The notes under the pieces are model-generated. The model saw only the letters and a program-made list of their open reading frames with translations. It did not search any database and was not told the origin of the DNA. Shown here piece after piece: positions 1 to 64,000 of a DNA stretch of 64,000 nucleotides (the first letter of the stretch is position 1; each line of letters starts with the position of its first letter). The translations under genes were made by a program, and so were the position numbers. This DNA comes from Octopus bimaculoides (Eukaryota), in contig NC_068992.1 of assembly GCF_001194135.2 (NCBI RefSeq), positions 65,941,672-66,005,671 on the forward strand, given 5' to 3'.

Positions 1-492
1 ATATATATATATATATATATATATTGTATGTGTGCATATATAATGGCTGAATAGATTTATCCCTACATCCGAGTTTAGCCAGGCAGGGAGATAGCCATCT
101 CAGTGTCTGACTAAATGTAACAGGGTAGCTGACTTTATATGTGTGTATGCGTGTGTGTATATGTATATATATATGCGCGTGTGTATACACGCGCATATAT
201 ATGTGTGTATGTGTGTGTGTATGTATATATATGTCTATATATCAATATCTGTCTAAATATATATGTGTGTGTGTGTGTGCGTGTGTGTTAACAATATATA
301 TATATATATATTAATTACCAGCAGACATTCATGAATTTTGGGAAACTAATCTCGATGAGGACTAATTAGAAACTTTGTTAACGAGAGCACGTACATAAGG
401 GGAGATAAATTCCCTGAAGCGAACCTGTTCCTTTAATATAGTACATTATGTCAAACGACAAAGAATCCAGTGTTTGCTGATTAACATATAAA

Positions 493-563
<71 letters not shown>

Positions 564-1789
564 NNNNNNNNNNNNNNNNNNNNNNNNNNNNNNNNNNNNN
601 NNNNNNNNNNNNNNNNNNNNNNNNNNNNNNNNNNNNNNNNNNNNNNNNNNNNNNNNNNNNNNNNNNNNNNNNNNNNNNNNNNNNNNNNNNNNNNNNNNNN
701 NNNNNNNNNNNNNNNNNNNNNNNNNNNNNNNNNNNNNNNNNNNNNNNNNNNNNNNNNNNNNNNNNNNNNNNNNNNNNNNNNNNNNNNNNNNNNNNNNNNN
801 NNNNNNNNNNNNNNNNNNNNNNNNNNNNNNNNNNNNNNNNNNNNNNNNNNNNNNNNNNNNNNNNNNNNNNNNNNNNNNNNNNNNNNNNNNNNNNNNNNNN
901 NNNNNNNNNNNNNNNNNNNNNNNNNNNNNNNNNNNNNNNNNNNNNNNNNNNNNNNNNNNNNNNNNNNNNNNNNNNNNNNNNNNNNNNNNNNNNNNNNNNN
1001 NNNNNNNNNNNNNNNNNNNNNNNNNNNNNNNNNNNNNNNNNNNNNNNNNNNNNNNNNNNNNNNNNNNNNNNNNNNNNNNNNNNNNNNNNNNNNNNNNNNN
1101 NNNNNNNNNNNNNNNNNNNNNNNNNNNNNNNNNNNNNNNNNNNNNNNNNNNNNNNNNNNNNNNNNNNNNNNNNNNNNNNNNNNNNNNNNNNNNNNNNNNN
1201 NNNNNNNNNNNNNNNNNNNNNNNNNNNNNNNNNNNNNNNNNNNNNNNNNNNNNNNNNNNNNNNNNNNNNNNNNNNNNNNNNNNNNNNNNNNNNNNNNNNN
1301 NNNNNNNNNNNNNNNNNNNNNNNNNNNNNNNNNNNNNNNNNNNNNNNNNNNNNNNNNNNNNNNNNNNNNNNNNNNNNNNNNNNNNNNNNNNNNNNNNNNN
1401 NNNNNNNNNNNNNNNNNNNNNNNNNNNNNNNNNNNNNNNNNNNNNTATAATATATATACACAAATATATATGTATGTATGTATTATATATGTGTAAAGAA
1501 TAATAGACAGTGCGTGGTGGGGTGTTCAGATATCGTCACAATTACTCAACTTTCACGATAGTAGAAAACATAATTAAATAGTTGAAATATTCCGATCCAT
1601 CCAAGAAGATAATTCGAGCTAATTCTTGTATGTTCTATCTTCTGTAAAAGAAATCAATCGCTCCTGTCTCGGTGCTAAAAGGAATCTTACCGTTAATTGG
1701 TCGATAGTCAGATCGTCGGGAGGGTTCTGAATATTGCTACAGCTATCATAAAACGTTTGTTATATTTATAAGAATGAGTAGACTCTAGC

Positions 1790-1950
1790 TGGGTTTCGTT
1801 CCTTTTTATGTTCTGAATTCAAATCTCGCCGAAGTGGACTTAACCTTTCATCCTTCTTGGAATCGATAAAATCAATACCTTTTGAACACTGGGGGTCGAT
1901 GTGATCGACCTATATTCTCTCACAGTTCAAGGTTTGTGCCAATAGTAGGC
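1790..1950 (+). mobile_element. SINE family D, degenerate
   Basis: GAATTCAAATCTCGCCGAAGTGGACTTAACCTTTCATCCTTC...ATCGATAAAAT...GGGGGTCGATGTGATCGACC...TTGTGCCAATAGTAG. Confidence 0.7.
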
Positions 1951-2139
1951 ACATTACGAAATACGCGTGCATTTGTGTTCGTGCATATATGCTAGTGTGT
2001 GTGTGTGTGTGTGTGTATGTATATGTGTGTGTGTGTGTTATGGCTGCAGCACGATTTTTCTTAAACAAGAGTAGCTCAAATGTGGCTTTTCAGTCCTTAA
2101 AGGGCTCTACAGGCTCTTTCACTCTTTCTTCCTGTTTCT

Positions 2140-2280
2140 GTTGTACCTGTATTTCAAAGGGACCAGCCTTGTCACACTTTTTGTCACGCTGCATCTCCCC
2201 CGAGAACTACATTAAGGGTACACGTGTCTGTGGAGTACTCAGCCACTTGTGCGTTAATATCACGAGCAGGCTGTTCCGCT
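2140..2280 (+). mobile_element. SINE family B, 5'-truncated body
   Basis: GTTGTACCTGTATTTCAAAGGGACCAGCC...CCCGAGAACTAC...GTACACGTGTCTGTGGAGTACTCAGCC...CACGAGCAGGCTGTTCC aligns closely with 29320-29450 and 47750-47880. Confidence 0.8.
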
Positions 2281-3173
2281 GGCGATGGTGGGATGACAAA
2301 GTCGTGGTGGTGACAAATATTGACTTTTACAGTCAACTTAACATTTCTAAGAAATGAAAATAAAGCAAAATAGATTATTCATTCGTTTTCTATTTAATTA
2401 CACATCGCTTCCTCACATACTAAGACCGCATATACATACATCAGTGTATATGTACATATACATACATATATAGGTGCGTGTATATATGCATATATATGTA
2501 TTTATGTATTATATATATGTTTATATATGNNNNNNNNNNNNNNNNNNNNNNNNNNNNNNNNNNNNNNNNNNNNNNNNNNNNNNNNNNNNNNNNNNNNNNN
2601 NNNNNNNNNNNNNNNNNNNNNNNNNNNNNNNNNNNNNNNNNNNNNNNNNNNNNNNNNNNNNNNNNNNNNNNNNNNNNNNNNNNNNNNNNNNNNNNNNNNN
2701 NNNNNNNNNNNNNNNNNNNNNNNNNNNNNNNNNNNNNNNNNNNNNNNNNNNNNNNNNNNNNNNNNNNNNNNNNNNNNNNNNNNNNNNNNNNNNNNNNNNN
2801 NNNNNNNNNNNNNNNNNNNNNNNNNNNNNNNNNNNNNNNNNNNNNNNNNNNNNNNNNNNNNNNNNNNNNNNNNNNNNNNNNNNNNNNNNNNNNNNNNNNN
2901 NNNNNNNNNNNNNNNNNNNNNNNNNNNNNNNNNNNNNNNNNNNNNNNNNNNNNNNNNNNNNNNNNNNNNNNNNNNNNNNNNNNNNNNNNNNNNNNNNNNN
3001 NNNNNNNNNNNNNNNNNNNNNNNNNNNNNNNNNNNNNNNNNNNNNNNNNNNNNNNNNNNNNNNNNNNNNNNNNNNNNNNNNNNNNNNNNNNNNNNNNNNN
3101 NNNNNNNNNNNNNNNNNNNNNNNNNNNNNNNNNNNNNNNNNNNNNNNNNNNNNNNNNATATATATATGTGTGT

Positions 3174-3215
<42 letters not shown>

Positions 3216-3282
3216 GCGTGTATGTATGTATTCGGAAGCATATGTAGCCACTACGTGCATATATACATATAGATATTTTGTT

Positions 3283-3323
<41 letters not shown>

Positions 3324-3806
3324 TTGTATATATTTAAAACGTGTGTAAACGTCAGGTGTAATTCCACAGTTCTACACTAGTTGAGTATTATTTTAATGCT
3401 TTATTTTTATACAGGGATACGGTTAAATGATGCATATGATCGAATCACGCTTACATGTATGTATATGTGTGAGTATATATTTGTGCAAGATGTGTGTGTG
3501 TGTGTGTGTGTGAGAGTATGCAACCATGCGTTCGTGTACTTGTATGCGTGCGTGTTTATAAAATACATGCACGATTTAGTAAAAAAATTACTTGCAATAT
3601 CGCTGTGGCAAAAATACAGAATTCCAGAATAACATATATGCATGCATGTGTGTGTACACACACACACACAGACACACACACACACACACAGACAATCGAT
3701 AAAACAGTCCATGTTAGACATTATTTACTGAACACAAACTGATATAAAAAATCTAAACATTATAAATGTCTAAATATTATAAATCACATGTACAGAAAAT
3801 CACTAG

Positions 3807-3879
<73 letters not shown>

Positions 3880-4236
3880 TATATGAGAATGTGTGTTCGC
3901 CTGTATGTGAATTAGTTCTAAACTACTTTTGTATATATTTATCTGTGTTCATTTTCATATAAATACATAAGTATGTATGGATGCATGTGTGTATTATACG
4001 AACGTCTGCGTTTTTTTCTGTTGATGTTTTTTAGAAGGTTTCATTCAATTGTGCACATATTTACTTTGTTAATGTTATATTTGGCCTGCAAAATGCAATA
4101 TATATATATACACTACACAAAAAAAAAACGCAAGGCAGACATATGCATATATGTATGTATAGATATATACATACCTACATATATAATATATATTTGTGCG
4201 CGTGTGTGTGTGTATGTGTGGGTGTGCGTGTGTGTA

Positions 4237-4268
<32 letters not shown>

Positions 4269-4378
4269 GAGAGGGAGAGAGAGAGAGGGAGAGAGAGAGA
4301 GAGAGACCGACAAACGGACAGATATGCATGCATACACAAACATGAATTTAAATGTTTGTAAATGTCTGTATATATACA

Positions 4379-4423
<45 letters not shown>

Positions 4424-4969
4424 GAAAATGCAGACAGAGAGTGGGAGAGAAATATGTATGTGTGTGAATTTGCATGTGTGTGTGTGTGTCTGTCTGTTTG
4501 TCTGTGTGTGTGTGTCATCTAAAATGGAACAAAAGAAAAAATACTTATCTTTTCGATCAAAGTTATAAAAGCTGACATATGTTTGGTAATAAAAATGATT
4601 TATTTTGGAAAATATTCTTAACTTCTTTTGAACCATTCCTAAACTAAATCGGTTTCCATAGATCAACTTAGTTACAGAGTAGGCAAAGTAGCAATAACAA
4701 CAACAATAATAAAACGCAAACAAATATTTAAAATACAATTTAGGAAAAAAATAGAAATTCTTCGTAATGTGTTTAGCGTTCTTTTGCTATTTTTTTTTAA
4801 TGTTATTATTTTCTCATTATTTTTGCTTTGTACCATTATTAATTTGGTCCTTTATGTCCGGAAGGGAGTTGGCAACACCACATGCATATATACATGTGTG
4901 TGCGCGCGCATTGTGTGTGTACGTGTGTATGCATGTGTGTGGTTGGGTGAGAGGATATATATATATATA

Positions 4970-5071
<102 letters not shown>

Positions 5072-5108
5072 CTATATAAACATATATATGCATAACGAAA
5101 TGTTTAGT

Positions 5109-5156
<48 letters not shown>

Positions 5157-5229
5157 CACACACACAAATGCATATACATATATACGTAAATGTAAACATA
5201 TATATGTATATATATTTATATATATGCGT

Positions 5230-5372
<143 letters not shown>

Positions 5373-6614
5373 TAAACGTGCTAAATAAACGTGTTTATAC
5401 AGGGAAGAATCCAAACTCAATAGCGCAGAAACAGAAAAATACACCTCCAGAAGAAACACCCTAATTAACAAATTATTAATTATGAACACTATGCTATTTA
5501 CAAAGAATCTAAATGAACAATACCCTAGAGATTCTAACAATGTTTTTACCAAAACCAATCAAATAAACATCCTGAAAACCACAAAAGACCTGTTATTACA
5601 AACAAAACAGCCTACAGATCTTTAGAAGAGCTACACAAAATGTTGAGATTTTTATGAATGAAACAGAAGTTCAAACAACGTGCGAAGTTTGTCCAAACAT
5701 TCAGAGAAAAATATTCACTTTTCTTCGCGACTACCTCCTGCTGCATATCTAACCAATATTTGTCTATAATTTTTTGGAATGTCCAAGGAATATATCAGGT
5801 TAAAACAAAATGCAATGTACCGCTTTTTAAAAGTGCAGTATGAATTGTATTGCGTTGTTTTTTATTTGTTATTTTAGTTTTATTTATATGTTTATTAATT
5901 CTTTTTTTTTTCATGCCGATTCAGAATCCTTCAATCAAAATCGGTTTTTCAAAGTTACGTAGTTCAGCGAATCACTTTGTTAAGAATTTGCTCTGTCATT
6001 ACTGAGTAGAAAGATTTGTAGATCTTTCTGCATATAAATTGTGAAGCAAAGAACACACACATACATGTATATATACATATATACACACATATTGGTACAG
6101 GGTTGTTTATGGATAATGTGGGGAAGACTGGTTTGGAGCTTCATCAAAATCATGGGATGCTATAAATAGATTCATTGAATAACCTGAGATTATTATCGAG
6201 TATTTTAATAAACATCTACATTGCAGTATTCTTAATTAATATACATAAAACTTAATGAAAACATCAAAAGATGGACAAAAGGTCGCTTTTCTCAACCTGA
6301 TGGACCCCTCTGTGACATCCATCCACCCCGGGTATAAATTCTGGATACAACCTCACCATATATTTAGTTCCTACATCCCATCCCAGTGATTACTGTAGAT
6401 TATTTATAATCTCTGCTATAGATTAACTATGCTCTCTAGAATAGCGGTCTTTTTTTTTTTAATTTATCTTGCCTCATTCAATAGTACGTACTGAATGACA
6501 ATGCTTAAAAATAAAGATTCTATTTCTTTGTGTAGCAAGAAATATTCCATTTATTGCTAAATGTTAGTTTTGCTCTTATTCACAAAATATTGAGCCTGTC
6601 ATAAGTGTCAGATA

Positions 6615-7045
6615 AAAGCAGGCTACGACGATTCATATGTTGAATATGTATTTATATCTATAATAATCAAAGAAGAAGAAAACTTCAATGTGTTGTTTGT
6701 GGCACAGATTTGTCAAATGATTCTATGAAACCCACGAAGTTAAAGAAACAGTTTCAGAATGTTCATTCTCAACAGAAGAACTAGGACAAAAGCTATTTGA
6801 AAGTCACGAGCTTGATCTCAAAAAGGAGATAGAAGCATTCTAAGAAATTAGCCAAAAGATTGAAACTTCGCATATCGTGGCATTGGAGATAGAAAAGTAG
6901 AGAAAACTGCATACAACAGGCAAAAGTTGAATCAAAATTCCTGCTTTCAAAGTGATGGAAATTTTATTGGGAAATGGATTAGAGACAAAACAAAAACTAA
7001 ACTTGCAGTAGTTTCATTGTCGAACATGGAGTAAAGAAGGATCGG
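6615..7045 (+). mobile_element. hAT (Buster/Charlie, ZBED5/SCAND3-like) transposase N-terminal remnant, frameshifted
   Basis: Fragments YDDSYVEYVFI, QCVVCGTDLSNDSMKPTKLKKQFQNVHS, SHIVALEI...HTTG and LAVVSLSN match the zf-BED N-terminus of Buster-family transposases; multiple stops and indels. Confidence 0.75.
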
Positions 7046-7849
7046 TGCCAAATCCTTCGACTTCAGGGATCGAATTATAACAAAAGATTAAACCTGAAAC
7101 TTTTGGGTTATTTTCAATCATTTTCATGAATCGACTGATGTATTACCGTATTCACAGTTCCTCGTGTTTGTTCAATCAAGTTCATTTGATTGATGTGTTC
7201 TTCTATTGGAGGAAGTACCAAAGCCTCACATATTTTGGAGAAGATTTCATTTCTCATAGAATCATACACTCCTTTGTGTAATAAGGTCTGTTGATGCCAT
7301 ATAAGGAGAGCAACAATTTTTTCGGAAAGGAAATCAAGATTTCATGTTTGTATGAAATCTGCGAGTTCCAGAACTGAAAGATATTCCGGTTTATCCACTG
7401 ATCTCCCAAACACTTCTAGTTGTTCCATTAACCCTTTAGGGTACTCTGTCGCCCTCTACTCACTACTCTTTGTTAAGTTAGCTCTGATTAAAAACAATTT
7501 ACCTATTGTTTATTTCGTTTTATCTTCTATACATTTAAATAACACAAAAATGCGTTATAGGTAATTCACGATAACTTTTTCTCTTTCTTTTTAGTTTGTA
7601 TATAAATATACTTAAAGTCTTCTCTCCTTTCGCCAAAAATTTTCTCCTTGTTTCCTTGGTTTGATACCAATTTTAGCTACTTTCGATATTTTTATTGAAC
7701 TTTGATATCTATCAACATTTCCTAATATTTATATGCATATTATCTTATATTGATTACACTTCCACTAATTGATACGAATTTCTCTTATTGATTTTGTTAC
7801 ACAATTTCTAAATTGATATTTTGAAAGTAATCTTTGAATACATGAGCAT

Positions 7850-7882
<33 letters not shown>

Positions 7883-8429
7883 TGTTACGTGTATGTGTAC
7901 GTCTATACGTATGTCAATGTAGTGTGGTTTAAGTTAAGCACTGCGTAAAATATAAATTTACAGTTGTTCAAACGACGATACAATGGAAAATTGAAATAAA
8001 GAAGTGACAATAGACAGAAGAAGCAGAGAATAATGCTTTATACTAAACTCTCTTACATTATGCGCTAATCTCTGTAATCTGTTTTATTACATAGCAAAGA
8101 TACCTTACATTTTATATTGCTCTTGTCTTCTTTCTGATGTCATTCCCATATTTCAATTTGGATCGTAATAGCTTTCGAACAATATAAACTTATATAATTG
8201 AGATATATANNNNNNNNNNNNNNNNNNNNNNNNNNNNNNNNNNNNNNNNNNNNNNNNNNNNNNNNNNNNNNNNNNNNNNNNNNNNNNNNNNNNNNNNNNN
8301 NNNNNNNNNNNNNNNNNNNNNNNNNNNNNNNNNNNNNNNNNNNNNNNNNNNNNNNNNNNNNNNNNNNNNNNNNNNNNNNNNNNNNNNNNNNNNNNNNNTA
8401 TATATGTATATATGTATATATATATACAT

Positions 8430-8530
<101 letters not shown>

Positions 8531-8632
8531 CGTGGGTGTAGGTGTTAGTGCAGTAGTGTTGTACACTCAAACACACACACACAGAACTACACACACATAC
8601 ATAGGCACAATGATAATCATGTCAATGGTTAT

Positions 8633-8810
8633 GAAGAAGAAGAAGAAGAAGAAGAAGAAGAAGAAGAAGAAGAAGAAGAAGAAGAAGAAGAAGAAGAAGA
8701 AGAAGAAGAAGAAGAAGAAGAAGAAGAAGAAGAAGAAGAAGGACGACGACGATGATGGTGGTGATGATGATGATGATCATCATCATCATCATCACCATCA
8801 TCATCATCAT
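8633..8810 (+). repeat. (GAA)36 followed by GAC/GAT/CAT compound trinucleotide tract
   Basis: Perfect GAA run 8633-8740 read directly from the sequence. Confidence 0.95.
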
Positions 8811-9192
8811 GATTGCAATTGTCGATATTAAGTGAACACAAACAGTGTGCACAGGTTATCTGCATCCTTTGTTAAGTTTACCTCATCTCGTTTATGAAAT
8901 ATAATTTACTCTCCGTCTCTACTTCACTCTCTCTTTTCTCTCTTTCTTTCTTTCTTTCATTACTTTTCTATCTTTCTATTTATCCGTCTTTGCAGTGACT
9001 CCCTTTCGCCCCTCACCCCCACCATCCTCTCACCCACCCACCCGCCTCCTTTAACGGAGGTGCATTTAATGTCTGATTGATCGGAGCAAACAATGAAACA
9101 CTCGCAGAATGAAGAGAGAAGAAAAAGAGACATTAATAATAGCTGCCTATGTCTGTCTGTTTGTCTCTCTCTGTGACAAAGAGAGGCAAACA

Positions 9193-9225
<33 letters not shown>

Positions 9226-9517
9226 TCGCTATCATTCTCAGTATTAATCTATCTTCACCATACACACACACACGTGTGTGTGTATCATATTTGTTTCTCA
9301 GCGCCTGTCTCTTTGCCTCCCTGTCGCACTCTTTAAAGAACTAAAAACCAATAAGCCATTGACATTGCACATCCGACTTGATTAATTCCAGGTAGTTGAA
9401 GATCGCATCGAATTTTTTCCTCGCAGTTAAACAGGTGCGAAACCTACCATTGACAAAACGCAGAATGGTACAATAACCGTACACGAATGTAGACGCAAAC
9501 GCACACACACAAACACA

Positions 9518-9565
<48 letters not shown>

Positions 9566-12176
9566 NNNNNNNNNNNNNNNNNNNNNNNNNNNNNNNNNNN
9601 NNNNNNNNNNNNNNNNNNNNNNNNNNNNNNNNNNNNNNNNNNNNNNNNNNNNNNNNNNNNNNNNNNNNNNNNNNNNNNNNNNNNNNNNNNNNNNNNNNNN
9701 NNNNNNNNNNNNNNNNNNNNNNNNNNNNNNNNNNNNNNNNNNNNNNNNNNNNNNNNNNNNNNNNNNNNNNNNNNNNNNNNNNNNNNNNNNNNNNNNNNNN
9801 NNNNNNNNNNNNNNNNNNNNNNNNNNNNNNNNNNNNNNNNNNNNNNNNNNNNNNNNNNNNNNNNNNNNNNNNNNNNNNNNNNNNNNNNNNNNNNNNNNNN
9901 NNNNNNNNNNNNNNNNNNNNNNNNNNNNNNNNNNNNNNNNNNNNNNNNNNNNNNNNNNNNNNNNNNNNNNNNNNNNNNNNNNNNNNNNNNNNNNNNNNNN
10001 NNNNNNNNNNNNNNNNNNNNNNNNNTATATATATATATATATATGAGTGAATATATATATGTGTATGTATATATATCTATATATGTATATGTATGCATAT
10101 ATATATATGTATGCATGCATAGATATGTATATATAAATTTGTATATATAGGTAAATATATACAAGTGTAAATATATGTATGTAGGTCATAATGGCGATAA
10201 ACTCCCTTAAGCTTGGTATAAATATGCTTACACAGCACAAAAAAAAAAATTCAGAAACAATATGAGCGAAATGCGTAATTTCTTAACTCGCTATCTGTTT
10301 CAGGAAACGCAAAATTACGTAATAATCAATAACAATCAAAAATTGTTGATGAAATGTACAAAAAGTGATTGGTACGTTACCAATCACATGAAGTCACATG
10401 AAGTTATTACACTATGCCTGGCTTCCCCCATCATGAGAATATTGGCAAATGCGGTTAATATAGTAGCAGAAATAAAAATATATATTTAAAGAGGGAGATG
10501 TCAGGGATCAGAAGAAGAGGAGGAAGGGCAACTTTTAGAACTTAAGACGAAAGGAAGAAAGATAGAAAAGAAGAAACAAAGAGAACAAGAGAGAAGGTGA
10601 GAAGAAAAAGTTAAAATCAGTCTAACGAAAGCAAACGTCACGGATGTTCAAGTTTATATTCATCAGGCAATAAATCAGTTAGAAATGTCAACTGACCAGA
10701 AAAAGAAGCAGGATGAGGTAAAGGAGTAGGGATGGGGTAGGGATGGGAAGAAAGAGACTATGTTACAAGAGAAGGACTTACATATTTGGGTAAAAAATAA
10801 AGAGCTTCAGCCACAATTAGATGTTATAAAGACTTTACATAATGAGCAAATATGGAATAAAACTTATGTTTACACAAGAAGATTAAGTAAGAAAACCTAT
10901 TGGGTTATGAAGTATTATAATAGCATAAAATAGCGAGCGATTCCCTACAACATAAATTACACACGTGATTGTATTGGGTACATTCACACACTATGAACCA
11001 GAAGGAGGTACATAACATAGCCAGAGGCAGGATGAGAGTGGCTGTAACTTTTTAAGGTCTCAAAGACTAGTGAAGGAAAGAAAAGAGTAGATTATTGTTA
11101 GAGCGGGACCTGACCCAAATACATGCATCAGACGTACCTTTTCCAAAGTCACAATAAAGACCCATAGGAGTGTTAAACAGATTATATGTATGGTTCCAAA
11201 TCAAGGACGGTGTTTCTGGGGGTTTCCTTACATTTTAAGGACAATGCTGACTTTAATTGAAAAACAAAATTCCAAAAATAGCGCGCATCAGTATTGAACA
11301 CGAATTTAAGTATTTACGAAATGTACGAAATAACTACCCCATCACATCTGCGCCTGAACAGTCTCAGAGATCAACTCATAAAAATGTTTGGAAAATTAAA
11401 TCAAAATTAAATTCCAAAATTCTTTTTAACAAAATCTATATTTTTTAGTGAATGATGAATAGGAACTAGACTCGACATATTGGTAAAATTTGCTGATAGA
11501 ATACTTATAACATTAATTAACCTAAAAAATAATTATGCTGGAAGCATGGATTATTAAGTTTTAGTTAAAAATAAAAATAAAAATATTTATTTATTTCAAA
11601 TCTGAGTTGAGTAAATGGTTTGATTTTAACAAACAAAAAACTAATTTTTTAGTATAATTTAATTCGATTGCAGGTGTTTCATTTTTGATTGGTCGAATAC
11701 ACATACACGCACACACGTCTACACGCACACACGTCTACACGCACATACACACACACACACGCACAAACAAACAAACAAACAAACACACTCGTATGTATAG
11801 TTTTACATATACATACATATATGCTTACATGTATGGATATATATATATATATGCATAGATACAAACTACAAGCATACTCCATTCATATATAAATACGTAG
11901 ACACGTAAATATATGACGTAATACGCACAAATACATTCAAATGTATTTGTGCGTAGGCGTAAATGTATGATTAAATGTTTCAGGATTGAATATATACCCG
12001 TAGGCAAATATGTTTTTTTTAATTAAACAGCTCAAATATATACATAAATTTGTATATATACTTACAAGTAATCATATACATGTGCGCGTATGTATATGTG
12101 TGTGCATATATGTGTACGTGTGTGTGGCGGTGTGTATTTGTGAAAATACATGTAATCTTATGGACACAGGTGTATT

Positions 12177-12214
<38 letters not shown>

Positions 12215-12324
12215 TCTTTATGTATTTTGTTATACAGGCACACTTCTTTTCCTTCTTTTTTCTTCTTTTCCTTCTTCTTCTTCTTGTCCTCCTGATTGCT
12301 CATCTTCTTACTGCTGCTGCTACT

Positions 12325-12500
12325 AAGTCCTGCTCTGCTCTAATCGAGAAAACCTATGATTAAATGCATTCCAGTTGTGACCATCCCATCTTCATTTAGA
12401 CATAGAGCACCCAGAATCACAATATCCACAGTCTATCTTCCCTAAGTCAATAAGATATGATCTGAGGAATTATTTGACTATTATTTCTAACATATCAGCC
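12325..12500 (+). repeat. Unclassified dispersed repeat family C
   Basis: CTAATCGAGAAAACCTATGATTAAATGCATTCCAGTTGTGACCATCCCATC recurs, degenerate, at 13165-13440, 13740-13935 (+) and 14805-14915, 19785-19935, 57545-57625 (-). Confidence 0.6.
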
Positions 12501-12993
12501 GCTCATCTTGATTATATTACATTATAGCTGTTTCAGAATCAAAACTCTGACAAATGGCGATATATTTGGCCCTTTATTTGAACTGCTGCTTATAAATTTA
12601 TGAAGTGTTCTTTGTTATTAATTCCTACTTGGCATCAGTCTACAGAGACAGTGAAATAATCTCTTGAATAATTAATCTGCTTCCAGAGATTACAATAATA
12701 GCCGTCAACCTTCAGTGTCGTTAATACAGAGATTGGGAGTGAATAACCGCTTCTAAAGGTGTTTCAATGAAGGGGTTTCTATAGGATGCGATCATCAGTT
12801 GAAAAGCGGCCAACAAGCTCTGCTAATGCACTCCAAACACAAACGTATCTATAAAAGAGGGGCAGTCAATTGAGAGATGAGTCACACATGAAGACATCTA
12901 TATACGGTAAATTCATATGTACATACAGACATAAATATATACATATATAGAAACATATATGTACGTGTGTGTGTGTGTGTGTATGCGTGCGTG

Positions 12994-13029
<36 letters not shown>

Positions 13030-13180
13030 AGTGTATGCTTATTACAGAATCATACAAACACGCATACATATACTATGCGTGTGTTTGTGTGTGTGAATGT
13101 TTATGTCTTTGTGTGTGTGTTTCTGTGTGTCTGTGGGGGAAATGTAAGGTCATCCTTTATTAAGTATTGCTATGATTAAA

Positions 13181-13411
13181 TATTGGGTTGTCCGGGAAGT
13201 TCGTGCCGATTTTTAAAGGAAAGAAAAAGGTCAATAAATACTTGCCATTACATTTTAATCAACGAAATATGAACCATTTTCTTGCACAATGCGTCTCCAT
13301 CTTTCCTTTAACATGAAAATACCCTCTTCGAAGAATTGAGGTGGTTTCATGGCAAATAAGTCGAAAGATAAGCTACTATAAATCGGAACGAACTTTCCGG
13401 ACAACCCAATA
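13181..13411 (-). mobile_element. Mariner internal-deletion MITE with TA target duplications
   Basis: TIRs TATTGGGTTGTCCGGGAAGTTCGTGCCGATTT / AAATCGGAACGAACTTTCCGGACAACCCAATA (2 mismatches over 32 nt). The minus strand encodes a mariner C-terminus DLFAMKPPQFFEEGIFMLKERWRRIVQENGSY. Confidence 0.9.
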
Positions 13412-13739
13412 CATTCCAGTCGTGACCATCCCATCTGTCTCTGCAGTCACACCACTTTTTTCTCTCTTTGTCTCTTTCTTCTTCATTTTCATTCAAAGGT
13501 CAAAGGGCCCAGGGGCGTTAAAGCATTCCTCACAAAACCTAAATTCTTCGATAAAGTTGAAATATTAAAACCGAAATCAGATCATCGCCGTTTCATTGGA
13601 TAATGCATCGAACCCTATCAGATTAGCTCTGATTAAAAGCTCAAATATTGCATAGTTAGTTGTTGGTGTTGTTGGTGTTGTCGCCGTCGTCGTCGTTGTT
13701 GTTGTTGTTATTGTTGCTGCTGCTGTTGTGTTTCTGATT

Positions 13740-13935
13740 CTTTAGTCTCAGGCCAGTCTTGATCGAGAATAACTATGACTAAATTTATTCCAATCATGAC
13801 CATCGCATCTGTTTTTCTTTCAAACCTACTCCATTTCGATCGAAATTATTTAATGTATCCTTCTTATTTTATCCAGACAGTGAGAAGTGAAGTGAAATAA
13901 ATTCGGTTACGTCTATTTCTAGCAGGTCCAGTGAT
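13740..13935 (+). repeat. Dispersed repeat family C copy
   Basis: CTTGATCGAGAATAACTATGACTAAATTTATTCCAATCATGACCATCGCATC...CTATTTCTAGCAGGTCC. Confidence 0.55.
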
Positions 13936-15339
13936 CCAGTGTCTCTCCTGCTGATTTGCTAAACCTGAAACCATATTTTGGACATTTTTGAAGAACTCGT
14001 GTATTGATTTTCTGAGAGAAAAAGTGATTTACTAAAACCTTACAAATGTTGAAAATTTCGCCAGATTCTGTTATATGACAAGAGAAATGCCAGTTCGAAT
14101 CAATAAATACAAGAATGCAAATACCAGATTACCGCACGTGATGTTGACGTCATCTAATGTCCTTCGTCTTCGTGGCTTTGTCGTATGATTGATCTAAAAG
14201 GCATTTAATATCTGTCAACATGGTTTTATTCAGTCGTATTCCAGTGTGTATAATTGTGGCCATTTACATCACTTAGGCGATGAGAAGCAATTACAAAGCA
14301 GAAGAGTCGTTTAATGAAGAGGAAAACATCCGAGGTTAACACAAACAGTTAAAATATAAGTTACATGGTGTAAACAACATAGAAATAGTTGAAGGTAAAA
14401 TTGAAGCAAATTAGAGAGACGGAGACATTGTGAGCGAAGGTAGCAAGAGAGAAAATCGGAAGATAGGAAGAGAAAGAGAGGGGAAGCGAAGGAGGGAGAG
14501 AAGGAGGGTGATAAGATCAAAGACTGAAGTTTGTTTTGGTGCATGTGTTGTGGAATACACAACAAACAGAAATAGTCAGATAAAAACAGCGAGTGCATAT
14601 TGATAGGAGATACACCTGAGGCAGAGAGAGATGAAATACAGAGGGGCAGCGTTGATAATCGATATACCTGGGGCACAAAGAGATTATATTAGTGATAATG
14701 GAAACATTTGTAGGTGGGACACATACACAGTTCCTTCTCTACATACGCAACCATTAACAAGAACAACAACAACAAGTATCAGCCAAAGAAGATGTGTCGT
14801 ATCCTGTTAGAAATAGCAGTCACATATATATTTCAAAGAAGAAGGATACATAGGACAGTGTAGTCCTAGATAAACTATACTAGGAAATATGAAGGGATGC
14901 TCGTGGCTGGAATTTCATCTTAAGAATTATTTCAAAATCTAAATAAAATATTTAAATAAAAATATCACATTCGATAGTATATTCCTGTATACGTTGTTTG
15001 AAAATTAAGATGTAATGGTCATGCCCGGAACGTTTCTTGATAAAAGCTGGCCTGCGATTCACATCAACAAGACTTTTAAATATTCTAAGGTGTGTTATCT
15101 GCCCCCAATATACGATTGGCAATTATTTCAACAAATGAAACTGGATCGACCTACTAGAAATAGCAACGAAATTACCTTAACTGGTACCGCCCCGAAAAAT
15201 GGAAGGACACATTGGCCAACGTATCCCAGATGTGGAAGAGTTGATTGTCACGGTTGGAATACCTTTAGCCAATTATCTGTTCGACCAAATTTGACAAAGC
15301 TGTTAGCAACCACAACTATATAAATGAGACAATGTGAGG

Positions 15340-15595
15340 AACTCTACACAACATATTTTACGCAACACACACTCTACGCAAAACGTACTCTACACAGCAT
15401 ATTCGGCACAACATACATTCTATACAGTATATTATTCTACACAGCATATATTCTATATGTGTTCTACACAACCCGTATTCACACGGTATATTCTATACAG
15501 TTTCGGGTCTTGTGCTTCGAGTAGAAAAGAATATATTCCATATAGTTAATATTCATGAACGCATTCAACAGTATATATTCTACACAACAAGCAAA
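15340..15595 (+). repeat. Degenerate 14-16 bp minisatellite (TATTCTACACAGCA-like)
   Basis: Recurrent CTCTACACAACA / TATTCTACACAGCA / TATTCTATACAG units. Confidence 0.7.
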
Positions 15596-16383
15596 ACACC
15601 AAAGAAACACAAGAAACAAAAAAACAATAAATTAAATAATCCAGCCCCCGTTGTAATCCCTAAAACAAGAGCGTTTCGGTCACCCACCTTGGCATATTCT
15701 CACTCCTTTGAAAGTCAATATTGCACTCACTCCCCTCGTCTACATAGAGATGCAGCTGCTGGTCGAGTAGAAACTCACATGAAACTATTGAAAACCCATA
15801 ATATCTTTAGGAAATAGTAACAATAACAATAAGAAAGAGACTGTTAATGGCAAGCGAAAAGAAAATGGCGACCAACTGTACATCCTTAGGCATATTTGAG
15901 AAAGAGAACTTTAGTCAACAAGAATCCAGTTTGATATTGATTGCAGTAAATGGAGTTGTGTGTTTATGTCCTTGGTCAGCAGGAATAAGAGAAGAGAAGG
16001 ACTAATGAGTTTAGTTAGAGATTAAGAGAAACAAAAGACAGGAAAATAATGCTTTCTCTACTAGGATCATGTTATAGAAATAGCTGAACATTTATGAGAC
16101 AAACAGATCAACTTACATCCATTAACTACAGCTGTCAACGATACTAGATTGGAGAAGTAAACTTAGATTGAATCTGCAATGAAGAAATCACGGATTGACG
16201 ATTCCATGCGTAGCCAGTCTCTCTGGAACAAAAAAGAGATATGTAGGAAAGAACCGAATGCCGGATGAGAAGTTCGAGTTGAATCTAAGGATTTCTCAGT
16301 CGCTGATTTCAAGACTCAAAGTCTTCCCCGCTGAAAACATTTAAGTATTTGTGAAACATTAGATATTTACATATATGCATATG

Positions 16384-16446
<63 letters not shown>

Positions 16447-16620
16447 NNNNNNNNNNNNNNNNNNNNNNNNNNNNNNNNNNNNNNNNNNNNNNNNNNNNNN
16501 NNNNNNNNNNNNNNNNNNNNNNNNNNNNNNNNNNNNNNNNNNNNNNNNNNNNNNNNNNNNNNNNNNNNNNNNNNNNNNNNNNNNNNNNNNNNNNNNNNNN
16601 NNNNNNNNNNNNNNNNNNNN

Positions 16621-16686
16621 ACGCAGTAGGACTGAACATGAAACCAGGTGATTGGAAAGCAAGCTTCTTACCACACAACATCGCGT
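16621..16686 (-). mobile_element. SINE family A head fragment at a gap edge
   Basis: GCAGTAGGACTGAAC...GATTGGAAAGCAAGCTTCTTACCACAC is the reverse complement of the family A head. Confidence 0.7.
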
Positions 16687-16698
16687 ACATAGGCAGGC

Positions 16699-16793
<95 letters not shown>

Positions 16794-18837
16794 CATACAC
16801 ATAAGCATACATACTGGTACGCATGTGTGCATGACTCGTGTTCTTACAAAGAGTACAAGCAACAGAAGTACATATTTAATATACTCGAGGTGGGGAGGGG
16901 GGAGGGTTTTTGAGAGAAAACTAAAAATTACTTCCGTTTTCTAAATCAGTCGACAAGACTTCAACTGCTAGAACATCCGAAGCACAATTGATTGTCATCA
17001 ATAACAATAACAATTAAGAAAGATTGACCGGATATTGTTGTCAATGACTTCCGAGAAAGAAAATATCTACAGAGAATAATATCTACAAACATACGTGTGT
17101 TTTTGTGTGTGTATACCATACATACATACAGACATGCATACATACATGCATGTAAAACAGCTTGAATTTGATATACAAACTAGATATACCTGTATATATA
17201 TATATACACGTTGCACATTCCATGTGCTTACTCCGGTATATATATATATATATATATATATATNNNNNNNNNNNNNNNNNNNNNNNNNNNNNNNNNNNNN
17301 NNNNNNNNNNNNNNNNNNNNNNNNNNNNNNNNNNNNNNNNNNNNNNNNNNNNNNNGTGTGTGTGTGTGTATGTATATACATGAAGCATAGAATTTTCAGA
17401 CGATGGATATTCAATATAAATATAAATATATAAATATGTAGATATTTATATACTGACAGAGCAAACTTATACAATATACAAAAGACAGGGGAAATTAAAG
17501 CGGAGAAAATATGGAGTTACTCTCCCTTTTAAATTTCCCCGAAATTTGTGTTTTTCAGTCTTTGCTTTCTCTCTATTCGTATGTATGTGTGTATGTGTGT
17601 ATGTGTGTATGTGTGAGTCAATAGCTTGTATATCAAACCCAGGCAGTTTTATTTGTTTATCTGCATCATCATCTTTTTATCTGCTCACCTGGATTCCTCT
17701 CATAGCCACCCTTTATCCCGCGGACATTGTCTCTGCGAAAGCTTTCGGAATGTAAGTTCAAATTATTTGAGCGCTTCTATATCCATTGATTCTATGTCTA
17801 AATTTACGTATATATATTTGTGTGTGTGTGTGTGTATATATATATACATATATATATACTTGTGGTGAATTAGCTCCACTAGACAGTAGGATAAACGAAA
17901 ATAATAACAGCGTTTAGAGTCAGCTAAAAAAATAAACCGATATCCAGTGAATATATTTATCGCAAGTATTCAGGAAAAGAGCACGTTTTCAGAATTGAAA
18001 AAAATATTAAAATAGCTGGAGTATGATTATGAAAATATCAAGAAGATTATGGAACAAAATGAGAGCAAAAATAAAAACAGCTGTCTTCGATTTTGAAGGA
18101 GGCCACTTAATATAAAAATATAGGCTGGAAAAAGAAACAAGTAGAGGGGAAGGGAAATCACATATTTGATTTTTCTTTAAAAAAAATAATCTCAGAGAAA
18201 TTCTGAAATGTGCAGGGAGGGTTGTGTGATATGAAAACAAGCATAATTGTGTGGTTAAGACGGTCGCTTGGCAAACGTGTTGTGGTGTGTTTGGTTCCAC
18301 AGCACAACATGTAGGAAATGGATCACACACACACACACACACACACACATACATATATATATGTAAATAAACATAGATTTCATTCTTTTAGTTTTCTGAT
18401 GAAGGACTTGCATCCAAAATGTGAACACTCGCTTCTTTTAAACAATTAAGCTAATATAGCATGTTAAAATTCGTCACTTTCTGCATTGTTTGTGTTCATT
18501 CCCCAGTACACACATACATACATACATATATTTCGCATACACACACACACATATATATGTATATGGAGATGTTGACCCATCACCTGGGATATTCCAGAAA
18601 CAGTTGTAAGACATTAATTACTTCTACTTCTCCATTTTTTAAAATCCAATTTACTAATTAAGTATTCTAAATGATCTGAAATACTCGTTCTGCCTTGGTT
18701 TCGTTTTCCTTTTCCTTTAATATATGTCTATGTATATATGTATGTATTTATTTATGTATGCAAGTATGTATGCATGTATGTATGTGTGTATCTTCGTATG
18801 CATGTATTTCTTTATGTATGTATACATGCATGTATGT

Positions 18838-18920
18838 ACGTGGAATTTGAACTCGGGACGTAGAGATCGCTGCTGAGAATGTTTGTCCCGCGTGCAAACG
18901 ATTCTGCCAGCTCAACACCT
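18838..18920 (-). mobile_element. SINE family D head fragment
   Basis: GTGGAATTTGAACTC...GCAAACGATTCTGCCAGCTC is the reverse complement of a D-type A/B-box head. Confidence 0.55.
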
Positions 18921-19509
18921 TTCTTTCTCGTTCTAATATTAACGATGTTAATAGAAGGAAGTTCAGTTGTATTAATATGGAAGCTGAGACAGCGACGAAA
19001 ATCTTTGGTCTGTTACGTCATTTGCAATAAACCTTGTCTATAAATATGAAAAAGAGAGAAAAGAGAGAGATTTAAAAGCCACTTAAAAAGCTCCTTGTAG
19101 CATTAGGTCTTTAAATATCGTTGGATTCTGGTCGACTTCTTCAACACTAGAGTTTTCAGTTAGTTTTGCATTGTCACCAGTATCAATCAACTCCTGCTAG
19201 ACGTCTTTGAGGCGAACTGGCTCTGAACAAAGCCAAGTTTTTCCTCTTTGTTGTAGCGAGTTGAAAACACCTGCTAACTTACCGATCGATTATTCTATAA
19301 ATTATTGGAAGTTTGAATTATAATTATCTCTTTTGAATTATAATTATCTCTTTTCTTAATAATAACGTTCGGTGGTTTTTATGCCAACAAGAGCATAGTT
19401 GATATTTCACTTGTTCTCCTTTTCTACAAAAGGAAGCCATCGAGATCAAGGTTTCTGCATACAAGCACGCATGCATACACACACACATACACACATGCAC
19501 ACTCACACA

Positions 19510-19569
<60 letters not shown>

Positions 19570-19570
19570 A

Positions 19571-19626
<56 letters not shown>

Positions 19627-21879
19627 GTAAACACACGCGCTCTCACTGACACATGCGCATATATATATATGATATAAACTGTATATGTATTTATAAATAT
19701 ATATTTGTGAAAGTGTTTGTGTGTGTATGTATAGCTATCTCTATATCATTCTTAACGTAAATACATCGTGAAATAGCAACCAGGTTTCGCTAGAAATAGC
19801 AGCCAAATTTTGTTCAAATCACTTACTTTGGCTGTTAACAAATGAAGGACATATCAAATAACGTAGTCCTTCGTGCATTATGTTTGGAGAATAAGAATTT
19901 GGATCGTAACGACAGAAGCATTTTTGATAATTAGTCTACCCGGTTCACCAGTGTCCTGTGGTTATATAATAACAAGAAAACACTAAACGTTTAATAATTA
20001 GTTTACGGTTTAAATCCACCAGAGGTTGTTCTTTTAACTAAGTTCTCTTTTTCTTTCACTTCATGTCATCAAATAACCAAACACTTCATAATGGCTTATA
20101 AAGCTGTCATCGCAAACTACCCAAAATGTCGTATAAATTACTTTTAGAGAAGACATTTGTTTTCGTTACACATCCTAGTGATACGTTTGTCTTCATTAAA
20201 TTTAACTAATTTAACTAATTACCGATCGTTTTCTCTGATGACATGTCCTCCCAGCTTATCAAGATCTTTATTAACTGTCAACAACTCGTTTGTGTCATTC
20301 TTTTTGTTCTTGTTGTTAAGCACGAGAACAACCGTGACCGAGCGGTGGCAGCCGTCACTAAGATAATATTAGGAAACTCCGGAATTGATTAACGATTGAT
20401 CAGTTCATTTTTATGTCATACCATATGAAGAAATGGCATGTACGCCTCGCAATCACCAACATAAATTTCACTAGTGGAGGAGAGTCTTACAAAATAAATT
20501 ACTAATGGAAAAAAAGCTTATAAACCCTGCGTATAAAAATATTGCCCTTTCTGTGTAGTCAAATAAAATTACTAAAATCATGGGTCGAGGGCCGGTTTTA
20601 AACTCTTGGCTTTCGATTCCCCACCAGAAATGCCAGAAACGCCTTTAGGCTACAGAAGAGCATCGGAAGGGATCTGTTTTTATTAAATTATGACTGTAGA
20701 AATTTCGTTTATTTAAACGGGAATAAGATTTTGTGAGGTTCATACCTTTACAATGAATTCAGTGATGAAAGTGTTGTAAACTGTATCCAAATGATTCCAC
20801 TCCCCCCCCCCTCTCTCTCCCTATATCCCTTTCTCTTTCCTTTTCTTTCTCTCTTTCTCTCCCTTTCTCTCTCCAGCTTGCTCTCTCTTTCTCGCTTTTT
20901 CGCTCTCTCTCCTTCTCTTTCCCTCACTCTCTATCTCTTTCTATCTCTCTCATTAGTATTCAATATTCGATTATAGGTCTCTGTTTTCCGCCATTACAGA
21001 TCCTTATGTAGTACTACATAGCATCTCCAACACATTCTTGCTTGAGTTTTGTTTTTGTTTTGTTTCTTTCTTGGTTGCCAAATTTGTTTTTCTTTCTTCA
21101 TGATTTATTCTGCTTCTAGAAATACGATATTTGTTGTCAGCGAAGTCGATATGAAACTAGACCTAAGGTTGCCTCTATGAATTTCATTCTACATTAGAAT
21201 TATAAAAGACGACTTGCGCTGCTTTTCTAACGCAGTCTATTACTTTCAGTTCCTTGTAATTTGCTTACTGGAACGTATCAATTTTAGTTGCAGTGTATTT
21301 GACAACGGTAATAAAATTCCATAGCAGCAATTTATGCTTACTTCTTACCACTTCTGGCTTTTATCCTGTACGCTTTCATTTCAATCTTTCATCTCACAAA
21401 ATAAAGTCTTTATTGTATGTATAATAGCTACTTCTGTATAATCGTCACCACACCCTGCTATTTTAACAAATATCGACACACAACATGAGGGCAAAGGTGA
21501 CACCGAAACGTCTTTTGTTCTTCAGAAATATTCTTGTAGATATGGTTGTACTATTATCGGATAGACTACCCCTTTAATTGATTCTGTTTGGTTGGGGGCC
21601 AACTTTTATATATAAACAAGCTTTAGAAGATTCGTGCTGATGTTATCTAACACTTCTAAAATTTAACACTTCGTTGTTTTATCATTATATATGAATTCAA
21701 TTTTGGCTTCGTTTTCGTACAATTTCTGATATAAACAAAATATAAGCTCCAAAGAGAAGGAATATAAATTTGATTTCGAATCATCTTGGCGATCATTTAA
21801 CTTCAGTTAAGTCACACGTCTTCTATAAATTACAGCTTTCACTTTCTTGATCCTTAGAACTCATAAGGCCGGTTAGCTG

Positions 21880-22085
21880 GCGTCTAAGTACCCGAGATTA
21901 CAACATTCCCCCTGAAGGGTACACCGGTCTGTTGTAGCGTTCAAGACCAGTAATTTTTAGGTGAGGGGCCAAGTTGATTCCATCGATATTCCCACCACAG
22001 TATTTAGCTGGGACCTTACTTTATTGACCCCCAAGGGATGAGAAGCAACGTGTACCTCAGCGGGATTTGAACTCAGAGCGTGAGT
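21880..22085 (-). mobile_element. SINE, family D-type head/core with a different 3' body
   Basis: Plus-strand TTTATTGACCCCCAAGGGATGA...CTCAGCGGGATTTGAACTCAGAGCG is the reverse complement of the D core; preceded by CCCCCTGAAGGGTACACCGGTCTG, a body not seen in the other D copies. Confidence 0.6.
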
Positions 22086-23792
22086 TATTAACAAAGATAT
22101 CATTTTCAAGAATTTATGCAACATTCGAAAAATTTGCTCTGATTTCTCGTGTATTTTTCATGAATTTATAAATATTTCAAATGATCTTAATTGATTATCA
22201 AGTACTCGCTAATTACATGTTGCTCTCGACGTTTAACTACACCCAGTGTTTTTAAGATTACGTAAACTTGAATATTGATCAGGAATTCAACTAAGATGCA
22301 ATGGAAGGTTACATGTTGTCACTTTTATAGCTATTTTGTAGATTTACACTCAAAACTACTTTCTCGATATTGCAGTGTTTGTACTGCTTACAATGGCGAG
22401 GTGGACTTTACTAAATTCTACCATGTAGATTGGTCTATTGGGAGTTAATTGTTGTAATTGTGAGACAGACTGGACCGCCAAAAATGTGACTAAGTATAAA
22501 AATTATAAAATAACAGCAACAATTAAAACAGAGCAGAATTCGCTGAAACTTTGTCTGTTTCGACAAATAGTATTTAGTGAAATTAATGCATAGAGAAAGG
22601 AATATCATGACGTTTCGGGGAGGAAACCTTTCATCAGAAGAAGAAAAGAGCCTTTCTCATTTCCAGCATAAAAACTCACCTAAATTTACAAACTTTCCTC
22701 TTGTATCACTCAGAACCAATGCACACACACACACACACACACNNNNNNNNNNNNNNNNNNNNNNNNNNNNNNNNNNNNNNNNNNNNNNNNNNNNNNNNNN
22801 NNNNNNNNNNNNNNNNNNNNNNNNNNNNNNNNNNNNNNNNNNNNNNNNNNNNNNNNNNNNNNNNNNNNNNNNNNNNNNNNNNNNNNNNNNNNNNNNNNNN
22901 NNNNNNNNNNNNNNNNNNNNNNNNNNNNNNNNNNNNNNNNNNNNNNNNNNNNNNNNNNNNNNNNNNNNNNNNNNNNNNNNNNNNNNNNNNNNNNNNNNNN
23001 NNNNNNNNNNNNNNNNNNNNNNNNNNNNNNNNNNNNNNNNNNNNNNNNNNNNNNNNNNNNNNNNNNNNNNNNNNNNNNNNNNNNNNNNNNNNNNNNNNNN
23101 NNNNNNNNNNNNNNNNNNNNNNNNNNNNNNNNNNNNNNNNNNNNNNNNNNNNNNNNNNNNNNNNNNNNNNNNNNNNNNNNNNNNNNNNNNNNNNNNNNNN
23201 NNNNNNNNNNNNNNNNNNNNNNNNNNNNNNNNNNNNNNNNNNNNNNNNNNNNNNNNNNNNNNNNNNNNNNNNNNNNNNNNNNNNNNNNNNNNNNNNNNNN
23301 NNNNNNNNNNNNNNNNNNNNNNNNNNNNNNNNNNNNNNNNNNNNNNNNNNNNNNNNNNNNNNNNNNNNNNNNNNNNNNNNNNNNNNNNNNNNNNNNNNNN
23401 NNNNNNNNNNNNNNNNNNNNNNNNNNNNNNNNNNNNNNNNNNNNNNNNNNNNNNNNNNNNNNNNNNNNNNNNNNNNNNNNNNNNNNNNNNNNNNNNNNNN
23501 NNNNNNNNNNNNNNNNNNNNNNNNNNNNNNNNNNNNNNNNNNNNNNNNNNNNNNNNNNNNNNNNNNNNNNNNNNNNNNNNNNNNNNNNNNNNNNNNNNNN
23601 NNNNNNNNNNNNNNNNNNNNNNNNNNNNNNNNNNNNNNNNNNNNNNNNNNNNNNNNNNNNNNNNNNNNNNNNNNNNNGCTTCTTGGAAGCAAAACGCGCC
23701 CCCGTCCTCAATTATACGGAATCAGTGTAGAGGGAATTTTTGAGACAGTTTATTTGTGAGTGCGCGTGTGTGATGTGTGTGCGCGTATATAT

Positions 23793-23847
<55 letters not shown>

Positions 23848-24723
23848 AACATACAATATATTTGTCGGTTAACAAGGCTACCAATGATTTCATGTAAAGG
23901 GAGATCGCTTTACAGCTCTCAAGTATACTACATGTGAACGTTGGTACTCGTCTCTGACAGAGAAACAGGGTGAAATACCTTGGGGGAGCATTCTGGCTGG
24001 CATATATAATATACATTACAGTCTAACATATGCAGTATAGTAAGAGGATAAACTTCAATCAGCTGAAAGTATCTCCGCAATTAGTAAGCAAAATTTCCCT
24101 TTAGAAATGTCCAAATCTACAATCTAAAATCAACTAATGCAAATTTTAAGAAAACTAAGATAAAGTACTTAGAAGCAGACTTTACATTTTCAGTGAAGTA
24201 ACGAAGGTAATAAAATTTATTATAATCTAAATCTTTGTATATTGCTACTCTGAGTTTTACTCGTTATCTATTTTCAGATAATAAAAGAAATCAATGAAAT
24301 TATTTTTGTCTTTATCGATGGAATAAATGCAATTGGTTTAAACACACGAACCACGTTAGTAATAAAATAAAAAGACTTTTCGATTTGCTTGGAGTGTGCC
24401 ACAGTCTTGTAAGAGACTCCTTTAACAGTCTAACACGCTGCACCCAATCGGAATGCTTTCAATAATATTTCCTATTGTTTTATATGTTGTATATTTTATG
24501 TTTAAATATAAGATCATTCCATTGACTGGTTTTATTGATTTGGTGAAACTCAGAGTTACAATTTATGAAGTTTCAACTTGAAGGAGAAATTTTATTACAA
24601 CTCTATAAAATATCTCATTCATCTGTTATATGGAGGTGCCTATCTATCTCTTTCTATGGATTTGTTTTACGCTGCTTCTATTTCCTTCATATATATGTGC
24701 GTGTACGCGCGCGCGTCTGTATA

Positions 24724-24772
<49 letters not shown>

Positions 24773-24970
24773 NNNNNNNNNNNNNNNNNNNNNNNNNNNN
24801 NNNNNNNNNNNNNNNNNNNNNNNNNNNNNNNNNNNNNNNNNNNNNNNNNNNNNNNNNNNNNNNNNNNNNNNNNNNNNNNNNNNNNNNNNNNNNNNNNNNN
24901 NNNNNNNNNNNATATTGATATATTTGTATGTACATTTTTGTGTAAAGATGTATTTATTTACACATAGGTT

Positions 24971-25009
<39 letters not shown>

Positions 25010-25380
25010 ATATGTATGTGTGTATGTATGTATGTATTATGTATGTGTGTATGTATGTTTAAATGTATGTAATTATGTTCGTATATAAAAAATGCTGCAT
25101 TCAGCCACAAGTAACAGAAGCTGAAATAAAGTTATCTGCCCATTAATGAATATTTTGACTTACTTCCTTTTTTATATTTCGTTTTCTTTATATTTATCTA
25201 TTTATTTATCTTCATCCTCTAATATCCGCATTAAGGATGGATTACAGACAACCGCAGGATATTTTTTCTCTTCGAACTTGGTCCTGAAATCAGACCCTAC
25301 AGTACTGTAACTCACCGTTATGTTATGAACTACCAACTGATGCTGTGTGCTAGGTTTTGGTCTAACGATTCTATATATTG

Positions 25381-25486
<106 letters not shown>

Positions 25487-27089
25487 ATTGGTAGTGTTTG
25501 TGTCAAAATAAAGGATCGATATTCAATATGATTGGTCTCACCTTTGACTACTACAATAGACCTAGCAATAATTATTGAAACATTTTGGATGCTTTCAGAT
25601 GTTGTAGGGTTAAGACAACATTGGAACTAAAAATCTCATAGTTATACAGTTGCTATGGTGACTATCTATAAAGCTGTGTTTTGGAGAGGAAAGAGTTAGA
25701 GTTTGGAATTAATGTTTGGAATTATTAATGTTTGGAATTATTTTGCTTTCGTTTTTTCTTTTCTTTTTTGCTTTTGCATTATTTTTTGTTTCTCTTCTCT
25801 CAGAGGATTTAGTATGAGTGACCTTGGTAACCGTTTGTTTTAATCACATAATCCTTGGCTGTAAACAAAGACCGTAAAAAGTCACTATTCACTATAAAGG
25901 ATATTATTTCCCGGCTTTCATCTTAAAAGGAGGATTTAATTGCATTTATCTTCATTCCATTTCTCTTTCCTTCGCCATGTTCATTATTTCTGGCTTTGCA
26001 TTCTTTGTTTCTTGTGTCCTTTCCCTTGTTTTTGTCTTCTTTTCTTATTTGTAATCTTCATAATGTATTTTCTAAAAAACAATAACAACAACAATATTGA
26101 CAACAGTGGCGAAGAGAAACGGCAAAAGACAAAGCTAATGGTTTCTTTTGACGAGACTCTCAAAGCCACCGCATTTACATTCAATTAAATAGAAACTACC
26201 GATTGTTTATGGCAACGGAAATATAAGATTTGATGCTGAAGTCTTTGCGATAATATTGTGGAAATTGTTTCAATTCTCCGTTGAAATTACTTCACTCCAG
26301 TCACACCTCTGAAGTCTTTTCAACAAGAGATGACCGTTACGTAATCTAATTTCTCAATCCCTATCAAAAATCATTCGATACAATCAGCGGTTCAACTTAG
26401 AATTAGAGCAACAGTCAGTCAACTGCTAACCTACACAAGTTATCAAGTTAGCAATCCATCGATCGATCAATCTATCTGTCTATTTTATCACATGGCATTT
26501 ATACTATACAGAACAAATAATAAATTAGATACCACTTGATATCATTACAGCCTCGTTTTCAAACACATCTCTCAACTAATCTGCTTATATTAAAGAGGGG
26601 ATATTTCATTCAAGAAACAAGGTCAGCTTGTCTGAGATTTTATGTTGGATAATATGATTAAGTTTATACCTAGATCAATAAAGATAAATCAGCTATTCTT
26701 TATAACATCCTGATAACTTATTTATATACACCGACACCAAAATGAAATTGGAAATAGTTGTTGATATAATATATAATGCGATATTACGGCAACTAACATC
26801 ACACAAAGTTTTATACTTTACAATTACGTTATTACAAATGTCTATATTTACAGTAGTATCCTTCAGATATATTTTCACTAATATGATAGACCATTTTTAA
26901 CAATTAGACACTAACATACGACGTTTTTGTTAGATTATGCCTGACTTAATTTGATTTGATTTATCTGGCTTTAACAGCGTTTAGACAATTATGTTAAAGC
27001 TAGTTGTAGTAATCGTATTTATGTACGTGTGCGTGATTGTACAGATATATATATACATACATATATAAATATGTATGTATGTATGTATA

Positions 27090-27130
<41 letters not shown>

Positions 27131-27385
27131 AAAGTTACCTGATACTAANNNNNNNNNNNNNNNNNNNNNNNNNNNNNNNNNNNNNNNNNNNNNNNNNNNN
27201 NNNNNNNNNNNNNNNNNNNNNNNNNNNNNNNNNNNNNNNNNNNNNNNNNNNNNNNNNNNNNNNNNNNNNNNNNNNNNNNNNNNNNNNNNNNNNNNNNNNN
27301 NNNNNNNNNNNNNNNNNNNNNNNNNNNNNNNNNNNNNNNNNNNNNNNNNNNNNNNNNNNNNNNNNNNNNNNNNNNNNNNNNNNNN

Positions 27386-27430
<45 letters not shown>

Positions 27431-27440
27431 GTATGTATAC

Positions 27441-27474
<34 letters not shown>

Positions 27475-28181
27475 AAAGTTACCTGATACTAAAATATGCA
27501 GACGTTTGTGTAAGTACTGTGTTTGTGTGCGTGTGTGTGTGTATGAATATCTGTGTGTGTGTGTGTATGAATATCTGTGTGTGTGTCTGTGTGTGTGTTT
27601 GACAGTATACAGTAAATATAAAATTGATGTTATGATCAATCAAAGAGATTTATAAACTGATCACAAGATACTTAGAATCATGTTTGCAAGAAGACAACAA
27701 TTCAGGTCTTTTTTCCAATCGTAAGAATCGTTGCAATAAAATGAACTCTTGTTTTCATTCATGGACACAAGAACATCTCCCTCCATCTTATAAGATGGAG
27801 GGACACATTGTATAATGTTATAGATACAGTGTGTGGGTATAAGACCGGATGGTTATGGACCGAATAATTTCGATTCTGAGCTGAAGAAAATATATGAATG
27901 GCAGAGAATGGGAGAGAGATTGAGAGAGAAGGGAAGAAAGAATGAGAGAGAAAGAATGAGAGATAATGATAGAAACAGAATAAGAAAGAGAAGGAGTGAG
28001 AGAATGTGAGAGTAAACTACATTACAGCAATTGAATTCTGTTAAGCGGCCTCCGTATTATTATCCCCTTCTTCCTTAATTCTGTTCAGCATTCTGTCCTC
28101 GTTAAATCATTCCTACATTCCATATTTAGTTACTGTTTTATTTCTAAAACCCAGAAGATTGAATTCACAACAACAGCAACA

Positions 28182-28261
<80 letters not shown>

Positions 28262-28649
28262 TCAATAACAGCAACAATAACAACGTCATAACAACAACAG
28301 CAACGATGACAAAATAACAACAATGAAAATGCGTGTGTGGGTGTATGTGTGTTTGTTTGGTTGTGCGCGTGTGTGTGTGAAAGAGAGAGTGAGGGTGAGA
28401 GAGAGAGAGAGGGTGTGAGTCATTTTGTGAAATGTGTGCCTGTGTGCCTGTGTGTAATTGCGATATTGGAACAATTGTTTCCCAAAAAAGAGTTCGTTAA
28501 CTAAATCTGCTGCAAGGCTCAGATTTCTCTAACTCAAATCATGGCAAATCTTCTTGGAATTGCTGACAGAATTAAAGGAATCTAATTTAAATAATGGCAA
28601 TAAATGTGTTTGGAGCAATAACTGAGGAGAGGGGAAAGGGAACAGGTGA

Positions 28650-28720
28650 ATCGAAGAATAGAGGAATAGAGGAATAGAGGAATAGAAGAATAGAGGAATA
28701 GAAGAATAGAGGAATAGAAG
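28650..28720 (+). repeat. 8-bp minisatellite (GAATAGAG/GAATAGAA)n
   Basis: About 9 tandem units read directly. Confidence 0.9.
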
Positions 28721-28763
28721 CGGTGGAAACAAACGTAGTGTGTGTGTGTGTGTGTGTGTGTAA

Positions 28764-29166
28764 ATGCAGGATTGACTGAGTGGTAAGTAGCTTGCCTACC
28801 AACTACATTGTTCCAGGTACAGTCCCACTACGTGGCACCTTGAGCATGTGTCTTCTTGTATAGACTCTGGCTGACCAATGCCTTGTGAATGGATTTGGGT
28901 GATTGACACTGAAAGAAGCCCGTTGTATATATATATGCGTATATGTTTGTGTGTGTGTGTTTGTCCCCCACAACCACCACCATCACTTGACAACCGATGT
29001 TGGTTCGTTTACATCCATGTAACTTAGCGGTTTGGCAAAAGAGACAAATTGAATAATTTATAGGCTTACAAAGAATAAGTCATGGGGTCGATTTGTTCAA
29101 CTAAAGGCGATGCTCCAGCATGGCCGCAGTCAAATGACTGAAACAAAAAAAAAAGAATAAAAGAAT
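28764..29166 (+). mobile_element. tRNA-derived SINE family A, full length with internal AT/GT microsatellite
   Basis: Head GAGTGGTAAGTAGCTTGCCTACCAAC...CAGTCCCACTACGTGGCACCTTGAGC...CTGAAAGAAGCCCG, then (AT)(GT)n, then 3' module CTTGACAACCGATGTTGG...CTTACAAAGAATAAGTC...CCAGCATGGCCGCAGTCAAATGACTGAAAC and an (AAGAAT) tail. Confidence 0.85.
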
Positions 29167-29172
29167 GTAATA

Positions 29173-29460
29173 TGACAGTGCGTGGTTTAGTGGTTAGGGG
29201 TATTCGGTTCATGAGCGTAAGGTGGTGAGTTCGACTTATGGTGGTGTGTTGGGTCCTTGAGCAGGACACTTTATTTCACGTTGCTCGTGTCCACTCAGCT
29301 GGCAAAAATGAGTTGTACCTGTATTTCAAAGGACCAGCCGTGTCACATTCTCTGTTATGCTGAATCTCCCCGAGAACTACGTTAAGAGTACACGTGTCTG
29401 TGGAGTACTCAGCCAATTGCACGTTAATTTCACGAGCTGGCTGTTCCATTGATCGCATCA
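29173..29460 (+). mobile_element. tRNA-derived SINE family B, near full length
   Basis: A-box-like GTGGTTTAGTGGTTAGG and B-box-like GAGTTCGACT, followed by GTCCTTGAGCAGGACACTTTATTTCACGTTGCTC and the body shared with the 2140 and 47611 copies. Confidence 0.8.
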
Positions 29461-29556
29461 TATATATCGCTGTTAGAGGAACTACACACAGACACCCACA
29501 CGCACGGACACATAAACGCACTAATATGCATACACATGTCTTCGTGTGTGCATATG

Positions 29557-29612
<56 letters not shown>

Positions 29613-30659
29613 GCATATACATACATATATACATATATATATATATACATATATCCATACATATGTTTACGCGAGGGCGCGCACACACACGCACGCACAC
29701 ACACAAACACACACACACATATACACACAAAGCAAGTGGCAGTGTGCTGGTTAATCAAGTATATGTAATGCGTTCGTTAATATTCCAAGCACACTTTGAT
29801 TATATAAAAAGACGAAACAGTAGCGAATGCCAGACAATTATTTTCGACGCAAAACAAGCAAAGTTCTTCAAACAGTCAGTTGGGTAATTAAATTTTCTTT
29901 AATTAAGAAACACAAACGAAATTCTGAAACATCGATATCAATTCCACTGATTCCATTTCTCTACCATTTATGTTTGTTTTGTTTTTTTTTGTTGTTTTTT
30001 TCCATTGAATTTTTCAAAGCAAAACGTGATGTCTTGAAAGGAACAATATACAAGAAACGCTCTCCGTTGCATGAAATCTAGATGACCGGGTTACAAATTA
30101 GCGATTAACTGGTATCTTGTTGAACATTTCCTTGTTCAAGGTTTATGAATATATTATGCTAATCATCGGTTATGAAATAATGTGTTCGTATTATTGAAAT
30201 AAATGACAGGAATTTTATTCCAGAGTTCTATAAAGCAATAATTACAATTTAACTGAACATCATTGAGAATTATCTAGAATATAAAATGTATCTGAATAGT
30301 TTATGATATTTACGAAATAACCTAGCGACCCTCTTGAACGAAGCTCGTGAAATCTTAGTAAATGATGCCAGTGAATTCAGAAGTAATTGTGTAACCATTC
30401 TTCGTTTCTAGGAGAAAGACACAAATGAAGTGGGTGGGTTGGGGAGGGACATGTATTATAATAACTTCAAATTCACATCTATTCAGTAACAATGAACTCT
30501 TACTGAGCTAGTTTCGTCATTCACTTTCAATATCCGGTTGCATCTGTATCGATCGCGTTACACGGTCGGCAAATGCATGGAAATCTGATACTGTGCTTGG
30601 ATAAAAGAAGAATGCATGAGACCAATGCAGGATTTTTCGACATGATTTTGAATTTTGAT

Positions 30660-30870
30660 ATAAATCTGTGGCGGGGTGCCAGAATTAACGAAAAAGCTTT
30701 GTTGTGTTAGTTGGTTTCTTTATACTCTGAGTTCAAACCTGACTGAAATTAACTTTGGCTTTCATCCTTTTACGGTGAATGAAATAAGATACCAGTAAAA
30801 TACAGGGTTCTGTACAATCAAGTATATCTCTCCTTTAAAATGTGTGACTGTTTGCCAATGTTAAAAATAT
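30660..30870 (+). mobile_element. SINE family D, degenerate
   Basis: CTCTGAGTTCAAACC...AACTTTGGCTTTCATCCTTTT...AATAAGATACCAG matches the family D core. Confidence 0.6.
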
Positions 30871-31939
30871 TACTACAGGAATATGCGCGTGTTTTTGCGT
30901 GTATATATGTATCTATTCATGTGTTTATATGCATGTGTGTGTATGTGTGTGCTGATTTCGGACATTAAGAATGAATATTTTTGATTCTAAACATATATTC
31001 TTGTTACTATAGATATCCGTTCTTTCCGACTTGGTGCCTAGGAAACATCACATTTGACGACAGCAGTTACAAGTTAATTTCCGTCTCCATTTAGTTTCGG
31101 AAACGTCATTTAAAGCAGTCGCTTGAGACAGTACTGGGAAAATAAATCTTCCCATTTTGTTTTTTCTTCATGAAAAAACGCTTTAAGTAAACTTAGTTGG
31201 AAAATACTGTAAATTCGACTGCAATGCGCTCTGTTAACAATTACACACCGTTCATACATTTAGTTATACATTTAAAAGATTATACAACGATTTAGATTAT
31301 CTTCTATTCTTTATTAGTCCATTGGTAGTGGTTTAGGAATGTGGAGTATTTTTTCATTTCTGATCACTGCAGAGAAAAGCGTGCAACAAACTTTAAGAGA
31401 AAATTAGGGAAAATGACCACGTATGCTTTCTGCTCCTTAAGCAAATAGAAAATAAGCACCAACCAACATAATATAGGGAACCAAGACGTTTTATTTAATC
31501 TATTAATTAGTCCCTTTGTATTTTCCGCTAATTACTCTTCTAAGTTCTAACAAAAACCTACTGTTTATTCACTAAAATTCGAAAGAATGTCTCTGGTCAT
31601 GTAAGATTTGATAGTGACGATTGCACTATAATTCCTTGATGCGGTGTAATAAAACCAAAACATGTCCAAAGTTATTAATCATACTAACGCAGAACAGACT
31701 TTGCATTATAATCTATTTCTAATTCATTTCACTTTATGTGCTGAGGTGGTCTCCCCCTACTAATCTTGACAACAACAAATCACGACGAAAATTATTTTAC
31801 TCCTCATTAAGGTTGTAATTTTAAATTAATTACAATATCACGGATCACTTCATTAATTTACATTAGCAATAAAAACGCTATTTCGCTCGTTTACTTTTAC
31901 AGTTTTATAATTTATATTTTCCTCGCTTCACACGTTCCC

Positions 31940-32025
31940 CAACACCACTACCACCAACACCACTACCACCAACACCACTACCACCAACACCATCAACACC
32001 AACACCATCAACACCAACACCACTG
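31940..32025 (+). repeat. 15-bp tandem repeat CAACACCACTACCAC decaying into CAACACCAT
   Basis: Three near-perfect units plus variants. Confidence 0.85.
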
Positions 32026-32297
32026 CCCCACTTTATATAACAAACATCAATGTCATCATTTTAAGTCCAATTGAAAAAAAATTAATTTACACCTGAAATT
32101 TATTAAAGCTTGATCCATTTCTCTTCTTTTGTTGTTGCTGTTCTCTTCTTTTGTTGTTGTTTAACCCCCTGGTCATCCCTCAAAGAGAATGTCTGTTACA
32201 AAAGCGTCCCGGTTTAATCTCTGAAAATAAATCATTTTATATATTTTTTTGTTTTTTCATTTATTTTACGACCGTAAAATTTGAATTAGGAAAGATA

Positions 32298-32442
32298 CGT
32301 AACCTAACGATTCGGCAAAAGAGATCGATAGAATAAATACTAGGCTTACAAAGAATAAGTCCTGAGGTCGATTTTTTCGACTAAAGGTGGTGTTCCAGCA
32401 TGGCTGCAGTCAAATGACTGGAACAAATAAAATAATAAAAAA
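32298..32442 (+). mobile_element. SINE family A, 3' module only
   Basis: CGTAACCTAACGATTCGGCAAAAGAGATCGATAGAATAAATACTAGGCTTACAAAGAATAAGTCC...CCAGCATGGCTGCAGTCAAATGACTGG matches 29020-29150. Confidence 0.8.
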
Positions 32443-32446
32443 TAAT

Positions 32447-32548
32447 ATATATACGACGGGCTTCTTTCCGTTTCTGTCTAGCAAATCCATTCACAAGGTT
32501 TTGACCGGTCCGAGGCAATTTGCTCGCGGTGGCACACAGTAGGACTAA
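32447..32548 (-). mobile_element. SINE family A, 5' half fragment
   Basis: Plus-strand TATACGACGGGCTTCTTTCCG...AAATCCATTCACAAGG...CAGTAGGACT is the reverse complement of the family A head/middle. Confidence 0.75.
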
Positions 32549-33417
32549 TTCCGTACTGCATCTATTCACCTTCGGCGTTCAAACACATGCCACTGGCCAC
32601 ACTGAGTTATTTCTCTCAGCTCAGTTTTGTTTCGCTTATATTTATATACGTGTGCGCATTCATGTGCACGTATATATGTAAATGCAAACATATGCATTAA
32701 TATATATAATACGTTGATGTATGCAGCCCAAGAAATCTAACGCATATACACACCACGCTATATCCACCTCAATTCACCGACACCCTCCTACTCAACAACA
32801 AAACATCAGGTTTCCTGCCTCCTTCCTAATTTCCTCTCACAGAACCGCATTCGCACCTGGTCCCTAACAATTTTATATTTTTCCAACCATCTTTTTCCCA
32901 CATTTTTTATTTTCCGTATCATCTTTTTCTTATTCTGTAATTATTTTTCTGATGAAAGACTATCGTCCGAAACGTCGGCACTCCTCCCCTTCTTTTCTTG
33001 AGCGTTAAATTAATACATTTGCTAAAATGTGTCCCTCCTGTGCTGTATCCTGTTGGTGCCCATTGCCTAATAAGTGTATATTCATATAAACGTATACACA
33101 TACATACACACCACATATGCATTTGTTTATATATGTATATGCATGTATGTATGTGTATATACATATACATATATATACGTATATATATATATATATATAT
33201 ATANNNNNNNNNNNNNNNNNNNNNNNNNNNNNNNNNNNNNNNNNNNNNNNNNNNNNNNNNNNNNNNNNNNNNNNNNNNNNNNNNNNNNNNNNNNNNNNNN
33301 NNNNNNNNNNNNNNNNNNNNNNNNNNNNNNNNNNNNNNNNNNNNNNNNNNNNNNNNNNNNNNNNNNNNNNNNNNNNNNNNNNNNNNNNNNNNNNNNNNNN
33401 NNNNNNNNNNNNNNNNN

Positions 33418-33452
<35 letters not shown>

Positions 33453-33461
33453 CTGTGTGTA

Positions 33462-33497
<36 letters not shown>

Positions 33498-33697
33498 AAC
33501 ATACACACACAAATGCTGGTTTAACAATTGTAATAAAATCGATGGTTAATTCAGTGAAGTTGTTCGACTTAACATTTTGATATTGAGTTTGCTATTGTTT
33601 AGAATTATTTACCACATTTACATGTACGTGTCTGTGTGTTTGTATATGTGTGTGTGTGCGTTTGTGTGTGTATGTTATTAGAATTGTATGTGTGTTA

Positions 33698-33744
<47 letters not shown>

Positions 33745-33820
33745 TTTTTGGCGTTTGGGCGTGTGGTTGTGTATGTGAGTGAGATTGTATGCATGAAATT
33801 GTGTATGTGTGTGTATTAAC

Positions 33821-33851
<31 letters not shown>

Positions 33852-34090
33852 TAACATCACTTTTCTTTTATTTCCTTTCTTCTGTGTTTTGCCTGTCCGT
33901 GTCTTCTTTCTTTTCTTCCTTCCTTCTTTTTTTCTTAATCTTTTTGTAAATTTAGTTCTTTTGGCTTTTCTCTTCTTTTTTCTTATTCTATAGGAACCCA
34001 ATATTTCTGTTTTCCCTTCTACACACACACTGACTCACACCCTTCTCTCTCTCTATCCCTCCTCTCTCTCTCACACACACTCTCTCTCTC

Positions 34091-34130
<40 letters not shown>

Positions 34131-35745
34131 TTCTCTCTCACACACACACTCACCTTTCTGTTCTTCACAGCGACTTAATTTCACATCGTATATATATATA
34201 TATATATATATACGTGTGTATATACATATACACGTTTATATATATGTATATGTGCGTATACATATATGCCTATATANNNNNNNNNNNNNNNNNNNNNNNN
34301 NNNNNNNNNNNNNNNNNNNNNNNNNNNNNNNNNNNNNNNNNNNNNNNNNNNNNNNNNNNNNNNNNNNNNNNNNNNNNNNNNNNNNNNNNNNNNNNNNNNN
34401 NNNNNNNNNNNNNNNNNNNNNNNNNNNNNNNNNNNNNNNNNNNNNNNNNNNNNNNNNNNNNNNNNNNNNNNNNNNNNNNNNNNNNNNNNNNNNNNNNNNN
34501 NNNNNNNNNNNNNNNNNNNNNNNNNNNNNNNNNNNNNNNNNNNNNNNNNNNNNNNNNNNNNNNNNNNNNNNNNNNNCCATCCCACATAAACAGCTGTTTG
34601 AAGTGATTTCAAAAATTTCCAATCGTTCCCTTTATATATTTCGCCTCTTTCTTCTTTCATACGTTTTAGTATTCTCCCCCTCCACAACCACCATCGCCAG
34701 CACCATCGTCTTTGCCACCATCATCAACTCCACCACCACCGCCACCACCGATCAACCTTGACCACCAACACTCCCACCACTCCCATCGCCCTCAGCACTA
34801 TCCAATCACCACCTCCTTTACCACTGGGTTCTTCAACATCACCATCACCCTCAGTATCATTTTCAATACAATCCCTACCACCACCATCTCCAACAACAAC
34901 ACCACCACCACCATCACCACGATACACTTTAATCAATAGCCCATGCTACAGCCTGTTCCTTTATAACCTACTCCACCCCCTGCTGGAATTGTCCCCTACA
35001 AACCAGTCTAATCTATTCGAGAAGAGCAAGACCCCCACATCAGCACTGACTTTTCTTTAAGTAGATTATTAATTAATTACCAAAAGTGAAACTAATTAAT
35101 TAATTACTATTGTTTCTAATTTAATTTTGCTTTTCTTCTGTTTTCTCAAATAAAGAATTCCTGACAAATTGTGTGGGAACAACGGGTGAGACGCAGCTCA
35201 ATTGTTAAATATATAAATCGCTTTATTTTCTAAAACACTAAAATTTATCAAAATCGTGATCACCACCCCAGAATGATTATCAGAATTATAGCCTCTTTTG
35301 TCCTTGCTCTTCTTCTTCTTTCTTCTCTTTCTTCCTCTTCTTTTCCTCCTCCTACCCCTCTATTTCTTTTTTGTCCTTTTCTTACTTCTACCTCGTCGCT
35401 ATTTTTTTCCCTCCACAACACCATTATGAAGGTCGCTTCTATTATAATTATCTTCAGCGTCATGAAGATAAGTAAACTTCGTAAAGAGATGGCTTAAAAA
35501 GTATGTTTTTCCCTTTTAAGAATTTTATATTTTTATTCACACATGTTTACATACACACACACATATTTTTGTAGGTGTTCTCCCTTCACACTTGCACCGA
35601 TCTTTTTCAGCCATGTTGGTAGTTGAGTGCTGATCATCATCATCATCATCATCATTGTTGTGTTTATAATTATCATTATTAGGAGTTGTAATATAATTAT
35701 TAATATTAGCATTATCATTAACCAATTTTTTTCTTTTGCCTTCAG

Positions 35746-36065
35746 ATGGGTTCCTACGAAGACTCCGATGGTTACAAATACGTCTACACGCTCTACTACA
35801 ACTCATCAGCTGGGAAACTAATTCCTGTTGAGGGTGAAGACGGTAAAACTCGTTATGGAATGGTCATTTTCCAAGGGCTGCTGGCCTTCTGGGGATTTCT
35901 TGCCAACTTAATACTCATTATTGCCCTTGCTTCATCGAAAAGTGCGCGCCGATTGGTCATTACCTTGTACATACTCAGCTTGACCACCATCCAGCTTTTG
36001 ATGTGTGTTGTAAATCTACCATTTGCCGTTTACGATGATCTACACAAATGGAGTTTGGGACAAAG
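35746..36065 (+). CDS. Class A GPCR, coding exon 1 (N-terminus, TM1, TM2, ECL1)
   Basis: ORF MGSYED...GLLAFWGFLANLILIIALA (TM1, N1.50)...LSLTTIQLLMCVVNLPF (TM2)...HKWSLGQ(R). N-glycosylation sequon NSS. Ends at a strong donor CAAAG|GTATGT (36065/36066) after 320 nt (phase 2). The ATG is directly preceded by a polypyrimidine tract and CAG, so it sits at an exon start. Confidence 0.9.
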
Positions 36066-36094
36066 GTATGTATATGATCCGTCAGATGCATTCC

Positions 36095-36460
36095 GGCGCA
36101 GGCGTGGCTGTGTGGTAAGAAGTGTGCTTCCCAGCCGCATGGTTTCGGGTTCAGTCTTCTGCTGTAGCCTCAAGCACCCCGAAGCCTTTGCAGTGGATTT
36201 GGCAAACGGAGACTGAAAGAAACCCTTCGTACAAATGTGTGTGTGTGTATCTTTCTACCCTCCACTAGAGCTTGACAACCGGCGTTGGTGTGTTTGTGTC
36301 CCCCATAACTTAGCGGTTCAGCAAAAGAGAGCAATAGAATAATTACCAGGCTTTAAAATTTAAGTCTTTGTGTCGATTCATTGGACTACAAATTCTTCCA
36401 AGTGGTGCCCCAGCATGACCGCAGTCTAATGATTGAAGCAATTAAAACAAGATGAAAGAT
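36095..36460 (+). mobile_element. SINE family A copy in the GPCR intron, 29 nt after the donor
   Basis: GGCGCAGGCGTGGCTGTGTGGTAAGAAG...GGGTTCAGTC head, CTGAAAGAAACCC, (GT)n, 3' module ...CCAGCATGACCGCAGTCTAATGATTGAAGC. Confidence 0.85.
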
Positions 36461-37030
36461 ATGTGTGTGTGTATGTTCGTGTATGTGTGTGTGTGCGCGC
36501 GCGTGTGTGTACATATTTAAAAGCTTTTACAAAAGATACTCCATACAGCCACCATATTTAAAGAAAGATATTTTTTAGTTATTAATATTTTTTTTAAAAA
36601 CTATATATATATATATACATATACAGGCACGTAAATGTATATGTATATCTGTATACACTGAGAAAGAGGGAGACGTCTATGTTTGTGTATACGTGAATGT
36701 GCGTGTGCTGCCAAAAATATGGACTCATAAAAAGAGGAGGGAGAGGGAGGGAGGGAGGGAGAGAGAGGGCGCAGGAGAATAATGTGTGCCAATGCAGAGA
36801 ACAAGAGAACAATAGTCTTGCAGTGGTTAACCCTCAAACAATGACTTCACAAATATTCCGTCTAATTCTTACCATTCTTCGGTTCTAAACACACACAACC
36901 AGATAACGACTATCACACTCGGCACATCGATATCTCAAAGTCAATACGATCAACTGATCTGCCAATATCGAATTCGACTTTACAATTCGTTCCTCTAGAA
37001 ACATATCAAAGAGATCAATCATTGTATGTA

Positions 37031-37083
<53 letters not shown>

Positions 37084-37178
37084 GTATGCATGTATGTGTA
37101 TATATATATGTATATATACGTATGTATGCATATGTATGTATGTATATATATATATATGTATGTATATATACGTATGTA

Positions 37179-37249
<71 letters not shown>

Positions 37250-37922
37250 GTATGCGTGTATGTGTAATGTGACTCAATTAAATATTGTATTCTATATCAA
37301 CTCACAATATTTCAAAGAACTCGCACCAATACCTCGTCGATTAGCGCCATAGATTCCTTATTAAGTAAGACGTCTTTAAAACAAACAAGAGAACGCTACG
37401 AAGACAAAACAAGGAATTCCGATGGCAACTCTATAATGTGGCATGAATAGAAGAAAGGCGGTCTCGATCGATAATTTCAAACAATGTTATTTTAGACGTA
37501 AACAATTGATGATGTTAAATAATGTTGTGAAACATGTTTAATTAAGATTTAATGCCGCGATAAATGCTGCATAATGATTCCCGGGAAGGAAAAGGTTGAA
37601 GAAGGAAGGGCCTAGAACTAAGCATTACATGCATTGTATATATGTGGGGGGGGGGATGCACGCGCGTGCGTGGGTGTGTGTATGCGTGTATGCATGGGTA
37701 TTTATGCATATATGTTTAATAACAACTTGCCTCTGCTCCATGTTACCCGAAGTTTTGTGGGTGCAGAAAGGCGACTACATCCTCAGACGTACGAAGTCAG
37801 AATCGCAAGAATTTAAAGAGAAAATACTTGGAGCCTATATTTGTCACTAAACAGCAACATCTCTAACATACACACATTCGCATATATATGTATGCGTGCA
37901 TGTGTGTGTGTGTACAAGCATG

Positions 37923-37979
<57 letters not shown>

Positions 37980-38043
37980 CATGGTGTATGTATACACATA
38001 TTACTTGTATGTGTGTGTATACATAGATACGTACATACATACA

Positions 38044-38285
38044 GGCGTATGAGTGGCTGCGTTGTAAGTAGCTTGCTTACCAACCACATGGATCCGGGTT
38101 CAGTCCTACTGCGCGGCACCTTGGACAAGTGTCTTCTACTATAGCCTCAGGCCGACCAATAGAATAAGTACTAGACTTACAAAGAATAATTCCTGGGATC
38201 GATTTGTTCGACTAAAGGCGGTGCTCCAGCATGGCCGCAGTCAAATGACTGAAACAAGTAAAAGAATAAAAGAATAAAAGAATAC
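38044..38285 (+). mobile_element. SINE family A, internally deleted copy in the GPCR intron
   Basis: Head up to GCCGACCAAT joins directly to AGAATAAGTACTAGACTTACAAAGAAT (3' module); ends in (AAGAATA)n. Confidence 0.85.
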
Positions 38286-38531
38286 GTACGTACATACATA
38301 CACATACACACACACACATACATACACATACACACACACACACATACATACACATGCATATGATTATATGTGTATGAAAAAATAAGTTGCATTTCCAAAG
38401 CAGGAGGCAAAAGGTGTGGGGTGGATGGGGAGGAATAAAAGAATTTTGAAGATGGCGATAGCAATCATTCTATCCTGCCATTCGTTATAATATTTTCCTA
38501 ATTTTCTTCTCATTTCCTTTCTCTTTTATAG

Positions 38532-39210
38532 ATTTTGTGAAGCCTGGGTTTTAATGGACGTCACCCTCAGCTGTATTTCTGCTCTGGTCATTGTAATGAT
38601 GAATATCGATCGTTTGATGTTTGTCCTCGATGCGAAACGTTATGTGAAGAACATGAAGGTCATTGCTCTCATTCTGATGGTCATCTTTCCATGGCTGCTC
38701 GGCATTTCATTGGTCATCATTATATGGGTGAAAGGCAAACAGATTTTCCCAGATTTCCCAGGAATGTGCGTCTATGCGCTACACAAAGAATACGCCATGG
38801 TTTCGCCCTTTGTCATGTATTTCATCCCCGCCTTAATTATTCTAGGTCTTACCTTCGCCATACTGGTCACCGTGGTTCTCCATCCTCATCACCGACAACC
38901 TCCAGACGGAACCCATATGTTTGACGAACAAGGTCAACCACAACTTCCGTATCCGTTCCGTGAACACAACTCGCTGTTTTCCGTTTGTTTGGTCAACTTT
39001 TTTTTCCTTGCCATGAGTTTCCCCTACAACTGCGAAAATGCTGTCATGGCCTTTTGTGAGACGGATAATTGCATGCCACCTTCAGATCGGCCCCATATTT
39101 TCTATTTGTTAGGAATATCATTTCTCGGACTAAACCCGCTGCTGTGGTTAACGTACCAGGAGGTCCGTGGTGCTTTTCTCCGAATATTTGAAAATATATG
39201 TAAAAGATAA
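38532..39210 (+). CDS. Class A GPCR, coding exon 2 (TM3-TM7, C-tail); spliced product 332 aa, divergent aminergic (muscarinic/histamine-like) orphan
   Basis: Acceptor TTTCCTTTCTCTTTTATAG|A at 38531/38532 completes AG+A = Arg in frame, giving WSLGQR-FCEAWVLMDVTLSCISALVIVMMNIDRL (C3.25, W3.28, D3.32, DR). Then W4.50 (IFPWLLG), ECL2 Cys, YAMVSPFVMYFIP (P5.50), SFPYN (P6.50), NPLLW (N7.49-P7.50), stop TAA at 39208-39210. Confidence 0.92.
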
Positions 39211-39401
39211 ATGGTAACAGAAACGAACAGACCTGAAACGAAACGAAGATTCTTGTTTAAAAAAAAAACAGACAAAAAATGAAATTTAAAACGGAAATAA
39301 TTTTGAAATATTTGTTATGTTTTATTATTAATCAAAGATTTAAACATAAAGAAAAAGAAAAAAAGAACATGTTCTAAGATATATACATAAAAAAAAATAA
39401 T

Positions 39402-39407
39402 AATAAA
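39402..39407 (+). promoter_or_regulatory. Likely polyadenylation signal of the GPCR gene
   Basis: AATAAA about 190 nt after the stop codon, followed by a GT-rich stretch (GTCTGGTTGTTGT). Confidence 0.45.
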
Positions 39408-39704
39408 TGGTAGATTCTTATTAAAATGTTGATACTACGGATGTCTGGTTGTTGTACATCTGGCATTTATTTAGCTAGCAAAATGTTGAGTTTGAAATTG
39501 TTATATAAAGATTACAAGAACGATGATCGATGCGAGCAACGGGGAAACATGTCGAACAAACGTAATCAACGAATATTTTATTGAATAGAAACCGTTACAA
39601 GTATATTGTCTTATAAGTATGTACATATGATACATATATATATATATGATATATATATATATGTGATATATAGATGATAAATATGTATATACACATATAT
39701 TATG

Positions 39705-39803
<99 letters not shown>

Positions 39804-40296
39804 NNNNNNNNNNNNNNNNNNNNNNNNNNNNNNNNNNNNNNNNNNNNNNNNNNNNNNNNNNNNNNNNNNNNNNNNNNNNNNNNNNNNNNNNNNNNNNNNN
39901 NNNNNNNNNNNNNNNNNNNNNNNNNNNNNNNNNNNNNNNNNNNNNNNNNNNNNNNNNNNNNNNNNNNNNNNNNNNNNNNNNNNNNNNNNNNNNNNNNNNN
40001 NNNNNNNNNNNNNNNNNNNNNNNNNNNNNNNNNNNNNNNNNNNNNNNNNNNNNNNNNNNNNNNNNNNNNNNNNNNNNNNNNNNNNNNNNNNNNNNNNNNN
40101 NNNNNNNNNNNNNNNNNNNNNNNNNNNNNNNNNNNNNNNNNNNNNNNNNNNNNNNNNNNNNNNNNNNNNNNNNNNNNNNNNNNNNNNNNNNNNNNNNNNN
40201 NNNNNNNNNNNNNNNNNNNNNNNNNNNNNNNNNNNNNNNNNNNNNNNNNNNNNNNNNNNNNNNNNNNNNNNNNNNNNNNNNNNNNNNNNNNNNNNN

Positions 40297-40331
<35 letters not shown>

Positions 40332-40428
40332 CAAACATACTCACACACACTCATGTATATACGAATGCTCAAGCATATATACATAAATTACATACAAATT
40401 TCAGTGTGTGTGTAAGTATATATATGTT

Positions 40429-40931
40429 CGAGGGTAAGTCAAGAAGTAATGCCGTTTTGTTTAGGACAGGTATAATTACCAACACAAGAACATGTATCAT
40501 ACATCAAAATGAAGCTGGTCCTCTGTGGATCACATCCCTACTTCTCAACATAGTCACCGTTTCTCTCAATAGCAATGTTCTACCTTCGAATGAGAGCATG
40601 TATCCCTGCCCCGTAAAATTCTGTTGACTGTTATTTGAGCCACTTCACTACAGTTTTCACTTCCTCGTCACTGGAATAATCTAGCGCCTTCAGATTAGCA
40701 TCTCTTCGGCCCCATGAAGAGTGACGAGGAAGTGAAAGAAGAGTCATCAGAATTTTACAGGACAGGGATACATGCTCTCGTTTGAAGGTGGAGCATTGCT
40801 GTTGAGAGCAACGGTGACTATGTTGAGAAGTAGGGATGAGAACCATCTTCATTTTGATGTATGATACATGTTCCTGTGTTGGTAATTATACCTGTCCTAA
40901 ACAAATGACATTACTTTTTGACACCCACTTA
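40429..40931. mobile_element. Mariner foldback derivative built from two right ends
   Basis: About 190-nt inverted arms. Both carry the transposase C-terminus pointing outward: + strand ESSEFYRTGIHALV*RWSIAVESNGDYVEK*, - strand DYSSDEEVKTVVKWLK*QSTEFYGAGIHALIRR*NIAIERNGDYVEK*. Termini CGAGGGTAAGTCAAGAAGTAATG / CATTACTTTTTGACACCC. Confidence 0.88.
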
Positions 40932-41009
40932 CATATACATACATTATGTGTATATATATATATAGAGATATATACGTAATTTATACATTATACATGTCTG
41001 TATATATAC

Positions 41010-41050
<41 letters not shown>

Positions 41051-41184
41051 NNNNNNNNNNNNNNNNNNNNNNNNNNNNNNNNNNNNNNNNNNNNNNNNNN
41101 NNNNNNNNNNNNNNNNNNNNNNNNNNNNNNNNNNNNNNNNNNNNNNNNNNNNNNGAAATATATGCATATACATATATGTCCATA

Positions 41185-41240
<56 letters not shown>

Positions 41241-42066
41241 AGAGAGAGAGAGGGGGGGCATACATGTATACATACACGACAGATATATGTATATCTATGC
41301 GTATATATATATGTGTGTGTGTGTCTGCGCGTGTGTAACTGTGTGTGTCTGTTTTTGTATATAATTTCATCAATATCGACAGACACGATGATTGTTACAA
41401 CTTATTTTATTAGTCATTTGCATTTAATCCATCAGACGTGGTGGAAGATATGAATACACCCTATATATACATATATACATATGTGTATATATATATATAT
41501 GACCGACGTGTACATATTATTCTCTATACACCCATACACTTGCTCTGCACGTTTCATCTTTAGTTATTAACAACTGCACCGGTTTATCCACACTGACTGC
41601 CTCTATTTGCAGGGTTATCTGCCCTGTTATCATCTCCATTTACCTTGCCTCTTCAAAACCAGTTATATTCTTACATTGCTCCCTATATGCATATACATAC
41701 ATTCATGTACATGTTTATATACGTATATATATATGTACATATATATACACACTGCAGCTGCTCACACACACACACACACACACAAATATACATGTATATA
41801 TGAATATATTTATCATGTATATTTACATGTATATAATATATACTAATATACACACATATATATATATATGTATATGGATATATAAATGTATATATATATA
41901 AACAGTTATCAATACTATTCTTGTTAATGAACAAGAATATGTATGTATATAGATATATACATACATATATATATATATATATACTAACATATATATCATA
42001 CAAACATTTGCTCTTATACATATATGTTTGTGTGTGTATATATATGTATGCATATACATACATACT

Positions 42067-42113
<47 letters not shown>

Positions 42114-42294
42114 GCATACATATTTACTATTCATTAACAAGAATAGTATTGATAGCTGACTTCGAAGTCACTGTCAATACTATTCTTGCTAAAAGAATAT
42201 GCTTATACTCTACCAAATGGATTGAGTAATCCTCCCCAATTTAATGTATGATTGTTTTTATTTAAACATAAAAGCAAACACTAATATCATATAT

Positions 42295-42329
<35 letters not shown>

Positions 42330-42696
42330 CACTCATTTTATACATATATGCATACACATATACTTACACATACATACATGCAGACAGACATACACACACA
42401 GCTCTATACATACACTGACAGCCTTCAACTGTATTAAGACTCATCAAGTATTCCTTCTTCGTTTAAAATTAAATATTACTATTCCAGTTAAAGTCTGTTT
42501 TGTTATTGTTAATTATTCACATTATTGTTGTTCTTCTTATTGTTGTTGTTATTGTCATTGTTCTGATTTTAGAGCGAAAGGACGCTTCTTGCTACGGTTC
42601 TGGAAAAGGAACTGTCTTACAGAGGGAGGAATTTGGAATGCCTCACTAACAGAACCAATATCTTGGACTCGGCAGAATTATCTGGGATTTTTTTAA

Positions 42697-42905
42697 TCTC
42701 TTATCTTTTATTCGTTTCAGTCATTAGACCACGGCCATGCTGGGGTACCCGCTTGAAGAAGTTTTAGTCGAATGAATCGACCTCCATATATTTTTTTAAG
42801 CCTGGTACTTATCCTATATTTAGCGGATGTAATCAAACCAACACCGGCTGTCAAGTGGTGAGGGAGGGACAAATGCAAACATTAACACACACACACACAC
42901 ACATA
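42697..42905 (-). mobile_element. SINE family A, 3' module
   Basis: TTTCAGTCATTAGACCACGGCCATGCTGGGG...AAGCCTGGTACTTAT...CCAACACCGGCTGTCAAG is the reverse complement of the 3' module and runs into (CA)n. Confidence 0.8.
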
Positions 42906-43149
42906 CATATATATCGATATATCCAAATTGAAGAAGAGGAACAGGTAAAATCTAGACAACATATGTTTCCTTGCCAGCAAATCCTCTGATGTAATCATTA
43001 CACAATGAGGGGTACTAAGCTAGCTGCTCATCAGGCCGAACATATCTTCATTCTATGAAGGTTACATTGTCGTTTGGTGTGAGTAGCTAACTGACTATGC
43101 CTTGATGAGTAATTATTAAATCAGAGCATCATTTACATTATTTACATTT

Positions 43150-43810
43150 GACAGATATTTGTCCTCATCTTTTTTGTTGTTAACAACGTTTCAGCTGATA
43201 TACCCTCCAGCCTTCAGGTGTCTTTGGGAAATTTCGAACCTGGATTCTTATTCATAAGGTATTTATTGTAAATAATGTAAATAACGTATATGATTCCTCA
43301 TCTCATAAATACAGAACTGTATTAAATCAGAGCGTCTGTTATCTAGGAGATATATGTAGCCTAGATTTTACCTTTTCCACTTCCTCGGTTTGAATTTTTA
43401 TTCGCATTCATAGCAACTTTAGTTGCTAGCTTTCAGCAATACAGAAATCTCCAGTTTATCGAATTTCCTCGTAACTTCGATATGGGAAAAAGTGTGTAAC
43501 CTTCGACACCAATAAATTGTCATTGTTCCTGAACGTACACTGTCACTTTTCGTTTTCTATGCCTACCACAGACCGTGTCCTAAGCTCGTTAAGTGGGGTT
43601 CTCTGCTACCATACAGACTACAGACCATGGAAATTTATATAACCCACCCGGAACTGCAATATTTTAGGTTGCGAAAACTTGGAAAGAACCATCTGTCTTG
43701 TCTGACGTGTAAGAAATGCGATGATTTACCACATTACTCAAAGTTTCATGGACACATACGATGCTTCCCTTTCAACGTTTTGAATGCGTCTTTATTTCGT
43801 TTCTTCACCC
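43150..43810 (-). mobile_element. Degenerate Penelope-like element 3' fragment with pLTR-like end
   Basis: Minus-strand remnants PGGLYKFPWS and VTRKFDKLEI resemble a decayed GIY-YIG region. The terminal segment GGTTCGAAATTTCCCAAAGACACCTGAAGGCTGGAGGGTATATCAGCTGAAACGTTG contains a hammerhead-like core, typical of Penelope pLTRs. Confidence 0.5.
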
Positions 43811-43875
43811 ATATGTGTGTGTTTGTGTGTGTGTGCTTGCATTATGTATGCATATATACTTATATATATATATAC

Positions 43876-43930
<55 letters not shown>

Positions 43931-44105
43931 AGTATATATATTGGTGAGTGTGAATATATATATTATCTTTGATAAAGGATGGGCAAAGCTTCGTTCTCGT
44001 TCTCGTTACCGTAAACTAAACAACTCACACAATGGACAAACGTGATTTCAGTCATGGACATCTTCATGTAGTTTTCTTTATTCCCGCTTTGATTTTGTTC
44101 TTCAT

Positions 44106-44146
44106 GTTGCTACTGCTGCTGCTGCTGCTGCTGCTGTTGCTGTTGC

Positions 44147-44189
<43 letters not shown>

Positions 44190-44203
44190 ACTGCTGCTGT
44201 TAC
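44106..44203 (+). repeat. (CTG)n/(TTG)n compound trinucleotide
   Basis: Read directly; the source of the spurious poly-Leu ORF 44032-44376. Confidence 0.9.
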
Positions 44204-44909
44204 TGTTCGCTCCGTATCTTTATGTATGGAAAGCTTTCAATACTTTCTGCATATCTTTTGTGATCTTCTGTGCTTCCATCATTTCTAGCTACAGAAAACG
44301 GTACAACATGCATATGGATGTCGGACACGAACCGAAAGCATATGCAGAATGGTTTGCAAGTTTAATCGATCAGTGAAAGAAAAAGAAAACGAACACACAC
44401 CACAAAGAAAACAATAATAACAATAACAACAACAACAACAATAATAATAATAATAATGATAATAATAATAATAATAATAATAATAAGGAAATAGGTGAGA
44501 GACTTACATCAATAGAGAGATATTTAGTTTTATATGGAAATAAAGATATAAGACGTGAAAAGAAGTATTTTTTGAAGAAAAGAGACGAGTTAAAACATCT
44601 TAAAAAGAAAATCTGGAAACAAAGGTAGCACCACTTATTTGCTGGGAATNNNNNNNNNNNNNNNNNNNNNNNNNNNNNNNNNNNNNNNNNNNNNNNNNNN
44701 NNNNNNNNNNNNNNNNNNNNNNNNNNNNNNNNNNNNNNNNNNNNNNNNNNNNNNNNNNNNNNNNNNNNNNNNNNNNNNNNNNNNNNNNNNNNNNNNNNNN
44801 NNNNNNNNNNNNNNNNNNNNNNNNNNNNNNNNNNNNNNNNNNNNNNNNNNNNNNNNNNNNNNNNNNNNNNNNNNNNNNNNNNNNNNNNNNNNNNATATAT
44901 ATATATATA

Positions 44910-45078
44910 GGCGAGGTGGCAGAAATGTTGGCACGCCAGGCGGAATGCTTAGCGGTATTTCGTATGTCTTCACGTTGTGAGTTCGATTTCCGCCGCGGTC
45001 GACTTTGCCTTTCGTCCTTTCGAGATCGATAGATTAAGAACCCCAACAATTTCGGGCCTTGTGCCAAAAGTAGAAGAG
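44910..45078 (+). mobile_element. tRNA-derived SINE family D
   Basis: GGCGAGGTGGCAGAAATG (A-box-like)...GAGTTCGATTTCCGCC (B box) GCGGTCGACTTTGCCTTTCGTCCTTTCGAGATCGATAGATTAAG...GGCCTTGTGCCAAAAGTAGAA. Confidence 0.8.
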
Positions 45079-45626
45079 TATATATATATATAAACACACA
45101 ACTAGATATCTCTGTACATCAAGACAAACATCTGAACATGCCCATATATATAGAGAGAGAGAGAGACACGCACTTATATACACATGCATGTATATTTGTG
45201 TTAGTATGGTTATATCCGTTTGTGTGTGTGGGTGGAGAGTGAGAAAAAGAGAGAGCGAGAGATACTGAAGATTCATCCCATTGCCACTCCATGTTTTTCG
45301 AGTCATCTATGTTTTTATGTGCACACACTCACAGATACGTACTTATGTGCGTGTGTGTATAACTATGTGTACATAAGACGTCTGCAAAATTGCAGTGAGA
45401 CGGAAAAAGTAAACCGGACCTAGTCGGGATTCGATCTTCGTATCTATCGTTTACCGGGTGGTCGTGGTACCTTTCAAACCAAATGGAGTCTCAACAAATT
45501 TTGCAGTCGAAATCACAAATATAAATGACGCATTTTACTTCGAAAATCTAAGAAAAGCTAAGCACGTCTGTCTCATATATACATGCATACATATATTTAC
45601 GTATACATACGTACACTCATATATAC

Positions 45627-45696
<70 letters not shown>

Positions 45697-46492
45697 NNNN
45701 NNNNNNNNNNNNNNNNNNNNNNNNNNNNNNNNNNNNNNNNNNNNNNNNNNNNNNNNNNNNNNNNNNNNNNNNNNNNNNNNNNNNNNNNNNNNNNNNNNNN
45801 NNNNNNNNNNNNNNNNNNNNNNNNNNNNNNNNNNNNNNNNNNNNNNNNNNNNNNNNNNNNNNNNNNNNNNNNNNNNNNNNNNNNNNNNNNNNNNNNNNNN
45901 NNNNNNNNNNNNNNNNNNNNNNNNNNNNNNNNNNNNNNNNNNNNNNNNNNNNNNNNNNNNNNNNNNNNNNNNNNNNNNNNNNNNNNNNNNNNNNNNNNNN
46001 NNNNNNNNNNNNNNNNNNNNNNNNNNNNNNNNNNNNNNNNNNNNNNNNNNNNNNNNNNNNNNNNNNNNNNNNNNNNNNNNNNNNNNNNNNNNNNNNNNNN
46101 NNNNNNNNNNNNNNNNNNNNNNNNNNNNNNNNNNNNNNNNNNNNNNNNNNNNNNNNNNNNNNNNNNNNNNNNNNNNNNNNNNNNNNNNNNNNNNNNNNNN
46201 NNNNNNNNNNNNNNNNNNNNNNNNNNNNNNNNNNNNNNNNNNNNNNNNNNNNNNNNNNNNNNNNNNNNNNNNNNNNNNNNNNNNNNNNNNNNNNNNNNNN
46301 NNNNNNNNNNNNNNNNNNNNNNNNNNNNNNNNNNNNNNNNNNNNNNNNNNNNNNNNNNNNNNNNNNNNNNNNNNNNNNNNNNNNNNNNNNNNNNNNNNNN
46401 NNNNNNNNNNNNNNNNNNNNNNNNNNNNNNNNNNNNNNNNNNNNNNNNNNNNNNNNNNNNNNNNNNNNNNNNNNNNNNNNNNNNNNNNNNNN

Positions 46493-46558
<66 letters not shown>

Positions 46559-47134
46559 TGTGTATGTGTGTATGCAAATGTAAATGGAAAGTTTTCACCA
46601 TTGCAGATTCACATTTATCGCGGGCTTTCTTTTATCGCTCATCTGTGTAAAATATTCTTCAAATAAATGTCTCGCTCGCATCGAACAGTTACGTCATAAA
46701 TATTGCTTCATATTCTGTGTGTTCAATAAAATTTAATCAACAGATCCTATAAAAACTATGAATTTATTGGCTGACAGTTCGATGCCAAAGAAACTCTGCA
46801 GGATTAAACTTCTTTTGAAGTTGATTCTTCACTACCATTTTACGTTTATTCGGGAACTGACGACTCTGTAAGGGATGGAGGTAATGATGGTGGTGGTGGT
46901 GGTGGTGGGGAGTAGAATGTTGCAACAGGAAAGACATTTGGAGATCGATAGATGAAAAATATAGATAAATATTATAGGAAAACTTGCTATAGTGTGGGGA
47001 ATAGATATGTCTTTTGAATCTCGAACACAAACACTCACGCTATATAGATCTACGTGTGAATGTGTGAGTGTGCGAGATTGAATATATATAATGTGTGTGT
47101 GTGTATTTATGTATGTATATGTATGTATATGAAT

Positions 47135-47170
<36 letters not shown>

Positions 47171-47610
47171 ACACACACACACACACATATNNNNNNNNNN
47201 NNNNNNNNNNNNNNNNNNNNNNNNNNNNNNNNNNNNNNNNNNNNNNNNNNNNNNNNNNNNNNNNNNNNNNNNNNNNNNNNNNNNNNNNNNNNNNNNNNNN
47301 NNNNNNNNNNNNNNNNNNNNNNNNNNNNNNNNNNNNNNNNNNNNNNNNNNNNNNNNNNNNNNNNNNNNNNNNNNNNNNNNNNNNNNNNNNNNNNNNNNNN
47401 NNNNNNNNNNNNNNNNNNNNNNNNNNNNNNNNNNNNNNNNNNNNNNNNNNNNNNNNNNNNNNNNNNNNNNNNNNNNNNNNNNNNNNNNNNNNNNNNNNNN
47501 NNTATATATATATATATATATATATGTATGGTCATCCGTCGTGAAAAGAAACTTGGTCGTTGTTACCTTGAATATATCTTGTAAGACACATGTATGTATG
47601 TACGTATGAA

Positions 47611-47932
47611 GGTACGTGGCTTAGTGGTTAAGGTATTGGGCTCTCGATCGTATGGTCACGAGTTCGATTCCCGGCGGTGTGTTTTGTCCTTGGGCAAGAC
47701 ACTTTATTTCACGTTGCTCCAGTTCACTCAGCTGGCAAAAATAAGTAGTACCTGCATTTCAAGGGGCCAATCTTATCATACTCTGTCTCATGCTGAATCT
47801 CCCTTAGAAGTATGTGAAGGGGTACGCGTGTCTGTGGAGTACTCAGCCACTTGCACTCTAATCTCGCGAGCAAGCTGTTCCATTGATCGGATCAACTGGA
47901 ACCCCCGTCGTCGTACGCGACGGAGTTCCAGA
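47611..47932 (+). mobile_element. tRNA-derived SINE family B, full length
   Basis: GTGGCTTAGTGGTTAAGG (A box), GAGTTCGATTCCC (B box), TGTCCTTGGGCAAGACACTTTATTTCACGTTGCTCCAGTTCACTCAGCTGG core and the shared body; flanked by (TATG)n. Confidence 0.85.
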
Positions 47933-48675
47933 TTATCGTTATGTATGTATGCATGTATGCATACTTGTATGTGTGTATGTATGTATGTACGTGTGTATGT
48001 GTGTGTACGTATGTGTGTGCATGAGTCAATATGTACGCATGTTTGAACGTAATCATGTACGTATGTATGTATACAGCATGTATACACGCATGCATGTGTG
48101 ACTGAATAAAAGTATGAATGTATACGTGTGCGTATGAGTTTCTGGAATACTGTATCTGAGAGAGAGAGAAAGGGGAGAAGGAGAGAGAGAGAAATGGGAG
48201 AAGGAGAGAGAGAGAAAGGGGAGAAGGAGAGAGAGAGGGGGAGAAAGAGAAGAGGAAGACATATTCCTCGTGATAGACACCGAAGAACAGACTGACAGAC
48301 AAACAGAACATCTCGAAATTACCTCCACCCTCATATTTCCAACCCATCACAAACGCAATTTCAGACCCTAATGTCACACTATTCTTAGTCACACATGTAG
48401 AAGGAATACGCAATATTCTACACATAACACTTCTGTGCGCAGCAAAATACAGATGTTTATATGTGCTTTTAATTCAGGACACGAAATGATGGTGTATAGA
48501 AAAAACACGGTATTGGCTGCTTATTTCTCTTGAGATTGGTCAAAGGGATGAAGACATCTCTGATGAGAATCCAATAAGGTTCCAATATCGATTAAAGATG
48601 TCCATCATCTTTTCAATCTATGATGAAATAGTTACATTTGGCCTGTTAATATATCTTCTACAGAGGTTATATATA

Positions 48676-48791
<116 letters not shown>

Positions 48792-48891
48792 AGAAAGAGA
48801 GAGAGACAGACAGACAGACAGGCAGACAGACAGACAGACATGCAGGCAGGCAGATGGGCAGACGGACCGACAGACCGACAGACAGACAGAC

Positions 48892-48927
<36 letters not shown>

Positions 48928-50555
48928 GCATCTGCGCGTGTTTTGGCCATATATTTCTGTGCGAAGACGACCAATAGAGTTGAACGGAAATATTTAATGA
49001 GAGAGAAATATAGAAACACACCGAAGTTTCTGGAAAGAGATCGAATGAACAAAAAAACGAAGAATCAAATAGAGAGAAGAAATGGGTAAGAAAGGCGATT
49101 AAGAGCAAAAAAACTTGGGGGCGAAGAAAGTAAAGCACAACGTGTGTCTAATGGACATAATTGAGTGGAAGTCAGTAATTAGCTCTCCGTGGAGAGTTTG
49201 TGGAACAAATTGAAAGTAATAGTTTGCCAATTTGGTTGCTGATAGAATCTGACTTGTTCTTCAGCACAGAATTTCATTCTATTTCGTGTAGGGGGAGGTA
49301 TCTGTGTATGAATACAGTTAATAAAAGATTTTGTAAACTTACTGGCCACACAAATTGTTGATAACTTTGTGTCTGAGACGGAAAATTGTTTGGTCAGTGA
49401 GGGTTCAGAAAATACCATTGTTACATAAGTCTGGATCTAATTTAAATCAATCTTGTGAGATGGAGTAAATTTCAAGGTGAGGCAGAAGTATTTCATCGCT
49501 TGATTGGGAGAAAGAAACAAACAAACAAAATGGAAGGAAGCACTTCCTACATGATGTTGCTATATTTTAATGCGGAGAGACGTCGAGAGAAGTTCCAGAT
49601 ACAACAGTGACGTCACGATAATCGACCTTTGAAGTCTGAAGGGAAATATTATAATGTTGGAGTATGATGATATTGTACTAAAACCGGAGAAAGAGGGTCG
49701 GTGTAACACAATCGAGGTGACTCATTGATATATCCCTACTCTTATGGTATTTATAAGCCGCTGGACCCATGGATATGCACCGCAGTAGGCAACTTCGACA
49801 AAATTCTTATTACATTTTGTATTTAAAGAACAATTCCTCCTGCTGTGAAATAGACCGCACTGGAAGCATTATTTCCACGCAGAGCAACGTGGAGCACGAG
49901 AATACTTTCTGGTCTGTTCATGGATGTACGAGAAATTCTTGTAGCAGTTTTATTTGTTTTGTTTTGTTTTGTGGAAAATCGTTCGTAATGAAGTTTCACT
50001 GTAGCTTGATCAATTTCTGTTCGAACATCATCCCTGTCATTAATGGCTGTTTATGATCGGAGTGAATCAAATGAAAAGCAACAATTGACCTGCTTTATTA
50101 AACAAGAATGCAATAATTTAATAATAATATACAAATGATTTTCTTATATAAACAAATATATACACTCACTTAAACACACTTTATATATGATTGAAAAGTA
50201 AACACGGATATATGGTACAGACAATGATATCGCCATTGTGGCTTTTTGCACCCTCCGCAGTCGGTGTTCATAGTGCAATCGGTTTTTGATCCATAACGGT
50301 TTTTCAGAGACAAACTTCATTACATTGTTATTAAATGCATTTGCTCTGTGTCAACATAATGTAATAAAGTGTTCCGATGGAGAACCATTGTGGATCTGCA
50401 TCAAAATTCAGAATGAATAACCACTGAAGAGGATGCAAGTACCTACAATGGCGAAACGTTTGTAGGAAATAAATGATATAAAATGCAACCTCTGTTTATC
50501 ATATTTTTTTCCTGCACGAGGTGCATTCAAAAGTTTTTTTCTCGCCAGACTAATA

Positions 50556-50989
50556 CCAAGGTGCGGTTCAAAAGTATTTTTCCCACTATGTGGTCAAAAT
50601 CCTTTGGATGAGAGGTGATGTCACCCTTCCTGCACATGCGTGAACGTTTTCGTGCCAATAAGGCGCGTCGATTCCCGGCTGTCACGCCGAGAGTACAGAC
50701 TGCATCGCGTTTTGTCAAAAGTTTGGTGATACTCAAGCTCAAACTATACAGAAGATTCAGCATGGCGAGGCACACCTAAGGCAGGCCATCCACAAGCTGA
50801 AACGAGGAGCCGATTGAGAAAACTCAGCGAATAGTCATAGAAGATCGCCATGTAACAATACAACCCAGGGAATTACTCACGAAGAACGAATAAGGACACG
50901 ATCACTGCATTCCACTTTAAGGGAGGATTTGTGCATACGGAAAGTGTCGGCAAAAGAATGAGTGAAAAATACTTTTTGAACGCACCTGG
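50556..50989 (+). mobile_element. Mariner deletion derivative retaining transposase N-terminal fragments
   Basis: TIRs CCAAGGTGCGGTTCAAAAGTATTTTTC / GAAAAATACTTTTTGAACGCACCTGG. Internal frames read CQKFGDTQAQTIQKIQ, RPSTS*NEEPIEKTQRIVIEDRHVTI and HSTLREDLCIRKVSAK (HTH region up to the WVP linker). Confidence 0.85.
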
Positions 50990-51092
50990 TTAATATGGCC
51001 AAATCATACCGAAGTTTATATCTGTATGCATATGTGTATATGGGAGTATATATACGCACACGCGCATACACACACACATACATATACACACA

Positions 51093-51141
<49 letters not shown>

Positions 51142-51488
51142 ATGTGAGACTAGAAAAACAGCCAACAACTGATGAAGGCTCGTTCTTTATGCTGTTTGTT
51201 TTGTTTTCCATTTGTGTCTTTTGTTCTTCGAAAGAATAGTTCATATTTCATGTACTCGTGTTTCGTACTTTTTTGTTGCACACGTTTCCTGACGTCCTGT
51301 GCCAACGTATGCATATATATATATATACGTATACATGTAAGTATGTACACATACGTATGCATATATGCATATAGATATATATATGTATATATAAATATTA
51401 TTCATATTATATATATATATTCATATATATATGCACATATATACTTACACACACCATATATATATATATATATATATAGATATAAATT

Positions 51489-51562
<74 letters not shown>

Positions 51563-51803
51563 ATGTAAATGTACACATTTATATGTATTTATGTGTGTGT
51601 GTGTTTGTTTACCATCTCGTTAGACTTCGTAGAATTATTCAAATGGCTTTCTAGATTCCATGCAAATGGCTAAAACATCTAACATTCAATTAGAGACATT
51701 TTTCGAAAATATATATTTTATTGGCCGTTCTCCATCTTCCATTTGTTGTGCTTCTTTTCTTTTTCCATTATTTCTTTCAGAAGGTAATTCCTTCCCTCCA
51801 CTG

Positions 51804-51871
<68 letters not shown>

Positions 51872-52117
51872 TCCTTCAGCATCATTATGGTATCCTACAG
51901 CAAACCCTGTGTTGCATTTCTCTACATAGAATCAGGAAATACAATAAATAAAGCCAGAGATATGAAATAATGGCAAAAACTTGCTGTTAGGCGATGCTAA
52001 AACCTAGAATTGTGTTGTTGTAAAGAATATTAATGCAGAGTTCTGAAGCAATTTTCCAATTGCAGCTTGCCAATACACGTCGCTATAAAATATACCTGGA
52101 ACATTCTTTTGCACTCA

Positions 52118-52167
<50 letters not shown>

Positions 52168-52443
52168 CCTCTCTCCCTCTTCCTTTCTCTCTCTCTTCCT
52201 CTCTTCCCCTCTCTCCCTCTCTGTCTCTTCTTCAAACCCTCACTGCCCCTCCCTCTCTTCCTCACTTCCTCTCTCTCTGCTTCTCATTTTCTATTCTAGT
52301 CTCTCTTACTCCATTTCTCTCTATCCAATGTTCTCTCTCTCTGTTATGATATCCGTGTTAGCATTCGTACTTACTTGTGTGTGTTAATGTGCATTAATGC
52401 ACAGACACACACACGCAGACACACACACACACACACATACACA

Positions 52444-52491
<48 letters not shown>

Positions 52492-52501
52492 NNNNNNNNN
52501 N

Positions 52502-52572
<71 letters not shown>

Positions 52573-53545
52573 ATATACACCCTTCTTTGTGCCTGTCACA
52601 GCAATCACTTCCTATCATTCCGCTCCGTTTCCCTCTAATGGTGTCAAAGAATCCTTCGCCATAATTCTTCTCCATTTTACTTCAATCTCATAAGGAATCG
52701 ATCAAGCTTCATCACCAAAAATGTCCATTACTAAGGAAATTGGCTTGTTACCTATCCATACCGATTTCCTTAGCTAACAGCTCACCGTCTCACCTCACTT
52801 TAAAATACAATCGTATCGCCATCCATCCCAACACTAAAAATACAACATTACACCGCACCGCACCACAAAACCTACCTCTATTAACCATTATTCTTTATTA
52901 ACTCCACCTTATCATGCCTCCTTACTTCACCCGACACCCACCGAGGCCATCCAATGAATATCTCTCTCTATATTTTTACCGTTCGCTTTCGTTAATAATC
53001 TTTGATTTATTACACAACGGTTAAGGAATCAATCACACTCTATGGTACATCACTCTTTCATGCTTTCTTACTTTCTACGAACTCTCACCAATTCTGCTTT
53101 GGATTTCAAATGGAAATTCCTTTTGATAAATGCGCTCAGTGGATTTCCAAATTAGACCTATTATACAATCGTATATACGCGTGTGAGTATGTGTGTGTGC
53201 GTGTGTGCGCGTGTGTGTGTGTGCGTGTGTGTATGTGTGTGTGTGTGTGTGTGTCTGTGTACGTGTATGTGCTCGATACACGAGGTACAGGGTACACCAT
53301 AATCAGTCGTACACTGATTACTTTCACTTAAAATGGAAAAAAAAAGAATGGTCGCTCTCTCTCTCTCGTTCAATCTCTCTTTCTCTCTCGGTATCTTTCT
53401 ATCTTTGCATCGAGCTAACTTTTTCTGTCTCTTCATTCATCCCTGTCTTCTTATATAAAACACACATGTGTGTGCGTATGTGTGTGTGTATGTGTGTGTG
53501 TTTGTGTGTGTATGTAGAGAGAGAGAGACTTTGTGGATGTGACTG

Positions 53546-53577
<32 letters not shown>

Positions 53578-53785
53578 NNNNNNNNNNNNNNNNNNNNNNN
53601 NNNNNNNNNNNNNNNNNNNNNNNNNNNNNNNNNNNNNNNNNNNNNNNNNNNNNNNNNNNNNNNNNNNNNNNNNNNNNNNNNNNNNNNNNNNNNNNNNNNN
53701 NNNNNNNNNNNNNNNNNNNNNNNNNNNNNNNNNNNNNNNNNNNNNNNNNNNNNNNNNNNNNNNNNNNNNNNNNNNNNNNNNNNNN

Positions 53786-53819
<34 letters not shown>

Positions 53820-53964
53820 CGTACATACTCATTTACGTTTATATGACACTATATATCGATGTGTGTGTGTGTATGTGTGTAATTATATTTAGAGAGCACG
53901 TTCCACTATCCTCGGAGTAAATGATCATTTTTGTTTCCCCACCTTTTCTCTGCTTCGCACCTTT

Positions 53965-54001
<37 letters not shown>

Positions 54002-55071
54002 GTAGCTATCTATCTCCCTCACTCTCTCCCTCTCTCACACACACACACTCTCTCTCTCCCCCTCTATCTATATATCTATTTATCTCGTTCTCTATCGTTT
54101 TATCTATCTGTCTATCTATCATGTATATGTATATGTATATGTAAATGTGTGTGTGTGTATGTGTGCTTGTGTGTATACACATACAGAGGGAGAGAGAGAG
54201 AAACAGGCAAACTTACGGTGAAGGAGAAAGATCTGTTGTGTACTTACGAGATGTGACTCAATCAAAGAAGGGAACACAATGCATTTCCAAACCAATAATT
54301 ATGTATTGTGCTTATGTGCGTATGTATATGCAATTGTGCTAATTGTGCGTGTGCATCCATCCACCCATGTATATGTATATACATATGTGTGTGCGTGTGT
54401 GTGTATACTTATATGTATACACATACATACGTATGTGTACATGCATAAGCACAAATGTATGCATAAATACATACTTAAATGCACACACACAAAATGTGTA
54501 CGTATATGTTTATATGTTTGCAGATTTAGAATCGCCGCTCACCATCTCGATGTAATGTCCATTGGCATTTCCATATTAGCTATTACGACAAATAATTCAC
54601 CGAGATCGAATTTAAATCTTGCTTTATTACAGACGAATTCTCTTTATTCTCTTTATATTCCATCGATTTCAAGAGGCGCATCAATGTATCATCGATGCGA
54701 ACAATGACGTTACCGTGCTGACATTTCGCCCGTCATGTCAATTAACTGTCAAACCTCATCGCGATAAAATGATTTGGACAGGAACAAAACTTAACACTAG
54801 TTTTTCGTTTTATTTATTTATCTATTCTTAGAAATGACTTTCATATATCGATTATTCGCAATTTGATCTCGAAAATAAAACTACTTAACTGAGTCGACCA
54901 TGAGTTACCTGCCTGAATGGGTAGAAATATGGACTTTGATGAGAACGGTGACGGTCTGAGCCAGCGGCAGCGATTTTGTTTGCGGGAGACTTCGTGACAA
55001 GGCTGGATGAACGCAGACGGGGAGAGAAATGGAGAGAATAATGGATACACAGAGAGAGTGTGCGTGTGTGT

Positions 55072-55122
<51 letters not shown>

Positions 55123-55378
55123 TGACTAGTGTTATCGATTACGCTTGGACGATGACTAGTGATTTTGGTCGTCAGTGGGGTCCTGAGGTTCCTTGAATGG
55201 CCCTAGTTGGGGGATATCCCCTATCATTCATGCCTTCACATCCCTTACATATTCTCTATACTTTCATCTCGTTTCATCCTTTTTTCTTTATCTTCATCTT
55301 TTATGTAAATTCTCACAGAAATTGTGAACTGTCCTTGTAATGACCCCCGCATGTGATTCCCTGTGGAAAAGAAAAAGT

Positions 55379-55395
55379 TATTATTATTATTATTA

Positions 55396-55426
<31 letters not shown>

Positions 55427-55436
55427 CATTATTATT

Positions 55437-55518
<82 letters not shown>

Positions 55519-55640
55519 TTATTCTCGTTGTCCTTTACCTGAAAGCAGACAATAACAAATCACCAAAGGTTTCAAGTAATGCCTTCTCTTGTGATTCAAA
55601 GAGACAATACTCTCCTTAGAATGCGAGCTGTACCCAATTT
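55379..55640 (-). mobile_element. Extreme 3' end of a second R4/Dong-like element plus (TAA)n tail
   Basis: The minus strand reads LGTARILRRVLSL* (stop at 55596-55598), an 80-nt 3' UTR unlike the 58003 element, then about 135 nt of (TAA)n. Confidence 0.7.
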
Positions 55641-56434
55641 CTACCGGCATTACAAGCACTTGTAATTGGTGCCATAGCAATTGGTGCCATAGCTTTTGCT
55701 TCCTTCAGTTGGTGCCATAATTCCTCCCAGTATGTCCTAGTCAATTGATGTACTACTAGACATTAGGGAAAATTTAATCCGCTTCTTAATTCTCGTAGAC
55801 AGAGATAACATTTTTTCTCTTCGTCCTCTTTTCAGTTATCTCCCCCTGTGTCAAAGAAATACCGTTAGGCTTCACAAAGTTCTCCTATCTCCATTTTGTT
55901 TTCCTTGCAAGTTGTGATAGAACCAAAGATTCTTTCTTCGTTTAGAGTTGAAGAAATCTTTGTCTTCACACAACGGTTATTCGAACGAGTCGCAGGATTT
56001 GGAATTATGTAAGATCGTCACTGTTTTGTTGTTGCTGCTACTGCTGCTGTTACTATTGTTGTCTACCAAATTACTTTTGTGAGTATTTGAAACATTTTCT
56101 TCTATTAATTATTCGTATTGTTCATTTTCTTCTTCCCTTTTGCATTCAATTGTGTGTTGGTTTTGTGTTGTTTTTTCACCCATCGTATTATTGTTACGTA
56201 GCATAATCTTGTGTGGTCGCCATTTTAGATGTGAAAATGTTGCCTACGCTCGGGTGTAAGGAGGGCAAACCCTCCTTGGACACTTATGACTCTTTTCTTG
56301 AGCTTTTCACAGAAATTTTTATTTGGTGATCTTCAAGTGAAACATGTTTTGAAGAGAAAATCAAAAAGACATCTTCACACTACGAGTCAATAATGATGAT
56401 AAGGATGACAACGACGACGATGATGACGATGGAG

Positions 56435-56519
<85 letters not shown>

Positions 56520-57649
56520 TAATAATAATAACAATAATAATAATAACAATAATAATAATAATAATAATAATAATAATTAATATTAATAATAATATCTTCA
56601 TTTTGCCGTCACATTTTTCTAATTTTTAACAATTCTTTGTTTTGTCCAAAAATATTTTCTAATGAAAATTTTTTAAACTTAAAAACACCTCAACATTTCT
56701 CAAGGGATGCCAATTCTTTCATCGTTTATCTTTTCTTCTAAACTTCTCACACACACACTGACACATATATGCACACACGTACACATACACTGACACATAT
56801 ATGCACACACGTACACACACACACACTCGCTTTAATCTAGAGACAACATTCAAAAATCCTATTTTTTTTCCAAATGTTTTTAATAATTTTTTATACGTTT
56901 TGTTCTAAAACCATCTTTGTTTCGCTTTTCCTTTGTTTTTTTTTCTTTTTCTTTTTTCTATGGCTACATTTCTATCGCAGTTTTTCGATTTTACGGTGGA
57001 ATGGTCACAACAGAACTCTGATCCTCATTAAAGAATTACTGTTGTTGTCGAAATAATTCTTGTTACCAGAATATTTATTTCTATTCTTCACACTGGAACT
57101 TGCAACATCTCTCAGAGATTTCTTTGTCTTTCTTTTCTTTCCTTTTTCGTGTACACTTTTTATTATTTTTTAGTATTTTTTCTTCTACTTTTATTGGAAA
57201 ACTTGACATGCAGCGATGATGTTAAAATCACAGAGATATTGGGAAAATAATACCAGCGCAACCACAAACAAGCCAGCGCCACAACCACCAAACCACCGTC
57301 AATGCCATCAGCACCACCACGAATACAAACACTACCACCAACACACACACACCCTCGGCTTCACCAACACCACCATCAGCTTCACCAACACCACCATCCT
57401 CATCATTCTCACCACACATATTTGCCAATTTGTAACCAACATAAAATTTCTCTACACAGTCGCTTACTGATGCAAAGAAGGGCAAAAGAGTTTTCAGATC
57501 ACATCCTGCTGACTTTCAAATAGAAAAGTAATGGAGACATTGTTAAACAAAAGGAGAGGATGGTCATCGCTGGAACTTCTTTAATGATAGAACATACTGA
57601 ATCAGAGTTGACTAAGGGTTAAATAACAAAAGCAACAGGGTCACTAGTT

Positions 57650-58640
57650 TATTATTATTATCATCATTATTATTACTATTATTATTATTAAAAATAATAC
57701 TATTTTTTTCATTTGCATCTTTTGTCAATTCCGTTTCCATTTCTTGCCGAGTGTCTTCGTGACACCTAGGGTAGAGAAACGTACTGTATACATTGGTAGG
57801 CCATTAAAACAAGCACACCTCATTGTTCATTTAGAGAGTCATATGATAGAGAAGAGGAAGACAGACCTCAAGAGACAAAAAGTTAGAAGTCCATTTTGGT
57901 GTTAAAGCTAGGGTGTCATATATTTGGTTTTGCACAAAGTATTGTTCTAGAGAATGTTTAAGAAAGCATAAGAAAATTATGTGTTTGTTTTAAAATTTGA
58001 GATTACACAGAAAGTATTTTGCGTAGGATATGGGCAGTTCCCATGAGCACTATCTTTTGAATTTCTGTCATTTTGAGGTTTCCTGGTATCTGAGCTAGGT
58101 AGCAATCAGCCCCTTTTGCTATCATTCCTAGGGCACCTATGACAACAGGTATTGTTTTAGTCTTCAGGTTGCACATTTTGCCAATTTCTATTTCAAGATC
58201 TTTATACTTTCTCAGTTTTTGGTTAGCCTTGACAGATACATTTATGTCGACTGAGACAGTCATATCAATGAGGAGGCATGATTTTTGTCTGAAGTCTTTC
58301 AATATAATGTCTGGCCTATTCGTATCTGTCTTTCTCTCAGTTTCAATGGTGAAGTTCCGGAGGAGTGAGAGGTGATCATTTTCAAGCACTGGAGGTAGTT
58401 TGTGTTCCCACCAATTTTATCATGGGGCAGGTCCAATGTTTTGCAAATTACCCAGTGAATATACTGTGCTGCTCTATCATGCCTGTTGAGATACTCTGTA
58501 GGTGCAAGAAGACTGCACATGGAGACAATATTATCAATGGTTTCATTTTGTTGTTCACATACACATGTTGGGCTACTGCCGTTCTGTAAAATGTTGGCCT
58601 GGTAGTTTCTTGTGGGTAGGCATTGATTTTGATAGACCAT
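57650..58640 (-). mobile_element. 5'-truncated R4/Dong-like non-LTR retrotransposon (restriction-like endonuclease), with 3' UTR and (TAA)n tail
   Basis: QNQCLPTRNYQ...CVCEQQNETIDNIVSMC (degenerate CCHC)...RHDRAAQYIHW, a 1-nt frameshift near 58415, then WEHKLPPVLEND...NRPDII...LLIDMT...KYKDLEIEI...IPVVIGALG...LMGTAHILRKILSV* (stop at 58003). About 310 nt of 3' UTR ends in TAA repeats at 57650-57690. Confidence 0.88.
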
Positions 58641-59176
58641 TTCTTTCCAGAAATAAAACATTCTTGAACATCTTTTCGTTAATACCACTGCCCTTCAGAA
58701 TTTCAAGATGGCTACTAATCTAAATGATCCTACGAGCAATACAAGTAGAAAACCTTCTCTTTTTTTTACCTCAAATAAATAATCAGGTTTAAACAGGCTC
58801 CCTGTAAAGAAGACCAGCGAAAATGTTTGTGGAGTTTCCTCCCTTGAAAATCTTCTTTAAAAAGAAATAGAAATCGCCATTAAAGAATTGCATAAATTAC
58901 TTTTGCAGTATTTCATTTCTGCATTTTATTTTATTTTCACTTTATTTGTTATTTGTTATCTCGTAAAACTGAGCTTTAAGTTCCAAGTCACTGGAAAACA
59001 TCTATCTTCCCGCATATCATTGTCTATCTATTAACCTTTCCATTTACTTTATCTCTTTACCTATTTAACCTCCTTCTTTCTCTCTCTTCCACTTTCTCTT
59101 CTCTCTATCTTTCTCTTCCTCTGTCTCTCCACCTCTCTCCATGTCTTTCCTTTCCCTCCCACCCAGTCTTCCTCTC

Positions 59177-59247
<71 letters not shown>

Positions 59248-59412
59248 ATCTAACTAAATATCTTTTTATCCTTTTATATATTAATTCTTGAGCATTCCTT
59301 TCCAACGACTATCTGTCATTCTAAGCCAGTTCGCCAATAAATTATGTTTTTAATAACGTTTGCCAATAAATAACAATGTTTATTCTTAATGTTACCGACA
59401 CTTCCTTTTTTT

Positions 59413-59620
<208 letters not shown>

Positions 59621-60458
59621 CCTTATTATTAATCTTCGTAACCTAACCAGTTGGCCTTCATGGAATTACATTTAGATACTGGAAGGAGTCCCTTGTGTAA
59701 AACAAAATTCTATTATAATTAAACCATTACCGTCTTCCGCATAACGCTCGTTGAGCCTTAACCAAATCTTTAGATATTTGCCTCAACACATCAATACGAC
59801 TACACGATTCTAGTCAACTGGAAATTAACTGCAAATATATAAAGACGGACATTTTTTACAAATATTTAACAAACTTCTTCAAGTTAGTTTTCCACACTGA
59901 TTTTTTTTCTCTTTTAGTAATTTTCTGTTATTTTTTATTTGTATTTTTTATTTTTAATATTTTTTATTCCTGTTTTTTTTTTTTATGCAATTTCTCTCCG
60001 TTTCATGAAGAGGAATCGTCCAATTTCTTGCTTCGATGATTTGCTAACGTAATCCAGGGGTAAAATTCCATAATTGACTTTTAAACAGATTAGTAAAACG
60101 CTTTTCCAATCAATTTAATAGTGCTTGTTATTACCGGATTAACCCACCCGCCCCCACGCCCACCACCTCACATTTTCGCACACCCACCACCCACTTGATC
60201 GTCTTCCGAACAAAATTTAAACAAAATACTTGATGAACTAACAGAATGAAAAAGAAAATGGCAAATCTGATTCTGTTTCTTGGAGATTCTTACTGCGACA
60301 CGGAGACAGAACAGGGCTGAACATTAAGTATGAACCATGGTTTAGGAGGAATATAAAAAAACTGTGATCTCCATGTTTGGTGGTGGAAGACACCTTCCAC
60401 AAGAAATCAATATTCTCACTCCATTTATCAATTTAATATTATCATTGTTATTATTATT

Positions 60459-60527
<69 letters not shown>

Positions 60528-61660
60528 CATACATACATACACGTATGTACATATGTATGTAATTATGTATGCCTGCTCGCAGGCATGTATATATATATNN
60601 NNNNNNNNNNNNNNNNNNNNNNNNNNNNNNNNNNNNNNNNNNNNNNNNNNNNNNNNNNNNNNNNNNNNNNNNNNNNNNNNNNNNNNNNNNNNNNNNNNNN
60701 NNNNNNNNNNNNNNNNNNNNNNNNNNNNNNNNNNNNNNNNNNNNNNNNNNNNNNNNNNNNNNNNNNNNNNNNNNNNNNNNNNNNNNNNNNNNNNNNNNNN
60801 NNNNNNNNNNNNNNNNNNNNNNNNNNNNNNNNNNNNNNNNNNNNNNNNNNNNNNNNNNNNNNNNNNNNNNNNNNNNNNNNNNNNNNNNNNNNNNNNNNNN
60901 NNNNNNNNNNNNNNNNNNNNNNNNNNNNNNNNNNNNNNNNNNNNNNNNNNNNNNNNNNNNNNNNNNNNNNNNNNNNNNNNNNNNNNNNNNNNNNNNNNNN
61001 NNNNNNNNNNNNNNNNNNNNNNNNNNNNNNNNNNNNNNNNNNNNNNNNNNNNNNNNNNNNNNNNNNNNNNNNNNNNNNNNNNNNNNNNNNNNNNNNNNNN
61101 NNNNNNNNNNNNNNNNNNNNNNNNNNNNNNNNNNNNNNNNNNNNNNNNNNNNNNNNNNNNNNNNNNNNNNNNNNNNNNNNNNNNNNNNNNNNNNNNNNNN
61201 NNNNNNNNNNNNNNNNNNNNNNNNNNNNNNNNNNNNNNNNNNNNNNNNNNNNNNNNNNNNNNNNNNNNNNNNNNNNNNNNNNNNNNNNNNNNNNNNNNNN
61301 NNNNNNNNNNNNNNNNNNNNNNNNNNNNNNNNNNNNNNNNNNNNNNNNNNNNNNNNNNNNNNNNNNNNNNNNNNNNNNNNNNNNNNNNNNNATTGCTATT
61401 GAAAGCAGATTTTTTTCGTAATATAAGCTGATAACATATATCTTCCTGTGATCTGAAACACATTAGTCAAACTGTGTGTGAATGTAGACAACCCTGCCTG
61501 TAACAAGGGGAAGAAATATTCAACTCTAGCGTACACTCTGCAACCTAAAAACTGTTTGTTTCTTATGAACTTAAATTATATAAAAAGCATTTAAATACAT
61601 TGATACACATATGAACACATGCACACATGTATACCCATACAAATATAAATACAATCATAA

Positions 61661-61718
<58 letters not shown>

Positions 61719-61733
61719 AGCAATTACAGTATA

Positions 61734-61765
<32 letters not shown>

Positions 61766-62909
61766 AGAATCAGAGAAATTCAGAAAAAATAGTTTACCAG
61801 TCCGTTAATGTAAGGTTAACCAAAAATGTACTCGATCCAGTGAGAGATAAATATCATTTAATGTACACAGTATACAGATACAAGCTACTGATAGTTTCTT
61901 GCTGTGAAGACACGTATCTAAGTAGGTTTTTAGAACATGCGTTGTGTCTCCAAGCCGTCTTTAAGCGCAACGCATGGTCTGTTCTATTTGAAAATCAAAA
62001 TGTTGGTATCTGAGTAATCACGATAAAAAAGACAAAGTGGATGCAAATAAAGGGTGGATGAATAAAAAGCGAGAAAAGAAAAGAAAAAAAAGTACTTCAT
62101 TCAATACATCCTTCCCAGCAACAGACGCATCATCACCAGATTCAGTACCAATTCCAGTGATGAGATACAAACAGCACCACTTATGGAAAGCAATTAACAC
62201 CATAACAGATCGATGAAGAAATCCCAGAACAGATACACCACCAACACTACAATAGAACCATCTTCAGCGGAACAGATCACAAGCACCAAAATAGATCCAT
62301 CAGCACCAGAATAGATTCACCAATCAGTTCCATTGCTTCCACTACCATTTCTAACACAACGACAAAAGCAGTTTCACTGAAATGGAGTTGGATATAGTAA
62401 TTTCACAGTAAGAGACCAAAATATGGAGATTTGAAAAAGGGAGATTTCAGAGAGAAAACGAAAGAGAGAGGTGGAGCGAGAGAGCGTGAGAGAGAGAGTG
62501 GCTAAAAGAGAGTGAGTGAGAGGGAAAGAAAGAGGGAGAGACGAAGATGTGGAGGGGTTTATCTCGCTTCGATAGAATAATTGGTCAAATGTTAGAAAAT
62601 TAATTGCAAAGAAAGAATTTCAAAGATAAAGGAAGGATGACAGGGAATCGAAAAACCAAATATTAAGATTAATGATGGAATTGGGGTTTAGAAAATGGAT
62701 GGTGCCTTTGTGACTATGAATGATGCATCCTTTGGTGCACTTGTCACTCTGTGTCAATTTAAGACTATCTTATAAAAAACCAATGCAGAATATCCAGAAA
62801 ATTATTTGACTCTACAAACTGTGTAGAAAAAACATTTCGATTAGGTTCGCCTGGTATTTCTTTAACCCTTGGGTCTTCCTTTGATGAAGATTCATGAAAC
62901 AATATGCAA

Positions 62910-63070
62910 GGTGCAGGCGTGACTGCGTGGTATGAAGTTTACTCCCCAAGCATATGGTTCCGGTATGGTTCCGGGTTCTGTCCTACTGCATGGCAACTTG
63001 GGAAATATAGCTTTGGGCCGACCAAAGCCTTGTTAGTGGATTTAGTAGACGAAAACTGAAAGAAGCCCGT

Positions 63071-63073
<3 letters not shown>
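62910..63073 (+). mobile_element. SINE family A, 5' half running into (AT)n and a gap
   Basis: GGTGCAGGCGTGACTGCGTGGTATGAAG...GGGCCGACCAAAGCCTTGTTAGTGGATTTAGTAGACGAAAACTGAAAGAAGCCCGTCG; local duplication ATGGTTCCGG x2. Confidence 0.85.
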
Positions 63074-63120
<47 letters not shown>

Positions 63121-63486
63121 NNNNNNNNNNNNNNNNNNNNNNNNNNNNNNNNNNNNNNNNNNNNNNNNNNNNNNNNNNNNNNNNNNNNNNNNNNNNNNNN
63201 NNNNNNNNNNNNNNNNNNNNNNNNNNNNNNNNNNNNNNNNNNNNNNNNNNNNNNNNNNNNNNNNNNNNNNNNNNNNNNNNNNNNNNNNNNNNNNNNNNNN
63301 NNNNNNNNNNNNNNNNNNNNNNNNNNNNNNNNNNNNNNNNNNNNNNNNNNNNNNNNNNNNNNNNNNNNNNNNNNNNNNNNNNNNNNNNNNNNNNNNNNNN
63401 NNNNNNNNNNNNNNNNNNNNNNNNNNNNNNNNNNNNNNNNNNNNNNNNNNNNNNNNNNNNNNNNNNNNNNNNNNNNNNNNNNNNNN

Positions 63487-63537
<51 letters not shown>

Positions 63538-64000
63538 AACATTCATTTGCTCTGGAATATATTTTCGTAGATAAGTTTGGTGACACAATCTACGTTAAGG
63601 ATTATGGACCTGAACATAATCGAACAATTTTCGTACAATTTTCAACAATTAACGCCCTGACTCTTTTCGACTTTCATTGGGTAATATCACTAATATAATC
63701 TCTGTATGCAACTCTACTTGTTTTGCCTTGAAAGACAGACTGAAGAAGAAGTTCACCATCTTCATTTGGAGGCCAAATTATTCGATGTACGTCATTTCAG
63801 CGATGATGCATTTTTATCAGATGCGGCAGAATCTATAGACTTGTATATCCATTCGGCTGAGTTCCTGCTTGAAATAGTTTCAAGGAATGTATTGAACCAG
63901 CATTGAACAACAGGCGTTGCCTATCTGTTCTTGCCATTACTGTTTATGATATTCACATCAAGTTTCAGTAAACGATTTACTCATCGGAGAATTCTATTCA

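What the first reader, a model, noticed from the sequence alone, without database searches (positions are those of the whole stretch)
35746..39210. Muscarinic/histamine-like GPCR that keeps the amine pocket but has lost the activation microswitches
Seen in the spliced 332-aa protein (manual Ballesteros-Weinstein numbering). Ligand-side aminergic residues are retained: W3.28, D3.32, S3.36, Y5.38, S5.42. TM6-ECL3 reads SFPYN...AFCETDNCMP, resembling the muscarinic WxPYN...TFCxxCIP signature (Y6.51, N6.52, two ECL3 cysteines). The switch residues are replaced: D2.50->Q (sodium site), DRY->DRL, W6.48->S, W7.40->L, Y7.43->I, NPxxY->NPLLW. ICL3 is only about 35 aa, whereas muscarinic receptors have very long ICL3s. 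The ORF is intact with canonical splice sites, so this looks like a functional but rewired receptor: a new amine or quaternary-amine ligand, atypical/constitutive signalling, or a scavenger or chemosensory role. Octopus chemotactile receptors were recruited from nicotinic acetylcholine receptors (established); a repurposed muscarinic-like GPCR would be a parallel (inference).
Basis: partly seen in the sequence, partly recalled or inferred. Interest (0 to 1): 0.72.

Follow-up and report, generated by a model that had tools for sequence, protein, structure and literature searches.

The report
Divergent orphan amine-like receptor of cephalopods
This is an intact, strongly conserved two-exon octopus gene for an orphan receptor that belongs to a little-studied mollusc and annelid branch of the monoamine-receptor family, not a repurposed muscarinic or histamine receptor, and most of its "lost switches" are old traits of that branch.

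Summary
The sequence observation is correct.

- **Not muscarinic or histamine-like.** Sequence, profile and fold searches all put adrenergic, 5-HT and dopamine receptors first.
- **Family membership.** The protein belongs to a clade found in bivalves, gastropods, an octopod paralogue and an annelid. That clade already has DR[L/F] instead of DRY, xPxxW instead of NPxxY, no Y5.58, often N2.50, and short ICL3. It scores 279 bits against this family's profile and 156 against canonical amine receptors.
- **Lineage-specific changes.** Only Q2.50, S6.48, N6.52, Y7.39, L7.40 and I7.43 are particular to this gene. All are identical in a Sepia esculenta larval transcript (81% identity), so they probably go back to the common ancestor of octopuses and cuttlefish.
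- **Selection.** dN/dS against Octopus sinensis is 0.026, so this is not a pseudogene.
- **No sign of chemosensory expansion.** The gene is single-copy with 1:1 orthologues.

The most likely reading is a functional receptor for a small cationic ligand with non-canonical activation. Ligand and coupling are unknown. Interest is moderate to low.

The parts
35719..35721 (+). In-frame stop codon 9 codons upstream of the start codon
   Evidence: The Sepia mRNA has an in-frame TGA 2 codons upstream of its ATG (L001 964-966), which fixes the N-terminus.
35746..36065 (+). Coding exon 1 (residues 1-106 plus 2 nt of codon 107). It covers the Tyr/Asp/Glu-rich N-terminus with an N19-S-S glycosylation sequon, TM1 (N54 = 1.50), TM2 (Q83 = 2.50, codon 35992-35994) and ECL1 (W102).
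   Evidence: The same exon is found in O. sinensis at L002 10001-10320.
36066..38531 (+). Phase-2 intron (GTATGT...TTTTATAG), 2466 nt, filled with microsatellites and two SINE-like repeat copies. It lies just before C3.25.
   Evidence: The orthologous intron in O. sinensis is 4.57 kb with the same GT..AG ends. Four relatives have a single-exon CDS.
36086..36440 (+). SINE-like interspersed repeat inside the intron
   Evidence: One search found further copies at about 28770-29166, 32328-32440, 42697-42817, 16622-16677 and 38041-38275. There is no tRNA or Rfam match.
38041..38275 (+). Second copy of the SINE-like repeat inside the intron
38532..39210 (+). Coding exon 2 (last nt of codon 107 through residue 332, then TAA at 39208-39210). 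It covers TM3 to helix 8.
   Evidence: The AlphaFold model shows 7 TM helices plus H8 (pLDDT 83.7, pTM 0.84).
38557..38559 (+). Codon for D116 = D3.32, the amine-counterion position. It is invariant in the 27-sequence family alignment.
38608..38616 (+). D133-R134-L135 (DRL in place of DRY)
   Evidence: Among 39 relatives, position 3.51 is L in 20, F in 11, V in 4 and M in 2.
39016..39030 (+). S269-F-P-Y-N273 (S6.48, P6.50, Y6.51, N6.52)
   Evidence: W6.48 is present in 28 of 39 relatives, and N6.52 is not among the six commonest residues there. Both residues are identical in Sepia.
39049..39078 (+). A280-FCETDNCMP289, the ECL3 two-cysteine motif
   Evidence: The motif is shared with 5-HT1A and alpha2B and with most relatives.
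39133..39147 (+). N308-P-L-L-W312 (NPxxW in place of NPxxY)
   Evidence: W7.53 is present in 32 of 39 relatives.

Best explanation
The locus encodes a functional, single-copy orphan class A GPCR. It is shared by octopus and cuttlefish, so probably coleoid-wide. It belongs to a lophotrochozoan clade that branched from the monoamine-receptor group and has a non-canonical intracellular motif set.

**Shown**
- The gene model is correct.
- The gene is under strong purifying selection.
- An orthologue is transcribed in Sepia larvae.
- The gene belongs to the clade defined by DR[L/F/M], no Y5.58, xPxxW, M/L6.47, frequent N2.50 and short ICL3.
- The aminergic anchor residues are retained across the clade: D3.32 is invariant in the 27-sequence alignment and W3.28 is usual.

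**Inferred**
- The ligand is a small cationic molecule (an amine or quaternary amine) that pairs with D3.32. The pocket would be lined by W3.28, S3.36, S5.42, Y6.51, N6.52, N6.55 and Y7.39.
- The resting state is held by the retained R3.50-E6.30 pair.
- Activation proceeds without the sodium site (Q2.50), without the W6.48 toggle (S) and without the Y5.58-Y7.53 water bridge. W7.53, which is nearly invariant in the family, would take over the TM7 role.
- After the family-level rewiring, the lineage leading to Octopus and Sepia changed a second set of core and pocket positions (Q2.50, S6.48, N6.52, Y7.39, L7.40, I7.43). It also acquired an intron (shown only for Octopus) and lost the C-terminal tail. 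It then froze, which looks like a shift of ligand or efficacy followed by conservation since that ancestor.

Ligand identity, G-protein coupling and tissue of expression are not known.
For: **Gene model and start codon:**

**Fold**
- Class A fold: Pfam 7tm_1 at 5.9e-26.
- AlphaFold pLDDT 83.7 and pTM 0.84, with seven helices plus H8.
- The best Foldseek matches are beta1, alpha1A, 5-HT1A and D1.

**Selection**
- Against O. sinensis there are 21 synonymous and 2 non-synonymous changes, dN/dS 0.026. Flanking and intron DNA is only 84-92% identical.
- Against Sepia, amino-acid identity is 81%, pN is 0.107 and pS is 0.82 (saturated).
- TM3, TM6 and TM7 are 89-95% identical between the two.

**Expression**
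- The Sepia orthologue is an uninterrupted 999-nt ORF on a contig assembled from SRR19578100.
- That run is RNA-seq of S. esculenta larvae (PMC10141105).

**Family membership**
- An exhaustive HMMER search puts about 35 full-length, 320-400 aa, short-ICL3 proteins at 1e-37 to 1e-15, ahead of the first canonical DRY/NPxxY receptors at about 1e-14.
- A profile built from 39 relatives, without the query or Sepia, scores the query at 278.9 bits. The profile from 82 canonical amine receptors scores it at 156.1. With 13 diagnostic residues masked the scores are 253.1 and 141.5.
- In NJ bootstraps made without the motif columns, the query's neighbourhood of at least 10 tips is 100% family in 85 of 100 replicates and at least 90% family in all.

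**Taxa:** scallops, a unionid, a pearl oyster, abalone, Elysia, Arion, Argonauta and the annelid Owenia.

**Residue statistics:**. All 36 tabulated positions except 6.55 are identical between Octopus and Sepia.
Against: - No functional data exist for any member of the clade, so the ligand class and G-protein signalling are inferences from retained residues.
- Loss of D2.50, W6.48, Y5.58 and Y7.53 together could equally mean weak or absent G-protein coupling.
- The tail-less C-terminus and the ICL3, which has few Ser/Thr, leave few phosphorylation sites.
- The query and Sepia sit on a long branch next to other long branches, so the exact position inside the clade is not resolved. The exact 41-taxon split has only 34% NJ bootstrap support.
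- Only about 14 of the 39 relatives could be assigned to a species.
- The NCBI model for O. sinensis starts at the ATG with no UTR. Expression in Octopus itself was not shown here.
Confidence: 0.6

Rival explanations
1. One reading: a muscarinic- or histamine-derived receptor that octopus has repurposed, for example for chemosensation, in parallel with the nicotinic-derived chemotactile receptors.
For: - Y6.51, N6.52 and Y7.39 coincide with muscarinic pocket residues.
- The ECL3 double cysteine and D3.32 are present.
- Pfam gives a weak secondary hit to the nematode chemoreceptor family Srsx (1.1e-06).
Against: - No preferential similarity to muscarinic or histamine receptors was found in phmmer, the profile search or Foldseek.
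- The ECL3 motif is general among aminergic receptors.
- V3.33, S6.48 and I7.43 break the muscarinic aromatic cage, and M5.46 replaces the H3/H4 glutamate (receptor roles from established knowledge).
- The gene is not octopus-specific. Sepia has an 81% identical orthologue with the same residues.
- It is single-copy, with no paralogue in 64 kb, and has dN/dS 0.026. The lophotrochozoan candidate chemoreceptor expansions are tandem clusters without 1:1 orthologues (PMC11886862).
Confidence: 0.05
2. A receptor that does not signal through G proteins in the usual ligand-gated way. It could be constitutively active, a ligand sink or decoy, or a partner that modulates another receptor.
For: - Q2.50, S6.48, T5.58, L3.51 and W7.53 are all missing or altered at once.
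- Only 24 residues follow P7.50, the shortest such tail among the family sequences compared.
- From established GPCR knowledge, DRY and NPxxY changes characterise atypical chemokine receptors, and D2.50 or W6.48 changes often alter basal activity.
Against: - R3.50 and E6.30 (the ionic-lock pair), D3.49, P5.50, F6.44 and N7.49-P7.50 are retained.
- D3.32 and pocket residues are conserved between Octopus and Sepia, which argues that ligand binding matters.
- A decoy that acts through arrestin would be expected to keep a phosphorylatable tail, and this protein has none.
- W7.53 is conserved family-wide (32/39). That looks like a selected alternative rather than decay.
Confidence: 0.2
3. A receptor for a non-amine ligand such as a peptide or protein. 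The conserved Tyr/Asp/Glu-rich N-terminus, which resembles tyrosine-sulfation sites, would capture a basic ligand, and D3.32 would have a structural role or bind a basic side chain.
For: - The last 35 N-terminal residues contain 8.0% Tyr in the family against 2.4% in canonical amine receptors (Mann-Whitney p = 2e-7). They also contain more Asp and Glu (18% against 13%).
- The query has 7 Tyr in its first 18 residues.
- Sulfotyrosine N-termini are a known feature of chemokine and some peptide receptors (established knowledge).
Against: - The closest solved structures and sequences are all small-molecule monoamine receptors.
- The N-terminus is short (about 35 aa) and is modelled with low confidence.
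- No sulfation evidence exists.
- The TM3-6-7 pocket is the best-conserved region.
Confidence: 0.1
4. A decaying or non-functional gene, that is a pseudogene or an annotation artefact.
For: - There are many departures from class A consensus motifs.
- The NCBI model for O. sinensis has no annotated UTRs.
Against: - The ORF is intact in three species.
- dN/dS is 0.026 while neighbouring non-coding DNA has diverged by 8-16%.
- Codon positions differ by 18%, 7% and 55% against Sepia.
- The transcript is present in Sepia larval RNA-seq.
Confidence: 0.02

Closest known systems
Canonical bilaterian monoamine GPCRs (5-HT1A/2A, D1/D2 dopamine, alpha and beta adrenergic)
   Same: - These are the best matches by sequence (5e-14 to 1e-11), by family profile (1e-51 to 1e-45) and by fold (TM-score 0.70-0.76).
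- Shared features are the C3.25-ECL2 cysteine pair, W3.28, D3.32, S3.39, S5.42, P5.50, F6.44, P6.50, the ECL3 double cysteine, N7.49-P7.50 and E6.30.
   Different: - Missing are D2.50, Y3.51, Y5.58, C6.47-W6.48, W7.40, Y7.43 and Y7.53.
- T3.37 is C and I3.40 is A.
- ICL3 is very short and there is no C-tail.
- The protein scores 123 bits lower against the canonical profile than against the non-canonical clade.
The uncharacterised lophotrochozoan clade found here. Example entries, all automatic names: XP_069137436 Argopecten 'beta-3 adrenergic receptor-like', XP_046559082 Haliotis '5-HT1B-like', KAL3866993 Sinanodonta, KAK3108462 Pinctada, GAB1597736 Argonauta 'histamine H2 receptor-like', CAH1797106 Owenia.
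   Same: DR[L/F/M], xPxxW, no Y5.58, M/L6.47, N/Q/D2.50, D3.32, W3.28, an S-P at 5.42-5.43, Y/F6.51, the ECL3 C-x3-4-C-x-P motif, a Tyr/acid-rich N-terminus, short ICL3 and a length of 320-400 aa.
   Different: - Identity is only 20-30%.
- The Octopus and Sepia proteins alone combine Q2.50, S6.48, N6.52, L7.40 and I7.43. They keep S2.45, S3.36, Y5.38, E6.30 and N7.49.
- The Octopus gene has an intron, whereas four relatives have a single-exon CDS.
- It lacks the C-terminal tail, which in several relatives ends in E-T-F-V/L.
Muscarinic acetylcholine receptors
   Same: D3.32, Y6.51, N6.52, Y7.39 and two ECL3 cysteines.
   Different: - V3.33, S6.48, I7.43 and L7.40 replace the remaining cage and lid residues.
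- ICL3 is about 23 aa, whereas muscarinic ICL3s are very long.
- M4 is only the 39th-ranked distinct PDB sequence (2e-10).
- No muscarinic receptor appears in the top 60 profile hits or the top 50 fold hits.
Lophotrochozoan lineage-specific class A expansions proposed as chemoreceptors (Nath et al. 2025, PMC11886862) and Aplysia AcCR families (Cummins et al. 2009, PMC2700072)
   Same: Short, orphan, rhodopsin-like mollusc receptors. Some bivalve and gastropod members of the clade found here may belong to such expansions.
   Different: - Those expansions lack 1:1 orthologues and sit in tandem arrays.
- AcCRs carry an ERC motif in a FITAFITFERCLCIA signature.
- This gene is single-copy, has slowly evolving 1:1 orthologues and reads NIDRLMF.
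Vertebrate trace-amine-associated receptors, as a functional analogy only
   Same: An amine-receptor offshoot that keeps D3.32 while shifting ligand range (established knowledge).
   Different: - TAARs keep DRY and NPxxY (established knowledge).
- No TAAR structure appears among the top 60 listed PDB sequence hits or the top 50 listed fold hits.
- There is no expansion here.

Membership tests
Class A (rhodopsin-like) GPCR, Pfam PF00001 | Profile match above the curated threshold | tested here: met
   91.9 bits against a cut-off of 30.5, residues 54-311 matching model positions 2-259 of 260
Class A (rhodopsin-like) GPCR, Pfam PF00001 | Seven TM helices plus helix 8 with the anchor residues N1.50, W4.50, P5.50, P6.50, P7.50 and the C3.25/ECL2 cysteine pair | tested here: met
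   The AlphaFold model has 7 helices plus H8, pLDDT 83.7. The anchors and C109/C186 are invariant in alignment A2. The disulfide itself was not testable.
Canonical monoamine (aminergic) receptors | D3.32 counter-ion with W3.28 | tested here: met
   D116 and W112
Canonical monoamine (aminergic) receptors | W7.40 and Y7.43 in TM7, and C6.47-W6.48-x-P in TM6 | tested here: not met
   The query has L7.40, I7.43, M6.47 and S6.48. The 82 canonical hits have W7.40 in 69, Y7.43 in 60, C6.47 in 71 and W6.48 in 77.
Canonical monoamine (aminergic) receptors | D2.50, DRY (Y3.51), Y5.58 and NPxxY (Y7.53) activation motifs | tested here: not met
   Q2.50, L3.51, T5.58 and W7.53
Canonical monoamine (aminergic) receptors | Scores best against a profile of canonical members | tested here: not met
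   156.1 bits against the canonical profile and 278.9 bits against the non-canonical clade profile. Leave-one-out controls classify correctly in both directions.
Muscarinic acetylcholine receptors | Aromatic cage Y3.33, W6.48, Y6.51, Y7.39, Y7.43 plus N6.52 (feature list from established knowledge) | tested here: not met
   Y6.51, N6.52 and Y7.39 are present. V3.33, S6.48 and I7.43 are not.
Muscarinic acetylcholine receptors | Closest sequence or fold relatives are muscarinic, and ICL3 is long | tested here: not met
   M4 appears at 2e-10, behind 38 adrenergic, 5-HT, dopamine and H2 entries. No muscarinic receptor is in the profile top 60 or the Foldseek top 50. ICL3 is 23 aa.
Histamine H3/H4-type receptors | E5.46 partner for the imidazole (established knowledge), and closest similarity to histamine receptors | tested here: not met
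   M5.46. H4 appears at about 4e-10 and H2 at 5e-12, neither of them top.
   DRL, T5.58, W7.53 and M6.47. Frequencies among the 39 relatives are.
   With 13 diagnostic residues masked, the scores are 253.1 against 141.5 bits. In NJ bootstraps without the motif columns the neighbourhood is 100% family in 85 of 100 replicates. The exact clade split has only 34% support.
   The query has S6.48 and L7.40, against W in 28/39 and 32/39 relatives. It has a 2.47-kb intron, whereas four of four relatives tested have an intronless CDS. These are lineage-specific departures rather than grounds for exclusion.
Lineage-specific chemoreceptor expansions of Lophotrochozoa (PMC11886862) and Aplysia AcCRs (PMC2700072) | Tandem multi-copy arrays without 1:1 orthologues; for AcCRs, an ERC motif | tested here: not met
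   There is no paralogue in the 64-kb window. 1:1 orthologues exist in O. sinensis and Sepia. The motif is DRL, not ERC.
Functional amine-activated, G-protein-coupled receptor | Ligand-evoked second-messenger response | not testable with these tools
   This needs heterologous expression. Only selection and residue conservation are available.

The most novel reading that the evidence does not exclude
The non-canonical clade could be an unrecognised lophotrochozoan transmitter-receptor class that activates without the sodium site, the W6.48 toggle or the Y5.58-Y7.53 bridge, using W7.53 instead. The coleoid member would be a neofunctionalised copy retuned before octopuses and cuttlefish diverged to a new cationic ligand. 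The convergent Y6.51/N6.52/Y7.39 trio would fit a choline-like or ester-bearing quaternary amine.
Probability: 0.2. Interest if true: 0.6.

Novelty: new variant of a known kind. Interest (0 to 1): 0.35.

Why it matters
If the clade signals, it is a natural experiment in class A activation. Dozens of mollusc and annelid receptors, plus a coleoid orthologue conserved between octopus and cuttlefish, keep the amine counter-ion. Yet they replace nearly every textbook microswitch: DRY tyrosine, Y5.58, NPxxY tyrosine, often D2.50, and in cephalopods also W6.48.

Deorphanising one member would add a transmitter or modulator pathway to cephalopod neurobiology. It would also show how W7.53 substitutes for Y7.53.

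If the clade does not signal, it is one more divergent invertebrate orphan. In either case, the automatic names now in the databases ('dopamine receptor 1-like', '5-HT1B-like', 'histamine H2-like', 'beta-3 adrenergic-like') are misleading and should not be used to infer a ligand.

Tried and rejected
- **Word-indexed protein search.** The single-sequence search found only the O. sinensis and Sepia orthologues. The profile search added only unnamed ENA proteins, so it gave no taxonomy. The exhaustive HMMER search was what revealed the family.
- **L-INS-i alignment** of 151 sequences timed out. I used MAFFT --auto instead.
- **Exact monophyly of the 41 non-canonical sequences** has only 34% NJ bootstrap support once the motif columns are removed. 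I therefore rely on neighbourhood composition and on the profile-score contrast. No maximum-likelihood tool was available.
- **Was the Sepia contig genomic rather than mRNA?** Its flanks show no homology to the octopus locus beyond microsatellite matches, so the sequence alone was inconclusive. The question was settled when the run accession was found in the data-availability statement of a larval RNA-seq paper. Whether the Sepia gene has the intron remains unknown.
- **Literature searches.** 'NPxxW' returned 0 papers. Searches for mollusc orphan monoamine receptors and cephalopod GPCR repertoires found no description of this clade.
  - The closest leads are the lophotrochozoan class A survey (PMC11886862) and a mollusc-only 'biogenic amine' orthogroup mentioned in the Lymnaea genome paper (PMC11589774). 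I could not link that orthogroup to this clade.
  - Aplysia AcCRs were rejected on their ERC signature.
  - The GPR21/52/61/101/161 orphan group and TAARs were considered. Neither appears among the top 60 listed PDB sequence matches or the top 50 listed fold matches.
- **Paralogue search.** tblastn of the window found none.
- **tRNA and Rfam scans of the window** were empty.
- **Pfam scan of the two ORFs at 58003-58688** found nothing.

Full report
**1. What is in the sequence**

The region holds a two-exon gene on the + strand.
- Exon 1: 35746-36065, starting at the ATG and followed by GTATGT.
- Intron: 36066-38531 (2466 nt), ending TTTTATAG.
- Exon 2: 38532-39210, ending TAA.
- The spliced CDS is 999 nt and encodes 332 aa. 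Codon 107 is split AG|A (phase 2).

The start codon is well fixed. An in-frame stop lies 9 codons upstream here and 2 codons upstream in the cuttlefish mRNA.

tblastn of the protein against the whole 64-kb window finds only these two exons, so there is no tandem paralogue. The rest of the window is microsatellites, N-gaps and interspersed repeats.

Pfam 7tm_1 matches residues 54-311 almost end to end (5.9e-26).

**2. Checking the residues**

I anchored Ballesteros-Weinstein numbers on N54, R134, W161, P206, P271 and P309. I checked them against HMMER alignments to alpha2B and 5-HT1A and a MAFFT alignment with 150 homologues.

- W3.28, D3.32, S3.36, Y5.38, S5.42
- S6.48-F-P-Y6.51-N6.52
- ECL3 AFCETDNCMP
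- Q2.50, DRL, L7.40, I7.43, NPLLW

- T5.58 instead of Y, and A3.40 instead of I
- E6.30 and R3.50 both kept, so the ionic-lock pair is intact
- Y7.39 present
- P at 5.43
- The protein ends right after helix 8 (...FENICKR), only 24 residues after P7.50

An AlphaFold model built on a 27-sequence family alignment has pLDDT 83.7 and pTM 0.84. It shows seven helices plus H8 and a 23-residue ICL3.

**3. Is it a live gene?**

Yes.

*Octopus sinensis.* It has the same two-exon gene on chromosome CM016870.1, annotated 'dopamine receptor 1-like', 332 aa, 99% identical.
- Surrounding and intronic DNA is only 84-92% identical between the two species, and the intron differs in length (4.57 against 2.47 kb). 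The window is therefore from a different Octopus species.
- The CDS is nevertheless 97.7% identical, with 21 synonymous and 2 non-synonymous differences.
- This gives dS 0.10, dN 0.0026 and dN/dS 0.026.

*Sepia esculenta.* A second orthologue (P0002, 332 aa, 81% identity, no indels) sits as an uninterrupted ORF on a 3.1-kb contig assembled from SRR19578100.
- That run is listed in the data-availability statement of an RNA-seq study of Sepia esculenta larvae (PMC10141105).
- The gene is therefore transcribed in cuttlefish hatchlings. Its sequence is compatible with the predicted splice junction.
- Shared by an octopus and a cuttlefish, the gene probably dates to their common ancestor.
- Codon positions 1, 2 and 3 differ by 18%, 7% and 55% (pN 0.107; synonymous sites saturated).
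- All 36 tabulated functional positions are identical in Octopus and Sepia except 6.55, which is N or S.
- TM3, TM6 and TM7 are the best-conserved segments at 89-95%.

**4. What family is it?**

*Not muscarinic or histamine.*
- phmmer against all PDB chains ranks alpha2, 5-HT1A, D1, alpha1, H2 and beta1 first (5e-14 to 1e-11). M4 comes at 2e-10 and H4 at 4e-10.
- A family profile gives 5-HT1A, 5-HT2A, D2, D1, alpha2 and beta1 at 1e-51 to 1e-45, with no muscarinic or histamine entry in the top 60.
- Foldseek with the model gives beta1, alpha1A, 5-HT1A, D1 and beta2 in the top 50.
It is also common in the relatives.

*The exhaustive search.* HMMER against 1.84 billion representatives was decisive.
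- After the Sepia orthologue come about 35 full-length proteins of 320-400 aa at E 1e-37 to 1e-15, with 25-30% identity over the whole length.
- The first canonical DRY/NPxxY amine receptors appear only at about 1e-14.

*Shared traits.* In the residue table, 41 full-length sequences including the query lack all three of Y3.51, Y5.58 and Y7.53. Among the 39 relatives:

| Position | State in the 39 relatives |
|---|---|
| 3.51 | L 20, F 11, V 4, M 2 |
| 7.53 | W 32 |
| 5.58 | T, N, I or S |
| 6.47 | M or L in 32 (C in 71 of 82 canonical) |
| 2.50 | N 17, D 15, Q 3 |
| 2.45 | N 34 (S in 63 of 82 canonical) |
| 6.30 | not acidic in the commonest states |
| 3.32 | D 30 (invariant in the 27-sequence alignment) |
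| 3.28 | W 31 |
| 6.48 | W 28 |
| 7.40 | W 32 |

*Tests of membership.*
- NJ places all 41 in one clade.
- With nine motif columns removed, the exact split recurs in only 34 of 100 bootstraps. However, the query's neighbourhood of at least 10 tips is purely family in 85 of 100 replicates and at least 90% family in all.
- A profile built from the 39 relatives, without the query or Sepia, scores the query at 278.9 bits. A profile of the 82 canonical receptors scores it at 156.1.
- With 13 diagnostic residues masked, the scores are 253.1 and 141.5. Leave-one-out controls classify correctly in both directions.

*Taxa.* Named members come from:
- Bivalves: scallops (Argopecten, Pecten, Ylistrum), Sinanodonta and Pinctada
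- Gastropods: Haliotis, Elysia and Arion
- A cephalopod: the octopod Argonauta hians, a distinct paralogue with E3.32, DHL and R6.48
- An annelid: Owenia fusiformis

Their automatic names disagree wildly (5-HT1B/1D/5B-like, beta-1/beta-3 adrenergic-like, alpha-1D, histamine H2-like, dopamine receptor 1-like). That is what one expects of an uncharacterised clade roughly equidistant from all named amine receptors.

**5. Consequence for the finding**

That is largely what happens.
- DRL, NPxxW, the missing Y5.58, the short ICL3 and loss of D2.50 are old family traits, not an octopus innovation.
- What remains specific to the Octopus and Sepia genes is a second layer: Q (rather than N or D) at 2.50, S6.48, N6.52, Y7.39, L7.40 and I7.43.
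- Other lineage-specific features are E6.30, loss of the C-tail and, in Octopus, an intron. Four of four relatives examined at genome level have a single-exon CDS: Argopecten, Argonauta paralogue, Owenia and Haliotis.
- The Octopus-Sepia pair sits on a long stem with very short tips. The corrected distance between Octopus and Sepia is 0.21, against at least 1.6 to any relative. This fits a burst of change before the two lineages split, followed by strong constraint.

**6. How it most likely works**

*Shown:* a class A fold, a conserved orthosteric-pocket region, strong purifying selection and transcription in Sepia larvae.

*Inferred from established GPCR knowledge:*
- D3.32 with W3.28, Y6.51 and Y7.39 and the polar S3.36, S5.42, N6.52 and N6.55 would bind a small cationic ligand.
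- R3.50-E6.30 would hold the inactive state.
- Activation must bypass the sodium pocket (Q2.50), the W6.48 toggle and the Y5.58-Y7.53 bridge. The near-invariant W7.53 of the clade is the obvious candidate for the substitute TM7 switch.

The absence of a C-tail and the sparse Ser/Thr in ICL3 make classical arrestin-driven scavenging less likely.

My estimates:

| Claim | Probability |
|---|---|
| Clade membership | about 0.9 |
| Gene is functional (under selection) | about 0.95 |
| Ligand is a small amine | about 0.5 |
| Conventional G-protein coupling | about 0.5 |

**7. Comparison with the literature**

I found no paper describing this clade.
- 'NPxxW' returns nothing.
- The lophotrochozoan class A survey (PMC11886862) treats lineage-specific expansions as candidate chemoreceptors. 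It reports that they lack 1:1 orthologues and are reduced in cephalopods. This gene does not fit that pattern.
- Aplysia AcCR chemoreceptors carry an ERC signature (PMC2700072), so they are a different family.
- The Lymnaea genome paper mentions a mollusc-only 'biogenic amine' orthogroup annotated mostly as muscarinic (PMC11589774). It may overlap this clade, but I could not test that.

**8. Verdict**

This is an ordinary-looking but real orphan receptor. The headline 'muscarinic-like receptor that lost its switches in octopus' does not survive. The better description is a member, shared by octopus and cuttlefish, of a lophotrochozoan monoamine-like clade with a systematically non-canonical activation motif set, plus a further layer of lineage-specific core changes.

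This is moderately interesting for GPCR evolution and for cephalopod neurochemistry, and it is testable by deorphanisation. It is not a surprise of high order.

Noticed in passing
window 36066-38531; loci L003-L006: The Octopus gene has a phase-2 intron just before C3.25 (2.47 kb here, 4.57 kb in O. sinensis). The CDS is a single exon in all four relatives checked: Argopecten, the Argonauta paralogue, Owenia and Haliotis. This looks like an intron gain in the cephalopod lineage. Whether Sepia has the intron is unknown, because only its mRNA was seen.
   Followed up: partly
window 35746-35850 (residues 1-35); alignment A2 columns 54-140: N-termini across the clade are rich in Tyr and Asp/Glu, for example YEDSDGYKYVYTLYY here and YDYGFDYGYDYE or YLYYDDEDY in relatives. 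Tyr makes up 8.0% against 2.4% in canonical amine receptors (p = 2e-7). The pattern resembles tyrosine-sulfation sites of chemokine-type receptors. No function has been tested.
   Followed up: partly
C-termini of relatives P0008, P0012, P0013, P0025, P0032, P0003, P0007: Several bivalve or gastropod-type relatives end in E-E-T-F-V/L, E-V-T-Y-L or P-L-(M/L)-E-L. These look like PDZ-ligand-type C-terminal motifs. The Octopus and Sepia proteins have no tail at all after helix 8.
   Followed up: no
window 36086-36440 and 38041-38275; also about 28770-29166, 32328-32440, 42697-42817, 16622-16677: A SINE-like interspersed repeat occurs twice inside the intron and at least four more times in the window, at 66-89% identity. 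ARAGORN and Rfam find no tRNA or known RNA family in it.
   Followed up: partly
window 58003-58688, minus strand: Two overlapping ORFs of about 128 aa are the only other non-repetitive long ORFs in the window. By eye they resemble the tail of a retrotransposon ORF (…IPVVIGALGMIAKGADCYLAQIPGNL…). Pfam finds nothing.
   Followed up: partly
whole window: The window has 20 runs of N (10-934 nt), mostly flanked by TA/TG/CA microsatellites, and 30.5% GC. Non-coding identity to O. sinensis chromosome CM016870.1 is only 84-92%. The window is therefore from a congeneric but different Octopus species with a gap-rich assembly.
   Followed up: partly
P0035 / L004 (Argonauta hians BAAFZT010000002.1): Octopods carry at least one further, very divergent member of the same clade (383 aa, E3.32, D-H-L, R6.48, NPxxW, intronless), annotated 'histamine H2 receptor-like'. 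It groups with the query only among long branches.
   Followed up: no
P0004 (92 aa): A 92-aa database protein is 97% identical to residues 86-151 and then diverges. It is probably a mis-spliced or truncated gene model of the same locus in another octopus assembly, spanning the exon junction.
   Followed up: no
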